45,668 nucleotides of DNA from a virus (IMGVR_UViG_3300011336_000451:1-45668); one strand, 5' to 3'; shown: positions 1 through 45,668, counted from the first letter of the stretch. The notes: generated by a model from the letters alone, not told the origin. Numbers and translations: made by a program.

Positions 1-102
1 TGCCACTACTCTATATTTAGTTTTATCAAACTGTGTAAACTTCTTACCTCCTTTAGTAAAGCCCCATGAGCTTTTAGGAGAACTTTTTAATCTATACTTC
101 AT
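1..102 (-). CDS. 5' part of gene downstream of MCP (conserved capsid-block protein), truncated by window edge
   Basis: ATG at 102 on minus strand, open to the edge (MKYRLKSSPKSSWGFTKGGKKFTQFDKTKYRVVA); preceded by a TATATTTG promoter motif at 128-135. Confidence 0.6.
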   Translation of the reverse strand, partial: MKYRLKSSPKSSWGFTKGGKKFTQFDKTKYRVVA

Positions 103-147
103 ATTGTTTTAAAATCTTTTTGTTGTTGCAAATATATGTTGGAATAA

Positions 148-179
148 GATAGGGAACAGAAAAAGTTTCTGCCCCTATC
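148..179 (-). terminator. hairpin downstream of MCP (terminator or stabiliser)
   Basis: GATAGGGAACAGAAA...TTTCTGCCCCTATC imperfect inverted repeat just after the MCP stop. Confidence 0.5.
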
Positions 180-199
180 CTACAACAACATGAGAAAAA

Positions 200-1660
200 T
201 TAGACGAATTTACCAATCTTAGCAGGGATCAGTTCACCTGCTGAAAGAGGATCTTTCAATAGGATACCAGACCTTCTAATCATGTGAATTTGAGCACCAT
301 CAAGAGCAGAGCTAGAAGGAGCAAATCCTTGCTTGTAGTTACCATTAATATCAGTCATCCCCTCAATTTGGATTGAACCCATTTGAGCACCTTTCAAGGT
401 TACTTTTACAAGGTTAGCACCATTAGCATTGTTACCAATGTTGAAGATAGTAAAACGAGAAGATTCCAAAGGATATCCAGTAGCAGGATCTAGTTGTCTG
501 TTAAGAACAATATCATCATAAAGAGGACAATGTACTACAGTTACTTCCAGACCATTAGGGAACATACAAGTCTTGAACTGAGAACCAAAGCTCATATTCA
601 TTCCAGAACCTGATACAAACTGTCCACCTTCATAAACTTTGATAGAGAGGTTTCTTACTTTCTCTTGAATTGCTCTATCAAATTCAATCATACCTTGTCT
701 ACCAGTCATCATAACAAACTTAAAGTCACCACCAGATTGACCATTGGCAATCCAAGAAAGGTTCATTAAGTAGTCTTGCAACATATCATAAGAAAGTCTG
801 TTGTAAGTTTGTTTGTTTCTGTTAGAGATTTGCTGACGCAGACCAGCACCTTCAATGATTGGTCTACCATTAGGTCCAAGAACATTACCTTTAGACATAG
901 TACCATACATAAGTGCAATCTCTTCTCTTTTCAAGAGTTGAGCCATAGCTTCCCATTTAGCTTTCTCAATCCAAGAGAAAGTCTTACTTCCATCAGATTT
1001 AGTCAACTCAATAGCAATCTTTTGTTTCATAGCCTCAGCAGAGATGGCATGCTCAATTCTGTGAGTAGTGAAGTAGTTCTCAAACTTAGCAGGAGAGAAG
1101 AAGTCTACCCATCCACCTCTATCTGACATCTCAGATACTGGAGAATAAGCCCTACTTAATTTAGCACCTACTGTAATATCATTAGGATCAAAGTATTGAG
1201 CAGGATCAGAGAATTGGAAAGTATACAACCAACCATTACCAGTTTGGATAGGATCAGCAATAATGTTTACAAGAGCTCCTGTATCAGTTCTTACTTTATC
1301 AATACCAGAGAACCATTTTTCCTCAAGAGTCAATTGTACAGGAGTACAGTTAAGACCTTGGTTAGCAACAGTAGAAGAAGGACCAGCAGTAATCTTGATA
1401 GTTCTATCATTCATATATGCTACATCCCACTGATAGATATTGCTATCAATTTCTTTCTCCTCAATTCTACCAAGAGCTTCAGTCAAGCACTGTAGAGAGT
1501 GACCATATTGTTTACCAAGAAGGTAAGACACTACCTGTCCAAATTGGAAAGGTTTACGCAGTAACAACTGATCTAGTTTATTACTGTCAGTAAGCGCACC
1601 TGAGACCGCCCTAGCATCAATCAGTCTAGGGAGATTACTGGAATTTACATTAACATCCAT
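200..1660 (-). CDS. major capsid protein (crAss-like)
   Basis: 486 aa; E..L.YG...G.G.R.QI and VVHCPLYD motifs typical of crAss-like HK97-fold MCP; lies downstream of portal and terminase. Confidence 0.85.
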   Translation of the reverse strand: MDVNVNSSNLPRLIDARAVSGALTDSNKLDQLLLRKPFQFGQVVSYLLGKQYGHSLQCLTEALGRIEEKEIDSNIYQWDVAYMNDRTIKITAGPSSTVANQGLNCTPVQLTLEEKWFSGIDKVRTDTGALVNIIADPIQTGNGWLYTFQFSDPAQYFDPNDITVGAKLSRAYSPVSEMSDRGGWVDFFSPAKFENYFTTHRIEHAISAEAMKQKIAIELTKSDGSKTFSWIEKAKWEAMAQLLKREEIALMYGTMSKGNVLGPNGRPIIEGAGLRQQISNRNKQTYNRLSYDMLQDYLMNLSWIANGQSGGDFKFVMMTGRQGMIEFDRAIQEKVRNLSIKVYEGGQFVSGSGMNMSFGSQFKTCMFPNGLEVTVVHCPLYDDIVLNRQLDPATGYPLESSRFTIFNIGNNANGANLVKVTLKGAQMGSIQIEGMTDINGNYKQGFAPSSSALDGAQIHMIRRSGILLKDPLSAGELIPAKIGKFV

Positions 1661-1697
1661 TTTATTTATTTATTTTTTTAAAGGTTTTACGTTTTTT

Positions 1698-2672
1698 TTA
1701 AATTATGATGTCTTCAAAGTCATCAATATTACTATTTCTCTTACTGCCTGAGGAACCAGAACGAATATTACTATCCTTCTGAGACTTCAAAGCTTTAGAG
1801 AGTTTATCAGAAATATTAGTAGTAGCTCTTCTTTGCATATCTTCACTATTAAAGTTAGTGTAGTACATAAAGGCCATTACCAATTGTTTCTCATAATCTT
1901 GAGCATCTTCCTGTAACCTAGTCATACCATTTCTAGTTGGTTGTGTCATGTAGTTAAAGAAATCATCTTTAGTTCTTTTATCCATCTTAAATCCTTGAAT
2001 CTCTTCAATATTATTGATGGTTTGTCTAAGAGTTACCATTTGTTCTCTAGCAGCCTCTTGCTCATCAATTTTATTTTGTTCCAAAGAACTAAGATATTCT
2101 TGCATTTGAGCTTTTTGAGAGTTTACAAGAGCAGTATATGCTTCTTGAACCTCATTACCAAAAGTTCCATCATCTTTAGAACTATCAATAAGACGAGCAA
2201 TTCTAGCTTCTGAAATACCTTTAGCAGTATAGTAATCAATTACTACTTGCTCTTGAGTACCTTCATCAGACATATCTAACTCACTGTAATTTACTTCACC
2301 ATAAATTTGCATTACATCTTGGATTGAACCTCCATTCTGTACTACATCATATAGCATTGCAAGTTGCTCATTCTCTTGAAAGAGAGAACTAACTCTTGCA
2401 TTTACAGTATCTTCAAGGAGTTCTTCAATACCATTTTCAGTAGCATCATACTCCTTGTCCTCATTTGCAAACAAAACTCCTTTCTCTACTAGATCCTCCA
2501 TGAGAATCTGATAAGGAGTTTTATCTTCATCACTAATCTCTTCCCCACTATCCTCTTTATAAGAATCCTCTTCTTGAGAATCTTCATCAAAGGTTTCTTC
2601 CTCCTCTACACCTGTCTCTTCAAGTATAGGTTTTTTGTTTTCTAGTTCTTCTTCTACAAAGTCTCCAAACAT
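1698..2672 (-). CDS. acidic scaffold-like capsid assembly protein
   Basis: 324 aa, very acidic N-terminus, coiled-coil middle, directly upstream of MCP as in crAss-like capsid blocks. Confidence 0.65.
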   Translation of the reverse strand: MFGDFVEEELENKKPILEETGVEEEETFDEDSQEEDSYKEDSGEEISDEDKTPYQILMEDLVEKGVLFANEDKEYDATENGIEELLEDTVNARVSSLFQENEQLAMLYDVVQNGGSIQDVMQIYGEVNYSELDMSDEGTQEQVVIDYYTAKGISEARIARLIDSSKDDGTFGNEVQEAYTALVNSQKAQMQEYLSSLEQNKIDEQEAAREQMVTLRQTINNIEEIQGFKMDKRTKDDFFNYMTQPTRNGMTRLQEDAQDYEKQLVMAFMYYTNFNSEDMQRRATTNISDKLSKALKSQKDSNIRSGSSGSKRNSNIDDFEDIII

Positions 2673-2736
2673 GTTGTTCTAATTTTAAATTGTTATACGT
2701 TGTTTATTATACTCTCTAATATTATTTATTAGAGTT

Positions 2737-4353
2737 TTATTTAAATTTTAAATTTTTAGTTAAATTTTTAAATTCTAGTTCTCTAGCTTTAGCTTCTTTT
2801 AATGCTTGTGCATCTCCTAAACCCCTTGTTTTATTTCTTTCAAAAGCAGATTGTTTTTGAGATATTTTATATAGTTGTCTATTAATATTATCTATATCCT
2901 CTACTAGTTTAGAATTAGAAGAAGATCTAAATGGTCCAAATCCTGGAACACTAGATCTTAAATTTGCTAATTCTTTTTTCTTAGCCATAATAGCTTTTAA
3001 ATTAAATTCAGATACTGTAGTTTTATTATTAGAACTTTCTTGAGTATTAGTATTAACTTGTTTATTATTTTTTGGTTTTATTTCTTCTTTTTTAGAAGTA
3101 ACAACAGTTTCTCTAGCCCCTGTAAAAGGGGTTTTAGTTGTTCCAAAGTTTTTACCTACTGTACCTTTTCTTGAATTATAAACATCTTTATAATAAGTAT
3201 CAGGTTTAGTACTTCTATTACTTTTAACTTCCATTCTTTTAGAAAATGCTATCTCTTCTGGAGTAGCTGCTGCATATTTTCTACCACCTACTTCAAAAGC
3301 TTTACCTGATGCCATACCTGCTCTATAAGCTTTTTGATCAGCAGCAGACATTTGTTTAAAAGAGATATAAGGATTTTTTTCTTTTACAGGTTCTTTATAA
3401 AGAATAGGATTCTTTTCAGTAGATACTGGACCTCCTGCTTGTCTTTCTATAGCTCTTTGAACAGATTCTTTAGTAAAAGTAGGTGCTGTTAATGAAGATG
3501 GAATTCCTGATTTAATAGCAGCCTCAGTTGCTTCAGCATCTTTTTTATATTTAATTAGATCCTCTCTTGAAGGACCAACCATATTTTTTTCACCTTCTAT
3601 AGCTTGTTCTTTTTCATATTGAGTTCTAGCTGCTTCTGCATCTAATCTAGTTTCATAAGTTTTTCTAGCTCTCTCAGCATTTTCAGAAATTTCTTTATTT
3701 CTATCTGTTTCTAATTCTTCTTTAGAAGGCCCTGCAAATGTATCTTTACTATAAGTAATAGGAAGTTTAGTTTTATTAGAAGTTGTTAAATTTTTTAATT
3801 CTTTTTCTCTTTTAGTAATTTCTTCTTCATCTACTTTACCTATAACTTTAGGATTATTTTTATTAGCTTTATTATAAGTCCTCATAAGATCAGCAGCTTC
3901 TTTTCTAGTAGGCCCTACTTCTCCTTGAGGTTCATTACTTGATTGTACAGTTTTATTTTTACCTAAAATTCTACCAAAATATGCATTTAAATCTTCAGGA
4001 TTATCTGTAGCAGCATTATTTGTACCAGCTTGATATTTAATTAGTTTGCTACCTTTCTTATAAGGTTTAGCATTAGGATCAGGTTTTTTCATAAGTAAAG
4101 GCATTAAAGAACCAGCAGCTTTAGTAATTGCTCCTCCATAGTTTCCCATAAAAGCTCCTGCTTTATCTTTAAAAGAAGGCCCTTTTACTGTATCTTTTGT
4201 ATAAGCAACTTGAGAAATATCACCACTAGTAGGAATACTACTTGAGGAAGTAGTTGTATATTGTTTAAGAGCAGCATTTCCAGGATTAACCATCTGAGGA
4301 CTAGCCCCAGAAGCTGAAAATGTACCCCATTGATATTTCTTTACTTTAGCCAT
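2737..4353 (-). CDS. basic low-complexity protein, putative virion cargo/internal protein
   Basis: 538 aa, K/T/S-rich, repeated KKYQxG/KYxxG motifs; located between portal and scaffold. Confidence 0.45.
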   Translation of the reverse strand: MAKVKKYQWGTFSASGASPQMVNPGNAALKQYTTTSSSSIPTSGDISQVAYTKDTVKGPSFKDKAGAFMGNYGGAITKAAGSLMPLLMKKPDPNAKPYKKGSKLIKYQAGTNNAATDNPEDLNAYFGRILGKNKTVQSSNEPQGEVGPTRKEAADLMRTYNKANKNNPKVIGKVDEEEITKREKELKNLTTSNKTKLPITYSKDTFAGPSKEELETDRNKEISENAERARKTYETRLDAEAARTQYEKEQAIEGEKNMVGPSREDLIKYKKDAEATEAAIKSGIPSSLTAPTFTKESVQRAIERQAGGPVSTEKNPILYKEPVKEKNPYISFKQMSAADQKAYRAGMASGKAFEVGGRKYAAATPEEIAFSKRMEVKSNRSTKPDTYYKDVYNSRKGTVGKNFGTTKTPFTGARETVVTSKKEEIKPKNNKQVNTNTQESSNNKTTVSEFNLKAIMAKKKELANLRSSVPGFGPFRSSSNSKLVEDIDNINRQLYKISQKQSAFERNKTRGLGDAQALKEAKARELEFKNLTKNLKFK

Positions 4354-4358
4354 TCTTA

Positions 4359-4616
4359 TTAAAGGTTTTGCATAATTTTATATTGTGCATTAGAGAGAGA
4401 TTTGTGAATTTCTGCAAATACAGGATTCAATTGTTCTCCATATAAAGTTCTAAAGATACTAGCAAGTTCTGCAAGTTTAGATACAATTTCTTCTTTATTA
4501 ATAGAAGGTTTAACTTCTACAGGAGTTTCTACTACAGGTACTACTACTTCTTCTACTACAGGAGTTACAGTTTCTACTACCTCAACTACTTTATCTTCTT
4601 TTACTACATTAGGCAT
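4359..4616 (-). CDS. hypothetical protein (VE/P-rich N-terminus)
   Basis: 85-aa ORF with A-rich leader, in operon. Confidence 0.6.
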   Translation of the reverse strand: MPNVVKEDKVVEVVETVTPVVEEVVVPVVETPVEVKPSINKEEIVSKLAELASIFRTLYGEQLNPVFAEIHKSLSNAQYKIMQNL

Positions 4617-4641
4617 ATTTTTATGTTTTTAATTTTATACG

Positions 4642-7038
4642 TTATTTACTTTTAGGCTTATACTTAAGTGCTTTCTTCTTAACAGCTATCTCTTCTTTCT
4701 TAAGTGCAAGTTTTTGTTGTTCAAGTCTCATATTATCAGCATGAACTCTATCTTGTTGAGCATTCTCTCTAGACTGCATTTCTTGTTGAGTTTGCATTTT
4801 AGTTTTTTCTATCTCAAGTTTTTGTTGCTTTTCAACTTGATCAAATTGTTGTTTAGATTGTTGAAGTGAGAGTTTAGTAGCTTCCATTACATCAGGAATA
4901 GCATTTTGATTAACATCAGGATTACTCATACCAACATTACCAAGTGCTCTAATCTCAGCTTCTCTAAGTCTAGCTTCTCTATCAAGTTGTTTTTGGTTTT
5001 CTTCTCTATCCATTTTTTCTCTAGCAATTCTTTCATTGCTCTCAATTTGCTGTTGCTGGATTTGAGACTGCTGTTCTTGCATCTTCATCTTTCTTTCCTC
5101 AGAAGCTTTAATAGAGGATTCTACTTCAGCAATAGAGTTAGATTTAAGGAGAGTAACAAAGTTAGAGAACTGTAAAGTACCAGAAGATATACCTTCTTTA
5201 GCAAGCCCTTTAAGTTGTTCAAGAACAGAGTTATCTTTAATACTATCAGATACATATAAACCAAAATCTGTATTTAAGAGAGATTTAGTATTTAAGACTG
5301 TTCTAGTAAACTCATCAAAGACAAGTTTACCTTGTTCATTAGTAGCATAAGCTATTTTAGCTATTTCAAGAAGATGTTCAAGTACCTTCTCCTTAACCAT
5401 AGAGTGCTCATGAAAGTATATCTCAGTTAAGGCATTACTCTGTACTACAGATCTTTCTACACCTCCTACTGTCTCAGAGGAATTAATTTGTCCTTTTCTT
5501 TGTCTGGAAATACCAGTAATATTTTCTACTGCTTCCTCAATTTTATTAAGCATTGAGAAATATCCATTAATTGAGTTACTAAGAGTCATATCTATCCCAG
5601 TAAACTGATTGAACTTGGATACAGAGCTTGGATCTCCTTCTCTACCTTCTTCTGCTGAGTTTACAAATGCAATACCCAGAGTATCAAAGTAATACATCCA
5701 CTGCTCTACTGTCCATCCCTTACTCTTAGGAATTTGAGCAATATCCATTACAAACTTCTTACCCTTTGCCTTAGCAAACTCTAACTCTAATCTGTACCAG
5801 ATAATGTTGTAGAGGTATTGATAGGGTTTAATAAGATCTACAAGAGATGTAGGCTTACTATTAATGTTATTAAAGATTCTACCAATAAAGGGAAGTTTGC
5901 ACTTGTAAGGATTATCTACTGTATTAAATTGATAGGGGCTTTCATAAGCAAAAAAGATAGTTGGTCCAATTTGTACTCCAATCCATGTTCTAGGTATCCA
6001 GTTCCACTCAACTGTAATTTCCCCCTTAAGTTCTGCAGGAATTTTAAAACTTTCATCAACAACTTTCTTTTGTTCCTGTCCATTTTGATCAAGGTAAGTT
6101 GCAGTTCCAATCTTCTTCTCACTTTTCCAAGTAACAAGTTGCATAAGAATCTTAGTACCAGTATAGTTATAATGTGGATATGTTGTTGTAATAACTTCTG
6201 GAGATTGACCATAAGAAGCTGTAGCATTAAAGATCTCAGCAGACCTTAAGTTTTCCTTATCTTTATCTGTCAATCTATCTCCAAACCAGTCAAGTATCTG
6301 TCCTCTATCTAACCACATTCTACCTACTGCCCAATCACAATCCTCAATAAATAATGAGTCTTGATTTTTATCACACTCAAAGTGAATAGGATTCCAAGGA
6401 ATTAAGGTAGGTTCATTATTAAAGATACCTGCGTAGTATACTTCTTCTGCACAAGTAAGTGCATTTTGAAAACCTCTAACAAAGTGATTCTTAAGTTTAA
6501 GAGCCTTCTCAAGATGTTGTAATAGTTTATTAGCAGTTATCTCTACATTATTAGTATAAGTATTAGTAAAGTATTTTTCTACTTCCTCAGGTGTTTCTGC
6601 TTCAGTTTTCTCTCCAAGAGCATTCTTAAGTATTGCAAGATAAGAGTACTCTAATGCCTCCTTCTTTTCATTAAGATATTGATTAAAACCTTCTCCTGCA
6701 GTAGAGACCACTTTGTATGTAAAGGGTCTCTTAAGTTCTTCACCAACCAGTTGTAAAACTGAGCTCCTAACAATATTGTAATCTTGGAAATTAGCAGGAA
6801 GGTTACCAATACTATCATGTATATCAACACCATAAGGCTTAGTAACATAAGAAAAATCTTCAATATTAACAATTGAATTAAAGAGGTCATAGTTAATTTG
6901 TTTAGCTTCTCTAGAAGATCTACTTCCAGAAAGATTTGAGTATGCTCTACCTACAAGTGCTATAATACATTTCTTTTGCCAATCTAAGCTGTCTTTAGTC
7001 CCCTGAGGGACTCTCTGTTCGGGGAGAGGTGGAATCAT
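4642..7038 (-). CDS. portal protein (crAss-like)
   Basis: 798 aa; SLVDLIKPYQYLYNIIW and GISRQRKGQI...VGGVERSVVQS motifs, long C-terminal coiled coil; adjacent to TerL. Confidence 0.9.
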   Translation of the reverse strand: MIPPLPEQRVPQGTKDSLDWQKKCIIALVGRAYSNLSGSRSSREAKQINYDLFNSIVNIEDFSYVTKPYGVDIHDSIGNLPANFQDYNIVRSSVLQLVGEELKRPFTYKVVSTAGEGFNQYLNEKKEALEYSYLAILKNALGEKTEAETPEEVEKYFTNTYTNNVEITANKLLQHLEKALKLKNHFVRGFQNALTCAEEVYYAGIFNNEPTLIPWNPIHFECDKNQDSLFIEDCDWAVGRMWLDRGQILDWFGDRLTDKDKENLRSAEIFNATASYGQSPEVITTTYPHYNYTGTKILMQLVTWKSEKKIGTATYLDQNGQEQKKVVDESFKIPAELKGEITVEWNWIPRTWIGVQIGPTIFFAYESPYQFNTVDNPYKCKLPFIGRIFNNINSKPTSLVDLIKPYQYLYNIIWYRLELEFAKAKGKKFVMDIAQIPKSKGWTVEQWMYYFDTLGIAFVNSAEEGREGDPSSVSKFNQFTGIDMTLSNSINGYFSMLNKIEEAVENITGISRQRKGQINSSETVGGVERSVVQSNALTEIYFHEHSMVKEKVLEHLLEIAKIAYATNEQGKLVFDEFTRTVLNTKSLLNTDFGLYVSDSIKDNSVLEQLKGLAKEGISSGTLQFSNFVTLLKSNSIAEVESSIKASEERKMKMQEQQSQIQQQQIESNERIAREKMDREENQKQLDREARLREAEIRALGNVGMSNPDVNQNAIPDVMEATKLSLQQSKQQFDQVEKQQKLEIEKTKMQTQQEMQSRENAQQDRVHADNMRLEQQKLALKKEEIAVKKKALKYKPKSK

Positions 7039-9086
7039 TAGTTACTAAATAATTTGGATGAGAAGAAATCCCTACCATTCCTCTTATACGAGTCTTTAAA
7101 AGCAGGTTGTATTTTAGTCAACTCAATACTTCTAATAAGTGATAGAGAGAAGGATATAAATCTATCAAAGTTGCCTCTACTATTATAAGTAATAAGTTCT
7201 TGTAGAAGTCCTATACTTTTTATCTTATAAACATTACTCTTACCATCTTCATACTCCTCTCTTAACCAGTTATTTACATAAGTGATAAGTTCATTCTTAA
7301 CAGAGGAATATGAATTCCCGACAACTCTGATGCCATAGGTATTTGTGTGTTGGTTAGATGCAGCCTTGACAACGCTAGGTGTTCTGGATAATAAATGCAG
7401 CTTATGTTTATTCTCACAGTGAGTTTTGAAATTGTTGATGTTATTTTCATATAGACAACTTGCGTTATAATACTCTATTAGTAAGATACATTGATCATAA
7501 AACTCTTTAAAGTTCTGTGGTCTACCTGTATACTCAGCAACTGGTAAATCATGAGTCTCTTCACCAATAGCATATCTTTTAAAGATAAATAGTGAGCCAA
7601 GAGAGTCTGAGTAATTAGCTTCATCAGTAGCATATGGATCTAGTCCTCCAGTATATAAGTTGTACGACACACCTGCAGTTGGTTTTTCCCATATCTGTAT
7701 ACAACCACTCTTATCTAAGGTTTTATCTCTATACTCTAAAGGTCTAAGTGATAGGTCTGGAACAAATTCTGGGTTGCCATTACTATCATAAGCCATCTTA
7801 CCACAGATACCTTTATACTCATCCTTAGTCATACAAAGTCCAAGTTGTCTTCTCAAGTCTTCTGTAGGAAATACATTATTAGAGATAATTTGGAAAGCTT
7901 CAGATGGTGACCAAGCATACTCAGTAGTATGTCTAAGATACTCATCAGGGCTCTTTGCTTTAGCTTTCTTATTCTCTCTAAGTTTAGATAAGAGTTCCTT
8001 AGCTTTAGGTATATCAGAGTTACCATTCTTATCATAAGCCCCTTCATAATTTTGATACATAGGAAAAAAGAATCCTGCACTCTTATCTCTTAAACCATCC
8101 TCATCCCATACATTCTCAAAGGGCATCATATTATAATTATCAGGATTATAATACATCTCAGCAAAGTCAATAGTACCTGCTTCCATATCACCACCAGTAC
8201 CAAAGATAATCATCATACCAGTATAATAATCCCCTGCCTTAATAGAAGGTTCCATAGCATAGTAACTCTCATTCCAATTAATGAAAGTACCAGCTTCTTC
8301 TACAATAATCTTGTTAGCATCAGCTCCCCTTGCAGCATCAGGATTATTCATAAAGGATACACAAGTAATAGCACTTTGATGACCTTTAGCTAACTCTGTA
8401 CCATCATCAGTATACTCAATATAACCACTCTTAATTCTACCATCAGCTACTTTATTAACAAGCCTACTTCTCTTAAAAGCAGGACAATTAGTATTTAAGT
8501 GGTTAAGCATATCCATAACCTTAGTAAAGATACCAATCTCTGAGAATAGATATTTCTTATCATAAGCAGCAACTAGGGTTAAACTCTTCTTAACAAAGGT
8601 ATATTCCCATGCAATAGTAGCAGCATTCTTATAAGAAAAACCTCTTCTTCTTGCTTTACCTACTATCATAGATTTTCCCCCCTCTGTCCATAAGACTTTA
8701 TTATTCAAGTGTAATTTGGGAAGAAGTAGTGGATCTATACCATTCTCTGCAATCTCTAAAAACCAGAAGTACTCATAATCACCATCCCAAAAGTCAGGAA
8801 GAAGGAATCCCTTAGATACCTTTCTTTTACCTCTGTTATCATCAGTCAAGTTTACTTTATTAATGAGACAATAGTTCAAATAGAAGTAATGTTTACCAGT
8901 AATCTTAGCACCAGAGACTTCATACCCTTCTATACACCTAGTAAATTCTTGATCCCAAAACCTATCAAATTCTAGTGTCCCAGGAAGAGCATCAGTATAC
9001 CTACCAGTAGTAATAAATTGATTACCAGCCTCTCTAAAAGGTTCAGTGTTTACCCATATACCATTAGTATTTCTTATTGTTCCCAT
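7038..9086 (-). CDS. terL: terminase large subunit
   Basis: Walker A region KARRRGFSY, Walker B IIVEEAG, motif III GTGG, nuclease GLDPY ... YENN ... NFDR. Confidence 0.95.
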   Translation of the reverse strand: MGTIRNTNGIWVNTEPFREAGNQFITTGRYTDALPGTLEFDRFWDQEFTRCIEGYEVSGAKITGKHYFYLNYCLINKVNLTDDNRGKRKVSKGFLLPDFWDGDYEYFWFLEIAENGIDPLLLPKLHLNNKVLWTEGGKSMIVGKARRRGFSYKNAATIAWEYTFVKKSLTLVAAYDKKYLFSEIGIFTKVMDMLNHLNTNCPAFKRSRLVNKVADGRIKSGYIEYTDDGTELAKGHQSAITCVSFMNNPDAARGADANKIIVEEAGTFINWNESYYAMEPSIKAGDYYTGMMIIFGTGGDMEAGTIDFAEMYYNPDNYNMMPFENVWDEDGLRDKSAGFFFPMYQNYEGAYDKNGNSDIPKAKELLSKLRENKKAKAKSPDEYLRHTTEYAWSPSEAFQIISNNVFPTEDLRRQLGLCMTKDEYKGICGKMAYDSNGNPEFVPDLSLRPLEYRDKTLDKSGCIQIWEKPTAGVSYNLYTGGLDPYATDEANYSDSLGSLFIFKRYAIGEETHDLPVAEYTGRPQNFKEFYDQCILLIEYYNASCLYENNINNFKTHCENKHKLHLLSRTPSVVKAASNQHTNTYGIRVVGNSYSSVKNELITYVNNWLREEYEDGKSNVYKIKSIGLLQELITYNSRGNFDRFISFSLSLIRSIELTKIQPAFKDSYKRNGRDFFSSKLFSN

Positions 9087-9592
9087 TTGTTAATCTTTGC
9101 TCCTGCTCTAACCTTATTCTGTGCTACATTCTCAGATTCTACCTTCTCTTTAAGTCCCTCTAGTGTAGTTATTACTTGCAAAGTATTCTTTAGTGCATCA
9201 GTAACCTCCTTAACTCTATAAACAGGATTACCTTTAGCGTCTAAGAGTGTATAATCTACATTTCTAAAGTAAGCTCTAGTCTGATTGGCAGCATGAATGG
9301 CATCTTGTAGATACCTCATGTTAAAAGAATAGCTTAAGTCCTTATATTTCTCAATAGCAGCCTTAAGTTCATCTGTTAGAGTCAAATTTAAGTCCTTATT
9401 AAGAGCTGCTATCTTCTGTTCCTCATCATAAGCTCTATAAGGAGAGTTATAATCAGCAAATAAGTACACATACTTAAAAGCTTGTATACCATTATCTTTC
9501 TTATACTTCTCATGTAGTGCTTTAAACTCCGGAACTAAGAGGCATCCCTCATGTAAGGTTACAGTAGCACTATTTATCTCTATTATTTTCAT
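9074..9592 (-). CDS. putative terminase small subunit / conserved protein upstream of TerL
   Basis: 172 aa helical protein overlapping the TerL start; assignment by position only. Confidence 0.45.
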   Translation of the reverse strand: MKIIEINSATVTLHEGCLLVPEFKALHEKYKKDNGIQAFKYVYLFADYNSPYRAYDEEQKIAALNKDLNLTLTDELKAAIEKYKDLSYSFNMRYLQDAIHAANQTRAYFRNVDYTLLDAKGNPVYRVKEVTDALKNTLQVITTLEGLKEKVESENVAQNKVRAGAKINKWEQ

Positions 9593-9797
9593 TCTTTAGT
9601 TCTATATATTTCTTATAAGTCTCTCTTTTACCTAATTTTCTAATAAAAGTACCAATATACCTTATAGTTATCTTAGGACTTCTATCTCTCATCTGTTTAG
9701 CAACAGCTAAGAAGGTATATTTAATGACAGTATTAACATCCTTGTACGGAAGTTGTAGATTATCAGCAACTTCCTTAATAATAAGGTTAAGTTTCAC
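9570..9797 (-). CDS. IHF/HU-like DNA-binding protein
   Basis: LIIKEVADNLQLPYKDVNTVI...ITIRYIGTF matches the HU/IHF pattern; crAss-like capsid blocks carry IHF homologues. Confidence 0.7.
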   Translation of the reverse strand: MKLNLIIKEVADNLQLPYKDVNTVIKYTFLAVAKQMRDRSPKITIRYIGTFIRKLGKRETYKKYIELKNENNRDK

Positions 9798-10125
9798 TGA
9801 AGATAAACTTAATATCTGCTAAGTATATACCATTTTTAAAGCCAGAAGTAGTAAGGAGTCCTTTCTTCTTCAAAGAAGTCTTAATATTATTATAAGAAGC
9901 ATCCTTTAAAGAGAGTTTATCCTTAATTCTCTTGTTAGTCTTAGAAGAGTTAAGTAGTTCCCAAGCAATTTGAGGTGTACTTTGTTCTTGAAAGCTTTCA
10001 TACTCTCTAAGTAATTCTGCAGCAACCTTTATTTCTGTCTCAGTAAGGTTAAAATTAAGAGACATTACCTTCATATAGTTGTGATAGGTATCACCCCTCA
10101 CTGCTATTAGTCTCTGTTTTTCCAT
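9787..10125 (-). CDS. hypothetical protein, possible winged-helix
   Basis: LTETEIKVAAELL ... YNNIKTSLKKKGLL resembles a wHTH. Confidence 0.5.
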   Translation of the reverse strand: MEKQRLIAVRGDTYHNYMKVMSLNFNLTETEIKVAAELLREYESFQEQSTPQIAWELLNSSKTNKRIKDKLSLKDASYNNIKTSLKKKGLLTTSGFKNGIYLADIKFIFSET

Positions 10126-10489
10126 TAGTAAAGGGGATTTCTAGTTGAAAGGAATTAAGTTCTTTATTAAGTTGTTTATCTTCAGCATCATTAATAAGAT
10201 GCATTATTTCCTCAGGAGTTTCTAAGAAATTAAACATAATATCCTCAGTTAAGCCTTGCATAATAGTAAACTTATGATTAATTAGAGGAGATGTTTGGTC
10301 TCCTATAAGAATAAATGGAGGTAAGGTATTAAATGCAAAGATTATATCTTTATAAGATAGGCTTTCACCCTCAACAACATCTTCTCCAGCTTCTCTTAGC
10401 ATATCAGCAATATCATGTGTAATAGCTTTACCTTTAGAATCTTTAAGAGAATCCTCAAATACTAGTAATTTTAATTTTATTTGTTTCAT
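10091..10489 (-). CDS. hypothetical protein
   Basis: 132-aa first gene of the leftward operon. Confidence 0.6.
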   Translation of the reverse strand: MKQIKLKLLVFEDSLKDSKGKAITHDIADMLREAGEDVVEGESLSYKDIIFAFNTLPPFILIGDQTSPLINHKFTIMQGLTEDIMFNFLETPEEIMHLINDAEDKQLNKELNSFQLEIPFTNGKTETNSSEG

Positions 10490-10502
10490 AAATATTTGTA
10501 TT

Positions 10503-10518
10503 TATATTTGCAAATATA
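10503..10518. promoter_or_regulatory. bidirectional Bacteroidota sigma-A -7 element
   Basis: perfect palindrome TATATTTGCAAATATA gives TAnnTTTG on both strands, between divergent ATGs at 10489 and 10533. Confidence 0.7.
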
Positions 10519-10532
10519 AGAGAATAAATTTT

Positions 10533-10730
10533 ATGAATAGACAATATAGAAGAAAATTAGAAAAAGAAAGAAAGAAGGAATATGCTCTTTTCCTAAAGAA
10601 GAATAAAGCTTTCTTAGATAGTATTAAGGGAGAAGAGGGTACTCAACAAGCAATGCAAAGAATTAAAGAACTACTAGATAATTATGGCAAAGAACAAAGT
10701 AACGGAGAATACCTTCAAGAGCAAACCTAA
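10533..10730 (+). CDS. hypothetical basic protein
   Basis: 65 aa, MNRQYRRK start common in phage small proteins. Confidence 0.6.
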   Translation: MNRQYRRKLEKERKKEYALFLKKNKAFLDSIKGEEGTQQAMQRIKELLDNYGKEQSNGEYLQEQT

Positions 10731-10818
10731 GACTTCTCTTGGTAGACATGCTAAGAAGGATAGTTTAAATAAGGGAAGCAAGAAGTATAAGAAACCTTAT
10801 GCAGGACAAGGAAGATAA
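10684..10818 (+). CDS. small basic protein ending YAGQGR (not in ORF track)
   Basis: 44 aa MAKNKVTENTFKSKPKTSLGRHAKKDSLNKGSKKYKKPYAGQGR; YxGQG terminus seen in small phage basic proteins. Confidence 0.6.
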   Translation: MAKNKVTENTFKSKPKTSLGRHAKKDSLNKGSKKYKKPYAGQGR

Positions 10819-10825
10819 AAAAAAT

Positions 10826-11026
10826 ATGAGTAATACAGTATTAAAAAAATTAATATCTCAGTATGTTGAGCTATTAAGTAAGTTGCCTGAAGAGAGGGCT
10901 ATGGTTAATGTAGTTGTAACCTCAGGTCTTGTTAATATTAAGGGGGAATTAATAAAAGATAATAATATAAAAAATTTATCTTATCTTCTTATTGATAATG
11001 AGGGAGATACATTAGAAGTAGATTAA
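10826..11026 (+). CDS. hypothetical protein
   Basis: ORF-track 10799..11026; likely start at ATG 10826 after A-rich leader. Confidence 0.5.
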   Translation: MSNTVLKKLISQYVELLSKLPEERAMVNVVVTSGLVNIKGELIKDNNIKNLSYLLIDNEGDTLEVD

Positions 11027-11171
11027 AAAGAAGTTATAATGTCAGAAATTTTTCGTATAATTACTTAAAGTAATTACATACATCTTTAAGGATGTATTGG
11101 GTATATTATAGGTAAGATAACTTACCTCAATTAATTAGAATTTAAGAGGCATTGTATAGCATATGCAATCA

Positions 11172-11205
11172 GGGGTAGTAGCTAAGTTACTACCTTTATT
11201 TTTTT
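11172..11205 (+). terminator. intrinsic terminator
   Basis: GGTAGTAGC-TAA-GTTACTACC hairpin followed by T-tract. Confidence 0.65.
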
Positions 11206-11212
11206 AATACTT

Positions 11213-11539
11213 ATGAGAAAAAAAATAATAGATATAATAACTGAGAATAATTTTAAAGAAGTATCCTCAATTACTAAAACTGGATGGTCAATAATGTTTG
11301 ATCCTAATTCTCCTTTTGGTAAAGGAGAAATAGTTTATAATGCTGATTACAAGATATTTACTTATTTAGATGATGAGTTTTTATTTGAGACTGGTATTAC
11401 TCTTAAAGCTTATTATCATAAGAAGTATGAGGATGTAGATAATGAGTTTAGTATATACAAAGCTAATAGGCTTGTATTTGAGGGGAAGATAGATACTGAG
11501 GAGGAGTTTAAGACTCTTCTTAAGATGCTTAGTTTGTAA
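11213..11539 (+). CDS. hypothetical protein
   Basis: 108 aa; C-terminal FEGKIDTEEEFKTLLKML motif typical of Bacteroidota phage small proteins. Confidence 0.65.
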   Translation: MRKKIIDIITENNFKEVSSITKTGWSIMFDPNSPFGKGEIVYNADYKIFTYLDDEFLFETGITLKAYYHKKYEDVDNEFSIYKANRLVFEGKIDTEEEFKTLLKMLSL

Positions 11540-11825
11540 AGTACATTTTACAAATTTTAATTTTTTTATTTCTTATAAAATTTTTTATATATTTGCATTG
11601 TACAAATAAGACCCCCTAGCAATAGGAAATTTTTATTTCGTATTTTCAATTTTTGTTTTTTTTTATCATAGATACCTTTTGAGTCTTACCCAAGAGGTAT
11701 TTTTTTTATAATTTTTTATAATTTTTTTAAAATGTAAGTTGGGTTGATAGCCCCAACAAAAGTCCCCCATTCTCATAATGATGCTGGGATGGGGTGTTCC
11801 CTTTGAATTAACCAGCTTGTTTACA

Positions 11826-12089
11826 ATGAACTTCCGCATCATAAAATTTACTGATTTTGAACATGAAGGTAAGAAAGGTACAGCATACACTGTAGCTCAT
11901 GCAGGGCGTGTTCTACAGGTTAGTACTCTCTACTTTGAGGAGGAGGGAGCGTTGACTGCCACTGATGGTAAACTTACCATCAAGGGTGATATAGAGGTTA
12001 TCAAGAAACCTTATGTCAACAAGATGGGAGAGACAGTACAGGGTTTGAGCATCATGCCTAAGTTTGGCATTGCTCTGTCTGATGTATAG
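11826..12089 (+). CDS. hypothetical beta-rich protein
   Basis: ORF-track 11778..12089; likely start at MNFRIIK (11826); followed by terminator. Confidence 0.6.
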   Translation: MNFRIIKFTDFEHEGKKGTAYTVAHAGRVLQVSTLYFEEEGALTATDGKLTIKGDIEVIKKPYVNKMGETVQGLSIMPKFGIALSDV

Positions 12090-12109
12090 GCTGGCTTCGC
12101 CAGTAGGAT

Positions 12110-12156
12110 AGGGTTGGGTTAGGGAGTATATCTCCTTAACTTAACCTTTTCTTTTC
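12110..12156 (+). terminator. intrinsic terminator
   Basis: AGGTTGGGTTAGGGAG-TATAT-CTCCTTAACTTAACCT followed by TTTCTTTT. Confidence 0.65.
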
Positions 12157-12270
12157 ATAAGTGGTTGATAATCACTATAATCTCTTATCACTCATCATAC
12201 AAGTATCAGCTATTCCTTGTGTGTTGTTTCAAGTTTTATTATAGCCAAATCTTTTTATTCACAGTTAATC

Positions 12271-12444
12271 ATGCAACCAGCTACAGAAAAATTACTTGAA
12301 TTGTTCAAGTTAATAAAAAACAATTATGGAGGTATTCTTACTAAAGAAGATATGTCTTCTATTTACTTTATTATAGGTAATAGAATAGATGAAATTCTCG
12401 AAGAAGAAAAAGAATATGCTAAAGAGTTAGAATCTAAGGGGTGA
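12271..12444 (+). CDS. hypothetical protein
   Basis: ORF-track 12217..12444; likely start at ATG 12271. Confidence 0.55.
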   Translation: MQPATEKLLELFKLIKNNYGGILTKEDMSSIYFIIGNRIDEILEEEKEYAKELESKG

Positions 12445-12452
12445 AATTCCCC

Positions 12453-12510
12453 TTTCTGTCTGCAAGTAATCTCTTGCACTGATGATGGCTAATTGATGCC
12501 GAAACAGAAA
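12453..12510 (+). ncRNA. hammerhead ribozyme, type III
   Basis: stem III TTTCTGT/ACAGAAA, GTC cleavage triplet (cut after 12460), stem I TGCAAG/CTTGCA, core CTGATGA, extra T, stem II GGC/GCC, GAAA. Confidence 0.88.
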
Positions 12511-12624
12511 ACCTTTTTTTATGTTCTCCTTCTATTGTGCTGGGGCAGTAATCCTTGGCCACAACTAGTGCAACTAAACAATGAAAGTTGCACACAAGTC
12601 CTGATATGACATTAAACTATTAAA

Positions 12625-12693
12625 GCCGAAACTAGGTGTGTAACAGCACCTAGTCTACAAGAATTAATCTACTTGTACTGATGATGGCAGATT
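12625..12693 (+). ncRNA. hammerhead ribozyme, type II
   Basis: GCC-GAAA-CTAGGTG/CACCTAG-TC (cut after 12655)-TACAAG/CTTGTA-CTGATGA-T-GGC; 3' tail AGATT complementary to loop I AATCT. Confidence 0.88.
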
Positions 12694-12719
12694 CCATAAA
12701 AACACAAACCAATAAAAAA

Positions 12720-13187
12720 GTGAAAATTATTCAAGAATTACTGAAAATGAAATTTCCTACTGTTGACATCAACAGCTTAATGGAAATCATCTCTGCAACT
12801 CCTAATCCTGAGATTGCAACAGAGATAATGTGTGGCATATATGTTGAACCTAATATTGGTTCACATACTAGAGTTCAACATAAGAATAGAGGTGTTTGCA
12901 CCTTTATTTCCTATGATAAATGGACAAACACTCTAGTGTATTCTTATCAAGAAGAAAGTACTAAAGGAGCCTATTTTCCTAAAGGTACTGAAAAAAAAGA
13001 TATTAACATGGACAACTTTGAGTCTATGAAAGTATCTTCTGGTACTGATACTGTATGGTATCATATTCCAACAGGAGAATATAAAACTCAACAGAGTTCT
13101 ACAAGTTTTAAAGATTGGATGGAACTACCATATGTTCCAACAGAAGCTGAAGTAAGAATGTTAGAGTCTCAAAACATTTATGCATAA
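12720..13187 (+). CDS. hypothetical protein
   Basis: ORF-track ATG 12681 lies in the hammerhead core; GTG 12720 after an A-rich leader is the more likely start. Confidence 0.65.
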   Translation: MKIIQELLKMKFPTVDINSLMEIISATPNPEIATEIMCGIYVEPNIGSHTRVQHKNRGVCTFISYDKWTNTLVYSYQEESTKGAYFPKGTEKKDINMDNFESMKVSSGTDTVWYHIPTGEYKTQQSSTSFKDWMELPYVPTEAEVRMLESQNIYA

Positions 13188-13344
13188 CTTAATTTTATCT
13201 AAAGACCAGTGGAAAAGATTTTCTGTTGGTCTTACTTCAAAACACAGAATTTATGCTTTATCTTATTCTATGGGTTTTTATACCTGTAGAGTTAAGTTTG
13301 TAGGATAAGTTACAGGAATACAGGTAGTAATATCTGTATTCCTT

Positions 13345-13433
13345 TTTATTAATGCTACTATATTCATACTTGTTGTATGTCTATAAAGGTCACAAGTCCT
13401 TAAAGCACTATCGTGCAAAAGCAGAGTGGTAAA
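13345..13433 (+). ncRNA. twister ribozyme (type P1, with P3 and P5)
   Basis: TAA-TGCT-AC ... AAGG-TCACAAGT-CCTT ... AGCA-GAGTG; pseudoknots CAC/GTG and AC/GT are compensatory relative to canonical twister; cut 13350/13351. Confidence 0.88.
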
Positions 13434-13446
13434 CCAAAAATTGAAT

Positions 13447-13845
13447 ATGTGGAATAAAGGTTTTGTACAAGCATTAGAAATAGGTAAATTAGTAGAAAAA
13501 CTATTACCTACATCAGTATCAGCATCTAAATTATTTAGTGCTAAAATAATAGACAGTGTCTATAAAGTTGATAAAGAAGAAAAAGAATGGTATTATATTG
13601 AAGCTCTACAAAATTGTAGAGAACAAGGTATTACTATTTGGATTCCTCAAGTTGCTAACAAAAAATCAATAACATTTTATGTTTGTGAACGCAGACGTAC
13701 AAATGAAATAGGTTTTTATTTAGGAGAACACACATTTCATGGAGTATCTAAAGATGCTTATGAAGAAGGATTTAAATCTTTTGATTCAATAGAATCATGT
13801 GCTAAAGGTATTTCAGATTGGATTAAATCTTATATGAATATCTAA
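13447..13845 (+). CDS. hypothetical protein
   Basis: ORF-track GTG 13426 overlaps the twister; ATG 13447 is the likely start. Confidence 0.65.
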   Translation: MWNKGFVQALEIGKLVEKLLPTSVSASKLFSAKIIDSVYKVDKEEKEWYYIEALQNCREQGITIWIPQVANKKSITFYVCERRRTNEIGFYLGEHTFHGVSKDAYEEGFKSFDSIESCAKGISDWIKSYMNI

Positions 13846-13873
13846 CAAAAGGTTGGTAAACCTATAAGCTTCC

Positions 13874-14049
13874 ATTTATTAATGCACCAATCTCACTTCC
13901 CAAGGGTGAGCAGTTGTAATAATCTCACTTACTCATTAGATTGTAGTTTTGAGGAGTTGAATAACTGAGTAGATTAATAATAAAACCCAGATGATACACA
14001 GTGTCTAAAGGTGAATTTATTAGTTACAACTGAGTGCAGAGGGGCAAAT
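13874..14049 (+). ncRNA. twister ribozyme with about 120-nt P5 insertion
   Basis: TAA-TGCA-CC-AAT-CTCAC-TTCCCAAGG-GTGAG-[CAGTTGTAA...TTACAACTG]-AG-TGCA-GAGGG; pseudoknots CCC/GGG and CC/GG; cut 13880/13881. Confidence 0.85.
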
Positions 14050-14418
14050 TAAATATAATGTAACTAGGTGCACACTAGTCTTAACCTGACAAACAAGGTT
14101 AATAGAATGTAAGATAACAGAAGATGAGGTCTTATTACATTATATTTTAATAAACTGGGGTTAGTCAATTACCCAGTATAAAAGACTCAATCACTATCCA
14201 GTAAGCTACTGGCAGTTTGGACAAACTAGGCGAAATGTTATAGGCTGATATACCTGAATGTATATTCACCAGTATTTATACTGGTGTTTAAGTAGACAAT
14301 AAAAAAGAACCTTTAGAGCTATAAGTATGCTCACGGTGTCTACATAATGCAAGTTAAACTCTTGCTACTAATCTTTATGTTTCACAAACAAATTAAAACC
14401 AATTAAAAAAACAAAAAC

Positions 14419-15138
14419 ATGAAAGTAGCTATCGTAAACAAAAATCCTCAATTCTATCCAGAAACAAAAAGTAAGGAAGAGTACCTAAAAGTAAGATTGA
14501 AAGATTATAACTTTCAAGAAGAAATAGAATTTTATTCTACAATAGATGAAGTTGAAATCTTTATGAAAGAGAAAGATATTGCATCTTATGATGTAGTATT
14601 TATTTCTACAAGTGTGACTCATCCTAGACAATATGAGCCAGCAATTTATGATTTCTCTGAACATAAACATGTATTCTTATTTACTGGAGGAGATCTTTCT
14701 TTCTTTAAAGCTCATTTTGATACTAAAAGTTTCTATTATAATGTAGAAAAGTTTCTTTTATGGTCCAAAAAATATGGAACATTTGAGAAAAATATCATAA
14801 GATATGGTCTTGTCAAAGAGTTAAAAGAAAGAAAGGAAGAAATGGAAAGAACCATTCTATCTAGATTGAAGGAACAAAAAACTCTTACAATGCTTGATAT
14901 AATAAAGGGCATTAAGTTGCAACCTCTTCCTAACTGGACAGAACTTGTCAATCATGATGAGATTCAATTTCTTATAGATGAGACAGATTTTTCTGAGGTG
15001 AAAAAAGAAAGAGCTATCTTAGATATGAATGAAGCTATTTCTGAAAACAACTTTGAGTTGTTTGAGAAAAGATATTTATACTTGATTGAAGAAATGTTTG
15101 GTCATTACAAAAACACTCTTTTTAAAAAAGATATATGA
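14419..15138 (+). CDS. hypothetical protein
   Basis: 239-aa ORF with strong A-rich leader. Confidence 0.7.
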   Translation: MKVAIVNKNPQFYPETKSKEEYLKVRLKDYNFQEEIEFYSTIDEVEIFMKEKDIASYDVVFISTSVTHPRQYEPAIYDFSEHKHVFLFTGGDLSFFKAHFDTKSFYYNVEKFLLWSKKYGTFEKNIIRYGLVKELKERKEEMERTILSRLKEQKTLTMLDIIKGIKLQPLPNWTELVNHDEIQFLIDETDFSEVKKERAILDMNEAISENNFELFEKRYLYLIEEMFGHYKNTLFKKDI

Positions 15139-15344
15139 GTAATGCAAAACAAGCTACCATCAGGAGGTTTACTAACCTCCTTGATGGTTCTATCATCCCA
15201 AGTGCTTGTGTATCTCAAATTATTGAGTATTATGAAGCACAATTAAGAAATGCTCCTATTGCAGTTAAAACTAATTGCAGTATTACTAATAAGTTCAAAG
15301 AAGCAGAAATTGCTGAGTATGAATATGAAGAAGATTGCGATTAA
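15135..15344 (+). CDS. hypothetical protein
   Basis: 69 aa, ATGA overlap with the previous gene. Confidence 0.55.
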   Translation: MSNAKQATIRRFTNLLDGSIIPSACVSQIIEYYEAQLRNAPIAVKTNCSITNKFKEAEIAEYEYEEDCD

Positions 15345-15480
15345 ATTGTTATTACTAGTATTTATTACTAGTTGTACAACTACAGGATATATACCACAGA
15401 AAAATCCTAATAAAAAGTCCTCATCAAGAGGTCACAAATGTGGTAAGACAATGGGATCTTATATTAATTCCATTAAATAA
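15325..15480 (+). CDS. small putative lipoprotein
   Basis: MKKIAIKLLLLVFITSC lipobox-type signal followed by a basic tail. Confidence 0.55.
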   Translation: MKKIAIKLLLLVFITSCTTTGYIPQKNPNKKSSSRGHKCGKTMGSYINSIK

Positions 15481-15696
15481 ATTTAGTTTATACCAATAAT
15501 AACTTCTTTCTAATTACTCAGGTTAGAACTATCCTAATTCAGTAATATTGTAGGCTGCTAAGATAGAAGAAGTACTGAGTAAATATAACAATTAAGAAGA
15601 AATTAGTGTGATGATAGACTTTAAGAACATAGTTTAAACTGTTCTTATAAGATAGCACACTTAATTGTTTATTTTAAACTTTTAAACAACAAACAT

Positions 15697-15762
15697 ATGG
15701 TAACATTTGTAATAATAACAGGATTCTTAGGGTTGTGTGCATTAGCACAACTAAAAGATTAA
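15697..15762 (+). CDS. 21-aa hydrophobic peptide
   Basis: MVTFVIITGFLGLCALAQLKD after leader TTTAAACAACAAACAT. Confidence 0.4.
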   Translation: MVTFVIITGFLGLCALAQLKD

Positions 15763-16190
15763 GATATAAAAATCACTTGCTTGAAGATAAACAAATAATC
15801 AGTAGCACTGAATTAACAGTGTGTTATATGTGAACATATAGTAATAATTATAAATAAAAACTATATAAAAGGACATTAACGAATTAACATTCCAGTTATT
15901 AAACTGTACTAGCAGTTGTGTTTATTGTAAAGATGCAAAGTACAGCATGTTGAGCATTCTACTAGATATAGACAAGTGATTTTTTAAGGATAGTGGACTG
16001 AACATCGAAAGCCACTTTAAAAATTGGATATTTATGGTAACATAAATTGTGTTGTTCCCTTGAGAAAGGAATGTAAGGTCAAAGTGATAAATTAAGTTAA
16101 CTAGATTTGCTTATCACAACACAAATGAGTTCTCAATATTTACCCCATAGAAATATGGGGTGGAATATTTAATTTTAAAAACAATTCAAT

Positions 16191-16256
16191 ATGGAAAATT
16201 GGAAAGACATCCCTGATTATGAAGGGTTATATCAAACAAGATTTACCAAGATATAA
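16191..16256 (+). pseudogene. NUMOD4 homing-endonuclease remnant
   Basis: MENWKDIPDYEGLYQ matches the NUMOD4 start (E.WKDIPGYEGLYQ), then stops after 21 codons. Confidence 0.75.
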
Positions 16257-16458
16257 GTTGAAATCTACCAACTTTAATTAGAAGATTATAGTAATATAAT
16301 CCATAGATGGGAATGTATGAGATATGTCCCTATATACTATGAGAAGTTCTCAGCAAGTAGTAAAGCGGATAACATGGTATAGCAGCACGCTCCATTGCTA
16401 CGTGACCCTACTCTTATAACTAAGATAAGAGGGTGCTAATAATTTACAATTAAATCAA

Positions 16459-16611
16459 ATGAAAGAAAAACAAACTGCACAAGAATGGTGGAAAGGTCTA
16501 GGATCTTACACCAAACAATTATATCAGCGTAGACACTATCCAGCTACAAACTGGTTATATCTTACTGATGAAATGATTCAAACAATTTATCAAAAAGAGA
16601 AAGTAAAATGA
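16459..16611 (+). CDS. hypothetical protein (not in ORF track)
   Basis: 50 aa MKEKQTAQEWWKGL..., ATGA overlap with the next gene. Confidence 0.55.
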   Translation: MKEKQTAQEWWKGLGSYTKQLYQRRHYPATNWLYLTDEMIQTIYQKEKVK

Positions 16612-16850
16612 CAACAATTTTTATTGTCATATGGCTACTAATGGGAGTATTAGGAGTTATGGGAGCTTATTATGGTTATATTAAACACTGGTATCTTCAA
16701 TATAATGAAGATATAAGATTAACTACAACTAATGAGACTTTAAAACAAATTTTAAATCCTATTTTTGTATTATCAGGACCTGTTGTGTTAGTAATAGCAT
16801 ATTTAAAAGTTCCTAACTTTACACTTTATTTTAAAATACCAAAGAAATGA
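16608..16850 (+). CDS. membrane protein
   Basis: two hydrophobic segments. Confidence 0.6.
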   Translation: MTTIFIVIWLLMGVLGVMGAYYGYIKHWYLQYNEDIRLTTTNETLKQILNPIFVLSGPVVLVIAYLKVPNFTLYFKIPKK

Positions 16851-17197
16851 AAATAAGAACCTTTGGAATAGAAACCATTATAATTAATGGTAATCCTGTT
16901 TGTGCTATTAATATAACTATTAATAGCAGTCCAATTATTTTAGAACAAGTCATTAATGATGAGTTCTGGAAGATGAAACATACTATTAGTATGAAAAATA
17001 GTGTTAGCAAAATCAACTTTAATTACTTTACAAGTAATTTAGATGAAGCTGCTATTGCTATATCTTCTTTAAACAAACTTCTATTTGCACACAAAGTGCA
17101 AAAACTTGTAAACGAAGCTCATTTTGTACAAAACAAAGAAACTATTATTTACAACACACTTGCAAGTATTATTGACATTAATGGTGGTAGATTATGA
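16847..17197 (+). CDS. hypothetical protein
   Basis: 116 aa, ATGA-coupled. Confidence 0.6.
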   Translation: MKIRTFGIETIIINGNPVCAINITINSSPIILEQVINDEFWKMKHTISMKNSVSKINFNYFTSNLDEAAIAISSLNKLLFAHKVQKLVNEAHFVQNKETIIYNTLASIIDINGGRL

Positions 17198-17340
17198 AAA
17201 AAAAACAAATTAAAAACACAAAACAAGTATCCTTTGAGTTAGTAAAGGATATTTTGAAGTACTCTCCTGAATGGGATAGTATGTCTTTGAAAGTAATCAT
17301 TGGAAAGCAAGATGAGAATACTTATCTGACTATCAAATGA
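17194..17340 (+). CDS. hypothetical protein (not in ORF track)
   Basis: 48 aa, ATGA overlaps at both ends. Confidence 0.5.
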   Translation: MKKKQIKNTKQVSFELVKDILKYSPEWDSMSLKVIIGKQDENTYLTIK

Positions 17341-17579
17341 TGAAAGTTATTTGTATAGATGCTAGTTGTAGGCCAGAGGAAGTACCAACTTCCTCTTGGC
17401 TTGTTGAAGGACAGGAATATACTGTCCTTAGAGTAGGTGTTAATAAATTAACACATGAGGAGTATTTTATACTCCAAGAAATAGATGTAACTCCACCTTA
17501 TGGTGGATATAAAGTTAACAGGTTTAGAATTCCTCATCCTGATGCAATAGATGCACAACTTGAGGTACAAGCTCTTTAA
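17337..17579 (+). CDS. hypothetical protein (SH3-like phage family)
   Basis: KVICID...LVEGQEYTV...RF pattern. Confidence 0.6.
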   Translation: MMKVICIDASCRPEEVPTSSWLVEGQEYTVLRVGVNKLTHEEYFILQEIDVTPPYGGYKVNRFRIPHPDAIDAQLEVQAL

Positions 17580-17648
17580 AATTCAATATTTAAAACAACT
17601 TCAATATTTATTAAAATGTTAAAAAACAAGTAAAAAACAATTAAAATC

Positions 17649-18155
17649 ATGTCAAAATTTCTTATCAAAACAGCAGAATCACCAGTAAAAACAGACAAAA
17701 ATACTCGTAAGTATAAAACTGTTACATTTACAGAAGCAGGATTTATGGAGACTCCTTGGGGTCTTGTACAAAAACCAACTGCTCAGTGTATTAGTACTGC
17801 TGTTAATTGTTATGAGAATAACTATTTGGAAAGAATGGATTTAGGTTGGGCAGATCCAATCTTTAATCCAAAGAATCCAGCTGCTGGTGGTATCTTTGAA
17901 GGTTCTATTGAGCAAAGAAATGTTAAAGAATATAACATTACTTCTGCAGATGGTACAGTTAGAACTGTAGATACTTACAAAACTGTAGTATTTGGTAATA
18001 CAGATTCTCCTTCTTATGAGAGTACTGTTAAATCTGCCTTTAAAAGCAGAGGTCAAGAGATTGTAGAATCTTCTATAGGAGAACTTGCAAAGATTAATCT
18101 TGAAAGTTTAAAACAACCTGTAGTAGATGCAGATCCAGTTGCAATAGGTAACTAA
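17649..18155 (+). CDS. hypothetical protein
   Basis: 168 aa, strong leader, followed by terminator. Confidence 0.7.
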   Translation: MSKFLIKTAESPVKTDKNTRKYKTVTFTEAGFMETPWGLVQKPTAQCISTAVNCYENNYLERMDLGWADPIFNPKNPAAGGIFEGSIEQRNVKEYNITSADGTVRTVDTYKTVVFGNTDSPSYESTVKSAFKSRGQEIVESSIGELAKINLESLKQPVVDADPVAIGN

Positions 18156-18163
18156 TTTACATT

Positions 18164-18195
18164 ATAGGGGGAGAGAAATCTCCTCCTATTTAATT
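18164..18195 (+). terminator. intrinsic terminator
   Basis: ATAGGGGGAGA-GAAA-TCTCCTCCTAT followed by a T-rich tail. Confidence 0.65.
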
Positions 18196-18205
18196 TATCT
18201 TATTT

Positions 18206-18529
18206 ATGGAATTAATAGAAGAATGGAAAGCTAGTAGATTTGTTAAGAATGAATCTACATTAACCTTTTTACCTTTTAAAGGACAAGCCTATTTTAATAG
18301 TCATGCACTTAAGAGGTTACCATCTGTATGTTATTACAGATTTAAAATTACTACAAGTGGTATTAAATTATCATTTAGTAGTTATCCAAAAAAAGACTAT
18401 AAACCATTTAATGGTAGAATTAATAGTTCTACTGTATTTGGTAATAAAACAACCTTTCTTATGAAAGGACCATTGCATAATTTAAAATTTACAAACATTT
18501 CTAAAACTGTTAAAATTCTAGTATCATGA
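18206..18529 (+). CDS. hypothetical protein
   Basis: 107-aa ORF. Confidence 0.55.
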   Translation: MELIEEWKASRFVKNESTLTFLPFKGQAYFNSHALKRLPSVCYYRFKITTSGIKLSFSSYPKKDYKPFNGRINSSTVFGNKTTFLMKGPLHNLKFTNISKTVKILVS

Positions 18530-18876
18530 AAATCAAAGATAACTCAAGTACTGTACAATTCTCAGAGAAACATCTCTGGAAGCACAAAGATGGCTCAATG
18601 GAGCTTATCTCCACAATGCCAAATAAGAAACTGACAAGTATTATCTTGCCAGAAATTCACAAGAGATTAGAGGAAAAAAGAGCATCTGTTGCTCTTTTTC
18701 AAGAAAAATTGCAAGTTTGCAATGAAGTTCTTGTTAGTAGGGGTATCCTTACTAAACAAGAAAATGTTAATACTAATGTAATTAATGCCATTAAGAAATT
18801 TCCAATAGAGATTGTAGAACAAGCTCTTGAGGAAATGTTAGAAGCAGAGAGAATTAGGGTTAATAAACATAACTAA
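18526..18876 (+). CDS. hypothetical protein
   Basis: 116 aa, ATGA-coupled. Confidence 0.6.
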   Translation: MKIKDNSSTVQFSEKHLWKHKDGSMELISTMPNKKLTSIILPEIHKRLEEKRASVALFQEKLQVCNEVLVSRGILTKQENVNTNVINAIKKFPIEIVEQALEEMLEAERIRVNKHN

Positions 18877-18877
18877 T

Positions 18878-19045
18878 ATGAAAGAGGTATTTAAATTCAT
18901 AGTAGCAATACTCATATATGTGTATTGTTTACCTATTGTAATTCTTTCTTTGTTTAAAGTTCTATGGAAATGGGATTTAACAGTCCTTAATAAGACTATG
19001 GAAAGTGTTGAAGAATTAATACTATCTATAGTTGAGTTACATTGA
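18878..19045 (+). CDS. small membrane protein (not in ORF track)
   Basis: 55 aa with a hydrophobic N-terminal half. Confidence 0.45.
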   Translation: MKEVFKFIVAILIYVYCLPIVILSLFKVLWKWDLTVLNKTMESVEELILSIVELH

Positions 19046-19094
19046 GAAACTAAGTTTATACTAATCAGTATTCTTTAAAAATACAGATTTATAA

Positions 19095-19167
19095 GGTTCT
19101 ATGGTGAAATTGGATATCATAATTCTCTTCTAAAGAATTGTTTCTGGATCGTACCCAGATAGAACTA
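19095..19167 (+). tRNA. tRNA-Arg(TCT)
   Basis: acceptor GGTTCTA/TAGAACT, anticodon arm ATTCT-CTTCTAA-AGAAT, T arm TCTGG-ATCGTAC-CCAGA (atypical loop); no encoded CCA. Confidence 0.8.
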
Positions 19168-19242
19168 CTTATAGTGCCTCCATAGTGGGCAACTAGCTGA
19201 AAAGCAAATACTGAACTATTGACAGCTGGAAAGACAGCAAAT

Positions 19243-19331
19243 AGTCAAGTAATGCGTAATGTGAAAGTGGCCTATCACATCCAACTAAGGAAAAGGTTGC
19301 ATAATCATGAGTTCGAATCTCATCTTGACTA
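19243..19331 (+). ncRNA. tRNA-like RNA / pseudo-tRNA
   Basis: acceptor AGTCAAG/CTTGACT and canonical T arm ATGAG-TTCGAAT-CTCAT, but no canonical D or anticodon arm. Confidence 0.6.
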
Positions 19332-19368
19332 CATGTTATTTTGGTTAATTGTGAACAAATAAATAGTG

Positions 19369-19406
19369 TAAAATAGGAGGGATATTCTCTCCTATTTTCT
19401 TTTCTC
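19369..19406 (+). terminator. terminator after the tRNA cluster
   Basis: AAAATAGGAGGGA-TAT-TCTCCTCCTATTTT followed by CTTTT. Confidence 0.6.
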
Positions 19407-19492
19407 TTATTAACCACATAAAGATTTTTTTTGATTAATTGGTGTTTAAAATGGTAATAAGTTAGGATATATTGTCCTAACTTATTTTTCTA

Positions 19493-19500
19493 TATATTTG
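19493..19500 (+). promoter_or_regulatory. Bacteroidota -7 promoter element
   Basis: TATATTTG ending 4 nt before the sigma-factor ATG. Confidence 0.55.
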
Positions 19501-19504
19501 CCAA

Positions 19505-19954
19505 ATGAATTTTGAATTTTACAAGTATAAAAAAGAAGTTAAAAGATTTGCTAAAAACAAGTTTAAACTTAAAGATGAAGATTTAGATGATTTTGTAGAA
19601 GATGTATTGCTTAAAGCTACTCTTAAACAACATCTATTTGATAGTACAAAAAGTGCAGTAGTAACTTGGATAAATAATATCTCAAGAAACCACTATATTG
19701 ATAAATATATTAGAAAGAAACATCCAGAATATATAGATACAATACCAGAAAGATTAGAAGAAACTTCTAATGATAGTATAGATCTAAATAGTTTCAAAGA
19801 ATATTTAATGGGTTCTCCATTATACATGTTTTTCTTACTTAAGAGTGAGGATACATCAATAGAAGATATCTGTAATGAGCTTCAAATATCTATTAAAGAC
19901 TACAAAAAGCTCTCTCAAGAATTAAAAGAAAAGTGGTATGATTATAATCTTTAA
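19505..19954 (+). CDS. ECF-type sigma-70-like factor
   Basis: region 2 pattern DDFVEDVLLKA...FDSTKSAVVTWINNISRNHYID; region 4-like SIEDICNELQIS. Confidence 0.75.
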   Translation: MNFEFYKYKKEVKRFAKNKFKLKDEDLDDFVEDVLLKATLKQHLFDSTKSAVVTWINNISRNHYIDKYIRKKHPEYIDTIPERLEETSNDSIDLNSFKEYLMGSPLYMFFLLKSEDTSIEDICNELQISIKDYKKLSQELKEKWYDYNL

Positions 19955-20477
19955 ATTAATAATAGCCTTAGCTGGCTTAAACTTTACTATTACAGGATTA
20001 GAGTTATATATCCTGTTTAGACATCAACAACCTTGGTTTAAGATTGTTGTAAACTTATTATGTGCTGCAGCAGCTGTAATGTTATTTTTCTTATACTTTA
20101 ATACTCTCTTAAATGAGGCAGATACTAAACCTCAAAAAACTCAAAAAGATAGCCTTCAAACTAAGGAAATTCCTTACAAGAAACTCAAGGCTACATACTA
20201 TAATCCAGTACAAGGCCAGTGTGATGGTAACCCACTCATTACTGCAACAGGATATAGAATTAATCTTAGAAAACTTAAGAAAGGAGAACTTAAAGTAGTA
20301 GCACTCTCAAGAGATCTATTAAAACAATATCCTTATAACTCTGAGATATATGTACATTATCCTGTACATCTTAGAGGATGTTGGAAAGTAGAAGATACTA
20401 TGAATAAAAGATTTTCTAATAGAATAGATTTCTTAACTTATGGTAAGATTAACATAGACTCAGTTAAAATATTATGA
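19938..20477 (+). CDS. membrane-anchored 3D-domain (MltA-like) protein
   Basis: two N-terminal TM segments, then ATYYNP..QCD..PLITATG, VALSRDLL, VEDTM..RIDF. Confidence 0.8.
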   Translation: MIIIFKLIIALAGLNFTITGLELYILFRHQQPWFKIVVNLLCAAAAVMLFFLYFNTLLNEADTKPQKTQKDSLQTKEIPYKKLKATYYNPVQGQCDGNPLITATGYRINLRKLKKGELKVVALSRDLLKQYPYNSEIYVHYPVHLRGCWKVEDTMNKRFSNRIDFLTYGKINIDSVKIL

Positions 20478-20764
20478 TACCAACAGCAGTAGAATGGTTA
20501 TATGAAAGACTTGAAAGAATGATTCCAAGAACAGCTTTATATAATATAGATAAAGTAGCATATCTTGAACAAGCCAAAGAAATAGAAAAGCAGCAAATAG
20601 CTGATGCTATGCAGTTTACATATATGAATATAGAAGAAGATTTTATAGGAGTTGATTATTTCTATGAAATAAGATTTAATGATGGAAAGAATATATGTCC
20701 TAATTGCAAGCAAGGAATATTAAGACTTGATAGGCCAGGAAAAATGGGATGTTCAATTTGTTAA
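20474..20764 (+). CDS. hypothetical protein (TAVEWL family, C-terminal Cys pairs)
   Basis: TAVEWL...AKEIEKQQI; CPNC...CSIC. Confidence 0.6.
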   Translation: MIPTAVEWLYERLERMIPRTALYNIDKVAYLEQAKEIEKQQIADAMQFTYMNIEEDFIGVDYFYEIRFNDGKNICPNCKQGILRLDRPGKMGCSIC

Positions 20765-20778
20765 TTTAAAAAAATACT

Positions 20779-20997
20779 ATGAAACAAACAGCAATGCAAG
20801 AACTAATAGAAAGATTAGAATCTCTTTCTAAAAAATATCATAATGGAGGTTTGTTAACTGCTATTGAAATAGCTAATTCATTATTAGAAATAGAAAAGCA
20901 ACAGATAAAAGAGGCACATTTAATTGGTCTTATAACTTCAATGGAAATGGAAGCAACAAAACAATCAGAACAATATTATCAAGACACTTATGAATAA
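20779..20997 (+). CDS. hypothetical protein (paralogue of previous)
   Basis: KQTAMQEL...LEIEKQQI...QYYQDTY. Confidence 0.6.
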   Translation: MKQTAMQELIERLESLSKKYHNGGLLTAIEIANSLLEIEKQQIKEAHLIGLITSMEMEATKQSEQYYQDTYE

Positions 20998-21184
20998 AGG
21001 AGAGAAGGTTATTTATAAGAGATTTAAGGGAGGTAGTGAGTTTGTAATATATGATGGGTTTCAAAGTAAAAAAAACTCTAATAGTGTTAGAATTCAATTT
21101 ACAGAAGGCAATAGAAAAGGGCAATATGGTTTTGTTGGTAAAGAAAGATTATCAACAATTTCTTCTGATTTACATTCTAAATAA
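20990..21184 (+). CDS. hypothetical protein
   Basis: 64 aa, coupled overlap. Confidence 0.55.
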   Translation: MNKGEKVIYKRFKGGSEFVIYDGFQSKKNSNSVRIQFTEGNRKGQYGFVGKERLSTISSDLHSK

Positions 21185-21193
21185 TTAAAAGTT

Positions 21194-21427
21194 ATGACAT
21201 ACTATGGTAATGTAATACATGAAGAAGATAGATATTATGCAGAGATATGGATAGGAAGTAATATCTACTCATCCTATCCTCTGTGTAGTAGAGATTTAGA
21301 GTTTGTAAAAACTTTAGATAAGGAAAGATTTTCAAAATTAACTGAGGTTGAATTTAAGATTGTAGATGGTGAAGCAGTTATGCAAGAACCTGAAGATGAT
21401 AGAGAACCAGAATTTTATTATGAGTAA
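21194..21427 (+). CDS. hypothetical protein
   Basis: 77 aa. Confidence 0.55.
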   Translation: MTYYGNVIHEEDRYYAEIWIGSNIYSSYPLCSRDLEFVKTLDKERFSKLTEVEFKIVDGEAVMQEPEDDREPEFYYE

Positions 21428-22226
21428 CATACACAAAATAGGAAAAGAATTGTTTATCACTTGTGATGAAAAAATTAAAGAAGGAGATTGGTGTTTACCT
21501 TTTTTAAATGGGATAGTTGATACTGTAACTGACCAACAAGAAGTTTACAAAGTAAAAAATGGAGATTCTTATTATGAAGATAAAAAAATCATCCTCACAA
21601 CAGACCAAGATTTGATTGCTGATGGTGTACAAGGTATTGACGATGAGTTTTTAGAATGGTTTGTTAAGAATCCAAGTTGTAAAGAGGTTGAGGTTAAATA
21701 TGATAAAGATGTATTTCCTTATGGAGTTGAAACATCAAATGGTTATGGATGGTACAAAATAACCATTCCAAAAGAAGAACCTAAACCACATTCATTTTGT
21801 GAAACACCAAATGAGAAATGCACAATGAATTATTGTGATGAAAATGGATGTATGAATAGAAAAAGAGAATTAGTAGAACCTAAACAAGAACCCCATTCCT
21901 ACACAGAGGCAGCAAAGAAAGAAGAAAGAATATTTAATTCTACTATGATGGCTAAACAAGAAACACTTGAAGAAGCAGCTGAAAAGCATTATGAAGAACA
22001 ATCAATGGAGTTTGAAAACAATACAAACAATCCCATTTTTAATACATCAAGATACTTAGTTGCTGGATTTATTGATGGTGCTAAGTGGCAACAAGCACAA
22101 GACAAGAATAAGTATAGTGATGAAGAAGTTTTGAAATTACTAATCAACTTCTCTGATGACAGAACATTTTTGAAAAAAGATGTTGCTATACAATGGTTTG
22201 AATCATTTAAAAAAGTTAAACAATGA
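21420..22226 (+). CDS. hypothetical modular protein
   Basis: likely start at ATG 21420; KKIILTTDQDLIADGVQ...QETLEEAA...GAKWQQ modules. Confidence 0.7.
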   Translation: MSNIHKIGKELFITCDEKIKEGDWCLPFLNGIVDTVTDQQEVYKVKNGDSYYEDKKIILTTDQDLIADGVQGIDDEFLEWFVKNPSCKEVEVKYDKDVFPYGVETSNGYGWYKITIPKEEPKPHSFCETPNEKCTMNYCDENGCMNRKRELVEPKQEPHSYTEAAKKEERIFNSTMMAKQETLEEAAEKHYEEQSMEFENNTNNPIFNTSRYLVAGFIDGAKWQQAQDKNKYSDEEVLKLLINFSDDRTFLKKDVAIQWFESFKKVKQ

Positions 22227-22435
22227 CACAACAAGAAGCAATAGAATTATTGAAAATGCAAAGCGGAATGAGGAAATCTTCTAAATTTAAACGTGCAATA
22301 GATATTGCACTACATATAATTTCAAAATCATACAATAAGGAAGATATGAAATTAGCATTTGAAACAGGAAGAAACTTTCAACTGACTGGTGAGAATAATT
22401 TTGTTGAATTAATTGAACAATTTAAAAAACAATAA
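22223..22435 (+). CDS. hypothetical protein
   Basis: ends IEQFKKQ like its neighbours. Confidence 0.6.
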   Translation: MTQQEAIELLKMQSGMRKSSKFKRAIDIALHIISKSYNKEDMKLAFETGRNFQLTGENNFVELIEQFKKQ

Positions 22436-22436
22436 C

Positions 22437-22634
22437 ATGGCACAAGAATGTAAATGCTGTAAAAGAGTTTTGCACACAAGAATGGAATTTTGTTTTGACT
22501 GTGTTGAATCAGAATCAATCATCATTGATGGATTAGATATGTACGATAATCAAATTCCAATAATTGAAGGTTTAACAAATGGAATGTCCAAATTGCAATA
22601 TATCTTAAAGAAATACATAAACCAAAACAAATAA
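22437..22634 (+). CDS. hypothetical Cys-rich protein
   Basis: CKCC...CFDC; start ATG 22437. Confidence 0.55.
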   Translation: MAQECKCCKRVLHTRMEFCFDCVESESIIIDGLDMYDNQIPIIEGLTNGMSKLQYILKKYINQNK

Positions 22635-22635
22635 C

Positions 22636-22896
22636 ATGGCACAACAAACATTAGAAGAAGCTGCTAAAGATTTATATCCTATTGAGTATACAGGTAGGAT
22701 GTTTATGCCAAATCGTGATGAGTTAAATAATTCATATAAACAAGAGGCATTTATTGAAGGTGCTAAATGGCAACAAGAAAGAATGTATAGTGAGGAAGAG
22801 GTTGAAACAATAGCAAAAGATGCTTATGCAATGGGTAGAAAAGGTTTACTTATTGGAGTATTTAACAAATGGTTTGAACAATTTAAAAATAAATAA
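22636..22896 (+). CDS. hypothetical protein (paralogue of 21420 C-terminus)
   Basis: QTLEEAA...FIEGAKWQQ..YSEEEV...WFEQFK. Confidence 0.7.
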   Translation: MAQQTLEEAAKDLYPIEYTGRMFMPNRDELNNSYKQEAFIEGAKWQQERMYSEEEVETIAKDAYAMGRKGLLIGVFNKWFEQFKNK

Positions 22897-22899
22897 AAT

Positions 22900-23169
22900 A
22901 TGATAGCATTTAAAATAATTTCAACAATAATATTTTTAGTAGCATTTGCTGTATACTTTAGTAATAGTACTGTTGCATTACTTGAAGTAAAACGCAAAAA
23001 CTTTAAAGGTTATTGGAATAGTACATTATTAATAATTTGTGGAATATTAAATTTTTTCATGGCTTTATTGTTTTTATTTATGATGATAGAGAAAATAGCA
23101 GAAGCTAACAAGCCTGAAAAACCTGAATATGAAATCATTCAAGAACATTTTTATAGAAAAGTAAAATAA
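22900..23169 (+). CDS. membrane protein
   Basis: two TM segments. Confidence 0.6.
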   Translation: MIAFKIISTIIFLVAFAVYFSNSTVALLEVKRKNFKGYWNSTLLIICGILNFFMALLFLFMMIEKIAEANKPEKPEYEIIQEHFYRKVK

Positions 23170-23504
23170 TGGTAAATACACAGAGATCATTAAAAGAGTT
23201 ATATAATGAAGTATTAATTTCATTAGAAAATAATAAAATAGATGAAATATACTGGAGAGGTATTTGTTCTGTAATAACAGTTTTAGCAGCACTTGATAAT
23301 ATTACTTATGATGAATATCTAAAGTTAAAAGAACATTTTGAAAAACAAAAACCTTTTAAAGGTTACATACTTGGAATATCCTCTAAACATAGACAGTTTG
23401 CTGAAAGTAATACTTTTATAAATGAAGAATATTGGTGGGTAAGAGATGAAGAAGGCTTAAATCAAAGAATTGAGTTTATTAAATATCTAATAACAAAAGT
23501 ATGA
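23169..23504 (+). CDS. hypothetical protein
   Basis: 111 aa. Confidence 0.6.
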   Translation: MVNTQRSLKELYNEVLISLENNKIDEIYWRGICSVITVLAALDNITYDEYLKLKEHFEKQKPFKGYILGISSKHRQFAESNTFINEEYWWVRDEEGLNQRIEFIKYLITKV

Positions 23505-25225
23505 TAACAGAATTTCCTAAAGAAGGTAATATTTATATTGATGTTGAAGGTATAAATATTGATCCTTTACAGAAATACCTTGAAGAAAATGGTAGAAAAT
23601 ACATAGAAATATGCTCTACTTGTGAAAATTATTTAGTTTGGGATAGTAATAATTTCTGGTATACCACTAATAAATCTACTAATAAAAAACTATATACATT
23701 ACTGAATTTAGCACTATTTATTACTAATAAAGTAGATTGGAAAGTAGGAGATGCATTTCAAGTTATTGCTGACAATATTAATGCTTGTGTACTAAAAAAA
23801 GGTATAACTTATTATGTTTTTTCTGTTGACAACTCTAGTGTATCAAGTACATTAACAAAAGGAGGAGCTTGGTTACCAGCTAGTAATATTAATTTTGCAT
23901 ATATGAAAAAAGTAGAAGAAGCTTTAGAACCTGTCTCATTAGTTGGTAGATATCTTAAAGCTTTAGTTAATGAGCCACAAGCTATAGGTAAAGCTAAAAA
24001 AGGAGATTTATTTTTAATTAAAAGTGGAAGTGCCAATTTCAATATTAAATGTGTAAAAAATACTACTGATTGGAGTGCAAATGTCGAAGAAATAGGTACT
24101 ACTTGGGAATTAATGCCTGAAGGTTTTACACCTCCTGTTATAGAAGATTATCAAAATATATTAGATATAGAAGTAGGAGATACAGTTAAATGTATATCTG
24201 AAAATAAATCTAAATTTAATAAAGGGGATTTTCCAGGAGGGGCAGGATTTAGTGAAAATTTAGAATTTGTTGTTACTGAAGTAGATAAATATACAGGTTA
24301 TAATATTTATTTTGGTGGTAAAAATTCTTTTGGTGTTTACTCAGATGCTGTTCGTTTAGTTAAGAAAAAAGAAAAACCTGTGGAAACTCCTAAATATGAG
24401 GTAGGTAAATGGTATAGATTACCAAAGACTAGTAATTATATTGTTAAATATTCAAAACCTCATTGGTGTAACGAATTTATTGGTGGTAAAAAATATAATA
24501 ATTGGGGAGGTGCGTGTAATACTATTGATGCTATCTTAGTAGATGTATCAGAAATTCAAAAGTATTTACCTGATGGTCATGTAGATAAGATTAAAGTAGA
24601 TGTTATTCCTGAGTATGTAGAATGTATTCAAGATGATTTTCATAAAGCTTGGGATAATACTAAAGGTAAAATCTATAAAGTTGAAAATGGTAAAATTTTA
24701 TCTAATACTTCTAAACCTGGAATTTATATAGAATCATCTTTGGGAAAATCTCATTTCAAACCATCTACTAAGGAAGCTTATGATAAACAGTTTATGAATA
24801 CTTATAAGTGTCTACCATTTCCAAAAAATATTTCTTACTTTACTGCTAGAGTAGTTAAGGATATTAAATTAAAGCATGAATGGGGTAGTTTACCAGATAT
24901 TATTCCTGCTGGAAGTATTACTTGGTGTTATTCTGAAAAAGGAGGAGATTATGAATTAAGAGTTTTAAATAAAAAAGGCCATGTATGTCCAGAAAGTAAT
25001 AGATATTATGCTAATATTCCTGCAGAGTATTTTGAAATTCTTGAAACCTTTACTATTAATGAAGAACCAGTTACTTATCCTGAAGTAAGAGATAAGGAGG
25101 AGAAGAAAGGAAATCCTTTAGAAAAGAAAGTTATTAGTATTTATGTACCTCCAAGTAAAGTTGAAGGTAAAAAAGAAGTATTATTCTCAGTATTAAAGTT
25201 AAAACAAATTAAAAAAATCTTTTAA
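23501..25225 (+). CDS. large multi-module hypothetical protein
   Basis: 574 aa with several short beta modules (KVGD, EVGD.VKC, EVGKWY, PEYVECI). Confidence 0.7.
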   Translation: MITEFPKEGNIYIDVEGINIDPLQKYLEENGRKYIEICSTCENYLVWDSNNFWYTTNKSTNKKLYTLLNLALFITNKVDWKVGDAFQVIADNINACVLKKGITYYVFSVDNSSVSSTLTKGGAWLPASNINFAYMKKVEEALEPVSLVGRYLKALVNEPQAIGKAKKGDLFLIKSGSANFNIKCVKNTTDWSANVEEIGTTWELMPEGFTPPVIEDYQNILDIEVGDTVKCISENKSKFNKGDFPGGAGFSENLEFVVTEVDKYTGYNIYFGGKNSFGVYSDAVRLVKKKEKPVETPKYEVGKWYRLPKTSNYIVKYSKPHWCNEFIGGKKYNNWGGACNTIDAILVDVSEIQKYLPDGHVDKIKVDVIPEYVECIQDDFHKAWDNTKGKIYKVENGKILSNTSKPGIYIESSLGKSHFKPSTKEAYDKQFMNTYKCLPFPKNISYFTARVVKDIKLKHEWGSLPDIIPAGSITWCYSEKGGDYELRVLNKKGHVCPESNRYYANIPAEYFEILETFTINEEPVTYPEVRDKEEKKGNPLEKKVISIYVPPSKVEGKKEVLFSVLKLKQIKKIF

Positions 25226-25236
25226 AAAACAAAGTT

Positions 25237-25626
25237 ATGACAGCAACAACAAAAAATTCATTCATTACTGTAGTTCTTGGTAAATTAAACAAGAGTGAAA
25301 AACAAATTCAACAAGAAAGTGTTGAAAGATTTGTAGAAGATGCTACAATTGATTGTGAAGAGCAAATCTCTGCACTTACAGCAGAAATTCACAGAGCTAA
25401 GAATAATGTAACTAGACTTGAGAAAGCAGTTGCAAGAGCTAAGGAAGCTCTCAACAATACTAAATACTCAACAGCTAGTAATTTTGCAGCTTGGGTAGAT
25501 GGTATTAATGGAGCTTCTAAAACAGTATACTCAGAAGAGTTGAATTTGCAAGGAGCACAACAAACTGTAACACAGCTTGAAGGACAAAAAGCAGAGTTTG
25601 AAGCTTTGCTTACTATTCTTAAGTAG
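25237..25626 (+). CDS. coiled-coil hypothetical protein
   Basis: 129 aa heptad pattern. Confidence 0.65.
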   Translation: MTATTKNSFITVVLGKLNKSEKQIQQESVERFVEDATIDCEEQISALTAEIHRAKNNVTRLEKAVARAKEALNNTKYSTASNFAAWVDGINGASKTVYSEELNLQGAQQTVTQLEGQKAEFEALLTILK

Positions 25627-25637
25627 TAAGTATTATG

Positions 25638-25669
25638 AATTACAGGGGATTATTTCCCCTGTAATTTTT
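25638..25669 (+). terminator. intrinsic terminator
   Basis: AATTACAGGGGA-TTAT-TTCCCCTGTAATT followed by a T-tract. Confidence 0.7.
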
Positions 25670-25674
25670 ATTCG

Positions 25675-25682
25675 TATATTTG
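25675..25682 (+). promoter_or_regulatory. Bacteroidota -7 promoter element
   Basis: TATATTTG 20 nt upstream of the protease ATG. Confidence 0.6.
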
Positions 25683-25702
25683 TATAAAAATAAATATAAA
25701 TT

Positions 25703-27313
25703 ATGAAAAAATTATTAAGCTTTCTATTATTTGCAATTGCATTTAATAGTTACAGTCAAAATTACATTGATGTATGGCAAACTTTTGGTGCTACAAAATC
25801 AAAAACTTTAACAACTTTACCAACTTCATTTGCAAGTACTGATCCAAGTGGTAAAGTCATTATGTATAAGAAAGTTACTACACCAGATTTTATTGTAACT
25901 ACCTCAGATGGTAAAAAAACTAAACAAAATGTTGTACAATATAAATCTACTGAAGGGTTTAGTGTTATTACTAAAACAGAACAAGGTTGGATTGGATATT
26001 TACACAGTGAAAGTGATAACTGGAATATAACAGAAACTGGAGTAGTTAAAGATAGTATTAGTAAATTACAAGGAGGAAATACTGATGAAGTAGAAGTTAC
26101 TAATACCTTTAATAAGAGTCTTCCAGAGACAAATCAAGCACCACCAGATTTTTATGATAACTCACAATCAATCAATAAGATATGTAAGGTTTACATAGAA
26201 GTATGTAATGATCTATATGTAAGATGGGGAACTAATACAGTTTCTCAAGTATCAATGATCTTTGGAGCTGTAAAAGAACTTTATGCTAGAGATGGTGTAC
26301 AAATTCAATTAGGTGAGATTTTCATATGGACTACCATTGATCCATATGCTACTCTACAAGGATCTCAAACAATTCTTATTGAATTTGCAACAAGAAGATC
26401 AGAAAATCCTTGGAGATTCAAACACCTTTTAAACAATAAAAACTTTGGAGGTATTGCTTATGTAAATGCAGGTATGATAACACCAGTTCCATTTGCATAC
26501 TCAGGAATGGGTGGATGGGAAACCTCCTCATCTTCAACAGTATATAGCTGGCCTCTTTATGTATTTGCTCATGAGATGGGGCATAATTTAGGAGCAAGAC
26601 ATACTCATTGGGGATGTTGGAAAGACCTTAGAACCAATACTCTAATTGGTAGATTGGATAGTTGTAATAATTGTGAGCCTTGTGAATTAACTTCACCTAC
26701 TTGTAATAGCATAACTAAACTAAATAGGAATGGTACAATTATGAGTTATTGTCATATTAATGGTAATGTAAACCCAAGTAAAGGATTTGGTATTCATCCA
26801 GCAGCTACAATGAGAAAAGCTATCTGGGAATCAACTATTCCTTTTGAGACTTCTTGTACAACTACATACTCTGCTTGGACAACTTGCACTAATGGAGTAC
26901 AAACAAGAACATTTACTCAAACAGGAACTAATTGTGTAACACCTCCAACAGATTCATTAACAAGAAGTTGTACAGTAGCACAACCCTTTCAAGTTACTAA
27001 TCAAGTATGTTATAAGGGTACAGATGGTAAGTGGAGAGTTAAGTTTAATATAAGTTTAACACCAATTTCTTATCCAACTATTACTCTTAATCTATGTAGA
27101 TATGGAAATAGTACTGGTAATTGTAATACAGCTACTTTAGCACCTACTGCTTGTGGTAGTAGAACTTTTACAGCACTAACACTAATTGAAAAAACTACTG
27201 GTTTTGTTGATAGAGTACTTAATCCACAACCTGCAATCCTTAACTCTTGTTACAGGATGGAAGTAAAGTATGGTACTACTAAAGTATGGACACCATACTT
27301 TATTGCTAATTAA
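25703..27313 (+). CDS. secreted zinc metalloprotease (M12/reprolysin-like) with Cys-rich C-terminus
   Basis: signal peptide MKKLLSFLLFAIAFNSYSQ; HEMGHNLGARH zinc motif; Met-turn GTIMSYC; TSP1-like WTTCTNGVQTRT. Confidence 0.88.
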   Translation: MKKLLSFLLFAIAFNSYSQNYIDVWQTFGATKSKTLTTLPTSFASTDPSGKVIMYKKVTTPDFIVTTSDGKKTKQNVVQYKSTEGFSVITKTEQGWIGYLHSESDNWNITETGVVKDSISKLQGGNTDEVEVTNTFNKSLPETNQAPPDFYDNSQSINKICKVYIEVCNDLYVRWGTNTVSQVSMIFGAVKELYARDGVQIQLGEIFIWTTIDPYATLQGSQTILIEFATRRSENPWRFKHLLNNKNFGGIAYVNAGMITPVPFAYSGMGGWETSSSSTVYSWPLYVFAHEMGHNLGARHTHWGCWKDLRTNTLIGRLDSCNNCEPCELTSPTCNSITKLNRNGTIMSYCHINGNVNPSKGFGIHPAATMRKAIWESTIPFETSCTTTYSAWTTCTNGVQTRTFTQTGTNCVTPPTDSLTRSCTVAQPFQVTNQVCYKGTDGKWRVKFNISLTPISYPTITLNLCRYGNSTGNCNTATLAPTACGSRTFTALTLIEKTTGFVDRVLNPQPAILNSCYRMEVKYGTTKVWTPYFIAN

Positions 27314-27336
27314 TTAAACTTTAAATATTCATTTAT

Positions 27337-27368
27337 AAGGCTAGTAGAAATACTAGCCTTTTTATTTT
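27337..27368 (+). terminator. intrinsic terminator
   Basis: AAGGCTAGTA-GAAA-TACTAGCCTT followed by TTTATTTT. Confidence 0.75.
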
Positions 27369-27384
27369 ACAAATTAATAACAAA

Positions 27385-27603
27385 ATGATTTACATATTAC
27401 AAGTACCCTCATTAGAGAAGTTTAAAGATAACTTCTTTGATTGTAAGGAAGTTAGGATTGGTGAGTCTACAGTATTACATATAAATAAGGATGTATTCTT
27501 TATGTTTATTATGAATGATATGAGTAGAGTTAATGGGTATCTATTTAGATACCTACAAGAGATTTTACATAATTATCAAATATTACAAATAGAAGAAATA
27601 TGA
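27385..27603 (+). CDS. hypothetical protein
   Basis: 72 aa. Confidence 0.55.
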   Translation: MIYILQVPSLEKFKDNFFDCKEVRIGESTVLHINKDVFFMFIMNDMSRVNGYLFRYLQEILHNYQILQIEEI

Positions 27604-27941
27604 ATAAAGAATTTGTACCATACCAACAAGCATTAGAACTGAAAGAACTTGGATTTGATGAACCTTGTTTTGGGTGGTGGTTTGCCGATGAAAAGATGTT
27701 GATAATAGAAAAATCTAAAAAGTCAACATCTGAAAATATTGTACAAGCACCAACATTCTCACAAGCATTTAGATGGTTTCGTGAGAAGTATGGAATATAC
27801 TACTCAATACAAATAAAAGATGGAATATGGTTTTTTGAAAAGTGGAGTTTGAGTGGTTTCAAAACATACGAAGAAGCTGAACTTGCTTGTCTTGAGAAGT
27901 TAATTGAGATTATAAAAACAAATAAAAGTTATGAACAATAA
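27600..27941 (+). CDS. hypothetical protein (Bacteroidota phage family)
   Basis: EFVPYQQALELKELGFDEPC...APTFSQAFRWFREK...TYEEAELACL. Confidence 0.7.
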   Translation: MNKEFVPYQQALELKELGFDEPCFGWWFADEKMLIIEKSKKSTSENIVQAPTFSQAFRWFREKYGIYYSIQIKDGIWFFEKWSLSGFKTYEEAELACLEKLIEIIKTNKSYEQ

Positions 27942-28602
27942 ATTAATACAAGAACTAAGAGAAGGTAAAGTAGCTGTTACAAATGATGGCTCTTTAAATG
28001 ATTTAAATAAAGTACTTAAATATGCTTTTCCTGAAGATCTTATAACATCTGGAGTTAATAAATTTTATAAAATAAATTCAGGTAAATCTTATTATTGGGG
28101 AGGAGTAAATAAAACAGATTTACCATCATACTCAGTTAAAGACTTTTTAAAAGAAGAAACAATGGAAAAGAAAATAATTGGTTATAAATTAATTAAACCT
28201 GAATATAAAAAAGCTGCGCAAGAAATAATTGGTTTACGTGTAAATTGGGAAATAGGTAAATCTTTTACTGAAGTAATGGAAAATAAGCCTAGCAGCTATT
28301 ACATAGAAAAACTTACAGAAGTAGGAGTATTAGATCTTTGGTTTGAACCTATTTATGAGGAAGAAATTAAATTACCAACTATTAATACTTATGAAGGTGA
28401 AATTGTAGGAAAGACTATTAAATATGGTTGTGCTATTCTTAATATAACCATGTTAAAAAAAGTTTTAGAAACTACTAGAATAGTATCTCCTGATGGAGCT
28501 GGTAATAGAAGTATAAAAGCTATTGTATTAGATAGTGGAGTAGAAATATCTATTAAAGATATAGAACAAATTAAGAAATATTTAGATGCAAAAGGTATAT
28601 AA
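27931..28602 (+). CDS. hypothetical protein
   Basis: 223 aa; KIIGYKLIKPEY...GVLDLWFEPIY module. Confidence 0.65.
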   Translation: MNNKLIQELREGKVAVTNDGSLNDLNKVLKYAFPEDLITSGVNKFYKINSGKSYYWGGVNKTDLPSYSVKDFLKEETMEKKIIGYKLIKPEYKKAAQEIIGLRVNWEIGKSFTEVMENKPSSYYIEKLTEVGVLDLWFEPIYEEEIKLPTINTYEGEIVGKTIKYGCAILNITMLKKVLETTRIVSPDGAGNRSIKAIVLDSGVEISIKDIEQIKKYLDAKGI

Positions 28603-28909
28603 ATCTTTAAAAGAGATTGAAGAGGTGGTAGCTGATTTGCTACCACCTAGAATGAATAAGTATATAGGTTGTTTTACTTTAATATTCTTTCTTTCATCAG
28701 AAAATTGGAATTTAGAAGATGAGACAACTACCTTTATAGGTGAAAGAGGAATTAGTTATGATGTTTGGAAAGCATCTATTGATGAGGAAATTGCATATCT
28801 ACAATCTATCTTAGATCCTTATGCAGATTACTCTGATGATCCTGGATATTGGAGAGACATTCAATATATTAAGAATAGAATTAGAATGTTAGAAAACTAT
28901 GACAAGTGA
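28586..28909 (+). CDS. hypothetical protein
   Basis: 107 aa. Confidence 0.55.
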   Translation: MQKVYKSLKEIEEVVADLLPPRMNKYIGCFTLIFFLSSENWNLEDETTTFIGERGISYDVWKASIDEEIAYLQSILDPYADYSDDPGYWRDIQYIKNRIRMLENYDK

Positions 28910-29147
28910 TGAATTTAATGAGAAGTATAAAGACTTCTTAGAAGAAGGACACTATGGTTTGGATGTAAATATTCCTGAATTTGTAGAATGGTTAGATGAT
29001 AAGTTCCAATCATTTATAAATGCACATAACTTTAGTTATTCTCAAATCAAGGAAAAGTTTGGATATGGTAGATTCTATTGTGAAGGGCTTCCTAGAGAAG
29101 CAATTCAAGAAGTAGAAGATAAGATTACAGAATTATGTAAAAGATGA
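28899..29147 (+). CDS. hypothetical protein (QIKEKFG family)
   Basis: SQIKEKFGYGRFY motif common in phages. Confidence 0.65.
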   Translation: MTSDEFNEKYKDFLEEGHYGLDVNIPEFVEWLDDKFQSFINAHNFSYSQIKEKFGYGRFYCEGLPREAIQEVEDKITELCKR

Positions 29148-31027
29148 TAAATAAAAGAATATGGATATGGGACTTAGAAACTTTAAATATCTTTACTGCA
29201 ACCTTCATAGATAGAGATAGTGATGAGGAAAGAATTTTTGTAATCTCTGATAGTAGAGATGATAGAGATGCTTTCTTTAAGTTTTTAAAAACTGAAGTAG
29301 CAGGATTAGTAGGCTATAATAGCATACACTTTGATGCACAAGTATTAGAGTATATTTACAGAAATAAGAACTGTACAGCAGCAGATATAAGAAGGTATGC
29401 AACCTTAATTACATCTGGAGAGAATAGAAGACCTGATGTTCCTGAGTGGCAATTAAGAGATAAACATTTAGATTTATTTAGAGCTTTATCTCTCTCTACT
29501 AAAGCTAAGAGAGTAGGTCTAAAATGGTGTGAGTTTATGCTTGATTTTGAGAATATTGAAGATATGCCATCACAAGGAGAAGGAAGTAATTGGGAAGAGA
29601 TGGTACTATCTTATAATAAGAATGATGTGTTGGCTACTAAGGAACTGTATAATAAGTTTAGACATGAGATAGAGTTAAGAAAAGTCATTACTGCCAGAGA
29701 TGGTGTTGATGTAATGAATAGTACTGAGCCTGATATGTCTAAAAAACTATTTGGTAAATACTTATCTAATGCAATGAAGATACCTTTAAATGATTTAAAG
29801 AGTATGCAAACTGTAAGAGATGTAGTACATGTTAAAGATATTATCTTTCCTTATATTAACTTTAGTACTGCTATCTTTCAAGATGTACTAACTCATTTTC
29901 AAAGTTTATCTCTTGAGAGTGAAGATACATTTGAGAAGATAGTAAACTATAGAAATAGTATACCTATTGTATATGCCTTAGGTGGTATCCACGCTGCTCC
30001 TAAGAATAAGATATATGTTAGTGATGAGAAGTATATTATTAAGAGTTTAGATGTAGTAAGTTTCTATCCAAATCTAATGATTAGGAACTCTTTATCTCCT
30101 GCTCATATACCTAAGGAAATATTTCTTCCATTGTATGAGGGTTTCTTTAATGAGAGAAGAAGTATACCAAAGAGTGACCCTAGAAACTATATACTTAAGA
30201 TTCTACTTAATGCTACTTATGGTTTAACTAATGATCAATACTCATTCCTTAAAGATAGAGCTGTAACTCTATCTATATGTATTAATGGTCAATTGCTTCT
30301 TACTATGCTCTTAGAGATGCTAGCAAATAAGATACACTTAGAACTTATTATGATGAATACAGATGGCTTTGAGGTTAGAATTCCAAGAGAGTATGAGGAA
30401 GCTTACAACTCTGTTTGTAAAGAGTGGGAATCCTTAACTAAGTTGGAATTAGAGTTTGAGACCTATCAAAAGATGATTATTGAAAATGTTAATAATTACA
30501 TAGCTGTATACACTAATGGTAAAACAAAAACTAAAGGCAAGTATGAGTTCAAAGATATTCCACTACATAAAAACAAATCTCATAGTATTATACCTTATTC
30601 TGTTTATAATTATTGGGTTCATAATATTAATGTAGAAGAAACTATTAGAAATCATAAAAACATCTTTGACTTTTGTGCAGGAGTAAGAGCTAAGTATTCT
30701 ATAGAGAGAGGTCAATCTTCTTATGAGTTACATAAAGTTAATTATTTAGAGCTGGATATAAAGAAGCTTAGTAAGACTGTAAGATATTATATTTGTAAAG
30801 AAAACCATGATGGTTTTCTTATGAAGAAATACTCTAATGGAGTTATTGAGCAAGTAGAAGCTCCAGCTAGAAATGGTAGAATGTTTAAAGATTGGAAAGT
30901 TAAATACTTTAATAAATCTTTTAAATGTGATGACTTTAAAGATTATAATATAGATTACTCTTACTATGAGATGAAGGCTAGAGAATGGATAGATGCTTTT
31001 AATGAGAAGCAAATAAGTTTATTTTAA
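29144..31027 (+). CDS. polB: family B DNA polymerase
   Basis: exonuclease motifs WDLET, GYNSIHFD, YNKND; polymerase motifs DVVSFYPN, KILLNATYG, NTDG. Confidence 0.93.
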   Translation: MINKRIWIWDLETLNIFTATFIDRDSDEERIFVISDSRDDRDAFFKFLKTEVAGLVGYNSIHFDAQVLEYIYRNKNCTAADIRRYATLITSGENRRPDVPEWQLRDKHLDLFRALSLSTKAKRVGLKWCEFMLDFENIEDMPSQGEGSNWEEMVLSYNKNDVLATKELYNKFRHEIELRKVITARDGVDVMNSTEPDMSKKLFGKYLSNAMKIPLNDLKSMQTVRDVVHVKDIIFPYINFSTAIFQDVLTHFQSLSLESEDTFEKIVNYRNSIPIVYALGGIHAAPKNKIYVSDEKYIIKSLDVVSFYPNLMIRNSLSPAHIPKEIFLPLYEGFFNERRSIPKSDPRNYILKILLNATYGLTNDQYSFLKDRAVTLSICINGQLLLTMLLEMLANKIHLELIMMNTDGFEVRIPREYEEAYNSVCKEWESLTKLELEFETYQKMIIENVNNYIAVYTNGKTKTKGKYEFKDIPLHKNKSHSIIPYSVYNYWVHNINVEETIRNHKNIFDFCAGVRAKYSIERGQSSYELHKVNYLELDIKKLSKTVRYYICKENHDGFLMKKYSNGVIEQVEAPARNGRMFKDWKVKYFNKSFKCDDFKDYNIDYSYYEMKAREWIDAFNEKQISLF

Positions 31028-31032
31028 AGATT

Positions 31033-31293
31033 ATGTATTATAAAGCAATTAAAACAAGTACTATTTTACATAGTAATGCAGATGGTAAATCTGATAATGT
31101 AAGACAAGTTATTGGTGTAGGTGCTTTTGAGAAAGAAGATTCTCAAACCTATATCTTGATATGTAAGATGGAAAAATTTGGTAGTGAGAATGAGCAATAT
31201 CAGGAAGCTGATAGAATAGCTGTTCTATTAAATAGTAATACTACTTACATTACTCAGAAAGAAGCTGAGTTAAAGGGGTTACAACTTCCTTAA
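31033..31293 (+). CDS. hypothetical protein
   Basis: 86 aa. Confidence 0.55.
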   Translation: MYYKAIKTSTILHSNADGKSDNVRQVIGVGAFEKEDSQTYILICKMEKFGSENEQYQEADRIAVLLNSNTTYITQKEAELKGLQLP

Positions 31294-31344
31294 GTTGTAT
31301 ACAAGAGTATTAGTAACTTTGTTACTAGAATTAAATATTAATAT

Positions 31345-31770
31345 GTGAAAAAAAAGAATATTAGACTTTTAGCCCATAGTAAGTATAAACACTTATATGA
31401 GTTAAAGCAAAGCCTTTATAGAAATGCTAAGAAAAGAGCAATTGATAAAGGTTTAGAATTTAGTATTGAAGTTAGAGATATACACATTCCTGAAAAATGT
31501 CCTATACTCAAAACTTACTTAGTATGTAGTACTAGATACTCTCCATCCATTGATAGAATATATCCTAATAAAGGATATGTTAAGGGTAATATAGCTGTTA
31601 TTAGCACTTTAGCTAATAGCATGAAAGCTAATGCTACTCCTAAAGAATTATTAATTTTTGCTAGAAACATTAAAAAGTATATGGATTTATATCAAGAGAT
31701 AGAAGTGGATGAATTACCACTCCCTCCAGATCCAGATGAAATAAGTAATCTTATAAATGAAAGTAACTAA
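31345..31770 (+). CDS. HNH/His-Me finger endonuclease-like protein
   Basis: AKKRA...CPIL...SPSIDRIYPNKGYVKGNIAVISTLANSMK; own TAACTTTG element at 31314-31321. Confidence 0.75.
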   Translation: MKKKNIRLLAHSKYKHLYELKQSLYRNAKKRAIDKGLEFSIEVRDIHIPEKCPILKTYLVCSTRYSPSIDRIYPNKGYVKGNIAVISTLANSMKANATPKELLIFARNIKKYMDLYQEIEVDELPLPPDPDEISNLINESN

Positions 31771-32941
31771 AGATCAGAAACAAGCTGAGATTGTAAAAAC
31801 TTGGGAAGATAATAATAGAGTAGGTCTTCTTACTGCAGTAGGTAGTTTTGGTAAAACTATTACTGCTATTAAGTGTTGTAAGACACTACCAGAAGATACC
31901 ATTATTCATGTTATTGTACCTAGACAAATCTTACAAGAACAGTGGATTAAAATCTTGAGTGAATGGGGAGTAAAGAATGCAACAGTCTTTGTTGTTAATA
32001 CATATGTTAAGACTCAGATGGAATGTGAGTTCCTAATACAGGATGAGATACATATGTATAGCAATGATGAAGCTGTTGTCTTTAATCAAGCTATCTTAAA
32101 TAGCAAGTGGAAATATTTTCTAGGCTTATCTGCCACTATGTCTGAGGCTCATATAGAAACCTTATCTAAGAGAGGTATTACAGAAATCTGTACTATCTCT
32201 ATGAAAGAAGCTTTACAAAACCAGTGGGTTGCACCAGTTATAGAGTATAATAAGATGTTAGACTTTACAGAAGTAGAAGCTAAGCAATATGCTGATGCTA
32301 ATAAGATGTATGAGTTTTACTTTAAGACATTCTATAATAGGTTTGATGATGTAATGGCATGCTTAACTCCTGCTAGTAGAGATGCTTATTTGTATAGAAG
32401 AAACCAAGGATTACATCCAACTAGTCCAGGATTCTTAGATCCAAGTAAAGCAGCTATGCATGCAGTACAGTTTAACAGATGGCTTAAGAAGAGAAAAGAT
32501 ATTATCTACAATGCTTACAACAAATACCAAGAAATACTTACTATTATTGCCGAACATCCTGATGATAGGTGTATTATATTTAGTGAGAGTACTTCTTTTT
32601 GTGATTATCTTCACACTATTCTACCCAATAGTGTACTTTATCACTCCAAGATTACTACCAAGAAAAAGAAAGATAACTTGGCAGCATTTCTAAATAAGGA
32701 AGTTCAGTATCTAATAGGTGCAAAAAGTGTAGATCAGGGATTTGATGATAGCTCGGTTACACTTGGTATTATAGCTAGTAGTACTTCAAGCAGCACCCAA
32801 CATAGACAACGTCTATACAGGGTAACAAGATATGAGAAAGATAAACTCTCATATCTATACAATCTAGTAATAAGAGGCTCACAAGAGGAAAGTTGGTTAA
32901 GAAGTAAACAGAAGGAAACAAGAGCTGCAATAATTATATAG
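31757..32941 (+). CDS. superfamily 2 helicase
   Basis: GSFGKT, IQDEIH, LSAT, QGFD, QRLYRVTR motifs. Confidence 0.88.
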   Translation: MKVTKDQKQAEIVKTWEDNNRVGLLTAVGSFGKTITAIKCCKTLPEDTIIHVIVPRQILQEQWIKILSEWGVKNATVFVVNTYVKTQMECEFLIQDEIHMYSNDEAVVFNQAILNSKWKYFLGLSATMSEAHIETLSKRGITEICTISMKEALQNQWVAPVIEYNKMLDFTEVEAKQYADANKMYEFYFKTFYNRFDDVMACLTPASRDAYLYRRNQGLHPTSPGFLDPSKAAMHAVQFNRWLKKRKDIIYNAYNKYQEILTIIAEHPDDRCIIFSESTSFCDYLHTILPNSVLYHSKITTKKKKDNLAAFLNKEVQYLIGAKSVDQGFDDSSVTLGIIASSTSSSTQHRQRLYRVTRYEKDKLSYLYNLVIRGSQEESWLRSKQKETRAAIII

Positions 32942-32996
32942 AGTCTTTTATAGAATAGAGGGGAAGAGGTTTATTAAAAACACATAAATAAAAGAC

Positions 32997-33653
32997 ATGC
33001 TAGATTTAGAAAAATGGGTTGATATTCTTGTCAGATATGATGTATCTGGTGAGGAGTTAACATATCTCTTGTTAATTTATAATAAGAGGTTTGATTTGGT
33101 GTATAAGTATAGTAACTTTACACCTAATGAGAATGAGGTAAGACCTACTTCTATGACTGATAAATTGATAGGACAAAAGATAACCTTAACTTCTAAGTAT
33201 GGAGTTAGGGATAATGTCCTAGTTAATGGTAATAGAAGTAGAAGGGCTATAAATGCTGAGATGGTACTCTCCTTAGTTGAGAGAGGACTTATTGAGCAAG
33301 TTATTCCTAGTACTAAGAGTACATTCCAATTGGATTACTTTGAGGTTACTGAGAAACTTGCCAAGGAACTCTTCTTTGAGGTAGATAAGCATATAGATGA
33401 ACTATATGAGGTATATCCTGCCTTTACTATTATTGATGGCAGACAAGCATTTCTTACTTCTGCAGATAGAAACTTAATGTCTATCCTGTATGCTAAGAAT
33501 ATTAAGAGAGATATTAATATTCATAATGAGGTTATTGCTAAGATTAAAGCTAACCAAGGTAATATTAATATGAAGATAGAGAACTTTATTAAAGCTAAGC
33601 TTTGGGAAAAGTTAAGTATTGAGGAGAAAGTAGAAAAAGTAAGCTCACTATGA
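32997..33653 (+). CDS. hypothetical protein upstream of DnaB (possible initiator/loader)
   Basis: 218 aa, ATGA-coupled to the helicase; function inferred from position. Confidence 0.55.
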   Translation: MLDLEKWVDILVRYDVSGEELTYLLLIYNKRFDLVYKYSNFTPNENEVRPTSMTDKLIGQKITLTSKYGVRDNVLVNGNRSRRAINAEMVLSLVERGLIEQVIPSTKSTFQLDYFEVTEKLAKELFFEVDKHIDELYEVYPAFTIIDGRQAFLTSADRNLMSILYAKNIKRDINIHNEVIAKIKANQGNINMKIENFIKAKLWEKLSIEEKVEKVSSL

Positions 33654-35636
33654 CTTTAGAAGAGAGAATATATGCCGGTGTTGAGGGTAAGTTTCAAGGC
33701 TTATCTAATGGCTTCAAAAGAATTAACAAAGAAATACATGGTCTACAAAGAGGGGTATACACCTTACTAGGCGGACTTTCAGGTACTTATAAGACTACTC
33801 TTGCAGACTTTATGCTATTAAATGCAATAAGTGATGCAGAAAGCCAAGGACTGGAAATCAATGTATTTTACTACTCTTATGAGATTGACGAGTTATCCAA
33901 GAAATGTAATTGGCTTTCCGTGATCATTAAGAATAAGTATAATGTTACTATTCCTCCAGAAGTTATTAAGGGTTTTGGTGATAACAGACTAACACCTTTG
34001 GAGTTAGACTATGTTAAGAAAGAGATACCTACAGTAAATGCTTTATTCTCTAAGATAAATTTTAGATTTAAGAGTACTAATCCTACTGGAATTTATAATG
34101 AGATGTGGCAATATCTCTCATCTAAGGGTACATTTACTTATGTAGAATATACAGATGCTGAAGGTAATTCTAAGAAGAAGATTGATAAGTTTACTGCTAA
34201 TAATCCTGAAGCTTATAATATAATTATCTTAGACCATCTTCTACTTCTTAAGAAAGAGAGAGGATTCTCTGATAAAGAAGTTATAGATAAAGCATCAGAA
34301 TATATGGTAGAACTTAGAAATATGTTCAATGTATCTTGTATCTTTATATCTCAGTTTAATGATGGGTTAATATCAAACAAACCTTTGTTTATCTGTCGTA
34401 TAATAATATATGGCAGGTATTTATATTATAAAGAACATTATCAATAATAAAGTTTATATCGGAAGTTCAAAAAATATTGAAAACCGATTTAGAAAACACT
34501 TAAGTGCATTAAAAGGTGGTAGACATATAAATAAGCACCTACAAGCAGCTTTTATAAAATATGGTGAAGAAAACTTTTCTTTTACTATATTAAAAGAAAC
34601 TTCTATTTCAATCTTAAGAAAAGCAGAACAACTATTTATTAATAAATATCAAAGTTTAAACCCTAAATATGGGTATAATAAAACAGTTGTTGAGTCTAAT
34701 AAATGGGATGATTTTGAAAAAGAAGAAGTTTCAGTAATAAAAGAAAGGATTTATTTTGGATGTTATACTAAAGAAGGTAAACTAAAAAAAGTTTTTAGAA
34801 CTATAAAGGAAGTTTATACTTATTTAGGAAAAAGAGATACCAGAATTTATGATGCTTGTAATAGCAACTTAAGAAAAACATCAAAAAATTTATATTGGAT
34901 TAGAATTAATGTAGATTTACAAAAGTTTCCAAAAACTATAACTCCTAAAACAAGAATGGGAAGGCATAGAAAATTGTATCAATATGATTTTAATAATAAT
35001 CTTATTAATACTTGGGAAAGTGCTGTAATAGCAGGTAAATCTCTTAATATTAATTCAAATGAAATAACTAGATGTTTAAAAAAAGATAATATTTATAAAA
35101 ATAGCAAATGGTTTTATAGCCCCATAATACAGTGATGTATTATGCAAACCCTGAATATCGGTGGAACTCTAGAGATAGACAATACCGAGAGATAGGCTTA
35201 ATTTATTAAGCAAGCTCGTAACGACTACCAAGGGGTATCTTATAATTTATAAGATAATGGTATAGTCTGATCTGCAACTATAATCTAAATAAAAAGAAAT
35301 TGCAGTTAACACAATGTATCATCAATTGATAGAGCCAAATTTAAAGGTGTAGATATATCTCCACAAATTACTGATTTTAAGTCATCTAGGAATCCATATG
35401 CAGATGCAGATGTAGTACTTGCTACTATGTCAGCATTTAAGATGGATATGCCTACATGCTTAGGTTATGATGTAAATAAGCTTAAAGAAAGCTTTCTTAT
35501 GTTAAAAGTAATTAAGAATAGACTTGGTAGAGATAATATTGCTATTGGTTTACTAGCTAATCCTAAAGCAGGTAGTTTTACAGAGCTACCACCAGCAAAA
35601 TCTGAAGAAATGCAAACAATTTATAACTCACTTTAA
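33650..35636 (+). CDS. dnaB: DnaB-like replicative helicase, spliced (exons 33650-34367 and 35317-35636)
   Basis: Walker A GLSGTYKT, IILDHL, SQFN; splicing joins SQFNDG-L-SSIDRAKFKG...DFKSSRNPYADADVV...KNRLG in frame (345 aa). Confidence 0.87.
34368..35316 (+). mobile_element. group I intron with homing endonuclease
   Basis: exon ends in U (GGGT|) and intron ends in G (ACAATG|); core P TGAATATCGGTGGAA, Q AATACCGAG, R GTAACGACTAC, S GGTATAGTCT. Confidence 0.9.
34410..35135 (+). CDS. intron-encoded GIY-YIG homing endonuclease
   Basis: GIYIIKNIINNKVYIGSS...R...E...GYN; C-terminal NUMOD1-like repeats. Confidence 0.92.
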   Translation: MAGIYIIKNIINNKVYIGSSKNIENRFRKHLSALKGGRHINKHLQAAFIKYGEENFSFTILKETSISILRKAEQLFINKYQSLNPKYGYNKTVVESNKWDDFEKEEVSVIKERIYFGCYTKEGKLKKVFRTIKEVYTYLGKRDTRIYDACNSNLRKTSKNLYWIRINVDLQKFPKTITPKTRMGRHRKLYQYDFNNNLINTWESAVIAGKSLNINSNEITRCLKKDNIYKNSKWFYSPIIQ

Positions 35637-36358
35637 TGGAACTTCCAAAAAGTAAAACAAAAGCTACCTTAACAGATCCTGGTAAGCTTATTATCTATAG
35701 CAAGCCTAAAACTGGTAAAACAAGTTTACTTGCTGAACTAGAAAATAATCTTATCTTAGATTTGGAGAATGGCACAGACTACTATGATGCACTAAAAGTA
35801 AAAATTACTTCTGTGCAAGAATTAATGGATACTATTAAAGCTATCATAGCTGCTGGTAGACCATATAAATATGTAACTATAGATACTCTAACTAAGTTAG
35901 AAGATTTAGCACTACCATATGCACTAACTTTGTATAAGCAAACTCCTATGGGTAAGACTTTCACAGGTAATAATGTGCTAGACCTTCCTAATGGTGCAGG
36001 TTATAAGTATCTAAGAGATGCTATGACAAATCTATTGAATGCTATTTATAAGTGTTCAGATAGAGTAATTCTATTAGGTCACTTAAAGACTACTAATATA
36101 GAGAGGAATGGTAAAGAAGTATCTGCCAAGGAGTTAGATCTCACTGGCAAAATTAAGAGTATGGTTTCTGCTGATGTAGATGCAATTGGTTTGCTATACA
36201 GAGGTGAGGATAACAAGAATATATTGTCCTTCAAGACTACAGATGATGTTATCTGTGGTGCTAGGCCAACTCATCTAAAGGATCAGGAGATAGTTATCTC
36301 TGAGCTTGTAGATGGAAAATTTATTACCCATTGGGATTTAGTATACAATCAAAAATAA
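35636..36358 (+). CDS. AAA-family ATPase (Sak4/AAA_24-like)
   Basis: YSKPKTGKTS, LDLENG, IDTLT, LLGH. Confidence 0.85.
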   Translation: MELPKSKTKATLTDPGKLIIYSKPKTGKTSLLAELENNLILDLENGTDYYDALKVKITSVQELMDTIKAIIAAGRPYKYVTIDTLTKLEDLALPYALTLYKQTPMGKTFTGNNVLDLPNGAGYKYLRDAMTNLLNAIYKCSDRVILLGHLKTTNIERNGKEVSAKELDLTGKIKSMVSADVDAIGLLYRGEDNKNILSFKTTDDVICGARPTHLKDQEIVISELVDGKFITHWDLVYNQK

Positions 36359-36380
36359 TTTTTAAAAACAAAAAACATTT

Positions 36381-36806
36381 ATGTTTCAAGTAATTGCAAC
36401 CACCACCAGAAGATCAAAGAAAACACAGAACTGGGATCTTCGTGTTAAGAATGATAGAATTGAGTTTTCTCCAACATTCTTTAGTCTAAATGATATGCAG
36501 AATAATGAACTTACCTTTGGTAAGAGTCATGATACTTATCTGCTTCTTGTATCTCCAAATGGTCAGTTCTATAAGAAGACTGCTAGAGGAGAAAATAAGA
36601 GTAAAAGTTTCTCTAATCCTACTCTTTATCAATATCTTATTGCTGAAGGGAACCAATTTAAATTGGAAATCTTTGAGAACAATGAGATTGGTAAGTTCTA
36701 TAAATTTGTAGCTATTACTCCTCAAGAAGAAGAAGTAGAGGAAGAAGTAGTAGAGCCTCATACAGAAGGTCCTATTGCAGAAACTCAATACTCAGTTAAT
36801 TTCTAA
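36381..36806 (+). CDS. hypothetical protein with acidic tail
   Basis: 141 aa. Confidence 0.65.
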   Translation: MFQVIATTTRRSKKTQNWDLRVKNDRIEFSPTFFSLNDMQNNELTFGKSHDTYLLLVSPNGQFYKKTARGENKSKSFSNPTLYQYLIAEGNQFKLEIFENNEIGKFYKFVAITPQEEEVEEEVVEPHTEGPIAETQYSVNF

Positions 36807-36822
36807 TTTTTAAAAACAAAAT

Positions 36823-37407
36823 ATGTTTAATACTAATAGTGTAAAAGCCCCTGCTGCTTCAGTAAAACCAGGTATCAATGTTAATGTACCTGTAGAAGCT
36901 ATTTTTGAACCTCTTAGAAAAGATGGTTCTGGTGATCCTGTCCTGTCTCTTAGAGTAGTAGATACTAACATTAAGAAGATTATGTGGGAACCTAAACAAG
37001 CTGGTAATGTGCAAAACAGAGCTTGTCCATTTAACTTTGAGTTTAATGGTGTTAAAGGTCAGAAAGGTGTAGACATGACTGATGAAGTAGCTAATGCTCT
37101 TGAGATGATGGGCTTCATCAGAGATACTAAGACTGTCTTAACTGCAGTTATTGGTGATGTTACTGTAGAAGGTAAAACTTACAATGAATTTTGTAAGAAC
37201 TTTGTAGCTGCAGTAGGTACTGATAAGACTGCTGATATTAAACTTGTCTATGGTAAGTCTGGATATCTAGAGTTTGCAAAGAGTGGTTACATTGCTGCTC
37301 CTAATAGTGAGAAGCTAACTGTTACTCCTACTGATGCACTTGTTAAGCCTGAAGTAACAACTGAGTTTACTAGTGCTCCAACAGGAGCAGATGATTTGCC
37401 ATTTTAA
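36823..37407 (+). CDS. putative single-stranded DNA-binding protein
   Basis: C-terminal DDLPF tail; located between the Sak4-like ATPase and primase. Confidence 0.65.
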   Translation: MFNTNSVKAPAASVKPGINVNVPVEAIFEPLRKDGSGDPVLSLRVVDTNIKKIMWEPKQAGNVQNRACPFNFEFNGVKGQKGVDMTDEVANALEMMGFIRDTKTVLTAVIGDVTVEGKTYNEFCKNFVAAVGTDKTADIKLVYGKSGYLEFAKSGYIAAPNSEKLTVTPTDALVKPEVTTEFTSAPTGADDLPF

Positions 37408-37411
37408 ATAA

Positions 37412-38389
37412 ATGTATGTCTCTAATTTAAGTAGGGACTATATTTTCAAGACTTTCTCACAGGAAAGTATCTTTGAAGCTTATGGTATTCCAGTAATCAA
37501 AGGAAACTTTGTAAGTCCCTTGAGGAGAGATAAGTCTCCAACATGTGCATTTCAATATTATGGTAACATACTGCGTTATTATGATAACAGACCAGGAGAG
37601 TTTTGTGGAGACGCAATATCTTTTGTTATGTATCTAAAGAAACTTAGTTATCAAGAAGCACTGTTGGATATTTATAATACTTTAAAAAGTACTGATTCTT
37701 ATCATTTATTAAATAATAAAAATAATAAAACACAGAGTATTGCAAGATTGAGCATTGTGGATAAGAATAAAAAAAGTGCAGAGATAAAACTCAATTTTAA
37801 AGAGTTCTCTAACAAGGAATTAGAATACTGGAATCAATATGGAGTAAGCTTAGAGGTTTTACAGAAGTTTAATATACGCTCATGCAAGGATTTATTTGTT
37901 AATAACAACAACAAAGAAGGAACCGATACTAGAATTTGCAATTGTGTGAGAGCTGGAGAGATGTGTTTTGTATACATCTTTCCAGATAATTCTGTGAAAG
38001 CATACTTTCCTGAGAGAGATAGTTATAGATTCATCTCTAATAGTAGATGGATACAAGGATTAGAGTATATAAAAGATCCTAAGCTCTTAGTTATTACTAA
38101 GAGTATGAAGGATGTAGTATGTTTATCATTATTTGGTATACAAGCTATAGCTATGCAGGGGGAGAGTGTTCTCCCCCCAGCATGGCTTGTAAATAAGTAT
38201 AATTGTTTGTATCTTGCAGACAATGATGCTCCTGGAAAGAGAGCAGCAGTACTTATGAGAAATAAGTACAATATTCCAATAGTATTATTCCCTAAAGAAT
38301 ACAGAGAAATGGGGATTAAAGATTTCTCGGATGCCTATAAGATTTTGGGGCATGAATATTTACAAGATCTATTAAATACAATTTTATAA
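37412..38389 (+). CDS. DnaG-like primase
   Basis: SPLRRDKSPT...GDAISFV N-terminal domain; TOPRIM ITKSMKD, DND..G, KDFSD. Confidence 0.88.
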   Translation: MYVSNLSRDYIFKTFSQESIFEAYGIPVIKGNFVSPLRRDKSPTCAFQYYGNILRYYDNRPGEFCGDAISFVMYLKKLSYQEALLDIYNTLKSTDSYHLLNNKNNKTQSIARLSIVDKNKKSAEIKLNFKEFSNKELEYWNQYGVSLEVLQKFNIRSCKDLFVNNNNKEGTDTRICNCVRAGEMCFVYIFPDNSVKAYFPERDSYRFISNSRWIQGLEYIKDPKLLVITKSMKDVVCLSLFGIQAIAMQGESVLPPAWLVNKYNCLYLADNDAPGKRAAVLMRNKYNIPIVLFPKEYREMGIKDFSDAYKILGHEYLQDLLNTIL

Positions 38390-38400
38390 AACTTAAAGTT

Positions 38401-38931
38401 ATGCGTAAAGTAACTGTTGTAACAACAAACAATTCACAGGTTAATCAATTTGAGGTAGAAGCTGGTGTATCTACCTTCTCACAACTTGTAGCTGCTCTTC
38501 CTGCAGTAGATTTCAGTAACAAAACTGTTACTGTTGGTAAGGCTTTGTATTCTTTGGAGCATGCTGATGCTGTGCTTCCAGAAGGCAATCTTAAAGTATT
38601 TATCTCTCCTAAAGATATGAAGGCTGCAATGGCTGAGTATCATGAGTTGAGAGCTTCTCTTAAGCAATACAGACTTGATGCTGTAAACAATGATGATGAA
38701 GAAATCATTGGTATTATTGGTAACTACACTCATGATAGTGTAGACACTTTAAAAATTAAGTTGGAGAATGTTCTGCAAACAATTCAAAGTAGAGCAGAGT
38801 ATCCTTGTTGTGCTAATGTTGAGGCAAGATTGTTTGAGGTAGAATATGCACTAGGTATTAGAAATACTTCTAATGCTACACAATTCAATGAGAGAGTTTT
38901 AGCTGAGGTTAAATATGCAACTCAGAAGTAA
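38401..38931 (+). CDS. ubiquitin-like (beta-grasp) protein with C-terminal extension
   Basis: N-terminal about 76 aa RKVTVVTT...TFSQLVAAL...DAVLPEGNLKVFISPKDMKAA fits a Ubl fold; first gene of the E2-JAB-E1 operon. Confidence 0.6.
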   Translation: MRKVTVVTTNNSQVNQFEVEAGVSTFSQLVAALPAVDFSNKTVTVGKALYSLEHADAVLPEGNLKVFISPKDMKAAMAEYHELRASLKQYRLDAVNNDDEEIIGIIGNYTHDSVDTLKIKLENVLQTIQSRAEYPCCANVEARLFEVEYALGIRNTSNATQFNERVLAEVKYATQK

Positions 38932-40048
38932 TAAGTTTAGAGAGATTAAGGGGCTTCTTAGGAGGCCCCAAACTCTTAGACCTGTATTTCATCTAGATGT
39001 TGATGTTGAGGAGTATAATAAACAGTTTAATAAATTTAGGTTGTACAATAGTTATACATTCTCTCAATATGATATAAATAAAAAAATTAATTTTAAAGAT
39101 CCAAACTATTTTAAGGACTTAAATAACTTTAATAAAAATAGTTTAGATTTTGATAAATTACACCTTATAGAAGTATACAAGAAACTTAAAGCTTCTGAGG
39201 TATATGATGAGAGTATTTGTAAAATAGGATTACTTACTATATTTCCAGAAGATTATATAGGGTTTTACTTTCCTAAGATAATGCTAAAGGAGGTTAATAG
39301 TGATAGAAATCCTGTTGAACTTAGAGATATGTATTTCTATTTAACTTCTCAAGGTGGTTTTAGAGGTTTTAGAACTACTTTTGATATTAATAATCCTAGA
39401 TTTACTCATCCTCATTTAAGTCAAAATTTTAGTACTTTTTGTTTAGGACAGTCTCCATTAAACATGTCTCTTAATAATTTAAAGTATAATTTTGATAATT
39501 TTGATGAGAATGATGCTGATATATTTTGGATAAATTTATACAACACTGTTTCTCAAAAAACAGAACATGGTGATCACTATTATGGTTTGGATAAACTAAA
39601 TCAAGGTAGCTATATATCAACAGAAGAATTTGAGGATATTGTCTTTGGTAGTGAAGACTTATTAAGTAATATGTATAAATATGTAGATATATCTATATCT
39701 TCAACAGATATTAAACCAGTATTTAATATTAATGCTCTTAAAACTGATTATTTTCAATTATTTAGTGAAGATACTTCTGTTAAAACAGATATTATAGAGC
39801 CTCTTGAAAAAAATGTAAGTTTTAATAATAACCGTATTAAAAATAAAAAACTTACAGCAATATATAAAGGGACAAGAGTATTTTACAGTGATATTGATGG
39901 TTTGTTAAATGCTTTTATTAAAAAACATTTAAATACATCATTTATAAATAAAATCTACGATGATTATAAAGAAAAAACTAAGCAACCCGATAACTCTGGA
40001 GAACAGAGTGTTGGACAAAATCAAGTATTTGAATTCCAAATGCTCTAA
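38915..40048 (+). CDS. prokaryotic E2 (UBC-like) protein
   Basis: FTHPHLSQNFSTFCLG gives the HPH...C active-site signature. Confidence 0.7.
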   Translation: MQLRSNKFREIKGLLRRPQTLRPVFHLDVDVEEYNKQFNKFRLYNSYTFSQYDINKKINFKDPNYFKDLNNFNKNSLDFDKLHLIEVYKKLKASEVYDESICKIGLLTIFPEDYIGFYFPKIMLKEVNSDRNPVELRDMYFYLTSQGGFRGFRTTFDINNPRFTHPHLSQNFSTFCLGQSPLNMSLNNLKYNFDNFDENDADIFWINLYNTVSQKTEHGDHYYGLDKLNQGSYISTEEFEDIVFGSEDLLSNMYKYVDISISSTDIKPVFNINALKTDYFQLFSEDTSVKTDIIEPLEKNVSFNNNRIKNKKLTAIYKGTRVFYSDIDGLLNAFIKKHLNTSFINKIYDDYKEKTKQPDNSGEQSVGQNQVFEFQML

Positions 40049-41009
40049 TATAGAGTGGAGTGGAGTAGGTGTCATGAAGGTTGATGGAGATATCTATGAT
40101 GATACTCTTAAACTACATGTAATAGATTTGCTACTAAAAGATGTAGGTACTGCTGGTTATACTGAGTATGACTGGGGTACAACATTAGCTGAGTATTTTG
40201 AGGAGAATGAGGATAAGTGGCCTGTAATGTTCTTCAGTATTCACTCTCATCATACTATGGGTGTAACTCCTTCTGGAGTAGATGATAAACATCTTTATGA
40301 TAATATAAGTAACTTTCCTTTTCACTTATCTGTTATTGTTAATAACAAGTTAGACTTTAATGCTAGGATAGCTACTGATATGATGATTAATACTGTATCT
40401 GTTAGAGGTATGGATAGTAATTATACATCTAAAGAAGTTAATGAAGCAAGACTTATTGTAGAATATTCTTTACCTGTAACTATCTCTGGTGCAGATACTA
40501 GTGAGTTTGAGGAAGAATTTACTAAGATTCAAGCTTCTAAAGTTAAAGAACCTGTAAGAGTTTATAACAATTATGGTAAGAATAACTTTCAGCAAGAAAT
40601 ACTTTTTGGGAATGTTAAACCTCAATTCGCTTTAAATAAGTATTCTTTAGGTACTTTATTTTATGAGTTTACTACTCTTAATGAAGTACTTACTAATATC
40701 TTAACTGAGGTAGATGTAGATACATATCTTGATAAAGTAGAAGCTATTTGTATGGACTATGTAGATCAAGGTAAAATTAGAGATATTAAGAATTCTCTCT
40801 TTGCTTTGATGACTACTTATGAGTCTTCTTTCTCTCACCATCCTTTTATAAAAAGTATTACTTATGGTTTAAGTGCTATACATTCCTTAATTGAGAGTGC
40901 AGAAGATGTTGAGGAAGTATCCTTTGGTAAGAAGGGAACAAAAGCTCCATACAAAGACATCTCTAGAATGACTGATGAGGAGTGGAGAAATTATGTTTTA
41001 AATGATTAG
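39960..41009 (+). CDS. JAB/MPN metallo-isopeptidase
   Basis: EWSG catalytic Glu and HSHHTMGVTPSGVD (HxH-x7-S-x2-D). Confidence 0.85.
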   Translation: MIIKKKLSNPITLENRVLDKIKYLNSKCSNIEWSGVGVMKVDGDIYDDTLKLHVIDLLLKDVGTAGYTEYDWGTTLAEYFEENEDKWPVMFFSIHSHHTMGVTPSGVDDKHLYDNISNFPFHLSVIVNNKLDFNARIATDMMINTVSVRGMDSNYTSKEVNEARLIVEYSLPVTISGADTSEFEEEFTKIQASKVKEPVRVYNNYGKNNFQQEILFGNVKPQFALNKYSLGTLFYEFTTLNEVLTNILTEVDVDTYLDKVEAICMDYVDQGKIRDIKNSLFALMTTYESSFSHHPFIKSITYGLSAIHSLIESAEDVEEVSFGKKGTKAPYKDISRMTDEEWRNYVLND

Positions 41010-41011
41010 TA

Positions 41012-41683
41012 ATGAGATATAATCGTTTAGAATTTAGTAGATTTTCAGCAGCACCGTTTGTAACAGAGAAACCCCTAGAAATTATTCTAGGGGGACTTGG
41101 TGGTGTAGGTGCTTATGTAGCTTTCTTCTTATCCAGACTTAGACATCAGCTGTATTGCTATGAGATGGATACTGTAGAAGATGTAAACTTAGACTGTCAA
41201 TTCTTTAAGTACTCAGATTTGGGTAAACCTAAGGCTGAAGCAGTTTCTGATATGATTATAGCTTACTCTAATTCTTATATATGTCATCTTGATAAATATG
41301 AGGAAGGTAGTGAGGTAACTGATTATTGTTTTGCTATGTTTGACAATATGGAAGCTAGGAAACTCATGTTTGAAGAGTGGTGTAAAATGCCTGATAAGAA
41401 AATCTTTATAGATACCAGATTGCAAGCAGAGGAATTTCAAATCTTTTGTGTACATAAGGAAGAACATATTCAAATGTATATTGATTCTCTAAGAAGAGAT
41501 GATGAGATACCAGATTTACCTTGTAGTTATAAACAAACAGGGCATTATGCAGCTATGGTAGCAACTCAAGCTGTAGCACTATTCTGTAATTATCTTGCTA
41601 ATCAAAAGCATCTTGCAGATATTGGTGAGGAGATTAGAGAAGTACCTTTCTTTCATACTTTTAATGGACTTACATGGCAGTAA
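41012..41683 (+). CDS. E1/ThiF-family adenylating enzyme
   Basis: GLGGVG, DTVEDVNL..Q, GKPKA, FDNMEAR, DTR, candidate catalytic Cys in PCSYKQT. Confidence 0.9.
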   Translation: MRYNRLEFSRFSAAPFVTEKPLEIILGGLGGVGAYVAFFLSRLRHQLYCYEMDTVEDVNLDCQFFKYSDLGKPKAEAVSDMIIAYSNSYICHLDKYEEGSEVTDYCFAMFDNMEARKLMFEEWCKMPDKKIFIDTRLQAEEFQIFCVHKEEHIQMYIDSLRRDDEIPDLPCSYKQTGHYAAMVATQAVALFCNYLANQKHLADIGEEIREVPFFHTFNGLTWQ

Positions 41684-42282
41684 CTAAAGAAGAACTTATT
41701 AACTTAGTAAATGTATATTATGCTTGTGATAAGATATATAGAGTTGGTAATAGCTGGAATATAAGGCTTTTTAATTGGGAACCATTCTCTCTTAGGAAAA
41801 CTCAAAATACTATAGAAGATTGTTTTTATAAATTGCATAATAGCTCTAAAAGAACTCACAATAAAAAATATTTACAATCTCTATTTCCTTATTATGTATT
41901 TTATGATACTATTTATGATTTAGATGGTAAAATGGTACTTCTTCTTTGTAAAGAAAAAGGTCCTAATACTGGTTACTACTCAAAATACTCTTTAAATGTA
42001 ACTAAGGATTTCTATAATAAGTACCAGATGCATGTGGATTCTTTTTATAGAAAGATGGGAGGTGGTGTTGAAAGAGTAAATCCTGATTATACTCCAGAGT
42101 TAATTATACATGAATGTGAAGATGTTTATTTTGTCTTTAATAAACAGTATATCTTTGATAGTATTTCTGATAGAAAAACTTTTAAAGAAGAGCTCTTAAG
42201 TGAGTATACTAAGAAGTTATTATTGGAGAAAGCTGTGCTTGATGTAAAAAAGTATCCTTATACACATGCTGAAGCTTGTTAA
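41674..42282 (+). CDS. hypothetical protein overlapping E1 gene
   Basis: 202 aa, 10-nt overlap. Confidence 0.65.
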   Translation: MAVTKEELINLVNVYYACDKIYRVGNSWNIRLFNWEPFSLRKTQNTIEDCFYKLHNSSKRTHNKKYLQSLFPYYVFYDTIYDLDGKMVLLLCKEKGPNTGYYSKYSLNVTKDFYNKYQMHVDSFYRKMGGGVERVNPDYTPELIIHECEDVYFVFNKQYIFDSISDRKTFKEELLSEYTKKLLLEKAVLDVKKYPYTHAEAC

Positions 42283-42295
42283 ATAAAGAAAAAAT

Positions 42296-42844
42296 ATGAG
42301 TAAGAAGTATTATGCCACTAAAAAGGTTAAGTATAACAACTTAACCTTTGATAGTGGTTTAGAGCTTTATTTCTATAAACTTTTAGAAAGTAATAACTTG
42401 CTGGAGCATTTAAAGATGCAAGAACCATTTGAGTTACAACCTTCCTTTAAGTGGCAGAATAAGACTATTAGAAAAATGGAATATGTATCTGATTTCTATC
42501 TAACTGATAAGAAGATAGTTATTGAGACAAAGGGACTCCTTGAAGAGAAAGCTAAAATTAAGCATAAGATGTTTAAGTTTAAGTTTCCAGATCATAAGTT
42601 CTTTATGCCTAGAAATCAAATGCAATGCAGGGAAATATTAGAACAAATTAAAAATATATATGGAGACCAATTATTACGAGAGGAGGGAGATAGCCAACAG
42701 CACCCTGTCCTTGATAAACCCAGAGCAGGGAGGAAGTCCAAAGTTATTCCAGATGTATCTGGAAGGGAAAATACAGAAATTAACTCCAAGCCCAAGTCTG
42801 GAAAACGGAAGTCTGCTACACCTGTATGTAGAAGATCCAAGTAA
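42296..42844 (+). CDS. DUF1064-like PD-(D/E)xK endonuclease
   Basis: FDSGLE...QEPFELQP...YVSDF...IETKG. Confidence 0.8.
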   Translation: MSKKYYATKKVKYNNLTFDSGLELYFYKLLESNNLLEHLKMQEPFELQPSFKWQNKTIRKMEYVSDFYLTDKKIVIETKGLLEEKAKIKHKMFKFKFPDHKFFMPRNQMQCREILEQIKNIYGDQLLREEGDSQQHPVLDKPRAGRKSKVIPDVSGRENTEINSKPKSGKRKSATPVCRRSK

Positions 42845-43598
42845 GTTTGTAGTATCTGAGGTAGTTAAGCCTAATGAGAGTTTGTGTAATGTAGTTACAC
42901 AATACTTTGCTATTAAGGACTCACATCTTGTTGAGACTCAAGATGAAGTTCTCCTTAAAGCTGCAAGATTAGCTTCTTACTATAATAATTATAAAGATGA
43001 TACTCTATTAAATACCCTTAAGAAGAGTACTATTTATGAGTATATAGCTGAGCTAGAGTTAAATGAGGGTAAGCAGTTTATGACTAAGGAGCAGAAGGAT
43101 GTTATAGAAGGTTGTGTATCATCTCTAAAATCTCATGCTGCTTGTAATAAGTATCTATTCCAAGAGTGGAATAACTGTGAGATCTTTAATGAGTATGAAA
43201 TATACTTTGAATTATTAGATGTTAAGTGCAAATCTAGACTTGATAGGCTTATTGTAAATCATAAAGAAAAGTATGTTATACTTATAGATTTAAAGACTAC
43301 CTCTAAAAGAGCACAATTCTTTCCAGAGAGTTTTGAGTTTTGGAGATATTACAGGCAAATGGCATTCTATAAGTATGCTATCTCTACACAATTTGAGGGG
43401 TATAGTTTCTCTTGTTATATGCCAGTAGTGGATACACAGTTCTTTACAAGACATTGCTACAAAATATCTGAGTCTCAAATAGATAGAGGTACTATTGAGT
43501 ATATGAACTTGTTATCCAGAATTAAGTGGCATATGGTAAATAGTGAGTGGAATTATACTATGGAGGAATTTAACAATAATAATCTTATAAATTTATGA
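42660..43598 (+). CDS. PD-(D/E)xK exonuclease (RecE/ExoVIII-like)
   Basis: GSLLH, CKSRLDRL...IDLKTT, YYRQMAFY. Confidence 0.85.
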   Translation: METNYYERREIANSTLSLINPEQGGSPKLFQMYLEGKIQKLTPSPSLENGSLLHLYVEDPSKFVVSEVVKPNESLCNVVTQYFAIKDSHLVETQDEVLLKAARLASYYNNYKDDTLLNTLKKSTIYEYIAELELNEGKQFMTKEQKDVIEGCVSSLKSHAACNKYLFQEWNNCEIFNEYEIYFELLDVKCKSRLDRLIVNHKEKYVILIDLKTTSKRAQFFPESFEFWRYYRQMAFYKYAISTQFEGYSFSCYMPVVDTQFFTRHCYKISESQIDRGTIEYMNLLSRIKWHMVNSEWNYTMEEFNNNNLINL

Positions 43599-44020
43599 CA
43601 TACTTAGATGTAAGCCTATCAGGATGGAATAGAATCTCCTTATGCTTTAAAGTTGTTAGTAAACAACAAATAGAAGGTATAGAAGTATTCAAGTGTATTG
43701 ATAAAGATGGTAATGAGTTTTATATAGAAGACTCTAGTATTTTTGCTAAATACTCTAGAAACACTAACTCATTTAGTGCAGTACTAGAGGAAACTCTAGG
43801 GGATATTGTGTACAAGATGCAACACTCTAAAAGTATCTATGAAGTAGTCTTTAATACTGTAGAAGGTGTTGAGAGAGTACTGAAAGGTTACACATTAGAA
43901 GCTGATAAAGTATTTGGGTATACTCTTGTGTATGACTTGGATAATAAAGGACCTAGAAGAGTCAATAACAGAGATATAACTTCTTTAATTCTGAACAACA
44001 CTAAATACACAGTAAAATGA
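43595..44020 (+). CDS. hypothetical protein
   Basis: 141 aa. Confidence 0.65.
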   Translation: MTYLDVSLSGWNRISLCFKVVSKQQIEGIEVFKCIDKDGNEFYIEDSSIFAKYSRNTNSFSAVLEETLGDIVYKMQHSKSIYEVVFNTVEGVERVLKGYTLEADKVFGYTLVYDLDNKGPRRVNNRDITSLILNNTKYTVK

Positions 44021-44361
44021 TTTACAGAAATTCTAAAGGGAAATTTATTTCTAAGGAAGAATGGTTATCTTTGCAACCTAAAGAAGAAAATAAGAAAACC
44101 ATGAATAATAGTAGAAGAAAGAAGTATAATCAACCTGCTAAAGAACTTAATGCAGAACAAGTTACCTCAAAATCAGAGATTACAGAAGATACTCAAGTAA
44201 TTCCTTTAGGCTCAGACTTTAATCTGGATGAATATAAGAAGAAAGTAATGGAGTTTGAGAAATCTATGGAAGAAGAGGAAGTTGTAGAAACTGAAGAGGA
44301 GGAAGTAGAACCTACTAAAACTCCAGGATTCTTCACCACTTGGTTTAAGAAGTGGTTTTAG
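44017..44361 (+). CDS. hypothetical protein
   Basis: RNSKGKF N-terminal motif, acidic C-terminus. Confidence 0.6.
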   Translation: MIYRNSKGKFISKEEWLSLQPKEENKKTMNNSRRKKYNQPAKELNAEQVTSKSEITEDTQVIPLGSDFNLDEYKKKVMEFEKSMEEEEVVETEEEEVEPTKTPGFFTTWFKKWF

Positions 44362-44362
44362 T

Positions 44363-44590
44363 ATGCAAGCAGAATTGAAATTTAATCTTGATGAGCCTGA
44401 TGATATTCAGGCTCATTTTAGATGTATCAAGGCTTTAGATATGGCTTTATGTTTATGGGATCTAAATAGGTTTATAATAAATAAAGATTCATATTCTGAG
44501 AGTCCTGATATTAGTATAGAAGTTCTTAGAACAGAGTTTAATGATCTCTTAGAAAAACATAATTTAGATTTTGAAACTTTAATAAGTTAA
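44363..44590 (+). CDS. hypothetical protein (phage family)
   Basis: MQAELKFNLDEPDD...KALDMALCLWD. Confidence 0.65.
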   Translation: MQAELKFNLDEPDDIQAHFRCIKALDMALCLWDLNRFIINKDSYSESPDISIEVLRTEFNDLLEKHNLDFETLIS

Positions 44591-44593
44591 AAT

Positions 44594-45538
44594 ATGTTAA
44601 CAGATAATAGGTCTTATTATAGGCCGTTTGAATATCCAGAAGCTTATGATTTTTATCGTAAACAGCAATTAGTTCACTGGACTAAAGATGAGATTAAACT
44701 TTCTCAGGATATTCAAGATTGGAATATACTCTCTCAGGGAGAAAAGAATGTTATAGGAGGAATCTTAAAAGGATTTACTCAAATGGAGATTTTAGTAGGA
44801 GATTATTGGAGAGGAGTATCTGAGTGGTTTCCTAAACCAGAAGTAGCTATGATGGCTAGTGCTTTTTCTTACTTTGAGAGTATACACATGGATAATTATG
44901 CCATGATTAATGAGGAACTTGGGTTAGATGATTTTAAAGCTTTCTTGCATGATGAGAAGACTAAGGATAAGTTAGATTACTTTATGCAAACTCCTGATCA
45001 AACTAATATATTTGATTTAGCTAGAAGTTTAGCAGTATTCTCAGCATTTGCAGAAGGATGTGTACTATTCTCTAGTTTTGCAGTACTTTTATCTTTTCAA
45101 AAAGAGGACTTACTTAAGGGTGTATCTCAGATAGTTAACTACTCTATTAGAGATGAGAATTTACACTCTATTGGAGGTATATATCTTTTTAATACTTTAT
45201 GTAAAGAAGATCCTCATATTAGAGAATGGGTAGAACAAGATGTTTATCAAGCAGCTAAAACTACTAGAGATTTAGAATTTGCTTTTATAGATCAACTATT
45301 TGCTGAAGATTCTATTAGAACTCTTACTAAAGAACAACTTAAAAACTTTATTACTCATAGAATTAATATGAAAATTAAAGAATTAGGTTATGAACCTCAG
45401 TTTTATGTAGATCCTACTCTCTTACAAGAGATGAGCTGGTTTGATGAGTTGTCTTCTGGACAAAAGTTTGGTGATTTCTTTGCAGTTAGAATTAGTGATT
45501 ATACTGATGTAACTTTTAAAGGAGCAGATTTATTTTAA
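44594..45538 (+). CDS. nrdB: ribonucleotide reductase class I beta subunit
   Basis: PFEYP, HWTKDEI..D..DW, ESIH..NY, EG..LFSSF, RDENLH, DFF. Confidence 0.95.
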   Translation: MLTDNRSYYRPFEYPEAYDFYRKQQLVHWTKDEIKLSQDIQDWNILSQGEKNVIGGILKGFTQMEILVGDYWRGVSEWFPKPEVAMMASAFSYFESIHMDNYAMINEELGLDDFKAFLHDEKTKDKLDYFMQTPDQTNIFDLARSLAVFSAFAEGCVLFSSFAVLLSFQKEDLLKGVSQIVNYSIRDENLHSIGGIYLFNTLCKEDPHIREWVEQDVYQAAKTTRDLEFAFIDQLFAEDSIRTLTKEQLKNFITHRINMKIKELGYEPQFYVDPTLLQEMSWFDELSSGQKFGDFFAVRISDYTDVTFKGADLF

Positions 45539-45542
45539 GACT

Positions 45543-45668
45543 ATGATAGATAACTGGAAAGAAGGAATAGATTATCCTGAATGGATGAAGGAGGAAGGTC
45601 TTAAGACTCTTAAAAGACAACATCTCTTAGATAATGAAACTCCTAAAGAGATGTATGAGAGAATTGCT
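45543..45668 (+). CDS. nrdA: ribonucleotide reductase alpha subunit, 5' part (truncated)
   Basis: MIDNWKEGIDYPEWMKEEGLKTLKRQHLLDNETPKEMYERIA directly after nrdB. Confidence 0.7.
   Translation, partial: MIDNWKEGIDYPEWMKEEGLKTLKRQHLLDNETPKEMYERIA

Follow-up and report, generated by a model that had tools for sequence, protein, structure and literature searches.

Four ribozyme folds, two hammerheads and two twisters, lie on the + strand within 1.6 kb of the viral DNA analysed here (the window, 45,668 nucleotides). All four are intergenic, with predicted cuts after 12460, 12655, 13350 and 13880, and the locus raises the question of what such an arrangement would do to the RNA that crosses it.

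Across the whole record, capsid, portal and terminase genes are found on the − strand and replication genes on the + strand. PHROG matches place a terminase, a portal and a capsid of crAss type in a single block, and the terminase matched 160 phage records (best identity 34.5%). Since these matches are mostly crAss-named phages and phages of Bacteroides, Flavobacterium and Cellulophaga, the source phage is assigned to the crAss-like phages (Crassvirales) by its terminase, portal and capsid genes; the giant virion RNA polymerase is a Crassvirales criterion, and no ORF in this 45.7-kb fragment exceeds 798 aa. The ribozyme region is a stretch of small genes without assigned function at the start of the plus-strand block; runs of short uncharacterised genes are a usual trait of crAss-like phages (PMC10136315). 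Cultured phages gave no meaningful DNA match to 12400–14450. Elsewhere in the window an M12 metallopeptidase domain (25703–27313), a ThiF domain (41012–41683), a sigma-70 region 2 protein (19505–19954) and a GIY-YIG-type homing endonuclease (34410–35135), whose gene adjoins a helicase, were recognised. The single Rfam match in the window at gathering level is a tRNA; a second tRNA-like element with a long variable region at 19243–19331 (Rfam 28.4 bits, E 0.011; missed by ARAGORN) is matched in four relatives.

Both strands of the window were scanned with a hammerhead descriptor of three helices plus core motifs, and the window was also scanned with a twister descriptor of the P1 type. The hammerhead descriptor gave exactly two matches in the window and none in 20 dinucleotide shuffles, and the twister descriptor likewise gave exactly two, with cuts after 13350 and 13880. 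At looser settings, 100 whole-window shuffles returned 2 hammerhead and 4 twister matches in total. A stricter twister descriptor missed the 13880 twister because of an A·C mismatch in P1; support for this fold comes from covariation across homologs. The isolated folds gave z-scores of −3.71 (hammerhead III), −2.65 (hammerhead II) and −2.44 (twister 1). The four folds are real, well beyond chance, and represent putative self-cleaving RNAs that are probably active to differing degrees. The first-pass annotation had proposed two hammerheads and two twisters with these types and cut positions, which descriptors and shuffles uphold, and had placed them between genes on the + strand, which is borne out for all four.

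The Rfam search that it had recommended gave a divided answer. None of the four reaches the gathering score, a catalogue threshold rather than a class-defining feature. At the E-value level twister-P1 was recovered at 13346–13432 (36.9 bits, E 2.8e−5; gathering 67.2) and Hammerhead_II at 12624–12696 (28.4 bits, E 0.016; gathering 37), and the other two were missed, with no match to the type III hammerhead at E up to 10 and none to the 13880 twister. As Rfam thresholds miss all four, ribozyme numbers in phage genomes are likely to be underestimated. Equilibrium folding in a wider context, pseudoknots excluded, weakened several predicted core helices: stem III of hammerhead III fell from 0.51 to 0.13, stem II of hammerhead II from 0.56 to 0.04 and P2 of twister 1 from 0.45 to 0.01; efficient cutting would therefore need co-transcriptional folding and pseudoknots.

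Simple, unvalidated descriptors for pistol, HDV-like and twister-sister ribozymes returned no further ribozyme in the window, and a hammerhead scan of 11540–19500 with one core change allowed found only the two known. A fifth candidate at 14052–14148 was rejected: its start resembles a type II stem III, but it has no hammerhead core. This segment, directly after twister 2, has a stable multibranch fold (z −3.66), and relatives carry other stem-closed inserts there.

Table 1. Features of the ribozyme region, in window coordinates.
Feature	Position	Strand	Remarks
Promoter-like −7 box, Bacteroidota type	11588..11595	+	consensus match only
Terminator-like hairpin, 17 pairs and U tract	12110..12148	+	upstream of the cluster
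Conserved structured leader module	12158..12250	+	14 distinct versions
57-aa ORF, no family	12271..12444	+	stop codon inside the 12436..12454 hairpin
G/C hairpin	12436..12454	+	relatives have a U tract behind it instead of a hammerhead
Type III hammerhead	12453..12510	+	predicted cut after 12460; descriptor, fold
Type III hammerhead, stem III	12453–58/12505–10	+	
Type III hammerhead, stem I	12461–66/12473–78	+	
Type III hammerhead, core	12479–12485 and 12501–12504	+	
Type III hammerhead, stem II	12487–89/12498–500	+	
Non-coding structured module	12517..12621	+	part of the 195-nt piece; L134 carries a homolog and neither hammerhead
Small H-type pseudoknot	12598..12621	+	34 nt before the type II cut
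Type II hammerhead	12625..12693	+	predicted cut after 12655; Rfam E-value level, descriptor
Type II hammerhead, core	12628–31 and 12678–84	+	
Type II hammerhead, pseudoknot	loop I 12666–70 with tail 12689–93	+	5 bp
155-aa ORF, likely GTG start, no family	12720..13187	+	
42-aa ORF	13180..13308	+	overlaps the 155-aa ORF; missed in the first-pass annotation
Terminator-like hairpin, 13 pairs, conserved	13314..13343	+	U tract runs into P1 of twister 1
Twister 1, type P1, with P3 and short P5	13346..13432	+	predicted cut 13350/13351; Rfam E-value level, fold, descriptor
132-aa ORF, phrog_6319, unknown function	13447..13845	+	20 homologs at 50–86%
Twister 2, type P1	13875..14048	+	predicted cut 13880/13881; descriptor and homolog covariation
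Twister 2, P5 arm	13911–14032	+	122 nt

Both hammerheads have unmodified cores and GUC triplets, with stems I/II/III of 6/3/6 bp in the type III and 6/3/8 bp in the type II ribozyme; in the one without a close homolog the loops can pair over 3–4 nt. The type II hammerhead recurs in one of 28 metagenome loci (L113), 1.3 kb upstream of twister 2 and with a different gene behind it, many of the 28 loci being too short to reach this slot. Relative to the window, L113 carries two compensated pairs in the pseudoknot between loop I and the tail and the pairing is kept, which points to selection on the hammerhead II module somewhere, not necessarily in this genome. Perreault et al. found this pseudoknot to be needed for fast cleavage (PMC3088659). 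A shared core 17-mer was found at 30 viral loci, four of which fold as hammerheads (three copies of one type III and one type I), and the hammerhead pattern gave 16 sequence-level matches in five relative records.

In both twisters P1, P2 and P4 follow the P1-type order, with a U-A cleavage step and G-A after P2. Twister 1 aligns without gaps to the consensus L4 length, and its pseudoknots from L4 pair AC with GU and CAC with GUG. Together with the 132-aa gene it forms a 530-nt unit, and the 11-nt direct repeat at the borders of this unit extends across both cut sites. A search for the genomic setting of the 132-aa gene elsewhere yielded no usable loci and one distant 38% match. Besides the A·C mismatch in P1, L4 of twister 2 contains one additional base; as this base is present in all 14 aligned homologs, twister 2 represents a variant relative to the consensus. 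Its L4 pseudoknots, CC/GG and CCC/GGG, are compensated in homologs. Element order, both pseudoknots and catalytic positions are those of the type-P1 twister (RF03160; PMC11662667); unlike the Rfam consensus, the twister 2 family has the extra L4 base and P5 arms of 41–254 nt, and 5 of 28 records also carry large inserts ahead of the L4 core. In a large twister assay P1 imperfections were tolerated and L4 imperfections lowered cleavage, and cleavage was weaker in twisters preceded by a P0 hairpin (0.40 versus 0.85); such a P0 hairpin, P3 and a variable P5 are known auxiliary options (PMC11662667).

Homologs of twister 2 were collected with exact-pattern scans, which returned 14 viral and 28 metagenome loci, some repeating the same contig; with earlier loci the set comprised 44 parsable loci, reduced to 28 distinct records. 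The scan pattern fixes the 3′ side, so that conservation there arises by construction. Of the 28 records, 23 form the T1 pseudoknot as CCC/GGG and 4 as CCA/UGG, and in the remaining one it is broken; P4 occurs in three unrelated paired versions. The covariation alignment was restricted to 14 hand-picked records, none of which has an L4 insert. Pairing holds in 96.8% of its cells and both partners vary at 9 of 29 pairs, which neither any of 500 shuffles nor any slid control reaches, relatedness being able to inflate the shuffle result. The comparison argues that twister 2 is under structural selection. The P5 arms are closed in all 28 versions, by 6–15 pairs each, and only two pairs of cargos are alike over full length. 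Rfam failed to detect the homolog with the 41-nt P5 (L021). The L4 inserts (L018, L069/L072, L117, L119 and L126) measure about 70–190 nt and contain two hairpins where folded. Twister 2 3′ halves are joined in L109 and L125 to different 5′ parts without the cleavage-site motif, and L110 carries a tandem partial copy; these derivatives are possibly inactive.

The first-pass annotation had the four ribozymes punctuate one transcript, which is not supported as written. The nearest recurring promoter-like element is the 11588 box, which matches the Bacteroidota −7 consensus; its 9-mer recurs at 10503 and 19493, and no −33 box was found for it. Both terminator-like hairpins of Table 1 lie downstream of this box and demand read-through, and therefore the ribozymes would have no substrate but read-through RNA or transcripts of unrecognised promoters. 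Terminator-like sites are more frequent than expected (8 found, 1.9 expected). A sigma-70 promoter scan was uninformative (28 sites, 33.4 expected), and no convincing internal promoter was found for the genes behind three of the cuts, which have A-rich leaders. Overlapping divergent promoter-like boxes lie at 10503–10518, where the packaging block gives way to the plus-strand block.

The predicted pieces also differ in part from those first described. The piece between the hammerhead cuts is indeed non-coding, 195 nt without a gene. Two monocistronic RNAs had been expected downstream: 13351–13880 does hold one gene, and 12656–13350 holds the 155-aa and 42-aa ORFs and would therefore be bicistronic. 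Intact homologs of the 42-aa ORF, with substitutions, occur in four of eight close relatives (L002, L004, L005 and L019). The likely starts of the 155-aa and 132-aa ORFs were set at 12720 and 13447, since the ATG at 12681 and the GTG at 13426 chosen by the ORF finder lie within ribozyme cores. No Pfam family and no usable atlas match were found for the bracketed ORFs. Upstream of the cluster, 6 of 15 predicted pairs in the 12158–12250 module are compensated among 12 aligned versions, and the module may act as leader RNA or as a binding site for a protein. It has an invariant 5′ palindrome and is better conserved than any ribozyme in the region. Downstream, a non-coding module at 14147–14411 is common to L013, L108, L119, L129 and L133 at 76–93%, with no Rfam match.

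The positions of the cuts relative to neighbouring structures suggest what the ends might be for. Cuts 12460 and 13350 lie 6–7 nt behind hairpins that are terminator-like in relatives, and the type II cut follows the small H-type pseudoknot. The 1.80 Mb of fetched DNA contain 20 distinct covarying versions of this pseudoknot, whereas 0.53 Mb of shuffled sequence contain none. Five of the 20, unrelated phages included, lie within 34 nt before a predicted cut, a count favoured by the fetching of these loci around ribozymes. Rfam assigned the pseudoknot array to no family. Just upstream of twister 2 P1, 16 of 26 distinct 40-mers reach a folding energy of −8 kcal/mol or lower; among 187 overlapping control 40-mers from intergenic DNA of the window the share is 13%. 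Inspection distinguished about 10 unrelated hairpin sequences there; the window's own twister 2, with a weak upstream fold (−4.9, z −0.27), is an exception. Among unrelated type III hammerheads only 3 of 11 have a strong upstream hairpin. As three of the four cuts stand behind a clear hairpin or pseudoknot, the arrangement suggests that ends are made behind protective structures. As a counterpoint, the hairpin adjacency could stem from recombination into U tracts rather than from selection.

How unusual the density is was estimated with two gapped patterns, which hit at least 246 viral loci; among the matches listed, 95 passed the descriptor and 81 were distinct. Fifty listed loci spanned at least 3 kb, of which 44 had one same-strand ribozyme, four had two, two had three and none had four, and none of the six multi-ribozyme loci listed included a P1 twister. 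With a maximum of three among the matches listed, four ribozymes in 1.6 kb stand at the upper end. The unrelated 263-kb record L331 has, at 2482–3660, a type III hammerhead, a gene, a type II, a gene and a second type II at consecutive gene junctions; its first hammerhead lies behind a hairpin and has a stem III identical to that of the window's type III.

A terminase search returned 62 loci, of which 16 with more than 2.5 kb upstream were compared; eight of these, at 92–98% terminase identity, cover the region. Twister 2 is present in seven of the eight (with an L4 insert in L018) and absent in L004, and both hammerheads and twister 1 are found in none. L002 and L023 have twister 2 immediately behind the 13314 hairpin. 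Between these two elements the window has its 530-nt twister-plus-gene unit, L019 a different 177-nt twister unit, and L005 and L133 ribozyme-free gene units. Rfam assigned no family in four relative loci. The region is a mosaic: its modules, be they gene, hairpin, pseudoknot or ribozyme, vary among relatives, gain and loss being unpolarised, and we infer that modules are exchanged by recombination at short shared ends. Twister 2 is the stable feature of the clade, and the other three are sporadic modules that have come together in this genome. The earlier description of an RNA processing hub goes too far, three of the four ribozymes being absent from all eight terminase-anchored relatives. 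Moreover, the bracketed genes occur elsewhere without ribozymes; the 155-aa homologs in L107 (66%) and L018 (27%) have none in front, and processing is therefore not essential for those genes.

The reading that we favour, and hold to be somewhat better than an even proposition, is that the ribozymes cut read-through RNA into end-protected pieces at variable small-gene junctions of a crAss-like phage. Transcription would cross both terminator-like hairpins, and the four folds would then cleave the read-through RNA at the gene junctions. The predicted products are the 195-nt non-coding RNA, messages of 695 nt with two genes and of 530 nt with one, and a downstream RNA that begins with the large twister 2. 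Upstream pieces would end in a hairpin or pseudoknot that protects the 3′ end, and downstream pieces would begin with a folded 5′-hydroxyl end and might decay more slowly. A 5′-hydroxyl slows end-dependent decay in E. coli (10.1101/2020.07.22.216051), and the glmS case shows that it triggers decay where RNase J acts (PMC3997798). Processing independent of host nucleases, as put forward from the first inspection, stands as the best reading of the prediction, with precedent in PMC3088659. The same glmS result would also suit a fail-safe role in termination or silencing, in which leaky read-through is cut behind the terminators, the upstream end is normalised and the downstream RNA is uncoupled or degraded. 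The cuts 6–7 nt behind hairpins that are terminator-like in relatives fit this idea, which we nevertheless judge rather unlikely: genes with A-rich leaders and no convincing internal promoter lie behind three cuts, and a long P5 arm closed in 28 of 28 twister 2 versions would be needless on discarded RNA. That only twister 2 is maintained, with the hammerheads and twister 1 having arrived with their modules by recombination and having no effect, is unlikely as well, if a shade less so. Their absence from all eight close relatives, the neighbouring genes that exist without them and the module between the hammerheads that L134 carries without either would be expected of such passengers; against this, all three keep intact cores and helices, and hammerhead II shows the compensated changes relative to L113, which speak of selection somewhere rather than necessarily here.

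Two further readings shift the emphasis from cleavage at gene junctions to the pieces themselves. Ribozyme-bounded pieces might circularise and, after reverse transcription, reinsert at cut sites in the manner of retrozymes. Four seam closures were tested: closing 12461–12655 rebuilds the type II hammerhead and closing 13351–13880 rebuilds twister 1, and the other two rebuild no ribozyme. The 11-nt repeat over both cut sites of the 530-nt unit, and the second twister unit at the same site in L019, would also be in keeping, but seam rebuilding and the repeat follow automatically from two same-class ribozymes in tandem. Furthermore, neither the scanned ORFs of the window nor five partial relative records (27–65% complete) yielded a reverse transcriptase, RtcB or an RNA ligase, the units swapped at this site in L005 and L133 are free of ribozymes, and circular or spliced products were absent in the work of Perreault et al. 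(PMC3088659). We therefore regard mobile RNA circles as very improbable, and we put just as little weight on the extension of this idea in which the cut sites are joints of mobile cassettes, the 195-nt and 530-nt circles reinsert, and the conserved twister serves as landing pad and cargo carrier. Least probable of all is that regulatory or decoy RNAs, namely the 195-nt RNA and the twister 2 RNA with its variable P5, are the main products and gene separation is incidental. The geneless 195-nt piece does hold a conserved module and the P5 cargo does differ across the 28 versions, but no cargo match above 15 nt was found elsewhere in the fetched loci or the window, one truncated homolog excepted, and strong variation is a known trait of auxiliary twister arms (PMC11662667). 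An antisense role of the P5 cargo against phage genes was likewise unsupported.

Ribozyme clusters of this kind have close precedents. Perreault et al. (2011) described clustered hammerheads that flank single genes or gene blocks in prophages, tandem phage hammerheads shown to cut in vitro and in E. coli, and a proposed division of long phage transcripts into gene-length RNAs (PMC3088659). The window is likewise phage DNA in which several ribozymes on one strand border single genes or short gene blocks, with hammerheads of mixed permutation close together beside unrelated small genes and a type II ribozyme with a loop I–tail pseudoknot. Here, in contrast, hammerheads stand together with twisters, one of the bracketed pieces carries no gene, the phage is crAss-like and the relatives reveal which modules are stable; the Perreault ribozymes are demonstrated cutters, whereas those of the window are predicted from sequence. 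Bacterial ribozymes have been reported near each other and near phage genes, and co-location with processing of polycistronic RNA is already in print as an open question (PMC6765202, PMC5737381), the role of bacterial and phage self-cleaving ribozymes being called largely open in the former. To this the present locus adds comparative evidence for cuts behind 3′ structures and for module exchange. As in retrozymes (PMC7761336), tandem hammerheads bound a short non-coding RNA that could circularise; unlike retrozymes, the unit is single-copy in the window, no partner reverse transcriptase was found in the five partial records, the two hammerheads are unlike in topology and in stem III, and the genome is that of a bacterial virus, not of a plant or animal. 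Titles and abstract openings in the literature disclosed no hammerhead or twister clusters in crAss-like phages, supplementary lists possibly holding these sequences, and the main text of the theta-ribozyme paper (PMC10879173) makes no mention of crAss, hammerhead or twister. The arrangement is already known in kind, and the addition made here is one stable twister, three sporadic modules and cuts behind 3′ structures.

In the T7 early transcript, RNase III, a host nuclease, cuts at junctions and leaves defined structured ends, as does the cut at the junction in RiboJ, an engineered insulator. The window resembles both in its predicted junction cutting and defined structured ends; the host nuclease sets the T7 case apart from it, and the engineered origin RiboJ. 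The 1.7-kb locus combines two classes and three topologies, and its relatives have none, one or two ribozymes around shared hairpins and genes; with these natural relatives as built-in controls, the idea of processing and stabilisation is testable.

Several relatives also carry a two-part RNA motif that is absent from the window. It lies just upstream of a gene, has a variable insert of 55–168 nt and sits in the stretch that the hammerheads occupy in the window. The loop of its hairpin covaries with the nucleotides that follow this hairpin (CCC/GGG, CUC/GAG, UCC/GGA), and compensation is likewise seen in a second pairing of 4 bp; this holds for 11 of 13 matches, the other 2 being spurious. No Rfam family was assigned to the motif, whose loop resembles twister L4 and which may be an uncatalogued or inactive ribozyme relative. 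It was located in L004 (5648, −), L005 (2431, −), L023 (5591, −), L113 (503, +) and L131 (188, +), and also in L114, L119 (two copies), L126, L133 and L134.
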